Source: a phage
Direction: 5' to 3' (one strand)
DNA length: 64,000 bases
Sequence record: PZ386971.1
Shown here: positions 1-64,000 of the stretch, in pieces
Layout: each line of letters opens with the position of its first letter
How positions within the stretch are numbered: position 1 is the stretch's first letter
Translations under genes and position numbers: made by a program
Notes under the pieces: generated by a model
The model's input: only the letters and a program-made list of their open reading frames with translations
What the model was told of the DNA's origin: nothing
Database searches by the model: none

Positions 1-175
1 CATCACCGAAGTCCGTGCCCTGAACAAGACACTGTCTAAAGTGGTGTATGGTATCGTTGCTGGCCACGGCTGGTTCACCGACCTCGACCTGGAAGAGTCC
101 ACCATGGAAGTTGAAGTGGATGGCGTGAAGTACAAGGTCACTGCCGAACTGACAGAGAAAGAAATCAAAATCTAA
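1..175 (+). CDS. 3' end of an upstream gene (partial, product unknown)
   Basis: Open frame from window edge to TAA at 173-175; strong codon bias; followed by hairpin terminator. Confidence 0.5.
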   Translation, partial: ITEVRALNKTLSKVVYGIVAGHGWFTDLDLEESTMEVEVDGVKYKVTAELTEKEIKI

Positions 176-182
176 TCCAACG

Positions 183-205
183 GGCGGGGCAACCCGCCTT
201 TCTTT
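183..205 (+). terminator. rho-independent terminator (GGCGGG-gcaa-CCCGCC + T tract)
   Basis: GC stem-loop followed by TTTCTTT directly after stop codon. Confidence 0.6.
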
Positions 206-217
206 GGGAGAAGTAGC

Positions 218-541
218 ATGAGCAGTAAACCAACATATGTTGAAGTCATGCGTCATCTGGCTCAGTACGCCACTGACAATCTGAACTTGGATCTGTGGCG
301 TGACGATGACAAGCGCAAATTGCTGGACGACGTGGCATCTCAGAACGAGGACGCCCTAGACAAGCTGGCTGGCCTCCGCACCAAGAAAGACCTCGGCGGT
401 GATGAACTGGACGCTATCGAAATTGTAATGGACCTCGAAGAAGAGTTTCAGGTCGAAATCGACGATGGTTGGCTGGGCAGTAAAGGTGATGACCCGACCA
501 TGGGTGAACTCGCTGAACTCGTGGTTGCCCTGCGCAAATAA
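218..541 (+). CDS. acyl carrier protein-like protein with attachment Ser replaced by Glu (LGGDELDAIEIVMDLEEEF)
   Basis: Helix II region matches ACP signature [19 protein letters not shown] except S to E; ATG with GGGAGAAG RBS. Confidence 0.6.
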   Translation: MSSKPTYVEVMRHLAQYATDNLNLDLWRDDDKRKLLDDVASQNEDALDKLAGLRTKKDLGGDELDAIEIVMDLEEEFQVEIDDGWLGSKGDDPTMGELAELVVALRK

Positions 542-548
542 CAGAAGT

Positions 549-572
549 CCCCAACAAACGTTGGGGATTTTT
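549..572 (+). terminator. hairpin terminator (CCCCAAC-aaacg-TTGGGG + TTTTT), copy 1 of a duplicated cassette
   Basis: Perfect stem followed by T run; near-identical copy at 904-927. Confidence 0.6.
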
Positions 573-583
573 ACTTTTAGGGG

Positions 584-612
584 TTTACTTCTATAATGTA
601 AATGCGTATTAT
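584..612 (+). promoter_or_regulatory. early sigma70-type promoter TTTACT-N17-TATTAT
   Basis: Member of a 7-copy family with identical -35 TTTACT and 17-nt spacing. Confidence 0.5.
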
Positions 613-661
613 TGAATTCATAGAGCGGGGCGTTCCTGTTCATTGAAAGAAGGTATACATT

Positions 662-886
662 ATGTCTGCTATATCATGTGTTGTTGATCTCACCCCATTT
701 TGCCTGAACAATATTGCTAACCCTAAATTGGTCTTGTTTAAGGATCCCTCTAATTTCTGCTGGCTGGCAAGTTGTGATACCAACAACGGGCGTCGTGCTG
801 TTTGGGAGTTTCCCGCAACTGATGAAGGCAGAATTTCTGCTATAAGAAAATTAGAACTAGAAAATTCAAGCCGAGAAATTAAATAG
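662..886 (+). CDS. hypothetical early protein (74 aa)
   Basis: ATG ORF downstream of early promoter. Confidence 0.4.
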   Translation: MSAISCVVDLTPFCLNNIANPKLVLFKDPSNFCWLASCDTNNGRRAVWEFPATDEGRISAIRKLELENSSREIK

Positions 887-903
887 GCATAACTTTTATT
901 AAA

Positions 904-927
904 TCCCCAACAAACGTTGGGGATTTT
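904..927 (+). terminator. hairpin terminator, copy 2 of duplicated cassette
   Basis: Same sequence as 549-572. Confidence 0.6.
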
Positions 928-940
928 TAACTTTTAGGGG

Positions 941-969
941 TTTACTTCCTTTAAGGAATGTCCTATTAT
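941..969 (+). promoter_or_regulatory. early promoter TTTACT-N17-TATTAT
   Basis: Same family as 584-612. Confidence 0.5.
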
Positions 970-1020
970 TCAATAACTGGCGAACGATGGGTTCACCGGG
1001 TTGAAAGGTAAGATTATATC

Positions 1021-1260
1021 ATGAAGAACAAAATGGTCGAAACTTCAGTAGAGATTGATCGCAATTGGGGATTGCTCCGCGCTAAAGGGTTCCGTCGTGT
1101 GTATGCGACCAAAGAAGTCTACGCACAGCGCCGTGACGTTATCATCAGCAAGAAAGGCAAAGAGTGGGTTGCTGAAGAAGTTGATGTCGAGACAGGCATC
1201 GTAGGAAAGGTAAAGGCCAAGGCCGTGATCCTCTTCGCTCTTCTGAAGCACATCAGTTAA
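1021..1260 (+). CDS. hypothetical early protein (79 aa)
   Basis: ATG ORF preceded by ATTATATCATG leader. Confidence 0.45.
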   Translation: MKNKMVETSVEIDRNWGLLRAKGFRRVYATKEVYAQRRDVIISKKGKEWVAEEVDVETGIVGKVKAKAVILFALLKHIS

Positions 1261-1319
1261 TTCTATAACTTTGGGCGGGGTATGATTACCCCGTCTATTT
1301 GAAATGCAGGAACTATACC

Positions 1320-1826
1320 ATGACCGATCAACAAATTCAAGATTTATTTTACCTCGTCCATGATAAGTCCCACATCATGCGCCCCGGTACTGTTTCCCCT
1401 GCCGTCCGTGATCTGGTGCAAGAATTGCGCGAACCACAGACGACCACACTTTATCGCGGGTTGCCTAAAGAGGACGTTGCGCGTTTAGAGATGATGTTTG
1501 AACGAGGCGACATGTTCCAGACATGGGATTCTTGCCTTAGCTTCAGTGAACTGAAGCATGTGGCCAAAAAATTTTCTAAATCGTACGGAACCCAAGCTGT
1601 TGCCCGCATTTGTTACAAACATCGAAACAGACTCCCGGAGGGGCTTAATGTCTATGGTTCTCTAGAAAAATTTGTGAACAAAGGCGATGAATCAGAAATG
1701 GATATGCTGGACTTGGCGTCCATGGAGAAAGAATGGATATTCTGCCAGCCTCGCGTCATACCAGTTTCAAGAAAAATGGCAACAGACGGCACGATGGTTT
1801 TTACCGTATCACTTGTTACCCTATAA
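1320..1826 (+). CDS. putative mono-ADP-ribosyltransferase-like early protein (R-S-ExE signature: LYRG ... SCLSFS ... MEKEW)
   Basis: Track ORF begins at TTG 1299; real ATG at 1320 after conserved leader AGGAACTATACCATG; motif order resembles ART toxins and T4 ModA/ModB. Confidence 0.35.
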   Translation: MTDQQIQDLFYLVHDKSHIMRPGTVSPAVRDLVQELREPQTTTLYRGLPKEDVARLEMMFERGDMFQTWDSCLSFSELKHVAKKFSKSYGTQAVARICYKHRNRLPEGLNVYGSLEKFVNKGDESEMDMLDLASMEKEWIFCQPRVIPVSRKMATDGTMVFTVSLVTL

Positions 1827-1878
1827 ACCCACGGCGGGGTATGATTACCCCGTCTATTTGAAACCAAGAGACTATATC

Positions 1879-2256
1879 ATGAAAAAGTTAATCCTCGCTG
1901 TTGCCCTGCTGGGCGCTTCCTTTGCTGCTGTTTCCGCCCCTCCTGTCATCACCGGAGTGTCTACCAACGGTGTTTATGCTTTCAAGGCGTATGGCCAAGA
2001 CCTCGTTCTGTATAAGAACGGGAAGATGATTGAGCGCTGCGTATCAGACGACGTGAATCGTGGGATCGACAATCAGGGTAGCCCATACGTCCTGGACATC
2101 TATTCCTGCTCCAACGGGACGAAGTCCTTTGGCGTCAAGACCTTTGGCAACGTCGCCGACGGTGGCTGGGGCTTCATGTTCGAAACCCGCAACCACCACC
2201 CGGTCAAGACCATGCAAGAAGAGTTCTTGATCTCTGTCGGGGGTGGAACATTATGA
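1879..2256 (+). CDS. secreted/periplasmic small protein with signal peptide (MKKLILAVALLGASFAAVSA)
   Basis: Internal ATG after conserved leader; classical n-h-c signal peptide. Confidence 0.55.
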   Translation: MKKLILAVALLGASFAAVSAPPVITGVSTNGVYAFKAYGQDLVLYKNGKMIERCVSDDVNRGIDNQGSPYVLDIYSCSNGTKSFGVKTFGNVADGGWGFMFETRNHHPVKTMQEEFLISVGGGTL

Positions 2257-2540
2257 CGCCTGAACAACGCCGTTCCGTGAAAGTCATGGTGAAAGGTAAG
2301 ACTCAGCTGAGTTATGTCCAGTCTGCCAATGTTGTCCGCCTGATGGAAGTCAAGAACGACATCGACAACTCCCGATTCCAATCGGCACTCTACGGGCTTC
2401 TCGAGTTCGTTCTTCGCCAGGCTGATCTTGGTCCTGTCTATACTCTTGATGATCTGACCAAGCTGTTGAACACGGGCGGGGAAGGTTTCGACACTGCTCG
2501 TATCCTGATTGACGGTGGACCTAAAGAAGACGAGGTATAA
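2253..2540 (+). CDS. hypothetical protein (95 aa)
   Basis: ATGA overlap with upstream stop (translational coupling). Confidence 0.45.
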   Translation: MTPEQRRSVKVMVKGKTQLSYVQSANVVRLMEVKNDIDNSRFQSALYGLLEFVLRQADLGPVYTLDDLTKLLNTGGEGFDTARILIDGGPKEDEV

Positions 2541-2541
2541 T

Positions 2542-2700
2542 TTGGATAAAGAATTGGTTTGGGAAATTGTGAAGGGTGTCCTAGTAATAATCGCGGTGGT
2601 TTTCATCTTGGGTGGAAACTTCTTCTATTGGTTATTCCGATCCGACCAGAAACGTCGCGAACGCAAGGAGAAAGAGAGAAAGGATCGATGGATGCGCTAA
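2542..2700 (+). CDS. small membrane protein, single TM helix and basic C-terminus (TTG start?)
   Basis: TTG with GAGG 6 nt upstream; hydrophobic core VLVIIAVVFILGG; start uncertain. Confidence 0.3.
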   Translation: MDKELVWEIVKGVLVIIAVVFILGGNFFYWLFRSDQKRRERKEKERKDRWMR

Positions 2701-2732
2701 CTAAGGGATAACCCTATATCCCGAGGTGTGTC

Positions 2733-3182
2733 ATGTTCCTTACATCCTTTATTGACTGGTTGAACATCATTAACGGCCTGAGGATCCCTGTTGGGAACCT
2801 CGGGCTTTCTCGTTCTTCTATGCCGCAAATCGATGCCGACAAACAAGAAGATTTTCACAAATATCTTGAAGACAACGGCGTGTCCATAGATGCTGTGCAA
2901 GTGCCCATCAAAATGCTTCGTCTCACCCAGAACGAAATCAACAAGATGAAGGTCTGGAAGATCATGAAGCAGATCAGAAATAAGAAACCTATGGGTCGAG
3001 TTTGGGTGTCTTCTGACAATTACGTTGTTGACGGTTCTCACCGATTTGTCGCTGCGTTGAACATGGACGGCAAACAGCGCATGAAGGTCTACAAAGTTGA
3101 TTTGCCAGCGATGGAATTTGTTAAACTCGCTAAACAGTTTCAGGGTGTGCGATACAGAACGGTCAGCGATACCCGTTTCTGA
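2733..3182 (+). CDS. ParB-like nuclease domain protein
   Basis: ParB N-terminal-domain motif VVDGSHRFVAA. Confidence 0.55.
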   Translation: MFLTSFIDWLNIINGLRIPVGNLGLSRSSMPQIDADKQEDFHKYLEDNGVSIDAVQVPIKMLRLTQNEINKMKVWKIMKQIRNKKPMGRVWVSSDNYVVDGSHRFVAALNMDGKQRMKVYKVDLPAMEFVKLAKQFQGVRYRTVSDTRF

Positions 3183-3261
3183 ATACGATAGTTTATTGAA
3201 ACCCTTTACTCATCATGGTGAGCCGCCTATCATTTCATCCAATGAAATAAGGAGAATCACC

Positions 3262-3948
3262 ATGAAACGTTTAATCCTCGGGGTCGTGCTGTCTGGTCTG
3301 GCATTACCCGCCGCTGCTAAGCTGAACTCCACAGGTGATAAACTGTGGTCCGACCTTTCCTATTGTGCTGGGTTCTCCCAGGCGGTTGCCATCGACAAGT
3401 CTGGTTCCATAGAGAACTTCGCTGAACTCTGGAACACAGGCAACGTCTCCACTGCTGTCGTCAATGCCGGAATTGAGTTCAACCGTTACAAACAGGGAGC
3501 CTATAACCTCAAGGGCTACCTCAATGACGACGAATTTAACCGTGGAGGCATGGAGGCTGGCGATTTGATCATGACTGGGCGTATGGGCACCCAAGGCCGA
3601 ATGACCGTAAGACAGTGCCGTTCGCTCCCTTCTCCGGCATTACAGAAGGGTGTGCAGGTTGGTCGCCGCCACCTGAACCTCATCAACGATGGCAACCAGT
3701 GCGTCAAAGTATTCGAATACAGCGCTACGCAGACCTCTGATCGCGTCCTGAAGAAGGAATGGCGCACCCGCGCTCTTGGTCTCAGAGCCTGGCTGGTTGA
3801 GAACGATTATTACTTTGAAGACAGGGTTCAGAACGGTCTGAAAGACCTGGCCACGAATCTGAGCGTGAACCTTGATGATCCTCGCATGTCGCGCGAACTC
3901 CAGCAGACTCGTGTTGACTGCGACAATATGATGAAGGAGAACGAGTGA
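3262..3948 (+). CDS. secreted protein with signal peptide (MKRLILGVVLSGLALPAAAK)
   Basis: Track ORF starts at TTG 3097; ATG 3262 has RBS AGGAGAA; signal peptide. Confidence 0.55.
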   Translation: MKRLILGVVLSGLALPAAAKLNSTGDKLWSDLSYCAGFSQAVAIDKSGSIENFAELWNTGNVSTAVVNAGIEFNRYKQGAYNLKGYLNDDEFNRGGMEAGDLIMTGRMGTQGRMTVRQCRSLPSPALQKGVQVGRRHLNLINDGNQCVKVFEYSATQTSDRVLKKEWRTRALGLRAWLVENDYYFEDRVQNGLKDLATNLSVNLDDPRMSRELQQTRVDCDNMMKENE

Positions 3949-4274
3949 TGAAATGTAAAATCTTGCTCTTGTTGGTACTGATAGCCGGATGTGTAAACGC
4001 CGCGCCACCGTCCAAACTGAACACATGTGTGGCATGGATGGAGACGTATCAGCAGTTCCACCCAGATGACAAAGACACATCTATCCTCCTGTCTGACTTT
4101 GAGGGAGAGCTGAAGCGCCTTGATCTGTTCAGTGTTGATCAGATAGAGAATGCGCTGGATCTTCCCATGATGCTGACTGCGGCTGATAACAGTCCACAAA
4201 CGAAAAAAGACCTGATGTATTGTCGGGGGATTGCCCAGGACTTTGTCGGATTTCAAAATAAAGTTTCGGGTTAA
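3948..4274 (+). CDS. lipoprotein (lipobox LIAGC), candidate superinfection-exclusion factor
   Basis: Signal peptide ending L-I-A-G-C; TGATG overlap with upstream gene. Confidence 0.5.
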   Translation: MKCKILLLLVLIAGCVNAAPPSKLNTCVAWMETYQQFHPDDKDTSILLSDFEGELKRLDLFSVDQIENALDLPMMLTAADNSPQTKKDLMYCRGIAQDFVGFQNKVSG

Positions 4275-4313
4275 AATTTAGCCCTACATTGTGAACTGAA
4301 GGAATACACTGTG

Positions 4314-5180
4314 ATGCTCCTGACCAAAACAATCGCTGCGGCGATTATCGAAAAGAATAAGGCTTTTGCCCCCAACGCAGCCAAAGTTATGTTGGTACAC
4401 GAAGACGCTCGCGTGATCTTCGCCGAGAAGTTCGAGATGGGCGCGAAGTTCTGGTATGCCGACAACTTACGTGAGAGCAAACTTCAGGGTATCATCCACA
4501 AACTGACTCTGGTCGCCAAGCGTAATGACCAGGGTGACTGGGTCGGCGTTTCTGACTTCAGTACGAAGATCACCCCAAAGGCTCCGCTTTCTCGTCAAGA
4601 GCGCATTCTGGAAGCCCAGGAAAAGCTGCGTGCGGCTCGGAGTACCACAAAGGCGAAGCCAGATGCAAGCCCTGTCATCAAGCCAGCGGTTGTTCCTAAG
4701 TCCAAATACCTCCCGCCCGTGAGTCAAAAGTCTGTGGAGCAATTGGTTGAGAAGCGCAAGGGTGACGTTGTGATGAAGTCTGACTCTTCAGTGGAGTCGT
4801 TCAAGCCGGATCCAGCAGAAGTACAGGCGCTGGCAGAAAAGGTAAAGAATTCACAATTCATTTCCCTGCGCGAACTTGAACCGCCTACTCGCCGTCGTAT
4901 CGCCAACGAGCTGTTTGTGTCGTTCAGGTCGGATGGCAAGATCGTCCTGTGCAAAGCCCTGCGCGATGCAATCCCTTGGACAACTCTGAACATGATGGTC
5001 ACTCGCGACTTCAAGCGTTTTGGTATCATGCAAGGCAAGGACTACAACGTCAACCAGAGCGGGACTTATGTTAATCGCGCCATGTGTGACAAACTGACCT
5101 TCCCAGAAGACACCGGAACGATCCGTGTCGTTCTGAATTGGGATGACAAGCTGAACATGTATGTTGGCGATTTCCAATAA
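4314..5180 (+). CDS. hypothetical protein, two domains joined by Lys/Pro-rich linker
   Basis: ATG with GAAGGAA RBS; long ORF. Confidence 0.5.
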   Translation: MLLTKTIAAAIIEKNKAFAPNAAKVMLVHEDARVIFAEKFEMGAKFWYADNLRESKLQGIIHKLTLVAKRNDQGDWVGVSDFSTKITPKAPLSRQERILEAQEKLRAARSTTKAKPDASPVIKPAVVPKSKYLPPVSQKSVEQLVEKRKGDVVMKSDSSVESFKPDPAEVQALAEKVKNSQFISLRELEPPTRRRIANELFVSFRSDGKIVLCKALRDAIPWTTLNMMVTRDFKRFGIMQGKDYNVNQSGTYVNRAMCDKLTFPEDTGTIRVVLNWDDKLNMYVGDFQ

Positions 5181-5236
5181 TCAATAACCTCGGGCGGCTT
5201 ATCATAAAGCTGCCCTTTCATTTGAGAGACTATATC

Positions 5237-5899
5237 ATGGAAAAACTTTATTCTATTATCGTCGGTCCTGATCCTGACGGATTATTCTTCGCCTCGTTGT
5301 CTTATATTGCCCACGCCCGTATCGGTAGCTATTACGCATATTGCACACGTGGCCACGACGGTTCCAATATCCTCCATTATAGCCGCCTGAACGATTTCCT
5401 GGCACTTCAACCAGAAGATGTTGTGCTGGCGCGTCGCGTGTTCATCGACTTCAACGCGATGCACAACAACGAAATCGACGCTCGCTACCATGCCATGCGT
5501 TCTATGGACGGGGGAGATTGCATTTATCGTATCGACCATTTTAGTGAGTTTACCGAATGTATTGATTGGTTTATCTCTGATAAAGTGATGGGTGAAAGAA
5601 TCGTCACAACTCCGTGGGCACATGCGGAACAACTTCGTGTGTCTACCGATGCGTACAAAGAAGTCGACAATCTGTGCAACAAGTTCCGCATCTCGGTGAC
5701 CTGTAATCAAGACCTGGGCGAAGAGATACAATGGACAGCTGAGTCTCCTCATTTCAGTGGCCTGGTGATGACGGCCGAAACCCGTTCCCGTGCTGTTGTC
5801 CAGTTAGTACTCTGGGCGTTCTACCAGCGCACCCCGTTCTCGTACATGGGGCAGAAAGAGATTGATGAACTCCTGAAGTCTCACGCGGTGGAGGTGTAA
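5237..5899 (+). CDS. hypothetical protein (220 aa)
   Basis: ATG after conserved leader GAGACTATATCATG. Confidence 0.5.
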   Translation: MEKLYSIIVGPDPDGLFFASLSYIAHARIGSYYAYCTRGHDGSNILHYSRLNDFLALQPEDVVLARRVFIDFNAMHNNEIDARYHAMRSMDGGDCIYRIDHFSEFTECIDWFISDKVMGERIVTTPWAHAEQLRVSTDAYKEVDNLCNKFRISVTCNQDLGEEIQWTAESPHFSGLVMTAETRSRAVVQLVLWAFYQRTPFSYMGQKEIDELLKSHAVEV

Positions 5900-5900
5900 T

Positions 5901-6179
5901 ATGGCTGGCGTATGGTGTGATGTCTTGCTGGTTCGTTACAGCGTAAATGGGTGTGTCCAAGTGCGTTCCGCCTTCTATCCAGTACCGTTCTCTTCCGGTG
6001 GCCTGACGGTTCAGCGAGTTCTCGATATTGAGGCAGAACTGAACAAAAAGTCTTTTGGTGTACAAGTCCTGGGGTACGATCTTCTGAATGAAATGATGGT
6101 TGAAGAAGACAAAGTTGAGACTGTCATTGGTCGTCAGGAGATGGAATCGTTAATCTCCAAATCGGAGGTCAAATCATGA
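5901..6179 (+). CDS. hypothetical protein (92 aa)
   Basis: ATG with GGAGG RBS. Confidence 0.45.
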   Translation: MAGVWCDVLLVRYSVNGCVQVRSAFYPVPFSSGGLTVQRVLDIEAELNKKSFGVQVLGYDLLNEMMVEEDKVETVIGRQEMESLISKSEVKS

Positions 6180-6427
6180 GTCCCAACATGGCAATAATCT
6201 GGGTTGGTGAATCGTCAATGCGTTGTCCTCACAAGACGATCACCTTCTTGGACGATGAGCGCCTGGCCGAACAACGGGTTGAAGTCCGCGAAATGCAGGT
6301 TTCTTCAAAGGTGGTGAACGTTCCTGTGACTAATATTCAGACTTTTAAGCCTTGCGTCAGAGTGATTTGTGAACGCTGTGGATGTTATGGCACGATGACG
6401 ACTGAAGACGTGGCGAAAGGCTATTAA
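6176..6427 (+). CDS. hypothetical Cys-containing small protein (83 aa)
   Basis: ATGA coupling to upstream gene. Confidence 0.4.
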   Translation: MSPNMAIIWVGESSMRCPHKTITFLDDERLAEQRVEVREMQVSSKVVNVPVTNIQTFKPCVRVICERCGCYGTMTTEDVAKGY

Positions 6428-6517
6428 TTCCGCTTTATTCAATAAAATTTGTTAGTTAAACTGTAGTCCTCTTGTAGTGAACATGAAAGTAAACATTAAC
6501 CCAACGGAGAAATCCAG

Positions 6518-6796
6518 ATGAATCGTACTGAATTTGTTGCCCACATTGCTTCGACCCAGAACATCACCAAAGGCGAAGCGGAGAAAGTAGTGGCATCCTT
6601 TATCAACGGTGTTAAGACTGCAGTTGCTGCAGGCGCATCTGTACAGCTGGTCGGCTTCGGTGCGTTCGAAGTGAAACACCAAGAAGCGCGTGAAGGCCGC
6701 AACCCTCTGGACGGCCAGACCATTCAGATCGCGGCGAAAAACGTTGTGAAATTCAAAGTGGGCGAAGGTCTGAAGAACGCTGCCAACGGCAAGTAA
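6518..6796 (+). CDS. HU/IHF-family DNA-binding protein
   Basis: Strong match to HU signature VQLVGFGAFEV ... GRNP ... IQIAAKNVVKF. Confidence 0.85.
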   Translation: MNRTEFVAHIASTQNITKGEAEKVVASFINGVKTAVAAGASVQLVGFGAFEVKHQEAREGRNPLDGQTIQIAAKNVVKFKVGEGLKNAANGK

Positions 6797-6847
6797 TTCT
6801 ATCTGACGCGCGGCCAGGCTCTGCAATACAGGGCATGGCAAAGAGAA

Positions 6848-6876
6848 AGCCGGAGCATTGTACTCCGGCTTTTTCG
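6848..6876 (+). terminator. rho-independent terminator (GCCGGAG ... CTCCGGC TTTTT)
   Basis: Perfect stem plus T run after HU gene. Confidence 0.7.
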
Positions 6877-6924
6877 TTCTTGGGGATCGGGTAAACTATA
6901 GGCGAATCCCATAGGAGGAAGAAA

Positions 6925-8643
6925 GTGACAGCATTCAACCAATATACCAAGGCGCTTGACGGCGTCGGACCAGTCAGCATAGACCGCATCAAGTCTCTTG
7001 CCACTGAGTTCTTCCCGTATGACACCGCCAACCCCGGCCAGATGGAATGCATCGTTGAAGCCATTGATGCCCTTGTGAATAAGAAATTCAAACACGTGAT
7101 CATCGAGGCTCCGACTGGTGTAGGTAAATCCCTCATCGGCACTACCATCCATAATGTGCTTCGCCATTTGGTTCTTGAGCACAACCCGTATGGTCAGTTC
7201 CGCACGTCTATCACGACGCCGACCAAAGGTTTACAGGATCAGTATGCAGCAGAGAAAGCCGTGGCGATAGACATCCTGAAGGGCAAGAAGAACTACCGTT
7301 GCCACATCAGTCCCGACCTATACTACAACGCCATTCAGTGCCGTATGGCATGCCGTGATGGCCACTGTAGTAAGAATCGTTGCCCATATGTTCAGGCGCG
7401 TCGACAGTGGACCGACGTCTCCTCCCTGCGCTGCACCAACGCCGCCATGATGGTGGAGATGTGTACGACGATTTGTATGAAGCCGGAAAACCGTGCCGAT
7501 ATGCTGATCCTTGACGAGTGTCATAAGATGCCCTCTACGCTCCTAGAGCATACTATCATGGAATACAACATAAAGGCTGTGGAAGGGTTGCTTACGATCC
7601 CCGAGGGAGTGCCTATCGTGGAGACCATCAAGGATATCATCATCCGCACAGAGAACTATGAATTGGGCAAGCTGTATTCCCTGTCTGGTGAGATGCATGC
7701 GATATTTGATGAACTACACGGCAAGGTTGAAGCCCTGTTGGAAACTCTTGAAGAACTGGTAGAGGATGAGCGCCTGACTGAAGCCCAGGTGATGAAGCTG
7801 TCTGATATTATTGATAATCTTCACAACCTCAGTGACTACTGCGGTATCATGGGGCAGACCAACGCCAGCACTTTCATCGTACAGGAGAAGGACAAGGGTA
7901 TGATTCAGTTCAAGCCTGTCATCGCCTCTGATGTATCCCAGTTCGGTCTGTTCCGCAAGGGTGACTACCACGTTCACATGTCGGCGACCATCTGCGGGAT
8001 TGACTCGTACGCCCGGTCACTGGGTATCCGCGAGGGTGAGTACCACAAGATACAGATCGGCAACCCTATCCCGATTGAGAACCGGAAAGTCAACTACATG
8101 CCCATCATGAAGATGACAGCGAACATGGGTGACTACGAGATGAAGAAGCTGGCTGAATACGTGGATGAAATTATCGCGTTCCACCCTGGGCAGTCTGGCA
8201 TCATTCACACAGTCAGTTATGACCGCGCCCTGGCTCTACAAAAGTTCAGTAAGTACCGGAATATGATTCACGTTCCTCGTACTCGTAAGGCTCTGATGGA
8301 CATCATGGAAAACGCGTTCAGGACGAAGACGCCTTGTGTCATCGCCAGTCCGGCCATGGAAGAGGGGTATGACTTCAAAGGCGATTATAGTCGATTTCAG
8401 ATCTTGATCAAAGTGCCATACGATTACCTTGGTGATCCTCTGGTGGCCCACGTCAACAGTGTGGACCCATCGGCGTACTTCAGGATGGCGGTACTGCGTA
8501 TCGTTCAGATGTGTGGGCGTTCGGTCAGGGGCGTGAATGACTGGGCTGCGACGTACATCCTTGATTCTTCTTTTGAATCACTGATGATGCGCAACCCAGA
8601 GTTCTTCCCCGCTTGGTTCACTGATGCCGTGTTTGAGGTTTAG
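6925..8643 (+). CDS. SF2 DNA helicase, Rad3/XPD/DinG-like with Cys cluster (GTG start)
   Basis: Walker A APTGVGKS, DECH box, Cys-rich insert CRMACRDGHC; AGGAGG RBS before GTG. Confidence 0.7.
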   Translation: MTAFNQYTKALDGVGPVSIDRIKSLATEFFPYDTANPGQMECIVEAIDALVNKKFKHVIIEAPTGVGKSLIGTTIHNVLRHLVLEHNPYGQFRTSITTPTKGLQDQYAAEKAVAIDILKGKKNYRCHISPDLYYNAIQCRMACRDGHCSKNRCPYVQARRQWTDVSSLRCTNAAMMVEMCTTICMKPENRADMLILDECHKMPSTLLEHTIMEYNIKAVEGLLTIPEGVPIVETIKDIIIRTENYELGKLYSLSGEMHAIFDELHGKVEALLETLEELVEDERLTEAQVMKLSDIIDNLHNLSDYCGIMGQTNASTFIVQEKDKGMIQFKPVIASDVSQFGLFRKGDYHVHMSATICGIDSYARSLGIREGEYHKIQIGNPIPIENRKVNYMPIMKMTANMGDYEMKKLAEYVDEIIAFHPGQSGIIHTVSYDRALALQKFSKYRNMIHVPRTRKALMDIMENAFRTKTPCVIASPAMEEGYDFKGDYSRFQILIKVPYDYLGDPLVAHVNSVDPSAYFRMAVLRIVQMCGRSVRGVNDWAATYILDSSFESLMMRNPEFFPAWFTDAVFEV

Positions 8644-9407
8644 TAACCCGCAACGAAGGACAGATGGCACTTGACATTCGGTTCCAACGACGTCACAGAA
8701 ACCGTCATATTGTCCGTATCTTGGCTGAAGTCAATGGTGGCGAGAGGTTTGGTCTGAATATGGTTGTAAACACTGTAGATCAGATCCTCGCCACGATACC
8801 CTACCTTCCCGTCGGTGTCTTGCCAATGACCCAGTGTTTCATCGTAGACATGCACTCTGAACTCGATCATATGGAAGAGTGCCTTGGGGATGTCCTTGAG
8901 TACGCTGGTGCCAACCACGGGAATCTCTATGCTGGAATCATTGGAGTTCCCTTCATAGACCGAAGCCCATGCAAAGGTAGGATCACCCCCAGCAACAGGG
9001 GTTCGCTTCCAGTATTGGAATTCTGGGTTGCCTGAAGCGTTCTTCTGAAGTAGAATGACCTCACCACCTTTGAAGTTCGAGGTATCGATGTCGCCTCGCT
9101 GAAGTTCATCTGCTGGAGATCCAATAAATTTCCAACCTTCGCGATCCAGTAAAGACTTATAATAGTCGGTGAACACGTTGCTGTCTTCTGCATCGTTGAT
9201 GGCATCTTTGAGACCTTGGCCTGTCACCATCTCGTTGAGCTTCAACCACATGTTCTTGACAGCAGACGCTGCTGCGACTTGTCCAGCAGTCCCACCTGCA
9301 GCATAATCATAGATGATATCTTCTGACTTGATAGCATCATAGATAGAGAGGAGCAATTGCTCAATCTGCGGGGCGGTGAGACTGAAACGATATGCGCGGG
9401 GTGCCAT
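8640..9407 (-). CDS. hypothetical late protein (255 aa)
   Basis: Internal ATG with GAGGAATGA RBS; TATAAATA late-promoter motif about 35 nt upstream. Confidence 0.5.
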   Translation of the reverse strand: MAPRAYRFSLTAPQIEQLLLSIYDAIKSEDIIYDYAAGGTAGQVAAASAVKNMWLKLNEMVTGQGLKDAINDAEDSNVFTDYYKSLLDREGWKFIGSPADELQRGDIDTSNFKGGEVILLQKNASGNPEFQYWKRTPVAGGDPTFAWASVYEGNSNDSSIEIPVVGTSVLKDIPKALFHMIEFRVHVYDETLGHWQDTDGKVGYRGEDLIYSVYNHIQTKPLATIDFSQDTDNMTVSVTSLEPNVKCHLSFVAGY

Positions 9408-9439
9408 AGTTTCATTCCTCTTTCTATAAAACCAGTTTG

Positions 9440-9452
9440 GGATATTTATATC
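9440..9452 (-). promoter_or_regulatory. T4-type late promoter (GATATAAATATCC on minus strand)
   Basis: TATAAATA core upstream of 9407 start. Confidence 0.5.
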
Positions 9453-9980
9453 ATGATAGAAATTTATTCTGACGGGGGTTCTAACCCGAAGACCAACCAG
9501 GCCGCAGGCTGGGCATTTGTCATCAGGCCAATAACGGGTATGCAATGGAAGGTGTTCTTCGGTCATCTACCTCCCCCGTCCACTAACAATATCGCCGAGT
9601 TGTTGGGTGTGACCAACGCATTGAAGCTACTGTGGGCATTCTCAGGAAAGGGTGAGCGCAGAATACCAAAGGCAACAATTTGGTCTGACAGCCAATATGC
9701 CATCAAGAGTGTCACCGAATGGCGAGCGAAGTGGGAGTATCAGGGTTTCCCAGAAAAGAACGTTGAACTCATCAAAGATCTGTTCAGAATCTATGATCTC
9801 GTTTGTTCAATTTGTGATGTTGAACTAAAATGGGTTAAGGGTCATGCGGGGCACGAAGGCAACGAACTTGCCGATGACTGGGCCACAGCAGCCAAAAACG
9901 ACAGCAACTTCCTGATTGAGAATGACAAGATCTCAGTGAAGAAGGTTGTTGGATCTTTTGATGAATTTATCGGTATCTGA
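9453..9980 (+). CDS. rnh: ribonuclease H (RNase HI-like)
   Basis: Motifs IEIYSDGG and HAGHEGNELADDWA; internal ATG. Confidence 0.8.
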   Translation: MIEIYSDGGSNPKTNQAAGWAFVIRPITGMQWKVFFGHLPPPSTNNIAELLGVTNALKLLWAFSGKGERRIPKATIWSDSQYAIKSVTEWRAKWEYQGFPEKNVELIKDLFRIYDLVCSICDVELKWVKGHAGHEGNELADDWATAAKNDSNFLIENDKISVKKVVGSFDEFIGI

Positions 9981-9991
9981 GGGCTTTCATA

Positions 9992-10783
9992 ATGGGAATG
10001 AACTTCGTGGACAGAGGGGAGAATGTCGTCAAATATTTCACGGACGAAGACAACGAGCGTGTCATTAGTATCCTTCGTGATTGGATCCCCGCCCGCAAGA
10101 AAGCACTTGCTGAGGGCACCAGGCTTCCAAAGATCCCCAACTATGTTGCTCTGCAGGTCCAGCGCATCATCACCAAGATGAGTACCCGCTACAACTATCG
10201 CGACTATCCCTTCCGTGAAGACATGGTCTCTGAAGCAATAGTCAACATCCTGCGCTACCTCCACACCTTTGACGTCGAACACATTGGAAAGAAAGGGAAG
10301 ATCAACTTCTTCTCTTGGGTGACCATGTGCGCTGATCGATCATTCGCTCGTAAACTGAATATCGAAGAAGAACACACGTACATCAAATTGCGCTCATTTG
10401 AAGAGGCGGGTGGGTTCGCAGGCCTGGCAGACGATCCCGACTTCCAACAAGAGATCTTTGTTGACGCGACAGGGATTGGTATGGACTTCCGTGAGCGTAT
10501 CGGTAACTTTGAGAACAAAAAGGACGCTCAAAGGCAGAAGGAGCGAGAGAAGGTGGAGGCGGCTCGTCTCGCAGAATCGAATAAAAAGATTGCGAAAGGC
10601 ATACTTCAATACATGGCGCAGGCTAAGAATACGGTAACAGCGCAGGCCGAAGACAATTCAGATCAGGACTTTGGCAAAACCCAATTCAATCTGGAAGATG
10701 ATATCTGTGCGATGGAACCAGATTGGGAAGCCCTCAAACAAAGATTAGAAGAACGGGAGAAAAAGAATAATGGCGATTGCTAA
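9992..10783 (+). CDS. late-transcription sigma factor, T4 gp55-like, with C-terminal charged extension
   Basis: Block-wise similarity to recalled T4 gp55 (ILRDW, RYLHTFD, NFFSWVTMCADRSF). Confidence 0.6.
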   Translation: MGMNFVDRGENVVKYFTDEDNERVISILRDWIPARKKALAEGTRLPKIPNYVALQVQRIITKMSTRYNYRDYPFREDMVSEAIVNILRYLHTFDVEHIGKKGKINFFSWVTMCADRSFARKLNIEEEHTYIKLRSFEEAGGFAGLADDPDFQQEIFVDATGIGMDFRERIGNFENKKDAQRQKEREKVEAARLAESNKKIAKGILQYMAQAKNTVTAQAEDNSDQDFGKTQFNLEDDICAMEPDWEALKQRLEEREKKNNGDC

Positions 10784-11885
10784 AATCGGCGATCTGCATA
10801 TCGGGAGCCGTAATGGTTCCCGATACGTTCGCGACTTCATCAAGAACTACCTCATCAATTATTTCATCCCTGAACTTGTCGCCTCCGACATCCATGAGGT
10901 CTGGCAGTTTGGTGACACATTTGACGTCCGCAAATTCATGTACGGGCGTGACAAGGACTGGTTGAAAGATGAGCTGACTCCGGCGCTGAAAGCTGCTGGG
11001 ATCAAGTGGAATGGTATTGTTGGCAACCACGACATCACCCTGGAAGAGTCTAACCGCATCAACTGGCCATCCTACCTGAACGAACTCGACCCAGATGTAT
11101 ACTGCTATTATAGCGAACCGACCGAAGTGATGATCGAGGGTGTCAAGACTCTGCTCCTACCGTGGATCAACAAGGAGAACTATGATGCGTCTATTAAGGC
11201 GTTACAAGATACAGACGCCGAGTACTGTTTTGCGCATCTGGAGTTGGCAGGGTTCAAAATGTACCAGTCCTCTACTTGTGATCACGGTCAGATCGACGTT
11301 GCGTTGCTTTCCAAGTTTACCAGGGTCGACACGGGGCATTTCCATACCCGTTCGATGGAAGGTAACATTCAGTATCTTGGGACTCCGTATCACCTGAACT
11401 GGGAAGACTACAAAGATGGCACCAACCGTGGCTTCTATGTGGACGACATGCGCGGCGGTGAGGTATTCATTCCCAACAGCGAGCACCAGACGTTGTTCCG
11501 CTATGTGGAATATGATTACACCAAGTTGTCCTCAGACGATGAGGGTAACTGGATCGACCCGGAATGGTTGAACACAGGCTTGGGTATTGAAGGGCAAATC
11601 GTTAAGGTTATTGTACAGAATCGCGACAATGCTAAGCATTATGAAAAGTTCTGTGATGCAATGAAGCGATGCAAGTGTATTGACTACAACTTCATCGACC
11701 GGACTATTACCGTAGCGGCTGAGAAGGTTGAGGTCACCGAAGAGATGGTGGCAACCGACGCAGTGGAAGTCCTAAAGAAGGATATCCGCGCCGGGAACAA
11801 CATCCAGCGCCCTGAAAACGTCTGCAAGCTAGCAGAGCACTTCTACAACGCTGCCCAACAACGCCTGAATACACTGGATGCATAA
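10770..11885 (+). CDS. recombination nuclease subunit gp47 (Mre11/SbcD-like phosphoesterase)
   Basis: Metallophosphoesterase motifs GDLHIG, GNHD, GHFH. Confidence 0.85.
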   Translation: MAIAKIGDLHIGSRNGSRYVRDFIKNYLINYFIPELVASDIHEVWQFGDTFDVRKFMYGRDKDWLKDELTPALKAAGIKWNGIVGNHDITLEESNRINWPSYLNELDPDVYCYYSEPTEVMIEGVKTLLLPWINKENYDASIKALQDTDAEYCFAHLELAGFKMYQSSTCDHGQIDVALLSKFTRVDTGHFHTRSMEGNIQYLGTPYHLNWEDYKDGTNRGFYVDDMRGGEVFIPNSEHQTLFRYVEYDYTKLSSDDEGNWIDPEWLNTGLGIEGQIVKVIVQNRDNAKHYEKFCDAMKRCKCIDYNFIDRTITVAAEKVEVTEEMVATDAVEVLKKDIRAGNNIQRPENVCKLAEHFYNAAQQRLNTLDA

Positions 11886-11886
11886 C

Positions 11887-14223
11887 ATGACTCAAAGTAC
11901 AGATATCCTGGCCAAATTTGGCAATCTTTTGAAGGAAGCTGACACCCCGGTAGAGGTGGAAGTCCCATTTGAAGTGCGTGATAACGTTACGCACAAACTG
12001 ACTTTCCGCAAAGGTCGCGCCAAGAACTTCCGCTCCATCGGCAATCAGTTCATGGAGATTGATTATCAGCGCAACCCAGCCACCCTTGTCACGTCTGATG
12101 ACAACGGCGCGGGTAAATCCACGATGTTGGTATGGCTGCTGTTCTTCGTACTGTACAACACCACGTACAGTAAGAAGGAGAAGAAGGCAGGCCTGGTTAA
12201 CTCACAAAGCCGCAAGGAATGTGTGGGTGAGGTAGAGTTTGCCTGTCGTGGTAGTGAATGGAAAGTTCGCCGGGGTATCAAGCCCGACTTTGTTGAAGTC
12301 TACCAGATGGTGGACGGTAAGTGGTTGCAGATCGATAACGAAGCAGCCAAGGCCGACATGAACAAGTACATCGTGAACCTCATCGGTGTAGACCAGAAGA
12401 TGTTTGAGAACTCTCTGGTGCTGGGTAAAGAGAAGTTCATTCCGTTTACGGAGATGTACACTGCCGACCGTCGCGCCATGGTGGAGACAATTTGGGACTT
12501 GGGCTTCTTCAGCCTGATGAACGAAGATGTCAAGGCCGCCATCAAAAAGGCAAATACAACTCTGGACTCCATATCTAACGAATGCGCACTGAAGGTTATT
12601 GACCACACCAACAAGAAGACGCAGCTTCAGCAGATCGAGCAATCCAACGCCCTGATCCAACAGCAGTCGGCCGATATCCTTGTACAGCAACAGGAAGCCC
12701 TGAATTCCCTGGATGCTGACATCGCTTCCCAGAACGAAGAGCGCAGCCGCCTCACTGCGGTTGAGTTCGAAGCCACCCAGGAAATGAAGACGGTAGAAAA
12801 CCGCCTGAATGATGAATCCATGGTGGAGATCGAGGCTATCAAGAAAGACTTTGATGCCAAGATCCAGGCGGTGAAGGATGCCGCTCAGGAAAAGGCCGAT
12901 GATTATGAGCGCATCGAAGTGTCTACTGCGGAGCATGAACTTCAGGTCTTGCGTGACCGTGCCTTTACAGTGGCCGAAAGCAAGAACACCCTGCTCACCG
13001 AGCGCAACACAAACCTGGACGCCCTGAACGCTGCTATTCAGCGCCGCCAGCAGGGTGAGAACTTCCGCATCAAGTTCCAGACCGAAATGGACGGACATCA
13101 GTCGGCCATCAAGCGCTTCCACGACATGGGGACTTGCCCTACCTGTACCCAACTGGTGTCTGATGACACCAAGGCGCGGATTGAGAGTGAGTACAATCCT
13201 CAGATCCAGGAACTGCAGTCGAAGTTAGATCAACTAGACAAAGTTACCGCCGATATCAATGTCCTGATCGATGATCACAAGGCTCAGGACGATAAGTTGG
13301 TTGCTGACATTGCTGTGTTGGACACTGAACTGGATGCAATGCGCAAGCAGGCTGACGAAATCGTTGACAACATCAAGCAGCTGCGCCGTGATATTCAAGG
13401 TTTTCATGATGCTGCCACGATTGAGTGTAATTCACTGAACCGTGAATGTCAACAGAAGATCCTTGACATCCGTAAGGCACTGAACGTTCGTTTTGAAGAC
13501 ATCACTGCGTCACTACAACAAACTCGAGAGAATGCCGTCAGCGGGATTAAAGCCGTCGATGATAAGATCGCCGAGCTGAAAGCCCGTCGTGCTCCTCTCG
13601 TGGCGTCTATTGCCGATCTGGAGCGTAAACTGGCTGTACAACCAACGCCTACCGCCGAACTAGAGAACTCTATCGCTGTGTTGGAAGGTGAACTGGAGGA
13701 TCTATACCAGCGCCGCGAGGATGCCGATCAGGAACTCCAGGACTTACAGCACCTCCTGTTCTTCCTGAAGGATGACCAGACCAAGGCGCGTATCATCGCC
13801 CTGTATCTGCCATTCCTCAATAGCAAGATCAACGAGTATCTTGAAGCCCTCAACATGTTCTTGGACATCGTTGTTGACGATACCTTTGAGATCACCATGA
13901 GTGCAGCAGGCCGCAAGGGGCAGAGTATCTTCTCCCTGTCTACTGGCCAGCGGAGCCGCCTGAACCTGGCGGTGACATTAGCTCTGCGTGACGTGGCTAA
14001 CCTCAAGGCATCAGTGCAATGTAACCTGTTTGTCCTGGATGAAATCCTTGAGAACATGAGCGAGCGCGGGGTGCAGGAATCGGTTGAGATGCTGAAGCAT
14101 AAGTTCGGCGGGAACAACCTGTTTGTCATCAGCCAGCGTGAGCAGGAGTTCCAGGAATACTTCCAACACAACATTCGCTACGGCCTACGAAACGGCCTGA
14201 CCGAAGTTATCAAGAAGGATTGA
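11887..14223 (+). CDS. recombination ATPase gp46 (Rad50/SbcC-like)
   Basis: Walker A DDNGAGKST, long coiled coil, CPTC zinc hook, Walker B LFVLDEI; alternative ATG at 11878. Confidence 0.85.
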   Translation: MTQSTDILAKFGNLLKEADTPVEVEVPFEVRDNVTHKLTFRKGRAKNFRSIGNQFMEIDYQRNPATLVTSDDNGAGKSTMLVWLLFFVLYNTTYSKKEKKAGLVNSQSRKECVGEVEFACRGSEWKVRRGIKPDFVEVYQMVDGKWLQIDNEAAKADMNKYIVNLIGVDQKMFENSLVLGKEKFIPFTEMYTADRRAMVETIWDLGFFSLMNEDVKAAIKKANTTLDSISNECALKVIDHTNKKTQLQQIEQSNALIQQQSADILVQQQEALNSLDADIASQNEERSRLTAVEFEATQEMKTVENRLNDESMVEIEAIKKDFDAKIQAVKDAAQEKADDYERIEVSTAEHELQVLRDRAFTVAESKNTLLTERNTNLDALNAAIQRRQQGENFRIKFQTEMDGHQSAIKRFHDMGTCPTCTQLVSDDTKARIESEYNPQIQELQSKLDQLDKVTADINVLIDDHKAQDDKLVADIAVLDTELDAMRKQADEIVDNIKQLRRDIQGFHDAATIECNSLNRECQQKILDIRKALNVRFEDITASLQQTRENAVSGIKAVDDKIAELKARRAPLVASIADLERKLAVQPTPTAELENSIAVLEGELEDLYQRREDADQELQDLQHLLFFLKDDQTKARIIALYLPFLNSKINEYLEALNMFLDIVVDDTFEITMSAAGRKGQSIFSLSTGQRSRLNLAVTLALRDVANLKASVQCNLFVLDEILENMSERGVQESVEMLKHKFGGNNLFVISQREQEFQEYFQHNIRYGLRNGLTEVIKKD

Positions 14224-14225
14224 TC

Positions 14226-14390
14226 ATGAACTACGAACAAATTAAACTCGCAATCCTGGTCTTTGCATGCATCATTGATATCGTTGCGTTTTCTCGTGAA
14301 GTCGAAAGGAAAAACTACCTGAAAGCACTGGGGTATCTCGGGTTCTCTGTCTGGTTCTGTTATCTACTTGCAGGTCAAATCCTGAAATGA
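14226..14390 (+). CDS. small membrane protein (54 aa, not in ORF track)
   Basis: ATG overlapping gp46 stop; hydrophobic helices; stop overlaps next start. Confidence 0.4.
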   Translation: MNYEQIKLAILVFACIIDIVAFSREVERKNYLKALGYLGFSVWFCYLLAGQILK

Positions 14391-14716
14391 AAGTCGTCCA
14401 CTTCAAGAAGGAGCCATATGATGTCTACATTGGTCGGCCTGGTAAATGGGGGAACCCGTTTGAGGTCAAAGACCATGGACGAGGCGTCTGTATCGAACTG
14501 TTTGAGGACGACCTGTATGTGCGCCTGATTGAAGGGGATATCACTGAGGATGAACTCCTTGATCTTGACGGGAAGGTATTGGGGTGCTGGTGTAAGCCGC
14601 GCCCCTGCCACGGAGATGTTTACGTCAAAGTCGTCGGGCGTATTAAACTATTCCGCAAGCTGGGCAAATCCTTTACTGAACATCTGAGACAAACGTATGT
14701 CAGAAAACAAAGATGA
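14387..14716 (+). CDS. DUF4326-like protein (GRPGKWGNPF ... CWCKPRPCHGD)
   Basis: Recalled DUF4326 signature motifs. Confidence 0.55.
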   Translation: MKVVHFKKEPYDVYIGRPGKWGNPFEVKDHGRGVCIELFEDDLYVRLIEGDITEDELLDLDGKVLGCWCKPRPCHGDVYVKVVGRIKLFRKLGKSFTEHLRQTYVRKQR

Positions 14717-14981
14717 AATTCAGGAATCCTGTGACATTGCTGTGGAGATATGGAATCGCAGGAATCCTCATTACCAAGTGACCGTCACTCCGAATCGTTA
14801 TCTTGAGCAGGGCGGCCTGATTGTGGTTGATGCTGTACTCGCTTTCAACAAGTACCAAGATATGCAGATCCTGGACGGCAACTTTACCGTCGCGACCAAT
14901 ACGGCATGGGATGACCCTCTACAGTTCGTCTATGGCTGGCTGGAGTGTATCGAGGAATCCTACCACCTCATCTACGAATGA
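14697..14981 (+). CDS. hypothetical protein (94 aa)
   Basis: ATG ORF overlapping upstream gene by 20 nt. Confidence 0.4.
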   Translation: MSENKDEIQESCDIAVEIWNRRNPHYQVTVTPNRYLEQGGLIVVDAVLAFNKYQDMQILDGNFTVATNTAWDDPLQFVYGWLECIEESYHLIYE

Positions 14982-14989
14982 GGCTGAAG

Positions 14990-15021
14990 GGCACTAAATA
15001 CCACGTGCCCTTTATCTTTTA
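14990..15021 (+). terminator. hairpin terminator with TAAATACC in loop
   Basis: GGCAC ... GTGCC stem then CTTTATCTTTT; loop matches late-promoter core. Confidence 0.5.
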
Positions 15022-15080
15022 ACCCCTGTCAGGAGGCTCAAGCGAGCTGCAAGTCGACAAACCACATAAGGAACGCCATC

Positions 15081-15695
15081 ATGACGATGACAACGTTGAA
15101 GGCCATGGCCTTGTCCGTGACCTTTACCATTGCCAGCGGGAATGTGCACGCTTCCCAAAATACAAGTCAATGTGTTTATGATTTCTCTGAGCAACAACTT
15201 AATACGATGGCAACCGCCTATCACGTAGGCAAGACACAAGATCTTGGCTACACTCTGGCCGCCATATCTTGGCGAGAGAGCCGCGCTGGTGAAGATGTAG
15301 TGTCAATGCGATACGGCCTCAAGGCGGCCAACATGGGAGCCTTCCAGAACAAGGTGAAGACAGTTGGTGATCGCGAAGGTTGTAAGAATCGCAAGTGCTA
15401 TGCCAATGTCGCCATAAAGTTGCTGACCGACCAAGAATATGCCGCGCAAGCCGCCCTCGATGAGATACAGTTCTGGCTGACCTATCACAATCAGAATATC
15501 CGCAAATCCCTCTCCTCTTACAATGCTGGCTTCGCCCGTAATCCCGCATCGAACGCTTATGCTGCTGACGTCGTGAAGAAAGCTAAATATCTTCAGAAAT
15601 GTGTGTCTTTCGAAGGCCGGACCATCTCCGAGGTAGATCCTCAGGTGATCGCCATGAACAAGCACACAATAGAGAAACTGAAGAGGACAAGATAA
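15081..15695 (+). CDS. periplasmic lytic transglycosylase (SLT domain) with signal peptide
   Basis: Signal peptide; SLT motifs SWRESRAG, GAFQ, YNAGFAR. Confidence 0.6.
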   Translation: MTMTTLKAMALSVTFTIASGNVHASQNTSQCVYDFSEQQLNTMATAYHVGKTQDLGYTLAAISWRESRAGEDVVSMRYGLKAANMGAFQNKVKTVGDREGCKNRKCYANVAIKLLTDQEYAAQAALDEIQFWLTYHNQNIRKSLSSYNAGFARNPASNAYAADVVKKAKYLQKCVSFEGRTISEVDPQVIAMNKHTIEKLKRTR

Positions 15696-16333
15696 TGAAC
15701 ATCACTCCATCTCAGGCCGGATATGAACATATCTTGGTCTTCATTGCTCTACAGGGTGCGAAGGAAGGCATCATCGTATCCGAGTACTCAGGCACGGTTC
15801 GCCTTGCCGATTATGTCGCACCAGAGGCATTTATCAAGAAGTGTATTGACGCATGGTGCCTCTATGCCCTCGGCACGTATCCTGCTCCTCCTGATGGCGA
15901 GCTGTTGTTTACTGTGCCGACTCCGGCTGCTGGCGATACGGACGCGATCTTTGCCGATATGCTGGCCAAGGGGTATCTGGTGTATGACATCACCCACGAT
16001 GTCTACTCCTTTACTTCGCTGAACACCGTGTTTGGATTCACCATCACATCTGAAGCCAACATCCCTGACTGGGGTATCTTGGCATGGGGTGTTGACGGCC
16101 TGGGTGCAACCTACGCATCGTCTGACGTCGGTGCAGTTCTGATTGATGAGGGTGTCACCATGGAGCAGTACCTTGCCCAGTTCCCTCAGCACAATATCAC
16201 AGGCAGCGACATCATTTTGGTCCAGCCTGGCGCTATCGCTCTCCCCCGTTTGGTGGATGGATGGAATCCTCGGCTGAAGGACATCATCGCAGGTATTCGA
16301 TCCCACATTCCGATTGTGAATCCGACGCCGTAA
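15695..16333 (+). CDS. hypothetical protein translationally coupled to the SLT gene
   Basis: TAATG overlap; internal ATG of track ORF. Confidence 0.45.
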   Translation: MNITPSQAGYEHILVFIALQGAKEGIIVSEYSGTVRLADYVAPEAFIKKCIDAWCLYALGTYPAPPDGELLFTVPTPAAGDTDAIFADMLAKGYLVYDITHDVYSFTSLNTVFGFTITSEANIPDWGILAWGVDGLGATYASSDVGAVLIDEGVTMEQYLAQFPQHNITGSDIILVQPGAIALPRLVDGWNPRLKDIIAGIRSHIPIVNPTP

Positions 16334-16362
16334 AATAATTCAATAAAAGGGGCTTTTGCCCC

Positions 16363-16391
16363 TTTACTTCTTCAATATCCTTCCCTATACT
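16363..16391 (+). promoter_or_regulatory. early promoter TTTACT-N17-TATACT
   Basis: Promoter family member after hairpin AAAGGGGC ... GCCCCTTT. Confidence 0.5.
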
Positions 16392-16439
16392 TCATTCCAT
16401 AAGCAACACAACACCAACTTGAAAAGCAGGAACTACACC

Positions 16440-16715
16440 ATGAAAATTATCCTCGACGCATATATCCGCCACGGTCAGAAATACCTGATGGCCAAGGTTT
16501 ACGACGGCGAAGAATTGATCCACGCCCAGACCGCCCCAGCTGCCCAGCTGCGAGAAATCATGTCACGCGACTTCCCTGGTGTTGAAATGGTAGAGCCTAC
16601 CAACCAGGCCGAAGTAGACAAAGAGTGGGAGCGCGAATGGAGTCCAGCGGCTATCGCTCGGGCTGAAAAGAATTGGTCTAACCGCGAAAACGCAAACCGC
16701 CCTTTCCGCCGTTAA
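16440..16715 (+). CDS. hypothetical early protein (91 aa)
   Basis: ATG after conserved leader AGGAACTACACCATG. Confidence 0.45.
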   Translation: MKIILDAYIRHGQKYLMAKVYDGEELIHAQTAPAAQLREIMSRDFPGVEMVEPTNQAEVDKEWEREWSPAAIARAEKNWSNRENANRPFRR

Positions 16716-16737
16716 TTTGAACCGAAGGAACTATATC

Positions 16738-17073
16738 ATGACACAACTCAAGAACTTCACCGCCGATGACATGTTTGCCTTCCAGGGTGCTGAGCACTTT
16801 GCTGACGGCTCCGTACCTCGCATCTACTACTTCTCCGACGAAGAAATGGAAGATTTCTTCGCCCTGATGGAAAAGGACTACGAACCAGACGACTTCGTTT
16901 ATATCATCCATCACGCCGAAGGACTGACATTGGGCTGGACGGCCAACAATGAACCAGAAGAAGTAAACTTCCCTGAAGGTATCATGTCAGAGCGCGTCGA
17001 ATATCTACTGGAAGCCCTGGACCCCCACACCCTCCCGCTCTGGGCGATGTCTGTAGCCCAAGTTCAAAAATAA
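16738..17073 (+). CDS. acidic small protein (111 aa)
   Basis: ATG after conserved leader AGGAACTATATCATGAC. Confidence 0.45.
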   Translation: MTQLKNFTADDMFAFQGAEHFADGSVPRIYYFSDEEMEDFFALMEKDYEPDDFVYIIHHAEGLTLGWTANNEPEEVNFPEGIMSERVEYLLEALDPHTLPLWAMSVAQVQK

Positions 17074-17148
17074 GATAAGGGGGCTGACGCTCCCTTTTGG
17101 TTTCGCTAATTAGAAGAAACCGCCGTTAATTCAATCAGGAGATATAAA

Positions 17149-20133
17149 ATGTCAAAGCCAAGTTTCCTCCAGTTCATGCAGGAAAGAGATCAGTTGGACG
17201 AAGCGTTCAACTCCGCTCCGTATGAGCTGACCATGGGTAAGAAGAACGCAGGCGATGTGTTCTTCACCTTCGTCGACGAAGATGATAAGGAATACCGCAT
17301 TCAGTTCTATACTCCTCAGGGACTGGGCAAGAGCGTTCGTCAGGTTTTCATCGGCCAGAAGCGCGGCTCCGTCTATCCTGACGCCATCGCTCGCTTCAAG
17401 AACCCAATGCGCGTTATTGCTTCCATGATCGAAGCGACCAAACAATTCATGGCGACTCCTCTGGGCAAAACTATCGATGGCTATGCTGTCAACTTCTCGA
17501 AGAAAGCGCTGGATCGCGGTATGACCCTGATTCCTAAGATCATCCGCCAGTCCGGTCTGAAGCAGAAACTGAATGTCATGGACCTGACCTACGCGCCTGT
17601 CCCTGACCGTGGTTATGTGTGGCTAGTTCGTAAGGGCAAAGATCCGGCTCAGGTATTCGACGGTCCGAAGATGCAGGGTATCACCTGGGATGATCCAGAC
17701 AAGGTCGGTGACGTTCCGGTTCAGAACAATACTCCGGATGTGGGTGTGTCATCTTCTGTTGATAATTCCAACGGATGGAAATTAACTTCAAACGGGGATC
17801 AGCCCATGTTGATATGGGCTGGTAAGGAGAGAGGCCGCACGAATACGGCAAATATCGCTCCCCACTACAATGAGCCGGGCGTGTATGTTGGCGCATACAT
17901 GAATGAGAAACCTGTGCGTGGGCAAAGTGCTGATTTCATTGCTCGTCAGTTGAAATTACCACAAGTCCCTATCAGTATCCTGAATGATTTCACCACGGCG
18001 TCCACAAAATTTTGGAAAGGTTCTCAACAGAAATCTGCGCCTGTTGTGCCGGCAGGTTCGGACAGAAATAACCCAGCCAACATTATCGGTTCTGGAACTG
18101 CTGTTATTGATGCCAAACGGCTTGGTGCTCAGGAAGTAAACGTGGAACGATTCAAAAACGGCGTTCGCATGCGTTCTCGAAACGGTGACGTCGACATCAG
18201 TATTTCTGACCCAGACTTTTCAAATGCAGCAAGTGCGGCTGATGCTGCCACAGCCTCTGTTGTGGTCAAGAACGGGCGTTACGAAGGTGCCATCAATTCA
18301 AAGCGCAAGATTGCCCGCACCTCGAACGAGCAGGGTACTGAATGGGATATTATCGGCGTCAACGGGGAAATCCTTGTCTCTATCAAGTTGAACAAAGTGT
18401 CTAAATCCACATCAGATTCGACCGAGGGTGCAACCAGTGTTGATCAATTACGTGACAGCGGTTTCATCGCTCGTGTTCTGGGTATCATTGATACCAACGT
18501 TGGGCTGGACACTTCTATTCTTCCTGGTGAAAACATCCGTCGCGTGGGCGCTGGTCGTTACACGACGACAGGCGGGTTGGTTATCGTTGTCAACTTCACA
18601 AACGTCCTCGCTGGTTTCGTTCAATACTCAGTTTTCAGCGAAATTGCTGAAGAGGAGAACGTGGCCAAAGGTAGCGCCCGTGACGTCGCCAAGGCGGTAA
18701 TTGCGTCCATCTTTGAGGTTGCTAAGACCCAGTACACTGGCAAATGGGAAATTAGCGCAGTGCCAACAAGCGCTCCATATCCTATCAAAGCCATTCGCCG
18801 TTCTCGGGGCTGGGGTTATGTGGAAACCGCAAACTGGACTCTGACAGTGTCCGACGCTGTCCTGAATCGTGTGAAGCCAGGGAACACTGCTCTGCTGGAA
18901 CTCATCAAAGAGCCTCCGCGTGGCAAGCACCTGCTGGAAATCATCCCAGAGAAGGGCGACAAGACCCTGATGCTGAAAGATCGTATTACCGGGGCCATCT
19001 ATGGTTCTATCGACCTGAATGCCCAAGGCGCTGATCTGGTCAACTCTGGAACCCTGAAGATACCAAGCAACGCCATGGTGTTTGGTGAGACTGTCAACGG
19101 TATGTCCATTCGGTGGGATGTCAATTTCCCCGAAACGGGAAAATACGCCGGTACTTCTATGATAACCAACGTGACCTATTACTACGACAAAGGTAAAGTT
19201 GCATTCACCCCAATTGTCTCTCAGAAAGGGCGTACCCTGAACAATCCGAAGACATATGAACTTCCTTTAAACAAAGATATGGTCCAGAGTGTGATTGATG
19301 AGATTTCATCAAAAATGGTATATCTTTCCAGAAACCTCCAACAGTTGAAAAGTCAGTCATACAACCCAAACCAGGTGTTCTTGAACGATATAACCATCAC
19401 GGATAAAGGTGAAGTGATTTGGAATGATTACAACTTGTCTGACGGCAAAGTTACACAAATTATGCTGTCCATGATAAGCGCAGAAAATAAACGCCTGGAG
19501 AAAGTAGCAAACACGCCGGATATCAATATCACATTGCCCAAGAAACAAGCTGAAGTGGTAGAATTTATAAACCGGATGATCGACATCGATCTCACCCCTT
19601 ATGTGAGAACCCCCAAAAAACGTGATGTGGTATTATTTGACTCTTCTGAATTGTCGATAAACCAACTCAACAACATAGAACGCCTGGGAAGAGAAACAGG
19701 AAAATGGTCTCTTCAGCCAAACGGTGGTATGGGTCATGCACTACTTCTGAAAAGCACGTCGCACAATCCGAAGGACGACCTTGCGGCATACGCCGACTCC
19801 ATTCGCGACAACGCACCAAAAGGTCGCGACCTGGATTGGCAGATCTATGCAAGCCGTGATGGTCAGACTCTGAACGTGGACTGGGATATCACCTTCCGCC
19901 GCAACACAACTGAAGGGGCATATCGCGAGTTCAAAGCTCAGATTGACCGCGCCAACCAGTACCTGCAGACACTGTACCGGGATGCGAAGTCCAAGGGTTA
20001 CAACCCGACTGAACCAAACCTGATGACTCTGGCTCGCGCCCAGCAGTCTGACCAGTGGTCACAAGACAACGGGGAAAGCGCATACAGCGAGTACGAGCAG
20101 TCCCTGGGTGGCAACATGCAGATTAAGATCTGA
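17149..20133 (+). CDS. large hypothetical protein (994 aa)
   Basis: Long uninterrupted ORF; no recognisable catalytic motifs. Confidence 0.6.
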   Translation: MSKPSFLQFMQERDQLDEAFNSAPYELTMGKKNAGDVFFTFVDEDDKEYRIQFYTPQGLGKSVRQVFIGQKRGSVYPDAIARFKNPMRVIASMIEATKQFMATPLGKTIDGYAVNFSKKALDRGMTLIPKIIRQSGLKQKLNVMDLTYAPVPDRGYVWLVRKGKDPAQVFDGPKMQGITWDDPDKVGDVPVQNNTPDVGVSSSVDNSNGWKLTSNGDQPMLIWAGKERGRTNTANIAPHYNEPGVYVGAYMNEKPVRGQSADFIARQLKLPQVPISILNDFTTASTKFWKGSQQKSAPVVPAGSDRNNPANIIGSGTAVIDAKRLGAQEVNVERFKNGVRMRSRNGDVDISISDPDFSNAASAADAATASVVVKNGRYEGAINSKRKIARTSNEQGTEWDIIGVNGEILVSIKLNKVSKSTSDSTEGATSVDQLRDSGFIARVLGIIDTNVGLDTSILPGENIRRVGAGRYTTTGGLVIVVNFTNVLAGFVQYSVFSEIAEEENVAKGSARDVAKAVIASIFEVAKTQYTGKWEISAVPTSAPYPIKAIRRSRGWGYVETANWTLTVSDAVLNRVKPGNTALLELIKEPPRGKHLLEIIPEKGDKTLMLKDRITGAIYGSIDLNAQGADLVNSGTLKIPSNAMVFGETVNGMSIRWDVNFPETGKYAGTSMITNVTYYYDKGKVAFTPIVSQKGRTLNNPKTYELPLNKDMVQSVIDEISSKMVYLSRNLQQLKSQSYNPNQVFLNDITITDKGEVIWNDYNLSDGKVTQIMLSMISAENKRLEKVANTPDINITLPKKQAEVVEFINRMIDIDLTPYVRTPKKRDVVLFDSSELSINQLNNIERLGRETGKWSLQPNGGMGHALLLKSTSHNPKDDLAAYADSIRDNAPKGRDLDWQIYASRDGQTLNVDWDITFRRNTTEGAYREFKAQIDRANQYLQTLYRDAKSKGYNPTEPNLMTLARAQQSDQWSQDNGESAYSEYEQSLGGNMQIKI

Positions 20134-20157
20134 TCATTGAAAGCCCCTTCGGGGGCT

Positions 20158-20165
20158 TATAAATA
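20158..20165 (+). promoter_or_regulatory. T4-type late promoter TATAAATA
   Basis: Exact TATAAATA 25 nt upstream of ATG 20190, after hairpin AGCCCC ... GGGGCT. Confidence 0.55.
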
Positions 20166-20189
20166 ACTGAAATCCCCGAGGAGATTAAG

Positions 20190-20759
20190 ATGAAACCGTT
20201 TATCGAATATTTTAAAGAACAAGCCGCTAAACCTCAGACCCATGCTGGTGTCCAGGGTAAGACCGTATCCATCACCAAGCAAGCTGACGGCACCCAGTGG
20301 TGTTCCGGCGCTACCGTGACCCAGATCACCCCTGACAATCAGGCGGATGTCTACAACCTGGAGTTAACCAACGGCAACACTATCAAGGTGAAGCTGACTC
20401 CGGATCAGACCCATGGCATTACCCAAGGCCAGGAAGTTGTTGCTGTCCATGACGGTTTCGAATTCTTCTTTGGCAAGTCTGCCGACAAAGGCCAGGTGAC
20501 CGAATCCTATGCTCAGGAACTGGCGAACATGGACAAGATGATCGGTAAAGCACTGGGTGCTGGCAAGTCTCGCAAGAGTGGTCGTACTGAGTTTGAATAC
20601 TCTGGCATCCCTGGCATCGGCAAGGCGATCACCGTGAACTTCGGTGGTGAAGATGACCCGTATGTGATCGTCACCTGCAACGGCAAGGAGCATGATATCA
20701 GCAAGGGTAAAAACCTGGCTGCTGACATTGCCAAGTTCCTCGGTGTTAAGCCTGTCTAG
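20190..20759 (+). CDS. hypothetical late protein (189 aa)
   Basis: ATG with GAGGAG RBS; late promoter upstream. Confidence 0.55.
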   Translation: MKPFIEYFKEQAAKPQTHAGVQGKTVSITKQADGTQWCSGATVTQITPDNQADVYNLELTNGNTIKVKLTPDQTHGITQGQEVVAVHDGFEFFFGKSADKGQVTESYAQELANMDKMIGKALGAGKSRKSGRTEFEYSGIPGIGKAITVNFGGEDDPYVIVTCNGKEHDISKGKNLAADIAKFLGVKPV

Positions 20760-20808
20760 AAGGTTGCACTAGACGACGCCACGGCGAAAGAACTTGGTCT
20801 GTAACTGG

Positions 20809-20840
20809 ATCCCCCTAAATACAGGGGGATTTCTTTTTCT
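20809..20840 (+). terminator. rho-independent terminator (ATCCCCCT ... AGGGGGAT + T tract)
   Basis: Perfect stem plus TTTCTTTTTCT. Confidence 0.7.
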
Positions 20841-20852
20841 GAGGACAACATC

Positions 20853-21206
20853 ATGGTCAACGCTAGTATTTTCATCAACCGTGGATTGCTTGCTATAGCC
20901 CACTCTCATGCCTTACACTTCGTTACAACGTCCTATGCCAAGCACAAGGCACTCGGGGAGTTCTACGGGGAACTGGAGGACTTACTAGACACGTTTACCG
21001 AAGCATACATCGGCGCGGGTGGTCAGTATGTTCCATCATTCGAGAATATCAAATTGTACAATCCTGATCCGATATCGTATATCAACAGCGTAATCATCGA
21101 CGTCAATGGGATCTACAATCAATGTGACAGCCATTTACAAAACACGCTTGACGAAATCAAAACTCTGTGCTATCAAACGATTTACAAACTGAAGCAACTG
21201 GCGTAG
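20853..21206 (+). CDS. hypothetical protein (117 aa)
   Basis: ATG ORF with GAGGA RBS. Confidence 0.45.
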   Translation: MVNASIFINRGLLAIAHSHALHFVTTSYAKHKALGEFYGELEDLLDTFTEAYIGAGGQYVPSFENIKLYNPDPISYINSVIIDVNGIYNQCDSHLQNTLDEIKTLCYQTIYKLKQLA

Positions 21207-21267
21207 TCTATAGATCTATCTGATAATATAATTGCCCATTATTTGTCAATCATAGATAAGGATAAAG

Positions 21268-21876
21268 ATGGGCAAGATCTTCGTTCCAACACATTTAGAA
21301 GGCTGTCAAATTGCAGCCAAATATCTTCACAAGCAGATGAATTGCGGTGCCGTATTTATCGAACCGAATCCTCACACCAATTCTGAATCCCCTGATGCAA
21401 TCGGGTTTCGCCCCGATGGGTGCAGTATTTTGATCGAGGTCAAAATCAGCCGGGATGATTTCCGAGCAGATGCTAAGAAACCTCATCGCATCAATCCTGA
21501 GCAGGGGATGGGCAGCTATCGTTTTTATGCATGTCCTGAGGGAGTCATCCGCATTGAAGATCTACCACCAAAGTGGGGGTTGTTCTACTTCACGCCTCGA
21601 AAATCATTGAAGGCGATCCATGTCCCCGACATGAAGATATCTTCCCTGTATTCCCCTCAGCACTATCTGAATATGATAGCCTGCCGAGGCCAGAATGGCA
21701 AGATGCCTCCTTATCTCCTCCATTACCAAAAGATGGTGGAAGACTTCGGCCATGTCGTAAAGAACACCGTCGCTGAACACAATGTCCTCTATGGGGCTTG
21801 GCGTCAGCTCTGTATTGCTCAAACCCGTGGTGTGGCATATACTGTCAATGAGGTATTCCAGAGGCCCGCGATTTAA
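21268..21876 (+). CDS. PD-(D/E)xK nuclease-fold protein
   Basis: Motif SPDAIGF ... ILIEVK. Confidence 0.4.
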   Translation: MGKIFVPTHLEGCQIAAKYLHKQMNCGAVFIEPNPHTNSESPDAIGFRPDGCSILIEVKISRDDFRADAKKPHRINPEQGMGSYRFYACPEGVIRIEDLPPKWGLFYFTPRKSLKAIHVPDMKISSLYSPQHYLNMIACRGQNGKMPPYLLHYQKMVEDFGHVVKNTVAEHNVLYGAWRQLCIAQTRGVAYTVNEVFQRPAI

Positions 21877-21886
21877 GAGGTGTACT

Positions 21887-22171
21887 ATGTCATTAGCAGC
21901 ATACAACAAAGAATTTTCAGAAATAAATTATGACTTCTTGTTTGCGAGTGAGCGCCGATTTGTACAGGCGAATGAATATTTGGAAAACCACGGTATGGAA
22001 TCCAGATATGAAAATATATTGAACATGCAAGCGGCCATGGCGACGACTGAACTTGGGGCTGACAGTTATGAAGCCAAAGCATATTCTCGTCTTACCCATT
22101 ATGATCAGACCATGGTAGAAAAATATAAATCTATCCTTTCTCAGAACGGGTGGGTAAATGAAATTTCTTGA
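21887..22171 (+). CDS. hypothetical protein (94 aa)
   Basis: ATG with AAGAGG RBS; track ORF started upstream at an alternative codon. Confidence 0.4.
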   Translation: MSLAAYNKEFSEINYDFLFASERRFVQANEYLENHGMESRYENILNMQAAMATTELGADSYEAKAYSRLTHYDQTMVEKYKSILSQNGWVNEIS

Positions 22172-23219
22172 CGAACAATTCATAAATTACGTTGCTCCCA
22201 GACTCGATAAATTCAAGTGGGAACGTGTTGGGTCTGTCGCAAATTTTAGATGCCCACTTTGTGGAGATTCTCTCAAAAGTGCTAACAAGCGACGCGGTTA
22301 TTTTTTCTTCGATCGAGATAATGATTGCTTTCGGTTTAAATGTCATAATTGCCATAACATGAGTGGCTGGGCGTTTGAGTTCTGGTTGAAGAAGTTTGAT
22401 GAACGCTTGTCCACCGAGTACAACATGGAGAAGTTCCGTCTGCTGGGTGATTCATCTTCCAAGCCGCTCCCGGCGCTGAAGCCTTTGCCAAAGCTGACAC
22501 AGTCAGCCCGTATCGGTTCAATGGAGGCTAAACGCGACGAGAGCCTCCTCGGCAATATGCTCCGACTTGATCTGCTACCGCCCAACCATAAGGCTCGGCA
22601 GTACGTACAGGGCAGGGGAATGCCGGAGAGCACGTTGCCCCTCCTGTATTACACCCAACACTTCCGCCAGGATCTACTCCAGTTCGAAACGAACCCCGAG
22701 AAGCAGCTGAAAATCCCCGATGACGAACGGCTGGTGATTCCATTCTGGACGCAAGACGGGCGTATGAAGATCGTCCAGGGGCGTGCATTTGAAGTGCGTG
22801 ATGGGATACTGCGGTACTCTACTGTCAAGCCGCGCGATGAAGACACTAAGGTCTATGGTGAAGACCGGGTGAACATTCACAAGACCAAGCTGGTTGTGGA
22901 AGGTCCGATTGACAGCCTATTCCTACCCAACTGTCTTGCATCGGCCGACGCTGATCTACTGAGTGTGAAGGGCGACATCTATATCCCCGACAACCAGTAC
23001 CGGAACCCGCAGGTGTGTGACGGTATCCAGAAGATGATAGATAAAGGTGTCAAGGTTGTACTGTTCCCACCAGACGTTCCTTGGAAGGATATCAACGACA
23101 TGGTCATGCCATCAAAGGGCAACATGTCCATACAAGACCTCCTGAAGCTGATCGCCAAGAACGTTTACCAGGGTATGGCCGCATCATTACAATTCGCAGA
23201 ACTGAGGAAAGTACGATGA
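22158..23219 (+). CDS. DNA primase, T4 gp61-like
   Basis: Zinc ribbon CPLCGD ... CHNCHN and TOPRIM motif VVEGPIDSLF; colinear with recalled T4 gp61. Confidence 0.85.
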   Translation: MKFLDEQFINYVAPRLDKFKWERVGSVANFRCPLCGDSLKSANKRRGYFFFDRDNDCFRFKCHNCHNMSGWAFEFWLKKFDERLSTEYNMEKFRLLGDSSSKPLPALKPLPKLTQSARIGSMEAKRDESLLGNMLRLDLLPPNHKARQYVQGRGMPESTLPLLYYTQHFRQDLLQFETNPEKQLKIPDDERLVIPFWTQDGRMKIVQGRAFEVRDGILRYSTVKPRDEDTKVYGEDRVNIHKTKLVVEGPIDSLFLPNCLASADADLLSVKGDIYIPDNQYRNPQVCDGIQKMIDKGVKVVLFPPDVPWKDINDMVMPSKGNMSIQDLLKLIAKNVYQGMAASLQFAELRKVR

Positions 23220-23422
23220 CGTTAGAAGAACTGAACAAACTGGACGACGGAGAGATCTTGCGGGGGTACTTGAAATCTCGTGAGGGATATGTCCTATCTG
23301 GGGAAGAGTCTCCGAGTTTCATCCACGGCTGGAAGAATGGTCAGGCGGACTTCCATGGGGTTCCCATCAGTGATGAGCAGGCCGAATTGGCTCGCGAGTT
23401 TGTAAGATTTCGCCCGAACTAA
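23216..23422 (+). CDS. hypothetical small protein (68 aa)
   Basis: ATGA coupling to primase stop. Confidence 0.4.
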   Translation: MTLEELNKLDDGEILRGYLKSREGYVLSGEESPSFIHGWKNGQADFHGVPISDEQAELAREFVRFRPN

Positions 23423-23450
23423 AACTTTTTAATTCACATTACTTCCCTCC

Positions 23451-23476
23451 AGGCCTCATTCGACGAGGCCTTTTAA
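23451..23476 (+). terminator. hairpin terminator (AGGCCTC ... GAGGCCT TTTAAAA)
   Basis: Stem-loop directly after small ORF. Confidence 0.55.
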
Positions 23477-23516
23477 AATACTTCAAAAATAATTTTAAAA
23501 AATTATTGAAAAAGAC

Positions 23517-23545
23517 TTTACTCTTCAATAATAGCGCACTATTAT
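23517..23545 (+). promoter_or_regulatory. strong early promoter TTTACT-N17-TATTAT with AT-rich UP-like region
   Basis: Promoter family member preceded by 40 nt of A/T. Confidence 0.55.
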
Positions 23546-23617
23546 AATCACATAGGGCGGCAACACACCGCCGAATGAAAAGTGAAACGAACCAACTACA
23601 TTATGAGGAATTACATC

Positions 23618-24106
23618 ATGGCTACTACCAAAACTCTGATCACCAACGGCACCATCTCTTTCGAACTGAACACCGAAGTTGCTAAAGTTGAAATGTTCCG
23701 CATCGCTCAAGCAGCTGGCTTCACTGGTGGCAAAACTTCCTTCATGAACCTGCTGAACGGTAAAGTGAAAGCGACTAACGGCTTCACCCTGGTAGAGCAG
23801 GTTGTGGTTGATAAAGCTGTGGTTGCTAAGACTGCCGACAAAGTTGGTATGCTGAAAAACCTGGGCCACGACATTCACATTGTCGAAGCGAAGACCGAAA
23901 CTTACGGCACCATCGTAGTCGGTAAAGGTCGCATCCAGCTGAACCCACTGAACAACGGTTCCTTCTCTGTGATGGTCTTCCCTAAGAAGGGATACGACAA
24001 CACCGACATCGTGAAAGCTGCTGGCGGCGAAGCAAAAGCTCAGTACGTCAAAATGGGTAAACTGAGCGCCGACGCAGTTGAAGATCTGGTGAGCAAACTG
24101 GCCTAA
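23618..24106 (+). CDS. abundant hypothetical protein (162 aa), highly codon-optimised
   Basis: ATG with GAGGAA RBS; strong promoter; optimal codons. Confidence 0.6.
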   Translation: MATTKTLITNGTISFELNTEVAKVEMFRIAQAAGFTGGKTSFMNLLNGKVKATNGFTLVEQVVVDKAVVAKTADKVGMLKNLGHDIHIVEAKTETYGTIVVGKGRIQLNPLNNGSFSVMVFPKKGYDNTDIVKAAGGEAKAQYVKMGKLSADAVEDLVSKLA

Positions 24107-24251
24107 TCCAGACGTGTAACATAGGGGAGGCAACTCCCCCTATCAGGTCTTGGGAGGAGATCACAGTCATTCAATCCTCTTTGGTGCTCTCTGGGTTGCT
24201 GACACATCCAGAACAAAGTCTCCCCCAGCTCCTCGAGTAGTTCACTTTCAC

Positions 24252-24261
24252 TTTAAATACC
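24252..24261 (+). promoter_or_regulatory. late promoter-like element TTTAAATACC
   Basis: Shares TAAATACC core with gp5 promoter; about 28 nt upstream of endolysin ATG. Confidence 0.45.
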
Positions 24262-24288
24262 TCTGCATTCATTGTGGAGGTATTTCTT

Positions 24289-25083
24289 ATGGCCATTCTA
24301 AAACTTGGCAACCGTGGCACTGAAGTGAAGGCACTTCAGGATAGCCTCAACAAAATCGGCTTCACCCTCGTCGCTGATGGTATCTTTGGCAAGGCAACAG
24401 AGAACGCCGTCAAGACTGTTCAGGCGGGTGCGGGGCTTGTCATCGATGGTATCGTGGGTCCAAAGACCTCCTATGCTATTCGCAACGCCGGAGACGCCCA
24501 TCAGGATCATCTAACTGAGTCAGACCTGATTGATGCTGCTAACGATCTGGGTGTTGACCTCGCCTCTGTCAAGGCGGTGAATCAGGTTGAGTCGCGCGGC
24601 ACGGGCTTCACCAAGTCAGGTAAGATCAAGACATTATTTGAGCGCCACATCATGTATAAGAAGCTGATGGCGAAGTTCGGACAGGCTCGGGCGAATGCCA
24701 TGGGACATATGTACCCGACGTTGGTCAGTCCTTCCGCAGGCGGGTACACGGGAGGCGACGCGGAGTTGGATCGACTTCATGCGGCCATCAACATCGATGA
24801 GGATTGTGCGTACGAGAGCGCCTCTTACGGTCTCTTCCAGATCATGGGATTCAACTGCCAGGTCTGTGGATACGCCAACGCCAAGGAGATGTTCAACGAC
24901 TTCCTGACAGGAGAACGTGCTCATTTGATGGCATTCGTGAAGTTCATCAAGGCTGACGCCAAGCTCTGGCAGGCTCTGAAGGACAAGAACTGGTCTGAAT
25001 TTGCACGGCGCTATAATGGTCCGGCGTATGCCAAGAACCAGTACGACAAGAAGCTCGCAGCAGCATACAAGAGTTTCAGTTAA
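24289..25083 (+). CDS. endolysin: N-terminal peptidoglycan-binding domain + C-terminal N-acetylmuramidase (DUF3380-like)
   Basis: PG_binding_1-like N-terminus (LKLGNRGTEVKALQ ... DGIFG); C-terminal motifs typical of DUF3380 muramidases. Confidence 0.7.
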   Translation: MAILKLGNRGTEVKALQDSLNKIGFTLVADGIFGKATENAVKTVQAGAGLVIDGIVGPKTSYAIRNAGDAHQDHLTESDLIDAANDLGVDLASVKAVNQVESRGTGFTKSGKIKTLFERHIMYKKLMAKFGQARANAMGHMYPTLVSPSAGGYTGGDAELDRLHAAINIDEDCAYESASYGLFQIMGFNCQVCGYANAKEMFNDFLTGERAHLMAFVKFIKADAKLWQALKDKNWSEFARRYNGPAYAKNQYDKKLAAAYKSFS

Positions 25084-25088
25084 CTCAA

Positions 25089-25111
25089 AGGCCGGAAACG
25101 GCCTTTTCTTT
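25089..25111 (+). terminator. rho-independent terminator (AGGCCG-gaaa-CGGCCT TTTCTTT)
   Basis: Perfect stem plus T tract. Confidence 0.7.
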
Positions 25112-25185
25112 ATCCAATCCTCAGGTATGCTGGGGTTGTCACCTTAATTAGAGGTGATGACACCCTGAGATATAGGAAGGTTCCC

Positions 25186-26028
25186 ATGCAATCTGCCACC
25201 AAAGTTGTAAGTAAGAAGCCAGCGGGTAAGACCAAGTCAGCACGTAAGAAAGAGACAATTCAGAAAGAAGATGACTGGATGAAGTTCTCTAAAGGTGACT
25301 TCAGAATCGCTCCATTCAATGGCCTCTCAGAAAATCAGAACCTCGCGTATCAATCTGCTCTTGAAGAAAACCTCACCATCGCAATCGGTCCGGCAGGCAC
25401 AGGTAAATCGTATTGTGGTGCCTCAGCCGCCGCCAAGCTCCTGATCGATAAAGTGGTCAGCAAGATCGTCATCACGCGCTCTCCGCTGCCAACAGGCCAG
25501 ACTGCAGGCTTCCGCCCTGGCGACACATACGAAAAACTGATGCCATATCTGATGCCCCTGATTCAGACGCTGAAGAAGGTGCTGAAGACTGACACAGGTA
25601 GCGACGGTTTCTTCAACTATCTGTGGGAGAAGCGGATCATTGAGATCCAGGATCTGGAGACCATCAAGGGGATGACCTTCGACGACACCTTCCTGATCAT
25701 TGAAGAAGCGCAGGAATGTGATATGGAGCAGCTGAAGAACCTACTGACCCGCGCATCCGACTCGACTTATATCTTTGTCAACGGTGACATCAAACAGTCC
25801 AACAAGCGCCTGCGCGACAGCGCCCTTGAAAAGTACGTCAGTTCCTTCCGCGACTTCAACGCCAAGCTGGAGGCCGGAACCCTGAAGATCGATGGTATTG
25901 ACGTCGGTGATGAGTACCCTGAATGGGTTCAGCCGTTCAGTATCATCGAGTTCGACAAGTCTGACCGCAACGGGCGCGGCGACTTCACCCGCCTGATGCT
26001 GGAAGTCAACGATCTGTACGACATTTAA
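25186..26028 (+). CDS. phoH: PhoH-like ATPase
   Basis: Walker A GPAGTGKS and PhoH family layout. Confidence 0.8.
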   Translation: MQSATKVVSKKPAGKTKSARKKETIQKEDDWMKFSKGDFRIAPFNGLSENQNLAYQSALEENLTIAIGPAGTGKSYCGASAAAKLLIDKVVSKIVITRSPLPTGQTAGFRPGDTYEKLMPYLMPLIQTLKKVLKTDTGSDGFFNYLWEKRIIEIQDLETIKGMTFDDTFLIIEEAQECDMEQLKNLLTRASDSTYIFVNGDIKQSNKRLRDSALEKYVSSFRDFNAKLEAGTLKIDGIDVGDEYPEWVQPFSIIEFDKSDRNGRGDFTRLMLEVNDLYDI

Positions 26029-26111
26029 GTAACTCGCCAACCCTCCCCGCCGCCTTCAATCTACGAGGGCGGCGTATAATAAAACCTGCGTAAACAAACC
26101 CGAGGAACACC

Positions 26112-28394
26112 ATGATTAACGTTATAAAACGTGACGGATCTTCTGTCCCATTTGATATTGAGAAACTACACGCAGTCGTAGACCGCGCATGTGATGGCCT
26201 GTCTGGTGTGTCAATGTCAGAGGTGATCGCTGCATCGAAGATTCAGTTCACCGACAACATGAGAACAGATCGCATTCAGGATATCCTCATCCAGGCTGCG
26301 GCTTCACTGATCTCTGTAGAGAAACCCAACTACCAGTATGTGGCCGCTCGCCTGAAGTCATATGATCTGCGCAAGGCTGTCTATGGCCAGTACAAGCCGC
26401 CTCACCTGCTGGACATCTTCGTCAAGAACATCAAACAGCGCGTGTATGATCGTGAGTTCCTTGATCTCTACACGACCGAAGAGTTCAACGAGCTGAACGA
26501 TGTTATTAACCACAAACGTGACAAGAACTTCACGTGGGCGGCCATGGGCCAGCTGACAGAGAAGTATCTGCTGCGCGACCGTTCCAAGAAAGACAGCAAG
26601 ATCTTCTATGAAACTCCACAGGTCATGTACATGGGCATCGCCATGGCGTTGTTCTCCAACTGGGACAAAGCCAGCCGCCTGGAGATGGTGAAAAAGTTCT
26701 ATGAATATGCCAGCACAGGCAAGTTCAGTCTTCCCACCCCGATTATGGCAGGTGTTCGTACTCCTACCCGTCAGTTCAGTTCCTGTGTGTTAATCAAGAC
26801 GGATGACACCCTGAACTCTATCAACGCAACAGCCAAGACCATCGTTGACTATGTGTCCAAACGTGCGGGTATCGGCTTCGATGTCGGGGCAATCCGTGGG
26901 ATTGGTAGTCCTATTCGCGGCGGAGAGATGGTTCACACAGGCCTGATCCCGTTCATCAAGTATCTCACTGGGGCACTCAAATCGTGCTCTCAGGGCGGCA
27001 TTCGTGGTGGTGCAGCAACAGCGTACATCCCTCTGTGGCATTACCAGTTCGATGACGTCGTTGTTCTGAAGAACAACCGTGGTACTGAAGAAAACCGCGA
27101 ACGCCGTATCGACTATGGCATTCAGATCAACCGCGTGATGTTTGAGCGCCTGGTTGCCAAGCAGCCTCTGTATCTGTTCGACCCGAAAGACAACCGCGAA
27201 ATGTATGAAGCATACTTCGCTGACGTTGACAAGTTCCGTACTCTGTATGAGAACATGATCAAGGCCGCTGATGCTGGTTTGGTTCGTGCTAAAAAGTTGC
27301 AGGCAGAAGAGGTGTTCCAGATGCTGTTAGACCAGCGTTCAGACACAGGCCGCATCTACATCGCATTTGTCGATCACATGAATGAATACAGTCCATTCAA
27401 CCTAGACACGATTTATTCTTCAAATCTTTGTTTAGAAATCGCCCTGCCGACCCGTGAGTTTGAGCAGTACAACGATGAAAACGGGCGCGTGGCTCTGTGC
27501 ACCCTGGCTTCCTTCAACCTGACAGCGTTCGAAGATCCTACGGAAATGGAAGACGTGGCGTTCGTGTTGGTGTCTGCGCTGGACATGCTGTTGGAATATC
27601 AGGACTATCCAGCGATTCAGGCTCGCAAGGCTGTTGAAGACTATCGTCCTCTGGGTGTTGGTATCGTGAACGTGGCTCACTTCCTGGCCAAGAACTTCAC
27701 GGGCTATGGCTCACCAGCTGGTCTTGAAATGCTGGATGCGTGGATGGCACACCTGCACTTCTATCTGGTCAAGGCGTCCAACCGTCTGGCCATGAAGTTC
27801 GGGGCGTGTAAACGCAGAACCATCCACAATAATGGGCAGGTCACCGCCGACCTTCAGCCGCTTCCACTTGATATCCTACCAAATGGCAAGAAGCCAGAAG
27901 GGATGGCATACGGGCTGGATTGGGATGAGTTGAAGGATAATCTGAAGACCTATGGTATCCGCAACGCCACTCTGCTGGCAGTAGCCCCTACCGAAAGCTC
28001 CTCACAGGTCCTCAACGCAACGAACGGCATTGAGCCACCGAAGGGCTTGGTGAGCATCAAGGGTAGCAAGGACGGCACTTATAAGCAGGTCGTCCCGGAC
28101 GTTGAGACCCTTGGACCGATGTATGACCTCAAGTGGGACCTGGACTGTATTGAGTACCTGAAGACCGCTGCTGTCATCCAGCGCTGGGTTGACCAGTCCA
28201 TCAGTACCAACACGTGGTATGACCCAGAGAAGTACCCTGACAGCAAGATCCCTCGCGCCAAGATGATGCAGGATATCCTGTCGTTCTATATGTGGGGTGG
28301 CAAGACTCTGTATTACAACACAAACAAGGACGCCAAGGAAGACGAAGAGCTGAAGCAGGCTGAGGAAACTCAGTGCGATAGCTGTGTTGTATAA
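26112..28394 (+). CDS. nrdA: ribonucleoside-diphosphate reductase large subunit (class Ia NrdA)
   Basis: 760 aa; ATP-cone N-terminus, active-site NLCLEI, C-terminal Cys pair. Confidence 0.9.
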   Translation: MINVIKRDGSSVPFDIEKLHAVVDRACDGLSGVSMSEVIAASKIQFTDNMRTDRIQDILIQAAASLISVEKPNYQYVAARLKSYDLRKAVYGQYKPPHLLDIFVKNIKQRVYDREFLDLYTTEEFNELNDVINHKRDKNFTWAAMGQLTEKYLLRDRSKKDSKIFYETPQVMYMGIAMALFSNWDKASRLEMVKKFYEYASTGKFSLPTPIMAGVRTPTRQFSSCVLIKTDDTLNSINATAKTIVDYVSKRAGIGFDVGAIRGIGSPIRGGEMVHTGLIPFIKYLTGALKSCSQGGIRGGAATAYIPLWHYQFDDVVVLKNNRGTEENRERRIDYGIQINRVMFERLVAKQPLYLFDPKDNREMYEAYFADVDKFRTLYENMIKAADAGLVRAKKLQAEEVFQMLLDQRSDTGRIYIAFVDHMNEYSPFNLDTIYSSNLCLEIALPTREFEQYNDENGRVALCTLASFNLTAFEDPTEMEDVAFVLVSALDMLLEYQDYPAIQARKAVEDYRPLGVGIVNVAHFLAKNFTGYGSPAGLEMLDAWMAHLHFYLVKASNRLAMKFGACKRRTIHNNGQVTADLQPLPLDILPNGKKPEGMAYGLDWDELKDNLKTYGIRNATLLAVAPTESSSQVLNATNGIEPPKGLVSIKGSKDGTYKQVVPDVETLGPMYDLKWDLDCIEYLKTAAVIQRWVDQSISTNTWYDPEKYPDSKIPRAKMMQDILSFYMWGGKTLYYNTNKDAKEDEELKQAEETQCDSCVV

Positions 28395-28463
28395 ATTGGT
28401 CTAAACCTACTACCGTTATATCATCAGGGGTGAGAGATCACCCCTATTCATCAGGAGTTCTAT

Positions 28464-28757
28464 ATGTTCCAAACGTTATTGTTAGTCCCTGGCCAACCAG
28501 GTATCTTGCTCGAACACAACAGCAAAATGGAAGCGGAGAATGTTCTGCGCAACGTGAAGGTGGCCACTGCTTGGCACAACGGCGGCGAAGTCACGGCTAT
28601 CCCGTTGAACTACACGGATCCAATGGATACTGTGAACCGTACTCACATCCTTCTAGACCTCAGCAAATTACCTGCAGACAAACGCCGGGATTTTGTTGTT
28701 AACATCAAGAATTACATTACCACCGAACAGATCAAACTCCACGAAGGCAAGGCATAA
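28464..28757 (+). CDS. hypothetical protein between nrdA and nrdB (97 aa)
   Basis: ATG after hairpin GGGGTGA ... TCACCCC; stop 1 nt before nrdB start. Confidence 0.45.
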   Translation: MFQTLLLVPGQPGILLEHNSKMEAENVLRNVKVATAWHNGGEVTAIPLNYTDPMDTVNRTHILLDLSKLPADKRRDFVVNIKNYITTEQIKLHEGKA

Positions 28758-28758
28758 C

Positions 28759-29862
28759 ATGAGCGAACAGAAACAATTCTCCGTATTCGACCCAAGCTCC
28801 GATAACACTGGTCTGCCGTTCTTCGGTGACCCAGTGAGCATTCAGCGTTACGATGTCGTGGCCTGGCCATTCGTACAGAAGTGGTATGAGAAAGGTCTCA
28901 GTCAATTCTGGCGTCCTGAAGAGGTGGACATCACCAAGGACAAGGCAGACTTCGCTACTCTGAACGAAGCAGAGAAACATGTCTACTTCAGCAACCTGAA
29001 GCGCCAGACCATGCTGGACTCTATCCAGGGTGCGGCTCCGTTCGAGGCGTTTGGTCCATGGGCGTCTACCCCTGAAATGCAGTTTGCTGTCCTTGAATGG
29101 ACGCGCCAGGAAGCCATTCACTCTTTATCTTACACCCACATTTTGCGCAATACTGTGAACGATCCAGGTATTGTGTTTGACCACGTACTGGATGTTGTGG
29201 AGATCGTGGACTGTGCTCACCAGATCAGTGTGTACTACGATGACATGGTACAGTACAGTGGCATGCGTATGGCCGGACGCATCTTCACCCGAGAAGATCT
29301 GATGAATGCCAAACGCGCATTCTGGCGTGCTCTGTTTGCTGCCAACACACTGGAAGGCATCCGCTTCTACGTGTCCTTTGCATGCTCTTGGGCATTCACA
29401 CAGTTCCAGAAGAAGATGGAAGGCAATGCCAAAATCATTCGACAGATCGCCCGTGATGAGCAGGATCACCTGATCCTGACCCAGACGCTGCTAAACCGCC
29501 TGCCTGGTATGGACCCTGACTTTGCAATCATCCGTGAGGAACTGCGTGGTGAGATGACCCAGATGTTCCTGGACGTGGTTCATCAAGAGAAGGAGTGGGC
29601 GAACTACCTATTCAAAGACGGTTCCATCCTGGGGCTGAACGCCAAGATCCTTCATCAGATGGTAGACTGGCTGGCAACCCACCGAATGGGCGCTATCGGG
29701 CATCCATATCCCGGTGAACCTCGCAAGGAGAACCCAGTCCCATGGATTAATGACTGGCTAGATAATAAGGCAATGCAGTACGCGTTGCAGGAAGCGGAAG
29801 CTCCTGATTATCTGATGGGTGTACTGACTGGTTCGGTATCCGATGGCCTCAAATTCGCTTAA
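28759..29862 (+). CDS. nrdB: ribonucleoside-diphosphate reductase small subunit (NrdB)
   Basis: Ferritin-like di-iron protein next to nrdA; internal ATG. Confidence 0.85.
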   Translation: MSEQKQFSVFDPSSDNTGLPFFGDPVSIQRYDVVAWPFVQKWYEKGLSQFWRPEEVDITKDKADFATLNEAEKHVYFSNLKRQTMLDSIQGAAPFEAFGPWASTPEMQFAVLEWTRQEAIHSLSYTHILRNTVNDPGIVFDHVLDVVEIVDCAHQISVYYDDMVQYSGMRMAGRIFTREDLMNAKRAFWRALFAANTLEGIRFYVSFACSWAFTQFQKKMEGNAKIIRQIARDEQDHLILTQTLLNRLPGMDPDFAIIREELRGEMTQMFLDVVHQEKEWANYLFKDGSILGLNAKILHQMVDWLATHRMGAIGHPYPGEPRKENPVPWINDWLDNKAMQYALQEAEAPDYLMGVLTGSVSDGLKFA

Positions 29863-29871
29863 AGGTGAGAA

Positions 29872-30096
29872 ATGATTACTATCTATTCCAAACAAGGTTG
29901 CGCTCAGTGTGTAACAGCCGAAAATCTGTGCAAAATGAAAGGGCTGGAACACAAGATCCTCAAGCTGGACAAAGATTACCGGCTGGAAGAACTTCAGCAG
30001 TTGACGGGTAAGCCGCGCGTGTCGATGCCTGTAATCGTCCTCGCTGACCAGACCGTGACCGACGTTAATGGACTCGCCGCCAGCCTTAAACGCTGA
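29872..30096 (+). CDS. glutaredoxin-like protein (CxxC: GCAQC)
   Basis: 74 aa thioredoxin-fold with CAQC immediately after nrdB. Confidence 0.7.
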   Translation: MITIYSKQGCAQCVTAENLCKMKGLEHKILKLDKDYRLEELQQLTGKPRVSMPVIVLADQTVTDVNGLAASLKR

Positions 30097-30102
30097 CAAG
30101 CC

Positions 30103-30151
30103 AAAGCCCCTCATTGAGGGGCTTTACTTCTATAATCCCTGCGCTTATACT
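30103..30151 (+). promoter_or_regulatory. terminator hairpin (AGCCCCTC ... GAGGGGCT) fused to early promoter TTTACT-N17-TATACT
   Basis: Same cassette architecture as at 549-612. Confidence 0.55.
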
Positions 30152-30202
30152 TCCCAGTAATTCATTGGCATTCGCCACAAATTGAACAGCAGGAACTATA
30201 TC

Positions 30203-30442
30203 ATGACCGACTCTGAAGTCTACGACACCTCAATGAAATACCACGCCATGACAGCCAAACGCGGCTGTGCTGCTAACAAGGCATATTGGATAGGTGAACT
30301 CAGAACCCTCCGCGCCGTGGTCAACCACGAAATCATTATGAATCACGACAACAACGGTCAAGGTAAAGACCGAGAAGAATTGAAGGTTGCTCGTGAACGT
30401 CTTCGCTTTGGTCTGACCAAAGCCCTTGAATATGTGAAATAA
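30203..30442 (+). CDS. hypothetical early protein (80 aa)
   Basis: ATG after conserved leader AGGAACTATATCATGAC. Confidence 0.45.
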   Translation: MTDSEVYDTSMKYHAMTAKRGCAANKAYWIGELRTLRAVVNHEIIMNHDNNGQGKDREELKVARERLRFGLTKALEYVK

Positions 30443-30453
30443 GGAACTATATC

Positions 30454-30915
30454 ATGACAAACAAAGTACTCACCAACCCACTGCACAACTTCGGTTACAT
30501 TCAACTCCCTCTGGTGATCGACACCCTGTACGCCGACGACAAAGAAGAGATCTGCTGGTCACCCACCGCACTGATTGAACGCGAAATCTTCAAGTCTGTT
30601 GTTGATGTCATGTTCCGTATCGGTCGCAATGGACCTCTGGTCTACCTCGGCAAGGTGACTGAGTTGAAGACAAGCCACAACGAACGCTTCCTTCGTATCG
30701 ATACAACGGGGTGCTCTCATCAGGACTTCAACACATTGCGCAATTATGTTCTGGTCAACCGCCCGGTCAGTCAACACCGCCCGTATCTGACGTCAATGCA
30801 CATCGACAATTTCATCACCGACGTACACCTCCGCGCCGAAACCCTCCATGAAGAGGAAACAGGCCGAGCTATCGACACAGTCTTAAATATGGTTGTGATC
30901 ACCCTGGCGGAGTAG
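30454..30915 (+). CDS. hypothetical early protein (153 aa)
   Basis: ATG after conserved leader. Confidence 0.5.
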   Translation: MTNKVLTNPLHNFGYIQLPLVIDTLYADDKEEICWSPTALIEREIFKSVVDVMFRIGRNGPLVYLGKVTELKTSHNERFLRIDTTGCSHQDFNTLRNYVLVNRPVSQHRPYLTSMHIDNFITDVHLRAETLHEEETGRAIDTVLNMVVITLAE

Positions 30916-30920
30916 TCCTC

Positions 30921-31271
30921 ATGCAAGATTACAAAGAGTTGAGAATGCAGCTGGCAGTCCCCATACCAGACAAAGGTTTATACCAGAACCTGCATCATCT
31001 GATGTCTGAAGGGCATATGCTGCCCTTGCGGTCTGAGGATGGATCTCAGATCGGTTATGCCACCAGTTGCGTGGTCTACGACAAACCAGGAGACGAAGAG
31101 CGCGGAAAGGTCAGTGTGGGTTCCAGATTTGTGTTGAACAAGAAGCTGGAGGGATCAGTGGTTGACGTCAGGCCGATGATTATCCTCTACCAATTCAACG
31201 GCAAAGAAATGTTCAGGTTATTGAGCCACTTCATGTTAGTCGTGGCTCCGGCATTCAGGACGAAATTCTAA
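30921..31271 (+). CDS. hypothetical protein (116 aa)
   Basis: ATG with GGAG RBS. Confidence 0.4.
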   Translation: MQDYKELRMQLAVPIPDKGLYQNLHHLMSEGHMLPLRSEDGSQIGYATSCVVYDKPGDEERGKVSVGSRFVLNKKLEGSVVDVRPMIILYQFNGKEMFRLLSHFMLVVAPAFRTKF

Positions 31272-31648
31272 TTCGTCCTTTTCAACCACACGGTGTCTGT
31301 TATTGGATCTGGATTGTTGACCACATAGAATGTGATGGTCACGCCCAGAGAGTGGTAATCCTCTGACAGACTCACCGTGACTTCTTCTACCTCTGCTCTG
31401 GGTTCATACAGGGCGATGGCGTCCTCTACTTTGTTCTTCACATCTACCTGGATAGTCGGTGTCGTGTTTTCACCCAGCAGCCCATAAAGTCCCGCGCCGA
31501 TCCCAGGATAAGTGGGCCAGTCCCCGACTGAAGACATGACGATATTCCGCACGGATTGTAAGACAGCATACACACCTGATTTCATGGTGACATCTTTGGT
31601 CACCGGATGCATGCCGAACTTCAGATCGACATCTTTATACTCTTTCAT
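31268..31648 (-). CDS. baseplate wedge protein, gp25/GPW-like
   Basis: About 126 aa with gp25-family layout, immediately downstream of gp5-like gene. Confidence 0.6.
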   Translation of the reverse strand: MKEYKDVDLKFGMHPVTKDVTMKSGVYAVLQSVRNIVMSSVGDWPTYPGIGAGLYGLLGENTTPTIQVDVKNKVEDAIALYEPRAEVEEVTVSLSEDYHSLGVTITFYVVNNPDPITDTVWLKRTN

Positions 31649-31721
31649 TTCGCGATCCTCTCAGGATGCCTATAAGGAGCAGAGAGACGTGCTGTCCCTC
31701 TGCCACTAAACTTATACCAAC

Positions 31722-33332
31722 TTACTCTTTGGTGCCGAAATTACCACCATTGTCTTTTAATTCTGCCTTGATGTCAATCTCACCCGGACCCGTAGGGGAT
31801 GCAGGGGTTGCACCTGACAGAGAAGAAGCGCGACCAGCACCTTCGGCATATATGATGTTACCATTGATCGTCTGAGCGACAGTCAGTTTGTCAGCGATTA
31901 TCTCAGTCGTTAGAATCTTAGGAACCTTCAATGTCCCACCGACCTCCAGAGTCTCGCAGATAATGCGCAGAATATTCTGCGCTTGCATTTCCGCTAGGTC
32001 ACTGAATTTCATCAGCGCTGTGCCCGCAACCACGTTGGAGTAATTGTTGGAATGCAAATGATAGACCTCACCTGTCTTGCGCTGAACTTCAGTTCCTTTG
32101 ACCGTCAGGTTGTGGTCCCCGCCGACATAATAACGCTTGTTGAACATCGTCAGGTCATAGTGGTCTTTGACGGACTTGTTGACCACATCACCATCCGGCA
32201 ACATTTGCTTGTAAGACCCAGACTTATGCATCCAGTGAAGACGTTCACCACCAGGGGTGTCGTCCACTTCCATAATATGCCCAGCTCGGGACACCATGAC
32301 GTTATTGTACGGGTATTTAGATCCACCCGCAGCCGGAACCATGGTTTCTCCAGTGTTGTCAATATCCTGTACTCGCCCAGTAGGAGCCGGAGTCGGTTGT
32401 TCCTTTGGGGTACGATCTGGGATAGGTTCTGACCATTTACCATTCTGCTGCGCAGGCGCGGCTGTGGCTGTGTTAGCAGGACCAGGCCAACGATATCCCA
32501 AGACCGAAGAACGTCTGAAACGACTGACCTTCACTGAATCGGATTGGTTGCCACCAATACACCAGACATAGTTTGCATCGAACTTCTGCACAAACGCTAC
32601 GTGTCCAAATGTGGGGTTGTTACCACGCCGGAAGACTACGATAGCGCCATATTGTGGTGCTGACAGTGCAGTACCCCATGTAAGGTAAGATCGGGCAAGA
32701 GCGGAGCGTGTAGACGTGTATCCAGCCTGTATCATAACCCAACCCACGAACGCCGCACACCACGACACTTCATCTTCAGAAGCACCAAGGGAGGTTGTCT
32801 TGTGATATTCTATAATGCGCGGGTTGTTGTTGAACTTTCCGGCATACTCCTTGATACCTAATTCGCCACGAGCGATTGTCATCCACTTCTCTGGATCATA
32901 CCCACCAACAGGTGGTTGTGGATCTGGTTGTGGTTCGTCTTCTTGTTTCACAGGAACGTCAGTGACAGCGTTGTACGCCTGACGTTCTACAGATTGAACG
33001 ACCTGCCCGAGAGCCAGTGGGTTTGTGTCGGCGCCATCAGTAGGACTTGAACCAGTCCAAGTCCAGGTGATGCGTAAATTCTGGTATGCTTCGTCAAGGG
33101 CGAACCCCATAACCTCAGTACCAGGAATGATACCCGTTGGAGACCAACCTAAACCAGCAGAGGAGGCGTTAGAAGCAGGCATCAGTACCTTCGCCCACGG
33201 GAGTTTGTCTGTAGGCAGGAGGACGGGATCGTCGGTGTGTACGCCATAGATGCGGACGGCGACGCGCCCGTTTTGGTCTGGATCGTTGACATCTTCAACG
33301 GTGCCGTAAAACCATCTCATATTGTCTAACAT
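31722..33332 (-). CDS. baseplate central spike, gp5-like, with embedded cell-wall hydrolase domain (TIGR02594/CHAP-like)
   Basis: N-terminus RWFYGTVEDVNDPDQNGRVAVRIYGVHTDD matches gp5 OB domain; hydrolase segment; C-terminal beta-helix-like repeats. Confidence 0.7.
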   Translation of the reverse strand: MLDNMRWFYGTVEDVNDPDQNGRVAVRIYGVHTDDPVLLPTDKLPWAKVLMPASNASSAGLGWSPTGIIPGTEVMGFALDEAYQNLRITWTWTGSSPTDGADTNPLALGQVVQSVERQAYNAVTDVPVKQEDEPQPDPQPPVGGYDPEKWMTIARGELGIKEYAGKFNNNPRIIEYHKTTSLGASEDEVSWCAAFVGWVMIQAGYTSTRSALARSYLTWGTALSAPQYGAIVVFRRGNNPTFGHVAFVQKFDANYVWCIGGNQSDSVKVSRFRRSSVLGYRWPGPANTATAAPAQQNGKWSEPIPDRTPKEQPTPAPTGRVQDIDNTGETMVPAAGGSKYPYNNVMVSRAGHIMEVDDTPGGERLHWMHKSGSYKQMLPDGDVVNKSVKDHYDLTMFNKRYYVGGDHNLTVKGTEVQRKTGEVYHLHSNNYSNVVAGTALMKFSDLAEMQAQNILRIICETLEVGGTLKVPKILTTEIIADKLTVAQTINGNIIYAEGAGRASSLSGATPASPTGPGEIDIKAELKDNGGNFGTKE

Positions 33333-33364
33333 ATTGAGTTCCGGTTGTCAAACAAGGATTTGAA

Positions 33365-33377
33365 GGTATTTATGCGC
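33365..33377 (-). promoter_or_regulatory. late promoter (GCGCATAAATACC on minus strand)
   Basis: TAAATACC core about 35-45 nt upstream of gp5-like start. Confidence 0.5.
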
Positions 33378-33672
33378 AGCTGATTTTGCCTTATATACTA
33401 TAGGAAGCTCTGCTTCCGTTCATTTTATTTGTTTTATTCGATCCTATTCGCTTCGCTCATCAAACCGCCCTATGCGGGCAGCACCATTCCAATGCCATGG
33501 AGGCATAAGGGCGAGGCAATAACTGTACACCCCAGAACACTCCTTGAAAAATGGTATTTTACTGACAATCTGATTCAAAACAGACAAACACCAACAAATG
33601 ACTCGGGAACAAGCCCATTATAGCAATTTCAGGTAAAAAGAGCGCGTGTTAACCGATTTTACAGTTAAGCCA

Positions 33673-33695
33673 ATAAAAATCCCGCCGAAGCGGGA
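33673..33695 (-). terminator. rho-independent terminator on minus strand (AATCCCGC-ttcg-GCGGGATT TTTATT)
   Basis: Perfect stem plus T run after small ORF stop. Confidence 0.65.
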
Positions 33696-33845
33696 TTACT
33701 GTTTCTTAGACAACCTGACCTTGAGGGCTTCGGTTAACAAGTCAAGATGCCATGGCATCGACTCGTTGATTTCAAATATGCTATAGCCGTGTAACTTCAA
33801 TTCATCACACATCACGAAGTAGGATAATAAATCAGTTTCAAACAT
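33696..33845 (-). CDS. small protein (49 aa, not in ORF track)
   Basis: ATG overlapping upstream stop (TAATG); terminator follows. Confidence 0.4.
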   Translation of the reverse strand: MFETDLLSYFVMCDELKLHGYSIFEINESMPWHLDLLTEALKVRLSKKQ

Positions 33846-34651
33846 TAAATGAAAATTTCATTAATACTATTGAATTCGATTTTGTGCTCCTTACCACATT
33901 TCGGACACTTGATCGAACTCTTGTAGTGGATGCGCGGTATTTTATGGAAGAAGTTCTTCGTAATGCTGTCAATAACATCTGATTCGATGTTATCCTTCAC
34001 CCACTCAACAAACGCTTCTTTCACACGGCGGCGCTCAGTAGCCTCTTCCGGAGTGATTCCGATTTCTTCAGGATTCTCAACCTTCCACACCTGACCGTCA
34101 TCATCGTACAGACAGTCGATAAAGGTGGCCAGCATCATCTCAACGCTTGCAGCATCAGACAGTGCCGTAGCGTCCGAGAAGGAAGGTTGGCGCATCTTGA
34201 GGTGATATCCACCTGGCAGGTCAAACGTCTCCCGGAAGCCGTCCTGAGCAATGCATTTGACGTTGTTCAACGGGATAGGTAGAGTCAGTTCCTGCTCACA
34301 GGGAACCATCTGGTGCTTTTCTTGACCATCTCCCAGATCGATCGTTTCTTCAATCTGATTATTGCACTTATAACGAATCTTCATCAATTCACCGATGGAG
34401 ATCATGCGCATGCGGATGAACACTTCCTCAACAACGCCGATTGGCAGTTTACTGAAAGGTGCGCCTGCATTTACACACTCGCTAAAGAGACTCTCCATCA
34501 TGGCCGCGCGTTCTTCAATCGGCGTTTGCGGATCTGACACCTGAAGTAATAAAGTTTGTTGCCCCGCAGTAAAGGCGCGATATTTGATCACAGTAGGCCA
34601 AAAGTCGCTTTTATATGTCTTTTCTGTTCTGGGCAATGATGGTAAATTCAT
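33845..34651 (-). CDS. putative baseplate-associated protein with C-terminal CxxC (268 aa)
   Basis: ATG 34651 with GGAG RBS (track ORF starts at GTG 34765); located upstream of gp5/gp25. Confidence 0.4.
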   Translation of the reverse strand: MNLPSLPRTEKTYKSDFWPTVIKYRAFTAGQQTLLLQVSDPQTPIEERAAMMESLFSECVNAGAPFSKLPIGVVEEVFIRMRMISIGELMKIRYKCNNQIEETIDLGDGQEKHQMVPCEQELTLPIPLNNVKCIAQDGFRETFDLPGGYHLKMRQPSFSDATALSDAASVEMMLATFIDCLYDDDGQVWKVENPEEIGITPEEATERRRVKEAFVEWVKDNIESDVIDSITKNFFHKIPRIHYKSSIKCPKCGKEHKIEFNSINEIFI

Positions 34652-34694
34652 AATGTATCTCCACGGTATATTGTAAGAGTAATTATAACGAGGA

Positions 34695-35225
34695 ATGAAA
34701 ATGCGCGGATTTTGTTTTAGTGAAATAGGCAAAGAACTGTCTATACAATATCCCGATCCCAACACAGACTTCTTTATCTTCCTGACTGATTATGCCAAGA
34801 AAGAGAATATCCTCCATGTGGCAATGAAACACGAAGATTATAAGTTCTGTCGGCTGGGTGTCAAAGACCTGCTGCGTTATGGTCTACAAGTGGTCATTGT
34901 AGACCCATACTACAGCCCTATCGACGATGAAGAAGTTCTACCCGTATATGTTCACCGCAACATCAATACATTGGAAAAGCATTATCCAGATTGTATTGTC
35001 ATCGGCGAACTCATCTCGTATTATCATCGTGTGCGAAAGCTGGAACAGATTAAAAGTTATTTTCAAGAGGGTGTTGGTCAATATAAGATGAATGCCCTTA
35101 GTAGTGGATGGATGGTGCTGTCTTCAGCAGGCAGTGCTGACTATATTAAGATGCGTGTCTACCAATACGTTGTGGAGCGCGATTATGAACTGGAGAAAAG
35201 TAATGCAAAACGAAAAACCCGTTGA
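34695..35225 (+). CDS. hypothetical protein (176 aa)
   Basis: ATG with GAGGA RBS. Confidence 0.45.
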   Translation: MKMRGFCFSEIGKELSIQYPDPNTDFFIFLTDYAKKENILHVAMKHEDYKFCRLGVKDLLRYGLQVVIVDPYYSPIDDEEVLPVYVHRNINTLEKHYPDCIVIGELISYYHRVRKLEQIKSYFQEGVGQYKMNALSSGWMVLSSAGSADYIKMRVYQYVVERDYELEKSNAKRKTR

Positions 35226-35694
35226 ACGTGCTCCGATTGAGGAAGTACAACAACACGTCCTGGACCTTATGAAACACACAGTTTCTGATGCCGAAGGTAA
35301 AGTGCCGGATGAGTTCATCGGTGCGTTCGATCAGGTGGCTTTCGATACAGAGGGAGTTCCTTTGATCCAGACGATCGCTGGTATGGTTTTGTTTGAACCA
35401 AAAGCAGTAGAAAATGGCGTAATCGTCTACTCAGCCAACATCGGTGTGGACGGTGAGTCCCTGTCTCTCGAAGTTAGCAACATTGCTAAGTACCTGATCA
35501 AGTGTGGTTATGATCTGCAGGTTGTGACAGCCCACTACATCGATCCTCAGGGACAGATCTCCTACGGTGATGAAGCGCGCAAAGTGAAACGCCACATCGA
35601 CACTACCGTGATCCTGCAGAGTATCCAACAGATGCAGAAGAACCTGGACCACCCTGGTCTGATCCTACCTGATAGCAAAATCATCACCCGTTAA
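35203..35694 (+). CDS. hypothetical protein (163 aa)
   Basis: ATG 35203 with GGAG RBS; 23-nt overlap with upstream gene. Confidence 0.45.
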   Translation: MQNEKPVERAPIEEVQQHVLDLMKHTVSDAEGKVPDEFIGAFDQVAFDTEGVPLIQTIAGMVLFEPKAVENGVIVYSANIGVDGESLSLEVSNIAKYLIKCGYDLQVVTAHYIDPQGQISYGDEARKVKRHIDTTVILQSIQQMQKNLDHPGLILPDSKIITR

Positions 35695-35700
35695 CCCGGC

Positions 35701-35745
35701 GTAAATAGCCCATACACCAATGAAACTTCGTTATGGGCTATTTAC
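35701..35745. promoter_or_regulatory. perfect 13-bp inverted repeat GTAAATAGCCCAT ... ATGGGCTATTTAC containing late-promoter-like TAAATAGCC on both strands
   Basis: Exact palindrome arms with 19-nt spacer, abutting ATG 35746. Confidence 0.5.
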
Positions 35746-44687: not shown

Positions 44688-45241
44688 TCACAGCAGGACA
44701 TATCAAAAGCCTGCTCGAACTCCAAAAGGCCACCAACGTGGCCTATTTTGGGGAAGAGTGGAAGAATGTATGGAGTCAGAACGCAGTCATCAACTCTATC
44801 TATCGTGAGTGGGCAGAGTTCCTTGATGAAACCACCCGTGACTGGAAGGTCTATGGCAACGACATCAGGTTTGACCATACGAACGCAGTTTATGAACTGG
44901 TGGACGTGGTACACTTCATGTTGTGCTTCATCCTTGTGGACCGCACCAAAGGTGAGATCGAAGAAGAAGAATTTGAAGTCCTTAGCAATCGCGAATTCAC
45001 CCCATCTGCTTTGGGTGTTGTAGGGCATCGCAATGTTACGTACCGCCTTGGGCAATTCATGAACGATCCTTGCGTTGAGACTCTCATGTTCTTCCTGTCG
45101 TCTGCGTGTTCTTATATGGAGATCGACATTGAGACTTACATGCTGGCACACAAACGCAAGAACGATCGCAATCGTCTGCGTGCTTCTGGTGGTGTGGATT
45201 ACGACAAGTCCGCAGAAACCCCTCTGACCCTGGAGTTCTAA
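44684..45241 (+). CDS. dNTP pyrophosphatase, T4 gp56 (dCTPase)/MazG-like; candidate dUTP/dTTPase
   Basis: ELVDVVHFMLCF matches gp56 ELVDIFHFVLNMF block. Confidence 0.6.
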   Translation: MITAGHIKSLLELQKATNVAYFGEEWKNVWSQNAVINSIYREWAEFLDETTRDWKVYGNDIRFDHTNAVYELVDVVHFMLCFILVDRTKGEIEEEEFEVLSNREFTPSALGVVGHRNVTYRLGQFMNDPCVETLMFFLSSACSYMEIDIETYMLAHKRKNDRNRLRASGGVDYDKSAETPLTLEF

Positions 45242-45783
45242 TGTTTACAGTCGTCGTTTCATACCATGCGGAGAACGCTGCTCAGGCATCCTCCAAATTC
45301 GCCGAGCACATCATCGGCGGCGGCCATAATGTATTCCTTACCGAATACAACAGGCCTGTTAAACCGGGCGACGGTCTTTCGGCGACTGTTACGCATAAGA
45401 TCGCCAGCGAGCAACCAGAGTCTCTGTTCAGAATGATCGAAGAGTATGCCAGTGGTGGCATCAAGATACCAGATGAACTGGTAGACGTCTATTTCGAAGG
45501 CTCGATCTATTACATCCACGCTATGCCAAAGGATATAACCATTGAACAGATGATGTATATCCTGAATATAGCACTGAACACTGCGTGCATCAACCGCACG
45601 AACTACAACAATCTGCGCAATATGTACCTAACCGACCGGCATAATGACGCATCGTCACTTGTTGAGACAATGTCCCTGAAGAGCATCCAAGAGGCGGTTA
45701 ACATTTTGTCCCAGAAGGTTATGGGTGTAGACTTACTAACGACGATTAACAACAAAGAGGAAGTGAAATGGCCAGTTCATTAA
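45241..45783 (+). CDS. hypothetical protein (180 aa)
   Basis: ATG coupled to upstream stop (TAATG). Confidence 0.5.
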   Translation: MFTVVVSYHAENAAQASSKFAEHIIGGGHNVFLTEYNRPVKPGDGLSATVTHKIASEQPESLFRMIEEYASGGIKIPDELVDVYFEGSIYYIHAMPKDITIEQMMYILNIALNTACINRTNYNNLRNMYLTDRHNDASSLVETMSLKSIQEAVNILSQKVMGVDLLTTINNKEEVKWPVH

Positions 45784-46853
45784 TGGACCGCATGCTGAAG
45801 GTTGCTAAGAAACACGATGACCAGGCTTCAGTGCTGTCCCAATCAGACGCTCTGGAACCGTCTATCATCTGTTCTACTGGTATTCCCCTGATCGACATCG
45901 CATGGTCTGGGCGTATTGACGGCGGTCTGATCTCCGGTATCAAGATGATGGTGGGTGATTCCCGTACCTTCAAAACGATGTTCGGCCTGGTCGATGTCAA
46001 GGCGTACATGGACAAGTTCCCTGATGCTATCTGCGTCTTTGCGGACTCAGAAAAGGGTGCCAACGCAGATTACTGGACCTCTATGGATATTGACATGGAC
46101 CGCGTCCTGTACGTACCGATCGACAACGTTGAACAGACCAAGATCCGCTTGCTACAGATCCTACAGGAAGTCAAGAAAGGCGACCATGTTATTGTCTTCA
46201 TCGACTCTATCAGCCAACTTCCCTCCACCAAGGAAGTTGAAGATGCGATCAAAGGGAACGACACTCAAGACATGACCCGCGCCCGTGCCCTCAACAGCTT
46301 CTGGCGTGTCATGACTCCTGAAATCAACAGCAAAAATCTCGTGTGTGTTTGGATCAACTCCTATTACGATGAGATCGGCAACCAGTATGCCGAGCCCAAC
46401 ATCAAAGGCGGCAAGCAGGGCTTCTTATCCTCCAACTTGATCTGGTTTATCACCCGTTCTCAGGTGAAGGAAGACAAAGATCTGCTGGGCTGGAACTTCA
46501 ACATAAGCATCATGAAAGGTCGCCATGTCAAAGAGAAAGCCAAGCTCCCTGTGACGGTACTGTACAACGGTGGTATTGATCGCTGGAGCGGCCTGCTTGA
46601 GATCGCTCGTGCTCTGGGTTATGTTGATATGCCGTCTTCCGGCTGGTATGTGCGTACAGCCAAGGGTGGTTTCGATCCTGAGAAGGAAAAGAAATATCAG
46701 AAGCGCCAGATGGGTGATGATTTCTGGTATCCGCTGCTGGAGAATGTCAACTTCGCCGATGACGTGAAGAAAATGTTCGGTGTTTCTAACGGTACTGTTA
46801 TGCCTGCTAACATGCTGGAGCAAATGGACCATGTTATTAACACAAGCGAATAA
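45768..46853 (+). CDS. uvsX: recombinase UvsX (RecA-like)
   Basis: Colinear with recalled T4 UvsX (GIPLIDIAWSG, DMTRARALNSFWRVMTP, GGIDRWSGLLEIA). Confidence 0.9.
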   Translation: MASSLMDRMLKVAKKHDDQASVLSQSDALEPSIICSTGIPLIDIAWSGRIDGGLISGIKMMVGDSRTFKTMFGLVDVKAYMDKFPDAICVFADSEKGANADYWTSMDIDMDRVLYVPIDNVEQTKIRLLQILQEVKKGDHVIVFIDSISQLPSTKEVEDAIKGNDTQDMTRARALNSFWRVMTPEINSKNLVCVWINSYYDEIGNQYAEPNIKGGKQGFLSSNLIWFITRSQVKEDKDLLGWNFNISIMKGRHVKEKAKLPVTVLYNGGIDRWSGLLEIARALGYVDMPSSGWYVRTAKGGFDPEKEKKYQKRQMGDDFWYPLLENVNFADDVKKMFGVSNGTVMPANMLEQMDHVINTSE

Positions 46854-47160
46854 TAGTGGAGGGGGAGGAGACTCCCCCAATAACTACACAATCATCGACC
46901 CTGGTGCTGATCAGCTGGCGATCATCAAGATCACTTCTGGCAAATTCCGTGGTGTTCAATTCCGGTTCGGCAAGGTGGCTATTAACGAAGTGGACGGCGA
47001 ACCCCGCCTGTCTTTCGTGACTGATATATTGAAGAAACCATTGCGTCTGATGTTTGTGAATTTGAAAGAAAATGACTTGTTCACTGAGGTATCAGGGGAT
47101 ATCCTTGTAGACCTCATGCAGCGTAATGCTCAGGAATATAATAAATTTTTGGTGGGGTAG
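46831..47160 (+). CDS. hypothetical small protein (start uncertain)
   Basis: Frame open through UvsX 3' end; first in-frame ATG 46831; track ORF starts at GTG 46780. Confidence 0.3.
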   Translation: MLLTQANNSGGGGDSPNNYTIIDPGADQLAIIKITSGKFRGVQFRFGKVAINEVDGEPRLSFVTDILKKPLRLMFVNLKENDLFTEVSGDILVDLMQRNAQEYNKFLVG

Positions 47161-47166
47161 TGGCCA

Positions 47167-48591
47167 ATGTTACTCGAATCTGTCGTGCTTTCACAGTTGA
47201 TTTACAATGAAGATTACCAAAGAAAGATCCTGCCGTACCTGAAAGCCGATTATTTTGACAACGAAGGCGAAAAGGTCATCTTTGGCCTGATTGACAGTTA
47301 TACCTCAGAGTACAATGCCCGCCCGTCTGTCGAAGCACTATCTATCATTCTTGAACGGACAAAGTTGAACGAATATGTGTTTGACCAGGCAGTGACTGCC
47401 CTGGAGAACATCAACGACAACACCTTCAATGAAGAGTGGCTGGCGAAGGAAACCGAGGCTTGGGCGCGGCAAAAAGCCGTACACAACGCAATCAAGACCG
47501 CCGTCAACATCTACGGTGACGAGAAGCGCAAGGACGAGATGAACAACATCCCGACCATGTTGCAGGAAGCCCTGGCTATCCGGTTTGATTCATACCTCGG
47601 TCACATCTATTGGGAGATGGCGGCAGAGCAGTATGACCACATGAACTCCAACGAGGCCAAGATCCCGTTCGCAGTTGAGATCTTCAATAAGGCGACACGT
47701 GGTGGCGTTGGTAAGAAGACACTGAACATCGTAACAGGTGCGATCAACGCAGGTAAGACCACAACGCTGATTGACCTGACCGCAGGGTACTCGGAGCAGG
47801 GGCTGAACGTCTTTGTCTTCACCCTTGAAGTGGCCGAGAACGTCTGGCGACACCGTCTTGATGCCCGTATCATGCGTCGCGACTTTGAGTCTTTAGAGAA
47901 ACTCACAAGGCACGAGTATATTGCAACGATAGAGAAGCTCCGCAGTCGCCAAGATGGTGCGCCCAAGGGTGATATCGTCATCAAGGAATATCCTTCTGGT
48001 ACTGGACACACGGGTTTATTCCGCCGCGATATCCTTGAGTACATCCAGGCAACAGGTCGTGCTCCTGATGTTATCGTTATTGACTATCTTGGCGAAGCTG
48101 CTTCCTCGCGCCTGCCTTCCCACCTGATGCAGAACACGAACGTCTATTACACGTCTGTGGCTCGTGAGTTTCGTGCGCTGGGATTTGAGTTTGATGTCCC
48201 TGTATGGACTGGTATGCAGTTCAATCGTGAGAATCAGAATAGCACTGATGGTGGAATCAGTGATCTGGCAGATGCTATCGGTATTCCGAAGGTGGCCGAC
48301 TTCATCATGGCATTCTATGCTCCTGACGAACTGGCGGCGGTCAAGAAAGCCCGAGCCTCAATACTCAAGAACCGTTATGCCAACAAGCAGAAGCTGAAGT
48401 CATTCCTGTTTGGTATGGACCAAGACAAACAGATCCTGTTTGACCTGGACTGGAACGAAGTTAAGAAGGATCTGACTGAGGCTGAGGCCAAATATGTCGA
48501 AAACGTACACATCAAACATGACCTCAACAAGTCCGGGGCTGCTGCCAGCGATGAGCAGAAAGCCCAAACAGTCAATAATTGGAAATTCTAG
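47167..48591 (+). CDS. replicative DNA helicase, T4 gp41/DnaB-like
   Basis: Walker A GAINAGKTT and DnaB-family architecture. Confidence 0.85.
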   Translation: MLLESVVLSQLIYNEDYQRKILPYLKADYFDNEGEKVIFGLIDSYTSEYNARPSVEALSIILERTKLNEYVFDQAVTALENINDNTFNEEWLAKETEAWARQKAVHNAIKTAVNIYGDEKRKDEMNNIPTMLQEALAIRFDSYLGHIYWEMAAEQYDHMNSNEAKIPFAVEIFNKATRGGVGKKTLNIVTGAINAGKTTTLIDLTAGYSEQGLNVFVFTLEVAENVWRHRLDARIMRRDFESLEKLTRHEYIATIEKLRSRQDGAPKGDIVIKEYPSGTGHTGLFRRDILEYIQATGRAPDVIVIDYLGEAASSRLPSHLMQNTNVYYTSVAREFRALGFEFDVPVWTGMQFNRENQNSTDGGISDLADAIGIPKVADFIMAFYAPDELAAVKKARASILKNRYANKQKLKSFLFGMDQDKQILFDLDWNEVKKDLTEAEAKYVENVHIKHDLNKSGAAASDEQKAQTVNNWKF

Positions 48592-48603
48592 GCAATTCAA
48601 TAA

Positions 48604-48632
48604 AGCGGGTCATAGGGTATAATTCTATGATC
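48604..48632 (+). promoter_or_regulatory. sigma70-like promoter TTCAAT-N16-TATAAT
   Basis: Hexamers with 16-nt spacing upstream of 48656. Confidence 0.4.
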
Positions 48633-48655
48633 TGAATGTAAACCAGGAGCACATC

Positions 48656-48991
48656 ATGTCACACAATGATTTTATGGCTGGCCTGGTGCAGGCCGCCAAA
48701 CAGGTGTGCCACACCAAACAAGCGATTGAGCTGAGTCCGGAGCAGACTCTGGAGTTCTTCAACAATCGTAAAATCTGGGAGGAATATGGAATTGGTATGA
48801 TATGCCAAGAGGGTGAACTCGTACAGCTGGATCTGCCGTCATTCCCCCTTCCAGTGCGCACTAACACAGTGGAATGGTATACGACGGAAGATGGTGTAGA
48901 GATCATCCCGAAGTTCCAGTATCACTCCATCGTAAACTTCTTTTTACGCCGTTGCGGGACTAATCTGATCCCACAAGGTATGAGATCCTAA
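48656..48991 (+). CDS. hypothetical protein (111 aa)
   Basis: ATG with AGGAG RBS. Confidence 0.45.
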   Translation: MSHNDFMAGLVQAAKQVCHTKQAIELSPEQTLEFFNNRKIWEEYGIGMICQEGELVQLDLPSFPLPVRTNTVEWYTTEDGVEIIPKFQYHSIVNFFLRRCGTNLIPQGMRS

Positions 48992-49006
48992 CAAGAGGAA
49001 CACCAA

Positions 49007-49321
49007 ATGTCTGTAGAACAAATCGGTTTTTATGTACTACCTTCTGATCCTGAATCCCGTCGCAAGCTGATAGGTGCGATTGAAAACTGTCGTGCCGCCC
49101 AGGTCCGCATCAAGTCGGAACAGACTTTCATTACTGAGACTCTGGCCGAGCTGGCGAAAGAGACGGGCATCAAGGCCAGCGACCTGCGCAAGGTTGTATC
49201 CGACCGCGCCAATGGAACTTACCATAAGACGATCGAAACGAGCGAGAAATATCAAGACTTGTACGAGTCTCTATTCCCGAACGCCAAGCCCGATCGAGAT
49301 CCGAATGCCAGTGGCGAATAA
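49007..49321 (+). CDS. hypothetical protein (104 aa)
   Basis: ATG with AAGAGGAA RBS. Confidence 0.45.
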   Translation: MSVEQIGFYVLPSDPESRRKLIGAIENCRAAQVRIKSEQTFITETLAELAKETGIKASDLRKVVSDRANGTYHKTIETSEKYQDLYESLFPNAKPDRDPNASGE

Positions 49322-49329
49322 GTCAATAG

Positions 49330-49360
49330 AACACCAAGAAGCCCAGTCAAGTACTGGGCT
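49330..49360 (+). terminator. rho-independent terminator (AGCCCAGT ... ACTGGGCT TTTT)
   Basis: Perfect stem plus T run. Confidence 0.7.
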
Positions 49361-49376
49361 TTTTAACTTCAATAAC

Positions 49377-49405
49377 TTTACTTTCAAGAAATAATCGCCT
49401 AATAT
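49377..49405 (+). promoter_or_regulatory. early promoter TTTACT-N17-TAATAT
   Basis: Promoter family member. Confidence 0.5.
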
Positions 49406-49436
49406 TTAATCTGTATTGAAGAGTTACAACTACATC

Positions 49437-50642
49437 ATGAGGCTGGAAATGAACGTCAAAACATTCAATATTCCGATCGACAATGAAGGGTTGGTAGTTG
49501 AGCGACTGAAGAAGCTCGAGCGCACTGCCGAAAGGTTGGGTGTTCCGTTTCCGACTGTGACTTATGGTGAACCCTTCAAAACCCACACCCGCGACTTCAC
49601 TGGTGAGATCCTTACTCACTGGTGGAAACCTGTTACTCTCGAAGGCGAAGGCATTGACCGCCCCGTCTCTTATGGTGGCTGGAAGATCATCGGTCAGTTC
49701 AATCACGAATATCCAAAGGTTATTCTTAACCGCCTGTCCGACAACATCAATCCTGACTTCATCCGTCACTTCGAGACAGAGAACGTCTCTTGGTGTCAGC
49801 ATTGCAATCTAGTCATCCGTCGCAAGAACACGTATGTGATTGAAAATGAGGAAACGCATACCCAGATGCTGATTGGTAGCACCTGTATGCATCATTATGT
49901 GCCTCATCAGAAGTCCCTTGACGCGATTATGTCTTACTATCTGGAAATCCAAGAGTTCTTCATGCCAGACGAGGACGACCCAGAGGGTATATATCGCGTC
50001 CAAAATGAGCGCTTCGTCGACACCCACAGTTTCCTGCGCGCATGCTTCCAGGTGATGCTAGCAGGCGTGGATATCAAGTCTGAACTGTTTGACAAAGTAC
50101 TGGGCTATGTCCGGTCTCATCAGAAACCAAAAGCAGGTTCCGATGAAGAGTATTTCGTAAACAAGGCACACGAATACCGTGAAGATGCCGAGTCGGAAAT
50201 GTACCATATGAAGCTTTTCATCAGTGCGCTGTCCGAATCTAATGAGTTCAATGTTCGCCTGAAACGCATGTGTGAACCCGGCTATCACCTCATCAAGGAT
50301 AACAACACAGTCCGCTGGGGTGCCAAGAAGTATTACGATTACATCCATCGTCCTCGTACTGACCGCAAGGCGGAGAACAAATGGGTGGGTGAAGTCGGTG
50401 AAATGCTGGAAGTGCAAGTCAGGTTCGACAAGCGCACCTTCCTCTTCTCCAATGAATATGGTGATAGCTACCTGTTTACTTTCAAAACAGCAGAAGGCAA
50501 TACAATTACCTGGAAGACCTCTTATATGGATACAGAGTTCTTGCAGGGTGATATGATCATCCGTGGTCGTGTTAAAGAACTGACTGAGTACAACGGCGTT
50601 AAACAAACTCAGGTCACCAGAGCTAAATTGAGGAAGTTATGA
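49437..50642 (+). CDS. hypothetical protein (401 aa) with Cys/His cluster
   Basis: ATG after conserved leader ACTACATCATG; CQHC ... CMHH. Confidence 0.5.
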   Translation: MRLEMNVKTFNIPIDNEGLVVERLKKLERTAERLGVPFPTVTYGEPFKTHTRDFTGEILTHWWKPVTLEGEGIDRPVSYGGWKIIGQFNHEYPKVILNRLSDNINPDFIRHFETENVSWCQHCNLVIRRKNTYVIENEETHTQMLIGSTCMHHYVPHQKSLDAIMSYYLEIQEFFMPDEDDPEGIYRVQNERFVDTHSFLRACFQVMLAGVDIKSELFDKVLGYVRSHQKPKAGSDEEYFVNKAHEYREDAESEMYHMKLFISALSESNEFNVRLKRMCEPGYHLIKDNNTVRWGAKKYYDYIHRPRTDRKAENKWVGEVGEMLEVQVRFDKRTFLFSNEYGDSYLFTFKTAEGNTITWKTSYMDTEFLQGDMIIRGRVKELTEYNGVKQTQVTRAKLRKL

Positions 50643-50755
50643 ATTTGATTGAGTTTGTTCTGAAGTCGTTCGCCTTCGGTCTGATAGCATGTGGGATGAT
50701 TACAGCTATGCTTCTCATCATAGCCCTGGTCATCCCCTTTAAGAGGAAACGTTGA
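50639..50755 (+). CDS. small membrane peptide (38 aa, not in ORF track)
   Basis: ATGA coupling, GAGGAAG RBS, hydrophobic core. Confidence 0.35.
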   Translation: MNLIEFVLKSFAFGLIACGMITAMLLIIALVIPFKRKR

Positions 50756-50967
50756 TGGAATGTTCATGCGGAGGGCAGGGCACAAGTGCTTACCTGCCAT
50801 TCACCACTGTGAAGGAAGCCGAAGCCGCTGGATTTGCCGTGGACAAGGCTCCCTGTGTAATCGCCACGAAGGATTGCCCGTGCTGTAAGAGGCACTCTCA
50901 GGACGTCTTCTACGCTCCTGATGCGCGTCCGGCTACGGTCAACCTACTCTCATTGATGAGGAAGTGA
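50755..50967 (+). CDS. Cys-rich small protein (70 aa)
   Basis: CSCGG ... CVIATKDCPCC; ATG overlapping upstream stop. Confidence 0.4.
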   Translation: MECSCGGQGTSAYLPFTTVKEAEAAGFAVDKAPCVIATKDCPCCKRHSQDVFYAPDARPATVNLLSLMRK

Positions 50968-51197
50968 CATGCGCAAGTATTTCAACTGGCTGTTGGCAAG
51001 CCCCTGAGCACCGAAATCCGTTGTCTGATAGATGCGATCGATGTTGAAATGGAATGGCGAGCGCCGGATTAATCGCACAAAGGCTCAGGCCGAAATTAAA
51101 ATCGTGAAGAAGTCCACAAGGCTCTGGGTTTCATAACAAATAATTCAATAAACTATTCACCCATATAATACATGGGAACTTACAGAAGGAACAGACC

Positions 51198-51539
51198 ATG
51201 ACTACACTCGTAGAAACATTATTCCCAGGCTGCGTGCTTGGGCGCGGTGGATCCGAAGCCAACGGGCTACCGATTGACGTCGAACCTCAGAACTGTGTTA
51301 TTGTTGACAAGTTTCACGACAACCACTATGCCCTGAACAATCGTCGTGACCACTATCTTGTTTCCGTAGGAGATTCTTTGGTCAGTCTGCGCATCTGCAA
51401 GGCTATGCCAGGATCCGGCTATGGAGCATTCGCCTATATTCACAGCGTGTCAAATGACAAGCTGGGTAAAGAAGCCCTGGTTGAAAAATTCAAGAGTTGG
51501 AAGGATTCTTTCACCTCAATTGAACCCCCGAAGAAATAA
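51198..51539 (+). CDS. hypothetical protein (113 aa)
   Basis: ATG with AGAAGGAA RBS. Confidence 0.45.
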   Translation: MTTLVETLFPGCVLGRGGSEANGLPIDVEPQNCVIVDKFHDNHYALNNRRDHYLVSVGDSLVSLRICKAMPGSGYGAFAYIHSVSNDKLGKEALVEKFKSWKDSFTSIEPPKK

Positions 51540-51556
51540 CTGAGGACTACACACTG

Positions 51557-52165
51557 ATGTCACTGAAAAACTTACTGAAACGCATCTTCACCACTGTTGA
51601 AGCTAACGTCACCGCAGGTCTGGATAAACTGACCGACACCGAAAAGCGCCTGAACCTGGCTGCTCGCAAGCTGTCTGACGAAATCCGTCGCCTGGAGGAA
51701 GCCCGTGTCACCAACGTCCGCAACGGCGTCAAGCTGAAGAAGACCGCAGAACAGAACCTAAGTGAAGCCGCCAAGCGCGAAGAAGTTCTGAAGGACGCCA
51801 TCGCTCGTGGTGTCACACCAACCCGCGCCGACGCCCTGATTATTCTGCATCGCCGCCGTATCGGTGAAGCCCTGTTGGCTCAGGTGAAGGACATCGAAGC
51901 AAGCAGCGACAAACTGAACGGTGCGATCATCCAGCTGGGTGACAAACTGGACGAAGTCAAGTCCAATCTCGAGCTGGTTCGTGTTCAGAAAGAGACGAAC
52001 GACCTGGGTCTGGTGCTCCCTGAAGATATCGATTATGCCGCTGGTATGACCACCATCGATATCGATGCCATCCTGCGCGAAACCGAAATCGCTGATTCGA
52101 GCTACTCCGCCAACAGCCCGTCGTCTATCGAAGCCGACAACTACCTCGCCAGCCTGAGCAAATAA
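51557..52165 (+). CDS. PspA/IM30 (phage shock protein A)-like coiled-coil protein
   Basis: N-terminus LKRIFTTVEANVTAGLDKLTD parallels PspA [21 protein letters not shown]; coiled-coil composition. Confidence 0.45.
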   Translation: MSLKNLLKRIFTTVEANVTAGLDKLTDTEKRLNLAARKLSDEIRRLEEARVTNVRNGVKLKKTAEQNLSEAAKREEVLKDAIARGVTPTRADALIILHRRRIGEALLAQVKDIEASSDKLNGAIIQLGDKLDEVKSNLELVRVQKETNDLGLVLPEDIDYAAGMTTIDIDAILRETEIADSSYSANSPSSIEADNYLASLSK

Positions 52166-52167
52166 CA

Positions 52168-52195
52168 TCAGAGGGGCTTATGCCCCTCTATCACT
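52168..52195 (+). terminator. hairpin terminator (AGAGGGGC-ttat-GCCCCTCT)
   Basis: Perfect 8-bp stem after stop. Confidence 0.55.
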
Positions 52196-52206
52196 TCGGG
52201 GATCTT

Positions 52207-52740
52207 ATGAACATTATTGATTCTTTCAACATACTCACTGGTGCTACTGCTTTCGTTCTTTTGTGTATTGGCAGTGCCTGGCTGAGAGGTCGACTGAAGA
52301 AACGGGAAGTCTTGAAGCGAGACCGTATTGACATCCACAAAATAATGCTGGATAGAACTTGCAAACATGGCCCCAGCGGTGACTTCCGTTTGTATTATTT
52401 GTCGGATGAAGTCACCCCTTCGGAATTCTTCAATTATGCGATGGCTGGGTTGCGATGGCCGGAGATAAACGGCGTTGTTCAGAAAACTGATTACGTGTAC
52501 GTGAATATGGCTTCCCTGAACAAGCACGGGGAACGCGACGATCTGCGGATGTGGTTCTTTGGAGGAGAGGAACAAGAAGAGTTTGTAAAAGAACTTGCTC
52601 TCTTGCTTAACACGTACGAAAAGGCTGGTTGCCCACCACTCGAGGTGGAAGAATCAGTAGAATCTATCGTGGCTCGCGCTCGTGGTGAAACCGTGGATCT
52701 ACTGAACAAATACGGCTTTGTCTGGGCGGAGGGTTCATGA
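52207..52740 (+). CDS. membrane-anchored protein (N-terminal TM helix, 177 aa)
   Basis: ATG 52207 preferred over 52180, which lies inside the terminator hairpin. Confidence 0.45.
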   Translation: MNIIDSFNILTGATAFVLLCIGSAWLRGRLKKREVLKRDRIDIHKIMLDRTCKHGPSGDFRLYYLSDEVTPSEFFNYAMAGLRWPEINGVVQKTDYVYVNMASLNKHGERDDLRMWFFGGEEQEEFVKELALLLNTYEKAGCPPLEVEESVESIVARARGETVDLLNKYGFVWAEGS

Positions 52741-52845
52741 TGGATACAGAAGTCATTATCAGCCAAGCAAGATCCCACACCCGCCAATAATCTATTGAAG
52801 TCCCCAGGGTTATAATAGCAGCACATATAACCCTGGAGACACCGC

Positions 52846-54276
52846 ATGATCCCTATCCTTGAAACAGTCCGCCGACTTCGCGAAACCAAAGGCAGCAATG
52901 CGAAGAAAGCCGTGCTGACCGAAGCATTCAAGAACAACCCAGACTTGGCAGACTTCCTGCAGTATGTCTATGACCCAATGACGTCGTTCTATCGGACTGA
53001 GTTGAAGCTCAGCGCGTACCCTCGCATGCTCGTCCGTGAGAAGACTGATGACATTAGCGAAGTCTATGGCGTCCTCGACCAGATGGCGCAGCGCCTTGTC
53101 GGTGGCCAAAAGGCTGATGCCCTGTTGGCCTCTGTCGCCCTGAAGATGGATCCCCAATACCACGAACTCATTCAGATGATCCTAGACCGTGATATCAAGG
53201 CGGGTATCGCTGAGAAGGGCATCAATGCAGCGTTCAAAGCAGCGGGTGGCACAGGCCGACTGATCAACATCCTTCCGTATCATCGTTATGACAACATGAC
53301 GATTGACCTGCTGAAGAAGATGGACTTCAAGCGTGGTGTCTACAGCCAGCTGAAGTCAGACGGTATGTTCGCCAACATCATATGTCGGTACAATAAAGAG
53401 CCTGAGATTCGCTCTCGATCCGGTTCCCTTATCGCAGGCGGTTCGGTTGACAACCTGTCACTGGTGTTCAAGGACATCATCTACGATGCGGGGATTGGTG
53501 AGAGTGTGTTCCATGGTGAACTTCTCGTTGTTGACCTCAAGTCGAATACCATCCTGCCTCGTGCTGTCGGTAACGGTAAACTCAACAGCGTGATTCAGAC
53601 AGGAGAACCCCTAGAAGATCGTTATCGGGTGATCTACCGGGTGTGGGATGTTATCCCGTACGACAACTGGTTCAACGCCCAGCGCGTGGACACCCCGTAT
53701 GAAACCCGCTTCGACATGATCATGCAAATGTTTTGTGAAGACGACGGTCTGGTTCAGGTTCAAGAAACCCGTGTTGTTCACTCATTTGCCGAAGCCGTCG
53801 ACCACTTCAAAGACGCGCTGGCTCGCAAAGAAGAAGGCACGATATGTAAGGCCGCAGACATGCCGTGGGAAGATGGTACTTCTTCTGAAGGTCTGAAGCT
53901 GAAGATGGAGGTTGAGTGTGACCTTGAAATCGTGGGCTTCAACGAGGCTGACAAGAAGGGTAAACACGCCAAGACTTTTGGCTCACTGATTTGTAAAACT
54001 TCCGATGGCCTGCTTGTTGTTGGCGTATCAGGGATCTCAGATGAGCTGAGACGCCATATGTGGGAGAACCAGGGCGATTACATTGGCAAGATCGCCGCAG
54101 TGCTCTCCAATGGCGTACAGGACAAGACAGACGATGCGATGAAGTCTTTGTTCCTACCTCGCCTTGTAGAAGTCCGCATTGACAAGAAAGTGGCCAACAC
54201 ACTGGATGAAGTCTATGCGATACAGAAAGCGTACATCGAAAACATCGCATTCCTGTTGGAGAAGGGTAATGGGTGA
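52846..54276 (+). CDS. ATP-dependent DNA ligase, T4 gp30-like
   Basis: N-terminus and KxDG adenylation motif (QLKSDG) colinear with recalled T4 ligase. Confidence 0.85.
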   Translation: MIPILETVRRLRETKGSNAKKAVLTEAFKNNPDLADFLQYVYDPMTSFYRTELKLSAYPRMLVREKTDDISEVYGVLDQMAQRLVGGQKADALLASVALKMDPQYHELIQMILDRDIKAGIAEKGINAAFKAAGGTGRLINILPYHRYDNMTIDLLKKMDFKRGVYSQLKSDGMFANIICRYNKEPEIRSRSGSLIAGGSVDNLSLVFKDIIYDAGIGESVFHGELLVVDLKSNTILPRAVGNGKLNSVIQTGEPLEDRYRVIYRVWDVIPYDNWFNAQRVDTPYETRFDMIMQMFCEDDGLVQVQETRVVHSFAEAVDHFKDALARKEEGTICKAADMPWEDGTSSEGLKLKMEVECDLEIVGFNEADKKGKHAKTFGSLICKTSDGLLVVGVSGISDELRRHMWENQGDYIGKIAAVLSNGVQDKTDDAMKSLFLPRLVEVRIDKKVANTLDEVYAIQKAYIENIAFLLEKGNG

Positions 54277-54502
54277 GTATATGAGTTTCTGGTGGGCGAA
54301 GTTCTTGGTTGAACTTCAGATATCCGGCATCGTCTTCTTGATCGCCTTGATCCCAGTTGCCCGTTCGGCGTTCAAGCAATGGCGCTGCAAACACAGCACC
54401 TATCGTGAGAACCATGCTTGCCATGCTATCTGCACCCATTGTGGGAAGGATCTTGGGTTTGTGGGCACTGTCCGCAAGATGAAGAATCACAAAGAGGTGT
54501 GA
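54269..54502 (+). CDS. small membrane protein with C-terminal zinc ribbon (77 aa)
   Basis: ATG overlapping ligase stop; TM helix; CKHS ... CHAICTHCG. Confidence 0.4.
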   Translation: MGEYMSFWWAKFLVELQISGIVFLIALIPVARSAFKQWRCKHSTYRENHACHAICTHCGKDLGFVGTVRKMKNHKEV

Positions 54503-54506
54503 TCTG

Positions 54507-54764
54507 ATGGACGAGCTATTCGCATTGGTGATTGCATTAACGTTCTTACTGTCCTTGATTATCAGCTCGCTTGTGTTGTTGCTGGTGTGGATAGCTATTC
54601 CCGAGATCAATAACCACAAGGCGCTCGTTGTCGTGATTATCCTAGGTCTGAGTGCTTCCCTTACTCTTCACTATTCCAAACAGGAGTATAATCCTAACAA
54701 ATATTACAAGACATTAGCGGACAAGTATCATGAGTTTAAGAATGAAAGAGCTTCCGGTAAATGA
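54507..54764 (+). CDS. small two-TM membrane protein (holin-like topology)
   Basis: Two hydrophobic helices, charged C-terminus. Confidence 0.4.
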   Translation: MDELFALVIALTFLLSLIISSLVLLLVWIAIPEINNHKALVVVIILGLSASLTLHYSKQEYNPNKYYKTLADKYHEFKNERASGK

Positions 54765-54984
54765 CAAGAAGTACATGTACAAGGTTCTGCTGAGCCTCGG
54801 GGTGTCACAATCTGGGCTGGCTCGTTTATTGGATTGTTCTAATGTTGTGAACTACTGGGCGAAGGGATATCGTGTTGTCCCCCGCTCCTTCCGTCGCTTC
54901 ATCCTGGTGTTACAGTTCATCAAGAAGAAAGGGCTGATGGAAGAGTTATTGCAATTTATTAAAGAAGAGGAACGCAAATGCTAA
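54730..54984 (+). CDS. helix-turn-helix DNA-binding protein
   Basis: HTH-like LSLGVSQSGLARLLDCSNVVNYW. Confidence 0.45.
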   Translation: MSLRMKELPVNDKKYMYKVLLSLGVSQSGLARLLDCSNVVNYWAKGYRVVPRSFRRFILVLQFIKKKGLMEELLQFIKEEERKC

Positions 54985-55637
54985 CAGAGTGGCAGAAGAT
55001 GGAGTTCGAGCGGGCGTTCAACGTTTACTGTGTCTTCATGGCGATCAAGCTGCACTTCACCACTAAGGACTTCGATTACAGCTTGTATGGGCCGATGAAT
55101 TACAAGTTCGAGACGTTCTTGGCGAAGGAGGCCGTGTGCAAACAGTTTGCTCGCCTTGCCCGTCGGTTCGAGTCATCACAGGGTGAAGTGGTAGAGAACT
55201 ACATCATCGCCAACTTCATCAAATCACCCAAAACCTGGGTGACGACATTGCTTACACGCCAGGCTCAGGCCAATTATGATGAATACCGTAAGCTGTACGA
55301 GAACTTCACATATAACTTCCTTGAGGAGTTCGAGCGGGAGATGATCCCTGCCATAAGGGAACGCAACTGCACCTTCATTGAGTACATCAAGGGGACGGGT
55401 ACAGGACATCCACCGTTGCTGACAGACATCATCATCAAGAAGTTCCCGATTTGGTTCCTTGTCGGTCTGAACAAGATCGTTGGTTTCATTCATCTATACG
55501 ATACGATTCTGCGTGATGACATCTATTGGAACTCGGAGGCGTTCTTGCTCAGGAAGACGAATGCTGTGGTTCCGGATGAGGATACCACATATTCAAAACA
55601 GAGACTCCGTGAGCTAATACAAGCCCACGGAATTTGA
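54978..55637 (+). CDS. helicase loader, T4 gp59-like
   Basis: Block-wise similarity to recalled gp59 (VYCVFMAIKLH, NYIIANFIKS, FPIWFLVGLNKIVGF). Confidence 0.5.
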   Translation: MLTEWQKMEFERAFNVYCVFMAIKLHFTTKDFDYSLYGPMNYKFETFLAKEAVCKQFARLARRFESSQGEVVENYIIANFIKSPKTWVTTLLTRQAQANYDEYRKLYENFTYNFLEEFEREMIPAIRERNCTFIEYIKGTGTGHPPLLTDIIIKKFPIWFLVGLNKIVGFIHLYDTILRDDIYWNSEAFLLRKTNAVVPDEDTTYSKQRLRELIQAHGI

Positions 55638-57584
55638 TTACCATTCCCACAGGATGCGGGAATTATCTGTTTTGTTCTCAGGCTCAAGATATGAGCTGTT
55701 GAAGTTATTGGTCGTGTTGATCCTCTTAGAAGCATCCACATTCTGCTGTACTGGCATCACGACGCTGGCTGGAGGCGGTGAATAGCCGCCTTGTACTTGC
55801 TCAATATTAGACAGCGCCCTCCCTTGTGTTGGCATGGCCCCGCCCAGAGTACCACCCCCGATAGAACCATACGCAGCTTTCAGCTGAGAGGTGCGGTCAT
55901 TAGTCATATTCTTGTCATCCGAAGACGCACCAGAAGGTATTGGAGTCAGCGTTTGTGGATCGATGTTCGGTTGTGCTGGCTTCTGTGGCTGCTGGGTCTC
56001 TGTCACATTAGGAGACGGATTCTCATCAGTGTCAATCAGCATAGACTGGCGAGCCTCATCCATCTTCTGCTTCGCAGCCTGTCCACCCAGAGCGTCAGGG
56101 ATGATGCTGACGAACTTGTCAACGATATCGAACATCGCATTGGTGATTGTGTTCAGCATGTTGAAGAAAGGTTTCTTCACATTTTCGGCAAATCCCTTCT
56201 TGATATCGTCAATGACCTTGTTGGCCACACCCATGCCCTCGTCGATCACACTACTGATACCCCCTGTGATCCAGTCTACCAGCTTTATCAACTCGGACTG
56301 TAGGTTGTCTGCTAACTTGCCAGGGATATCCGTAAGAGACGTGTCTCTCCCGATCCCTGCAAACAAGTCGTTGCTAATCCAGTCGATAATACCATTCAGC
56401 CAACGAGCGGGAGCCTCAGTGATCATGAGGGTGTATTTGCGCAGGGTTTCACCCGCCTCGGTATCAAAGCCAAAGATCTTGGACACCCAGTCAAATAGAT
56501 CACCAAATCCACCAACCAGTTCTGATATCCCCGCCCGTACTCGGTCAACTATCGTGACAGCACCTTTACCCAGGATCTCCTTCGCATCAATGAAGCCTTT
56601 ACCGAAGTCCCAGATCATAGACAGGAGAGCCAGTGGGCCGACTTTCAGGAACTTAAACACCTTCCCAAATGGACCCAGAAGTTTGGTGATACCTTCTCCC
56701 AGCTTGGAGAACATGCCGAGGAAAGTCCCGACAACACCACCGATGATCTTGAACGGCTTGAGCAAGAAGCCCTTCAGTGCATTCAGGCCAAGCATGGCCG
56801 CCACCGCCGCCCCGATACCGGAGGAATCGTCTTTCTGGTCATCGTCTTTGGGTATAACAGAACCCGCCTGAGGATGACCACCCGTTTCTTTGTCGGTTTC
56901 CCCACGGCGCATCTCGTCCTTCTCACGCCACTTCTGGTCTTCATCAAAGATGCGTGTCAACACTCCAACGATATGACCACCCGTGCGCCCAATCTTGTTT
57001 TCAATGCTAGACAAGCGAGTAAGGGTGTCATCGGAGTTCTTTTTCAGTTCAGCAACATCGTCACGAACCTCGATCATCACTCCGTCGATCATGTTCAAGA
57101 ATGATCCCACGCGGACCAGAGACACACTCTGCTCGTCCATGCGCTTGAGGGTGTCATCATTGGCAGACTTCAGCTGGTCTGAGATCAGGTTAAGATACTC
57201 CAGGGACGTGTCATCTGTTGGCATGCGGGTGATCTCACCGAGGCGGTCAATCTTGCCTGCGATATTCTCCAGTTCCCGATTGCCTTCGTTACCCACATCG
57301 ACAGTATCCTTCATCCATACGCTGAAGTCGCGGGTGAAGATCGGAGACATGCGAGCGAATCCCATGACGATCTCATTGACTGTCGGGATACGGATTTCAA
57401 ATGGCTTGGACTCGGCCTTGGTGCCCTGTTTAGTGGCAGATTCCAGCTTGGCCAGATTCTTGTTCATCCGGTCAAGCTGTCTGTTGGTTTCATTCTGAGC
57501 GCGGAGTTGTTTGCGCTGCATCATCTCCGCCTTGATCTTGTCTAGAACTTTGACAACATCATTGTTCGTTGCTTCCTGTGCCAT
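55638..57584 (-). CDS. tail tape-measure/baseplate hub-like protein (648 aa) with Gly-rich hydrophobic core
   Basis: Coiled-coil N-terminus, Gly/hydrophobic central region typical of tape-measure proteins; last gene of late baseplate operon. Confidence 0.45.
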   Translation of the reverse strand: MAQEATNNDVVKVLDKIKAEMMQRKQLRAQNETNRQLDRMNKNLAKLESATKQGTKAESKPFEIRIPTVNEIVMGFARMSPIFTRDFSVWMKDTVDVGNEGNRELENIAGKIDRLGEITRMPTDDTSLEYLNLISDQLKSANDDTLKRMDEQSVSLVRVGSFLNMIDGVMIEVRDDVAELKKNSDDTLTRLSSIENKIGRTGGHIVGVLTRIFDEDQKWREKDEMRRGETDKETGGHPQAGSVIPKDDDQKDDSSGIGAAVAAMLGLNALKGFLLKPFKIIGGVVGTFLGMFSKLGEGITKLLGPFGKVFKFLKVGPLALLSMIWDFGKGFIDAKEILGKGAVTIVDRVRAGISELVGGFGDLFDWVSKIFGFDTEAGETLRKYTLMITEAPARWLNGIIDWISNDLFAGIGRDTSLTDIPGKLADNLQSELIKLVDWITGGISSVIDEGMGVANKVIDDIKKGFAENVKKPFFNMLNTITNAMFDIVDKFVSIIPDALGGQAAKQKMDEARQSMLIDTDENPSPNVTETQQPQKPAQPNIDPQTLTPIPSGASSDDKNMTNDRTSQLKAAYGSIGGGTLGGAMPTQGRALSNIEQVQGGYSPPPASVVMPVQQNVDASKRINTTNNFNSSYLEPENKTDNSRILWEW

Positions 57585-57595
57585 GGGTCACCTCG

Positions 57596-58984
57596 TTAAA
57601 CCTTCTGTGCTTGGCCTTTCTCAATCGCCTGAGGAGTAGTGGTGGAAGCAGTTGTCTGATTGGTCTGAGGTGGAAGCACCTGCTCCAGCAAACTGTCCTT
57701 GGCAATCTCAGCGATGCACTGATAATCTTTGGTCAGGCGGGAAATTTTGTGACGCACTTTGGTCACGATATAGTGGCCTGTCGATAGCTTACTTAACTCT
57801 GCCAGGTTTTCGTTCTTCTTAGGACGGTTGGACTGGTCTTCGACGTAGAACACCTGACCGACGTTCAGGCGGTTATCACCAACGAGCAACACGCGCATCA
57901 CAGTGCTGGCAAGACTGAAGTTGATAACACGACGAGCATAATCAATCTGCTCCGCTCCATCCGGCTGGGCTTCAATGTAACGGACGTTCTGACGATTGAA
58001 TTCATCTGAGAACATCGGGAACGGATCAAGGTGAGCCGTCTCTGCAAACCACTCAGTATAGATGCGCTGTGTTGGGGTGACTGTCTTGGTCTCAAAGTCG
58101 TAGACGCGCTCGTTCACCGCCAGGACATCGCGGTAGTTTGCCATAAATTGGTCACGCGTCAGCTTCTTCTCTGCCTTGATGATCGTGCGCATAAAGCGCT
58201 CAGAGTTGAAGTTGTTATCCTGCATGAGCGGTGCGTCCTGAGGATCACGGAATAACTTGTTCTGCTGAGCCAGTTCCTGCTTCTCTTCTGCCGTCAATGA
58301 CTGGCTGCCCTGGTTGAACAACGTCGTCAGGCTCTTGAAGTGATAGCCATTGAAGTCTTCATAGAAAACGAATGGCATGAACAATTCGTCATAAGAACGG
58401 CTCGCCATATAATCAATAGATCGCAGCACAGGCCAGAGCGGGGTGGCGAACCGCTCTTGAATTCCATACGACGGGTCGATGTCTTCGAACTTGGTGCGCG
58501 ACTCCAACTGATTGAAGATTGCCTTCGCCATGTCAGAATACGAACCGTCGAGACCGAGGGAGCATCGGATCATGCTGTCCTTATAGGCATCGGTGGTCAC
58601 CATGTGCAACCAGAATGCTTTCTTGGACGAGCTGTTGGACTCATCAGCTACGCGCCCAACACGCGCTACGCGCAGGGAGAGAGTGGTGTATTCCGAGGCC
58701 GCCGGACTCTTGAATGACACCACAACTTCTTCACCACCCAAGATAGGCATTGTGTCAAGAATGTCCCACCCTTCTTTTATCAAGACATTGGCTGTAAGTG
58801 ATGGAGATGACTTCCCTTCAAGACCCAGATCCTGGAAGACGTTGAACTCCTCAAACAACGCCGTCAGGTCATATGGCGTTGGTGATCCGCCCTGGGGTGT
58901 ATGAGGGAGTATCGCCATATACTTCAGGTCAAATGTTGTTGACGGTGTTACAATACCGTCTTGGGTCTCTCTGTTTTCGATCAT
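57596..58984 (-). CDS. putative baseplate hub/wedge protein (462 aa)
   Basis: Operon position between gp53-like and tape-measure-like genes. Confidence 0.4.
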   Translation of the reverse strand: MIENRETQDGIVTPSTTFDLKYMAILPHTPQGGSPTPYDLTALFEEFNVFQDLGLEGKSSPSLTANVLIKEGWDILDTMPILGGEEVVVSFKSPAASEYTTLSLRVARVGRVADESNSSSKKAFWLHMVTTDAYKDSMIRCSLGLDGSYSDMAKAIFNQLESRTKFEDIDPSYGIQERFATPLWPVLRSIDYMASRSYDELFMPFVFYEDFNGYHFKSLTTLFNQGSQSLTAEEKQELAQQNKLFRDPQDAPLMQDNNFNSERFMRTIIKAEKKLTRDQFMANYRDVLAVNERVYDFETKTVTPTQRIYTEWFAETAHLDPFPMFSDEFNRQNVRYIEAQPDGAEQIDYARRVINFSLASTVMRVLLVGDNRLNVGQVFYVEDQSNRPKKNENLAELSKLSTGHYIVTKVRHKISRLTKDYQCIAEIAKDSLLEQVLPPQTNQTTASTTTPQAIEKGQAQKV

Positions 58985-59535
58985 TTCGCCAACTCCTGCT
59001 CCAGCTGATTGACAAACGAAGACACATAATCTGGGTCGAGTACTTGGATGTTCCGTTTGGCTTCATTCTTACTGATTGCATCATCATGGTATGAAACTGC
59101 CGTCAGACCATAGTTAGCAATTATGGACGGCTCATCTAGGTCTAGGTTATATGCAAATTTGATAGCACGGGCGTCGGTCACATTGTTGAACTGGTCGACA
59201 TAATAGGCTGTATCCCACATACCATCGATGCCGTAATCTGCAGTCAGTTCTTCAACAATACGGCGTTCCGGTTTCGGCCAGTCCTTATTGATGTCCATGA
59301 TGCCGTTTATCAGACAAGGTATCCAAAACAACTCGAAGGATCCGTAAACGCGTTCTGCGAAAGACCTTGGGGTTTCCCCATCTTGGATCGTATACGGCAG
59401 GAGAAGTCCTTCGATGTCCTTAATTTTCTGTAAGATCATCACCCGGCGCGTTAAGTTCTGTAACAGCACCTGATCATTCTCTTGGACATCTTGCAATTGA
59501 TGCCAAACAAGTGGAAACTTCTCAAAATATTTCAT
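58981..59535 (-). CDS. baseplate wedge protein, T4 gp53-like
   Basis: YTIQDGETPRSFAERVYGSFELFWIPCLINGIMD parallels gp53 YYIKGSPRPEELANAIYGNPQLYWVLLMCNDNYD. Confidence 0.6.
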   Translation of the reverse strand: MKYFEKFPLVWHQLQDVQENDQVLLQNLTRRVMILQKIKDIEGLLLPYTIQDGETPRSFAERVYGSFELFWIPCLINGIMDINKDWPKPERRIVEELTADYGIDGMWDTAYYVDQFNNVTDARAIKFAYNLDLDEPSIIANYGLTAVSYHDDAISKNEAKRNIQVLDPDYVSSFVNQLEQELAK

Positions 59536-59546
59536 GGCATCCTCTC

Positions 59547-60515
59547 TTAGAAGCTATCGCCTTCGGTTTCAAAGCGCCCTTTGTGTAGAGGCTCCAGTTC
59601 GATGAAGGTCATGTCAACCTGCGTGGACACGATACCATCATCTTTGTGAACCGCGTATGAACTGTCCGGCGTCTCGTTGACGAACATGTTGGAAAGTACA
59701 CAAGTGGAGATGCGGTGCAGCCACTGGTTACGCTCCCCATTGACCATGAACGTAATGTCGAATGTTGAAGGATGCAAGTAAAACGCGCTGGAATTCTTGT
59801 TGTACTTGTACTCTGGGTACATATGCATCTTGAACATGCGGATGATCTCACGGACCATCTTGGCTTCCTTCTGAGATCGCGGCGTGAATTTGAATGTAAA
59901 TGGAATCTCACGGTTGCGAACACCCTGGAAGATCATCTCCACATATGGGTTGGTCATGGTGCCTGTGAACAACTCAAGGGTGTCATGAGCGTTAATGCTC
60001 GGCAGGAATGGAATAGCCTCCGACGCAGATTGGATAGCCTTGGTGGCAGCGAATCGCCCCATCTCCTTCCCGACGTTGAGCGCATCACCCAGTTTAAACT
60101 GAGTCATGTCTTGGGCGGCGCGGGAAAGGAACTGTGCCCCCATACCAGCCAGCCCCAGCTCGCTACCGTTCCAGCCAACACCATAGTTGGTTGTAATGTA
60201 CTCCGGCATACACAGAACAATAGATTCGTTCGAACGAACGTGACGCGCCCATGCATATTTGGTGATGGAACCAGACTTGGACCCATAGACCACAGGAGTA
60301 TTCCCCAGAGGGTTCTGTATTGGGTTCTCGATAGTCTGAGTAGCCGTGTTGCCATAAGATGAACCGGAGATGCGGTTGATGTTGAATAGGACATAGTGTC
60401 CCAAGGTCTTACCCCCAGTAACGTCTAGGGGATAAGACAATTGCTTCTGAGCCTGGGACAATCCCTTCGTGTTCAGAACCTTGATCTTATCGATTGTCTT
60501 CTTGAAGTCGGCCAT
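59547..60515 (-). CDS. tail tube-family baseplate protein (gp48/gp54-like), first gene of late operon
   Basis: Tube-family layout; late-promoter-like CTAAATAGCC upstream. Confidence 0.45.
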   Translation of the reverse strand: MADFKKTIDKIKVLNTKGLSQAQKQLSYPLDVTGGKTLGHYVLFNINRISGSSYGNTATQTIENPIQNPLGNTPVVYGSKSGSITKYAWARHVRSNESIVLCMPEYITTNYGVGWNGSELGLAGMGAQFLSRAAQDMTQFKLGDALNVGKEMGRFAATKAIQSASEAIPFLPSINAHDTLELFTGTMTNPYVEMIFQGVRNREIPFTFKFTPRSQKEAKMVREIIRMFKMHMYPEYKYNKNSSAFYLHPSTFDITFMVNGERNQWLHRISTCVLSNMFVNETPDSSYAVHKDDGIVSTQVDMTFIELEPLHKGRFETEGDSF

Positions 60516-60526
60516 GGTCTCAGCCC

Positions 60527-60557
60527 TTAAATAGATAGAGTGTTATGGCTATTTAGG
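60527..60557. promoter_or_regulatory. divergent late promoter pair (TTAAATAGAT plus strand; CCTAAATAGCC minus strand)
   Basis: TAAATAG cores 30-40 nt upstream of divergent ATGs at 60566 and 60515. Confidence 0.45.
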
Positions 60558-60565
60558 ACTAGATT

Positions 60566-61180
60566 ATGAGCAACTATCTTCAGGGGAAGTACACCCCGGT
60601 TAATCCCAAGAAGTATCAGGGGAATGTGAATAACATCATCTTCCGCTCTTCGCTGGAGTTGGTGGCTTTCAAGTTCTGTGATATGAACTCCGCGATAGTG
60701 AAGTGGTCTAGTGAGGAGACCGTAATCCCTTACATTTCCCCAGTCGACGGGCGCACCCATCGTTACTTCATGGACCTCAAGGTCTGGACGCGCCGTGAAG
60801 GGCAAGAGGAACTACAGGTCACCCTCATTGAGATCAAGCCCAAAGACCAGATCAAGCAGCCGAAGAAGACTCCGAACATGAAGGAGTCGACATTCAACAA
60901 TGCGATGCGAACCTGGTTGGTCAATTCTGCCAAGTGGGAGGCCACCCGCGAACTGTGTGCCAAGAAGAACTGGAAGTTCATTATCTGGACCGAAGAGCAT
61001 CTTGTTCCAGGTGAAGATCCGGATGTTCGTAAACAGTTTGAGCTGAAGTCGAAAAAGAAACGGGATATGGAGATGCAAGATCGCCGACATGCCGAACGTG
61101 TCAGGGTGCTGAAGGAACAGATGCGGAAGGAGATTAAACCCGCCCCAACGGAGCGGGATGATGGACTTCTATTACCTTAA
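60566..61180 (+). CDS. late protein with PD-(D/E)xK-like motif; possible head-completion nuclease (gp4-like)
   Basis: Motif DLKVW ... LIEIKPKD; late promoter; divergent from baseplate operon. Confidence 0.3.
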   Translation: MSNYLQGKYTPVNPKKYQGNVNNIIFRSSLELVAFKFCDMNSAIVKWSSEETVIPYISPVDGRTHRYFMDLKVWTRREGQEELQVTLIEIKPKDQIKQPKKTPNMKESTFNNAMRTWLVNSAKWEATRELCAKKNWKFIIWTEEHLVPGEDPDVRKQFELKSKKKRDMEMQDRRHAERVRVLKEQMRKEIKPAPTERDDGLLLP

Positions 61181-61185
61181 CTACC

Positions 61186-61398
61186 TTAACTTCTTTTGTG
61201 GCCAGGGGCGTAGCAGGTATGCCTGTCGCGCCCGATTTGCCAGCCGTCTGCTCGCGCCTGTTTGACACAATCACCCCAAGTCTCACCAGTGTATTGTTTG
61301 AACCCGCACTTGGGGTGATGCTCTTCCCAAGCCCAACTGCATGCCTTGCAATCTGAGCATTCACAATAAAGATCGATGGTGTAACCTGAAATGATCAT
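61186..61398 (-). CDS. Cys-rich zinc-binding small protein (70 aa)
   Basis: CECSDCKAC ... HHPKCG ... HTCYAPGH. Confidence 0.4.
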   Translation of the reverse strand: MIISGYTIDLYCECSDCKACSWAWEEHHPKCGFKQYTGETWGDCVKQARADGWQIGRDRHTCYAPGHKRS

Positions 61399-61400
61399 AA

Positions 61401-61808
61401 TCAGTCTTCTAGGTGATCGTAGATCTTCTGACGGAACGCATTACCACCAGCACAACCCTTGGCCAGCAGGTGGGTGCCGCCCGTACCGATCACGCTGATT
61501 GTTGAGAAGCCCAAGATACGGCCTGTGATGGACTGATCAACCTTCACTGTCTCCACCTTACCGATGCGCAACTCATCAGCATCACGACGGATGAAACCAC
61601 GTTTGACGATGACACGCTTATTAGTCACAGCGAATTCAGTTGTCAATACATTTAAAATTGTTGGTATCAGAAATAACAAGCTGAATCCAAATGTTGGGAT
61701 AAACGTTAAAATAACCAGAACGTAAATCCAAAAACCGCTCCACCAGGTCGGGCGGGTGAAGGCAATAACGTGCTCGTCTTTGCCGAGCATACGATCTACA
61801 TAACGCAT
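61401..61808 (-). CDS. membrane protein with bacterial PH domain (bPH_2/YdbS-like)
   Basis: Two TM helices then bPH_2-like segment FAVTNKRVIVKRGF. Confidence 0.5.
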   Translation of the reverse strand: MRYVDRMLGKDEHVIAFTRPTWWSGFWIYVLVILTFIPTFGFSLLFLIPTILNVLTTEFAVTNKRVIVKRGFIRRDADELRIGKVETVKVDQSITGRILGFSTISVIGTGGTHLLAKGCAGGNAFRQKIYDHLED

Positions 61809-61818
61809 GATAAATTCC

Positions 61819-62325
61819 TTATTTGTCAGGGTTCACTAAAACAGGGGTGGATACCAGTTCGCCGTTCTTCACAGAATGCTGGACTACAACAAACTGATCG
61901 ACCATGCGATATACTTCAATTCCAGCAGCCAGCATGTCAATAATGCCGTCTATGATACGATATGGTCGGTCATAGAACACTTTAGCGATCTTGCCACTGT
62001 CGATAATACGACGGGTGCACTCTGGGCATGGACTATGAGTGACAAACATCACTAGGCCACAACAGTCTTCAGTGTGCTGGGGGAGTTTGCTCAGAGCATT
62101 CTCCTCGGCGTGGATAACACCCACCGATACCAGTTGACCGTCTACTTCCTTCTCACAGACATTAGGAGCGCCAGGAGCAGTCCCGTTCCAACCGATAGAC
62201 AGGGGCTGGTCAACACGCGGGTCAACGATAACACAGCCGACCTTCAGGCGCTGGGCATAGCTGGACAGGGCGTATGCATGAGCCGAGCGCATATGCGCAA
62301 ATAACATACGGGGTTTGATAGCCAT
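61819..62325 (-). CDS. cd: dCMP deaminase
   Basis: Zinc-binding motifs HAEENAL and SPCPEC; ATG 62325 (track ORF starts at GTG 62328). Confidence 0.85.
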   Translation of the reverse strand: MAIKPRMLFAHMRSAHAYALSSYAQRLKVGCVIVDPRVDQPLSIGWNGTAPGAPNVCEKEVDGQLVSVGVIHAEENALSKLPQHTEDCCGLVMFVTHSPCPECTRRIIDSGKIAKVFYDRPYRIIDGIIDMLAAGIEVYRMVDQFVVVQHSVKNGELVSTPVLVNPDK

Positions 62326-62639
62326 CACATCACCAGTTTCTTTTCAAGGAGGAAGATCATGTCGTCTTGGTCTGCACGACCAAAGATCTGACCCATGGCG
62401 ACCATCTGGTGGACTTCCCTGACAATGATTTCTTTACCAGGAGTAACTTCATCCAGGTCCATGATAGTGCTGACGCGGTCTACCATGCGCGGCGGGTGAT
62501 TAATGTAGCGCTGCAGGTACTTCTCGCGAGTGGCAATCAGGTTGTTCAGCTCGGAGATTTCAGACTCTTCTTCTGAGAAGCGCTTTTCCTTCGCCTGCAG
62601 TTCAGCCAGGCGCTCATACATTTCTTTTAATGGGGTCAT
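62325..62639 (-). CDS. hypothetical protein (104 aa)
   Basis: ATG with GAGGAACCGGAA RBS region; stop overlaps next start. Confidence 0.45.
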   Translation of the reverse strand: MTPLKEMYERLAELQAKEKRFSEEESEISELNNLIATREKYLQRYINHPPRMVDRVSTIMDLDEVTPGKEIIVREVHQMVAMGQIFGRADQDDMIFLLEKKLVM

Positions 62640-62708
62640 TTCCGGTTCCTCTTAATAAACGAAGGGAAGTATATACTCCCCCTTCTTCAATAACCGCTGA
62701 ATCTTTAT

Positions 62709-63038
62709 TCAGAGATAAGATTTACCGAGTTCGGTCAGGCGATAGAACGTCACCTCAGTGTTCGGCCAGTTCACGTAAGAACCGTCATGAACCATTGAGC
62801 CAGCTGGTTCGATCAACCCCTTGGCGAGCAGGGAAGCCCCAGTGCGGGGGTTGCCTTTGACGGAGGTGAAACCACCAGCGTTCGGGCATACCTGGAACGT
62901 CCAGACGGTGTTGCCCTTGTCATTGGTCCAGGATTTGGGATGAAAGTACCATTCACCATAACGGTAATGACCTTTCTCAAAGTTCAACATTCCTAAAAGG
63001 ACGCAGAGTTGATGTCCTGTGATGCGCGGCTTTTTCAT
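62709..63038 (-). CDS. hypothetical protein (109 aa)
   Basis: Internal ATG 63038 overlapping upstream stop (ATGA). Confidence 0.4.
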   Translation of the reverse strand: MKKPRITGHQLCVLLGMLNFEKGHYRYGEWYFHPKSWTNDKGNTVWTFQVCPNAGGFTSVKGNPRTGASLLAKGLIEPAGSMVHDGSYVNWPNTEVTFYRLTELGKSYL

Positions 63039-63352
63039 GACAATACTCCTTTCAGAGCTAAAACGGAAAGCACACCAATAATCAACCATGTCGGGATAAT
63101 TGGCTTGCAGTTCATGTGGGTTTCTCCACCTTCGATGTTCGGGCTTCCTTGTATAAGAACGTGTTCACAGGAAGCTCTGAACGTCATTACACAGCCCATC
63201 AACACAATTGGCCTGATATAATAACCCGTTTTAGTTTGCTTCACGATACATGGAGAGGAGAAGCGCAGATATGGATCCCCTTTCCGGTAGCCTGTGATTG
63301 TGACCTTCTGCACTTCAGAAGGCACTTTTTGGCCAGGAAAATAAATTTTCAT
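63035..63352 (-). CDS. hypothetical protein with C-terminal TM helix (105 aa)
   Basis: ATGA coupling to metallophosphoesterase gene. Confidence 0.4.
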
Positions 63353-63909
63353 ATTTCAATCCCCAGATTGGTGTATAACAACTCAGACAGGGTTACAGGA
63401 CGCTTGAATTGTTCCCAGCTGCAGTTCAGGTATTCGCGCTCTTCACGCATTTCACCGTGAAGATGGCCATGGATATTATACGCCCAGCGGTCTAATTGAT
63501 AAGGAACGTGAGTGGTCAGCACACGACCAACCGGAGTATCACGCTCATACATCGCACCAAAGGAGCTAATCCATCCCTCTTGATACAGCTGCATCAACAT
63601 CTTGAATTTGTCATGGTTGCCTTGCGCCACCCTGATGATAAAGTTCGGTCGCCAGTCATCAGGGACGGGGCGGCGCTTGAACTCATCAATATTCCGCTTG
63701 GCAACCTCGCGCATCAGGCGAATGAACCCCTCAGCCCCGATGAAGCAGATGTCCCCAGCCAGTTCAAGGACGTCTCGGGACTTCAGCCCCTGAAAGATAC
63801 TGTCGATAACTGCAGCATCATGTGCCTCTTGGGTATCGAACCCACGGGGCTTGAAGATCTTCTTGTGTCCGAGGTGAGTGTCGCCCAGATACTTTACAAT
63901 TCCTGCCAT
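63349..63909 (-). CDS. calcineurin-like metallophosphoesterase (Ser/Thr phosphatase-like)
   Basis: Motifs GDTHLG, GNHD, GHLHG; internal ATG 63909 with GAGGAG RBS. Confidence 0.75.
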
Positions 63910-64000
63910 TATGGTCTCCTCAACCATTCTAAAATCGGTACGTTCACAAACCCTTTATGCCAGCGATGGGGTTTATGGCCTCTGTTGTGTTCGAGCAAAC

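Follow-up and report, generated by a model that had tools for sequence, protein, structure and literature searches.

We have characterized a two-gene cassette in a lytic Vi1-like phage (Ackermannviridae). Its first product, 202 aa in length, belongs to the PspA/IM30 (bacterial ESCRT-III) superfamily as a diverged member specific to phages. Membership in the PspA family covers residues 1-147 only (helices α0-α3), and the last ~55 residues are a family-specific tail that appears to replace the canonical α4-α5. The second gene encodes a membrane-anchored partner. Taken as a whole, the observations are best explained by a membrane-coating PspA-like protein with a functionally coupled membrane partner, a reading to which we give an even chance of being correct. 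Judging from homology, fold and context, the most likely role would be protection of the membrane and the proton-motive force (PMF) during infection. Positions of all features within the window, i.e. the whole 64,000-nucleotide stretch of phage DNA that was analysed (PZ386971.1), are collected in Table 1.

Table 1. Features of the PspA-like cassette and its two genes (positions are those of the window)
Feature	Position	Strand	Basis
Shine-Dalgarno GAGGA of the PspA-like gene	51542..51546	+	sequence; 10 nt before ATG
Indel cassette (PspA-like gene and membrane-partner gene)	51557..52752	+	absent from AV101-type relatives
PspA/IM30-like protein, 202 aa (phrog_1203; T4 e.6 family)	51557..52165	+	Pfam, PHROG, PDB profile, AF2, Foldseek
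Helix α0, residues 2-22, cationic amphipathic	51560..51622	+	aligns to PspA/Vipp1 from residue 1
Helical hairpin α1 / α2-3, residues ~25-83 and 90-149	51629..52003	+	AF2; PspA/Vipp1 alignment
Family-specific C-terminal tail, residues 150-202	52004..52162	+	Pfam match stops at 147; conserved motifs
GC-rich hairpin, 8-bp stem, TTAT loop	52170..52189	+	directly after the PspA-like stop codon
Shine-Dalgarno GGGGA of the partner gene	52198..52202	+	conserved in ZQ1, Ag3, Vi01
Bitopic membrane protein, 177 aa (phrog_11433)	52207..52740	+	PHROG match; start conservation
N-terminal transmembrane helix, residues ~6-26	52222..52284	+	Kyte-Doolittle, AF2 helix 6-31

The 202-codon open reading frame reported in a preliminary description of this DNA is present on the plus strand with an ATG start, and it is a real gene, given its homologues of near-constant length (195-205 aa) in 47 database clusters and 234 phage records. 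That description had also noted a resemblance to PspA at the N-terminus, and profile searches against the PspA family (Pfam, PDB profiles and hhalign) were positive. Pfam PF04012 (PspA/IM30) was matched with an E of 4.9e-11 and 43.1 bits, above the curated gathering score of 33.9, with residues 5-147 aligned to positions 1-144 of the 220-position profile. The same domain is precomputed for most close homologues and was matched individually by 8 of 40 family members. The match to phrog_1203 (E 1.3e-66) spans residues 4-201 on profile positions 1-199 of 200. When a profile of the Ackermannviridae members was compared to PDB sequences, the best matches were Vipp1 and PspA, collinear over 6-144 to 3-142. 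Using a broader profile of 40 family sequences, nine Vipp1/PspA chains topped the 177,635 PDB sequences (E 1.4e-5 to 1.9e-4), and the next match had an E of 0.011. E. coli PspA (4whe) was among the nine, aligned over 1-138 to 1-139; its direct comparison to the phage family by hhalign gave an E of 2.6e-5 and a probability of 75% at ~17% identity. Pairwise comparison with host PspA yielded negligible similarity (phmmer E 8.1), and among 1.84 billion representatives searched with the family profile, none of the matches at E<=1e-3 was a cellular PspA; functional equivalence with cellular PspA therefore cannot be assumed. NCBIfam LiaH was matched weakly (E 0.042). One odd match of the same 1.84-billion search, P0059, is an adhesin-like protein of 3868 aa. 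It contains 17 repeats that resemble residues 144-190, and it was judged to be a chance match summed over these repeats. The family is small and phage-only, comprising members from Ackermannviridae and T4-like phages, T4 e.6 included.

The AF2 model of the protein (pLDDT 81.7) contains helices at residues 3-83 and 90-149 (pLDDT 82-96), and an invariant glycine, G85, lies within an RG motif at the turn of the hairpin. In a Foldseek search of the PDB, the six best matches to this model were all Vipp1 (probability 1.0), with TM-scores of only ~0.5-0.57 and no confident match past ~residue 147; CdvB2 appeared at rank 46 as a weak structural match. Outside the family, the first matches in BFVD were PspA/IM30 from Acinetobacter phage ME3 and Snf7 from Megaviridae, the latter a weak structural match at rank 8. 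Eukaryotic and archaeal ESCRT-III proteins (Snf7, CdvB) are described as sharing the superfamily fold of PspA (PMC8281802). Unlike ESCRT-III, the phage protein has no Pfam match to Snf7 (PF03357) and its fold-level matches to ESCRT-III are weak only; no AAA+ ATPase of the Vps4 type was seen in the flanking genes.

Coiled coils draw spurious profile matches, and the protein could in principle be a generic coiled coil with a scaffold or structural function that resembles PspA in composition only. Several family members do have weak matches to unrelated coiled-coil Pfam families, and a homologue is named 'tail completion protein' in one UniProt entry. We nevertheless consider false homology extremely improbable. 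The match exceeds the curated Pfam threshold, is collinear from residue 1 and includes the non-coiled α0; it strengthens with the broader profile, where the nine PspA/Vipp1 chains precede other coiled coils. The gene is also located amid replication genes, not structural genes.

Helix α0 presents a hydrophobic face (L3, L6, L7, I10, F11, V14 and V18) together with cationic residues K4, K8 and R9. Its hydrophobic moment of 0.47, compared to 0.42 for α0 of E. coli PspA, was reached in 240 of 5000 shuffles (~5%), such that the amphipathicity is only modestly above that of shuffles. An amphipathic α0 is conserved throughout the family, which points to membrane binding. A different function has to be weighed here, in which the phage protein is a regulatory mimic that binds PspF, PspB/C or host PspA and thereby silences or hijacks the phage-shock response, or poisons host PspA by co-polymerising with it. 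PspF-ABC systems occur in gamma-proteobacteria, and all named hosts among the phage-record matches listed belong to this class. In E. coli, a PspA(1-144) fragment suffices for PspF binding; this crystallised fragment coincides with the homology region (1-147) of the phage protein, in which α4-α5 appear to be replaced. On the other hand, a PspF interface is not expected to be retained at an identity as low as ~17% to the E. coli protein, the family-wide α0 suggests the membrane as the target, and the near-top codon optimality described below suggests stoichiometric, structural amounts, not those of a regulator. Repressing a membrane-protective response would offer the phage no clear benefit, and we regard mimicry as decidedly unlikely.

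In PspA and Vipp1, the α4-α5 region builds rings and rods. This region is not recognisable in the phage tail, as profile matches end near residue 147. Conserved in the tails of both Ackermannviridae and T4-like members are the motifs LG[LI]xLPEDI and [IV]D[IV]D as well as E/DxxxYLxSL, which forms the terminal helix. AF2 models it as a loop with short helices at 169-176 and 190-201, the last at pLDDT ~90, and helix 190-201 could be an analogue of α5. T4 e.6 belongs to the same family over its full length (hhalign probability 98.1%, E 6.5e-14, 196/197 residues), shares the C-terminal YxxSL tail, and, like the gene described here, is followed on its 3' side by a GGGGC-tetraloop-GCCCC hairpin. It differs in having 23% identity to the phage protein and no direct Pfam PspA match. 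Its neighbourhood (e to tRNA region) is also different, and T4 e.5, downstream of e.6, is without a transmembrane (TM) helix, unlike the partner in the cassette.

A hairpin between the two genes was likewise part of the preliminary description, and both its folding energy and its conservation in ZQ1, Ag3 and Vi01 support it. The sequence is AGAGGGGC-TTAT-GCCCCTCT, with a minimum free energy of -20.2 kcal/mol in a 66-nt context (z = -2.77 vs shuffles). ZQ1, Ag3 and Vi01 keep the hairpin despite differing loops (TTAT, GAAA, TTT) and G-U substitutions, and an equivalent hairpin is found 3' of the PspA-like gene in 10 of 10 phages examined; those of Miller, phiMAM1, phiEa2809 and AS-sw, four in all, are accompanied by a T-run. 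A canonical intrinsic terminator was considered for the hairpin of the present phage and rejected because no T-run follows it on the plus strand. Its function is probably in RNA 3'-end formation, stability or attenuation.

Downstream of the hairpin, the second protein was originally described as having an N-terminal TM helix. The open reading frame in question (52180-52740) is real and encodes one hydrophobic helix, but its start had probably been placed 27 nt too early. ATG 52180 overlaps the loop and stem of the hairpin; Ag3 and Vi01 lack it, and it was rejected as the start. ATG 52207, which follows GGGGA, is the conserved start, and the match to phrog_11433 (E 3.2e-76) begins at residue 10 of the longer form; the partner is thus most likely 177 aa in length, not 186. 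Kyte-Doolittle analysis placed hydrophobic segments at residues 3-27 (peak 1.88). The TM helix is followed by RGRLKKREVLKRDR, and its flanks carry charges of 0 before and +5 after. Under the positive-inside rule, the positive flank of a TM helix is on the cytoplasmic side, so the predicted topology is N-out / C-in with a cytoplasmic C-terminal domain. The partner had no match in Pfam (E<=1), NCBIfam or PADLOC, its profile gave noise only against PDB sequences (E >= 0.1), and large homology searches retrieved 14 close clusters only. Its AF2 model is poor (pLDDT 61.5), with a moderately confident α-β3-α core at residues 60-140, and Foldseek PDB matches to it (dsRBD-like proteins and de novo designs) were low-TM and generic, and were treated as meaningless. 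No homologue of known function was detected by Pfam, NCBIfam, PADLOC, PDB profile or Foldseek searches.

Alignment of the flanks demonstrated that exactly the cassette segment is absent from AV101 and ~10 other close relatives. The flanks are 96-99% identical to those of relatives, with the junction at 51556/52753, and AV101 still has the GAGGA Shine-Dalgarno as a relic. Cassette neighbours include a KVP40.0369-like protein, phrog_5022 and DNA ligase. The same locus is a hot-spot of small membrane-protein genes in Ag3 and Vi01. The cassette is missing in 11 of 15 kutterviruses (PMC9409062) and, given these and the AV101-like phages, is dispensable. The two genes are lost together in AV101-type relatives, which supports the earlier description of them as a module. 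Evidence for their co-occurrence comes from matching numbers of phage records, 86 for the partner (all Ackermannviridae) and 86 for a PspA-like protein of >=60% identity, and from adjacency and co-orientation in 7 of 7 records among the matches listed. With the Vi01 cassette as a megablast query, only 13 near-identical records were retrieved. In phiEa2809, an unannotated 171-aa open reading frame with an N-terminal TM helix occupies the partner's position; hhalign comparison of the partner to the downstream open reading frames of phiEa2809 and phiMAM1 gave short motif matches (probabilities of 7% and 23%, respectively). T4-like phages, and possibly phiMAM1, have the PspA-like gene without a TM partner, so that the partner is dispensable for the core function of the PspA-like protein.

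Codon usage differs between the two genes. The E. coli-optimal codon fraction of the PspA-like gene is 0.715, second of the 81 open reading frames in the window (mean 0.557, sd 0.067), vs 0.534 for the partner. The GC3 of the PspA-like gene, 0.655, also lies near the top of the values observed. The PspA-like protein thus looks abundantly expressed, as far as codon usage can tell. It is also the best conserved of five neighbouring gene products (83.7% identity to Vi01, vs 80.9% for DNA ligase), and the partner is the worst conserved at 33%. A hairpin and codon bias that would yield much antidote and little effector, strictly paired gain and loss in Agtrevirus-like phages, and the membrane-protein hot-spot noted above would all suit an effector-antidote pair, in which the partner is the active agent (in superinfection exclusion, lysis timing or other membrane perturbation) and the PspA-like protein buffers the damage. 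We judge this very unlikely, seeing that T4-like phages retain the PspA-like gene with no such partner, and that the partner is mostly cytoplasmic, with a single TM helix and no holin-like or pore-like features.

The PspA homology of phrog_1203 has already been published by Gendre et al. in 2022 (PMC9409062), who proposed a counter-defence against membrane-targeting effectors, and NCBI protein names already use the PspA likeness. In its dedicated form, this proposal would have the PspA-like protein and its partner specifically neutralise abortive-infection (Abi) effectors that kill through depolarisation or permeabilisation of the inner membrane (Rex-like systems and pore-forming effectors from CBASS, retrons and similar systems), by patching the membrane or binding the effector. 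The patchy, accessory distribution of the PspA-like gene among close relatives fits such a function, as does the very fast evolution of the partner (33% vs 84% identity), which would be expected in an arms race; PHROGs places the partner under 'moron, auxiliary metabolic gene and host takeover'. The PspA-like protein itself, however, is highly conserved and not diversifying, and its apparent abundant expression would fit a general housekeeping function during infection equally well. PADLOC and anti-defence searches returned no signature. The literature searched held no experimental link of the family to any defence system, and for experiments on phage PspA-like proteins or T4 e.6 it gave none on any member, only the paragraph in Gendre 2022. 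A dedicated counter-defence function is in our view unlikely.

Comparison to known systems helps to delimit what may be shared. Like E. coli PspA, the phage protein has α0 and an α1-α3 coiled-coil hairpin, is similar in size (202 vs 222 aa), and would be expected at a cytoplasmic, peripheral-membrane location. Unlike PspA, it has its own tail and is encoded by a lytic phage. Neither pspF, pspB nor pspC is found near the phage gene, in contrast to the E. coli PspF-ABCDE system, and hhalign of the partner vs E. coli PspB and PspC gave probabilities of 0.6% and 0.5%, respectively. Cyanobacterial Vipp1/IM30 (6zvr, 7o3w, 8qbr, 8qfv) provides the best profile and structure matches and has the same ESCRT-III-type hairpin, but at ~260 aa it is longer, comprising α4 and α5 as well as an additional helix, α6, at the C-terminus. 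In Bacillus subtilis, the PspA homologue LiaH is encoded beside a small membrane protein, LiaI, that could recruit it. The phage cassette resembles LiaH-LiaI in arrangement only, i.e. a PspA-family gene adjoining a membrane-protein gene; gene order is reversed, there is no LiaFSR-type regulation, and the partner has one TM helix and a ~150-aa cytoplasmic domain, unlike LiaI. Homology of the partner to LiaI was not found, no Pfam family being matched at E<=1.

The analysis establishes the family membership of residues 1-147, the fold, an amphipathic α0, a predicted topology for the partner, the behaviour of the cassette as a unit and the patterns of conservation. Under the preferred reading, a membrane-coating protein with a coupled partner, we infer in addition that the PspA-like protein binds membranes, polymerises and protects the PMF, and that it interacts physically with the partner. 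The PspA-like protein would be expressed at high levels from among the replication genes (early/middle region), and α0 would bind the cytoplasmic face of the host inner membrane. The α1-α3 hairpin, a polymerising core kept in the phage protein, would then allow assembly of a protective coat or polymer that limits proton leakage. PMF and ATP supply would in this way be sustained during perturbation of the envelope by the phage or attempted depolarisation by the host. The partner, anchored via its one N-terminal helix, would place its ~150-aa domain in the cytoplasm, where the PspA-like protein would be. It would be functionally coupled to that protein, and its most likely role is that of a membrane adaptor, recruiter or client specific to the lineage. 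It is probably made in lower amounts, given the conserved hairpin between the two genes and the ordinary codon usage of its own gene. We further hypothesize, tentatively and against the likelihood, that T4 e.6/phrog_1203 represents a minimal lineage of ESCRT-III/PspA confined to phages, consisting of α0-α3 and a new C-terminal docking tail, that operates alongside a fast-evolving bitopic adaptor in Vi1-like phages, and that the two act jointly as a counter-measure to membrane-depolarising Abi effectors or as a controller of lysis timing.

PspA, Vipp1 and ESCRT-III are universal membrane-repair and remodelling machinery. The host membrane has to stay energised up to lysis for a lytic phage to succeed, and its collapse is the means by which many bacterial defences kill. 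The present finding is a useful lead rather than a surprise, because Pfam, NCBI protein names and a paper from 2022 already record the homology, and the function is inferred only. ZQ1 and Ag3 vs AV101 offer natural, isogenic-like pairs with and without the exact two-gene cassette, and the inclusion of T4 e.6 in the family makes the best phage genetic system usable for the question. If the preferred reading is true, the phage would possess, in a conserved PspA-like protein that is apparently expressed at high levels, a direct means of keeping the membrane intact; if the counter-measure or lysis-timing reading were true, it would constitute a membrane-repair system of viral origin, for which phage T4 could readily serve as the genetic model.

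Profile searches bear out the earlier claim that the 202-aa protein resembles phage shock protein A, and do so for residues 1-147. Pfam PspA_IM30 (PF04012) matched with 43.1 bits, above its gathering score of 33.9 (E 4.9e-11), with residues 5-147 aligned on profile positions 1-144 of 220; PF04012 matches are already precomputed for most homologues. Searched against the PDB, a profile built from 21 Ackermannviridae homologues (A1) ranked Vipp1/PspA chains first (E ~5e-3; collinear, 6-144 to 3-142). A broader profile of 40 sequences with T4-like members included (A3) returned nine Vipp1/PspA chains at E 1.4e-5 to 1.9e-4, among them E. coli PspA 4whe (1-138 to 1-139), and the best unrelated chain appeared only at E 0.011. 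Alignment of A3 with E. coli K-12 PspA by hhalign gave E 2.6e-5 at 17% identity, with a probability of 75%. The growth of the PspA signal with family diversity from A1 to A3 argues against a compositional artefact, and we consider false homology highly improbable. PspA homology of phrog_1203, the family of this protein, has been in print since 2022 (PMC9409062), and some copies already carry the NCBI name 'PspA/IM30 family protein'.

The AlphaFold model (pLDDT 81.7) consists of a long hairpin of helices 3-83 and 90-149, followed by a loop and short helices at 169-176 and 190-201. In Foldseek comparisons with the PDB the top six matches were Vipp1 structures (probability 1.0), and the first non-family matches in a viral structure library were the PspA/IM30 protein of Acinetobacter phage ME3 and a Snf7 protein. 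A cationic amphipathic helix (L3 L6 L7 I10 F11 V14 V18 versus K4 K8 R9) occupies the first 20 residues, in the position of α0; its hydrophobic moment is 0.47, a value reached by ~5% of shuffles. Sequence, α0 and hairpin all agree in silico with membership of PspA/IM30. Profiles found no α4-α5 match for the last ~55 residues, in which the predicted helix at 190-201 may correspond to α5; the family tail has motifs of its own (LG[LI]..PEDI, [IV]D[IV]D and a terminal E/D...Y[LI].SL helix), kept from Ackermannviridae through T4. We regard it as decidedly unlikely that the protein imitates PspA(1-144) and targets PspF, PspBC or host PspA. In a metagenomic, adhesin-like protein of 3868 aa (P0059), 17 repeats 'EESTNTGLGLTAPTDVDTAVGTLTI' match the 'ETNDLGLVLPEDIDYAAGMTTIDI' motif of the tail (residues 144-190; summed E 2.8e-20), probably a chance resemblance summed over repeats.

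Direct similarity to host PspA was negligible by phmmer (E 8.1), and when 1.84 billion representative proteins were scanned with the family profile, only 42 clusters came back, nearly all of 195-205 aa, and no cellular PspA was among them. Together with the tail motifs, these sequence comparisons indicate that the family is an old phage-specific branch and no recent host capture. By tblastn the protein was found in 234 of 50,697 phage records: identities were 60-100% in the Kuttervirus, Agtrevirus and Klebsiella groups of Ackermannviridae, ~28-30% in phiMAM1 and phiEa2809 of the same family, and 24-34% in many T4-like Straboviridae. T-even phages have the homologous gene in the e to tRNA region. 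T4 e.6 (197 aa; 3313-3906 of the T4 locus), annotated 'conserved hypothetical protein', is homologous to the Ackermannviridae profile over its full length (hhalign probability 98.1%, E 6.5e-14, 196 columns); a Pfam search with e.6 alone gave no match. In the RB18 record the homologous gene (3498-4091 of that locus) is labelled e.7, the e.6/e.7 labels being swapped relative to T4. UniProt lists an 80% identical homologue from Klebsiella phage UPM 2146 (BFVD A0A5Q2F7S5) as 'Tail completion protein', most likely a misannotation.

The window comes from a Vi1-like myovirus (Ackermannviridae, Aglimvirinae). Around the cassette, that is, the PspA-like gene and the membrane-protein gene (phrog_11433, the partner) behind it, 1.9 kb of sequence shares 97.9% identity with Escherichia phage vB_EcoM-ZQ1 and ~94% with Shigella phage Ag3. 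The cassette lies within a block of replication genes, all on the + strand: UvsX, primase-helicase, cassette, DNA ligase, helicase loader.

Features in and around the cassette (window coordinates)
Feature	Position	Strand	Remarks
Cys-rich ORF (phrog_4789)	50752-50967	+	71 aa; weak match to first 67 positions of ATP-dependent DNA ligase PHROG, E 0.009
Shine-Dalgarno GAGGA	51542-51546	+	of PspA-like gene
PspA-like ORF	51557-52165	+	ATG; 202 aa; TAA stop
Hairpin AGAGGGGC-TTAT-GCCCCTCT	52170-52189	+	8 bp, GC-rich; directly 3' of PspA-like TAA
Partner ORF, conserved start	ATG 52207	+	behind GGGGA; 177 aa
Ligase ORF	52846-54276	+	matches positions 88-527 of ATP-dependent DNA ligase PHROG
Small TM ORFs	54269-54502; 54507-54764	+	one or two TMs; downstream of ligase
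TATAATA motifs	51164-51170; 52811-52817; 26075-26081; 42380-42386		in or beside hairpins; ~30 nt ahead of start codons
Terminator-like hairpin	42372-42394		one TATAATA as loop; T-run

By sequence, the Cys-rich ORF looks like the N-terminal zinc-ribbon module of a ligase as a separate gene, 1.9 kb upstream of the ligase; phiEa2809 has a similar Cys ORF of 82 aa (4648-4896 of its locus) directly ahead of its ligase. In Ag3 (5647-6145 of its locus) and Vi01, small TM ORFs sit between partner and ligase, and the ligase locus is a hot-spot of genes for small membrane proteins. The TATAATA motifs, one ahead of ORF 51198 and one ahead of the ligase (stem CCAGGGTTATA/TATAACCCTGG), could be promoters or regulatory elements of the phage; transcription would in that case run as a unit from 51198 through the PspA-like gene to the partner.

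A hairpin between the two genes had been described, and it was recovered with an MFE of -20.2 kcal/mol in 66-nt context (z = -2.77). It is kept in ZQ1, Ag3 and Vi01, with varying loops (TTAT, GAAA, TTT) and G-U changes in the stem. No T-run follows it on the + strand, and a terminator scan called it on the non-coding strand only. A GC hairpin stands immediately 3' of the PspA-like stop in 10/10 phages examined. In Miller, phiMAM1, phiEa2809 and AS-sw a T-run gives it the shape of a true terminator; the window, ZQ1, Ag3, Vi01, RB18 and T4 lack the T-run, and the T4 hairpin, GGGGC-UUCG-GCCCC, is of classic type. The PspA-like gene ranks second of 81 window ORFs in its fraction of E. coli-optimal codons (0.715; mean 0.557, sd 0.067) and has a GC3 of 0.655, near the highest value seen, whereas the partner gene is average (0.534). 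We infer from sequence that PspA-like mRNA would tend to end or gain stability at the hairpin, in which case the PspA-like protein would exceed the partner in amount.

The feature in the preliminary description is real and was correctly interpreted, with one start codon to be corrected: the gene 3' of the hairpin and its N-terminal TM helix stand, and the start most likely moves from 52180 to 52207. ATG 52180 lies within the hairpin loop and is not conserved, and the PHROG match begins at residue 10 of that longer form. The 177-aa partner has one N-terminal hydrophobic helix (residues ~3-27), then RGRLKKREVLKRDR, with a flank of net +5; the positive-inside rule predicts a cytoplasmic location for the remaining ~150 aa. 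It showed no kinship to PspB or PspC and no family, defence-model or fold match; that the two genes form an effector-antidote pair is very unlikely in our judgement. All 86 phage records with phrog_11433 are Ackermannviridae of enterobacteria. phiMAM1 gp159 is without a TM helix; it has a TPxExFN..M..L..P motif in common with the partner and matches it weakly (probability 23%). No TM-bearing neighbour of the PspA-like gene was found in T4, RB18, Miller or AS-sw. In phiEa2809, the interval from PspA-like gene to ligase (3130-4937 of its locus) has several long ORFs and zero annotated genes; an ORF of 171 aa with an N-terminal TM helix (3191-3706), likewise unannotated, occupies the partner's position directly downstream of the PspA-like gene.

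PspA-like proteins of 60% identity or more likewise occur in 86 records. In every record among the matches listed for both proteins (ZQ1, Ag3, pSal-SNUABM-02, Mooltan, SP1, cp19 and Bestiario), the partner gene follows the PspA-like gene immediately and in the same orientation, an arrangement also found in Vi01. In Escherichia phage AV101 and ~10 similar phages the flanks are 96-99% identical and 51557-52752 is exactly absent, that is, both genes and nothing more; the orphaned GAGGA still present there suggests a deletion. Kuttervirus, Agtrevirus, Miltonvirus and Nezavisimistyvirus have this site, flanked by the KVP40.0369-like gene and the ligase, in common, and the PspA-like gene was therefore probably ancestral to Ackermannviridae and then lost repeatedly; it has been reported in 4/15 kutterviruses (Gendre et al., PMC9409062). 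When five adjacent genes of the window were compared with those of Vi01, conservation was highest for the PspA-like protein (83.7%; ligase 80.9%) and by far the lowest for the partner (32.8%).

Four points appear to be new in the light of the literature searched: the T4 e.6 link, the indel cassette of exactly two genes, the hairpin conserved behind the PspA-like gene, and the marked difference between the two genes in conservation and codon bias. The cassette does not qualify as a Psp system, PspB, PspC and PspF being missing here, and its two-gene layout is like that of LiaIH-type modules, although it is not a member of them. A dedicated anti-abortive-infection device, a published hypothesis, is possible but unlikely. 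We give about even chances to a PspA-type membrane coat with the partner as adaptor or client: an abundant PspA-like protein would be anchored through α0 to the inner membrane from the cytoplasmic side, its hairpin would polymerise into the coat, the C-in bitopic partner would act as an adaptor or client specific to the lineage, and the coat would preserve proton-motive force during infection.
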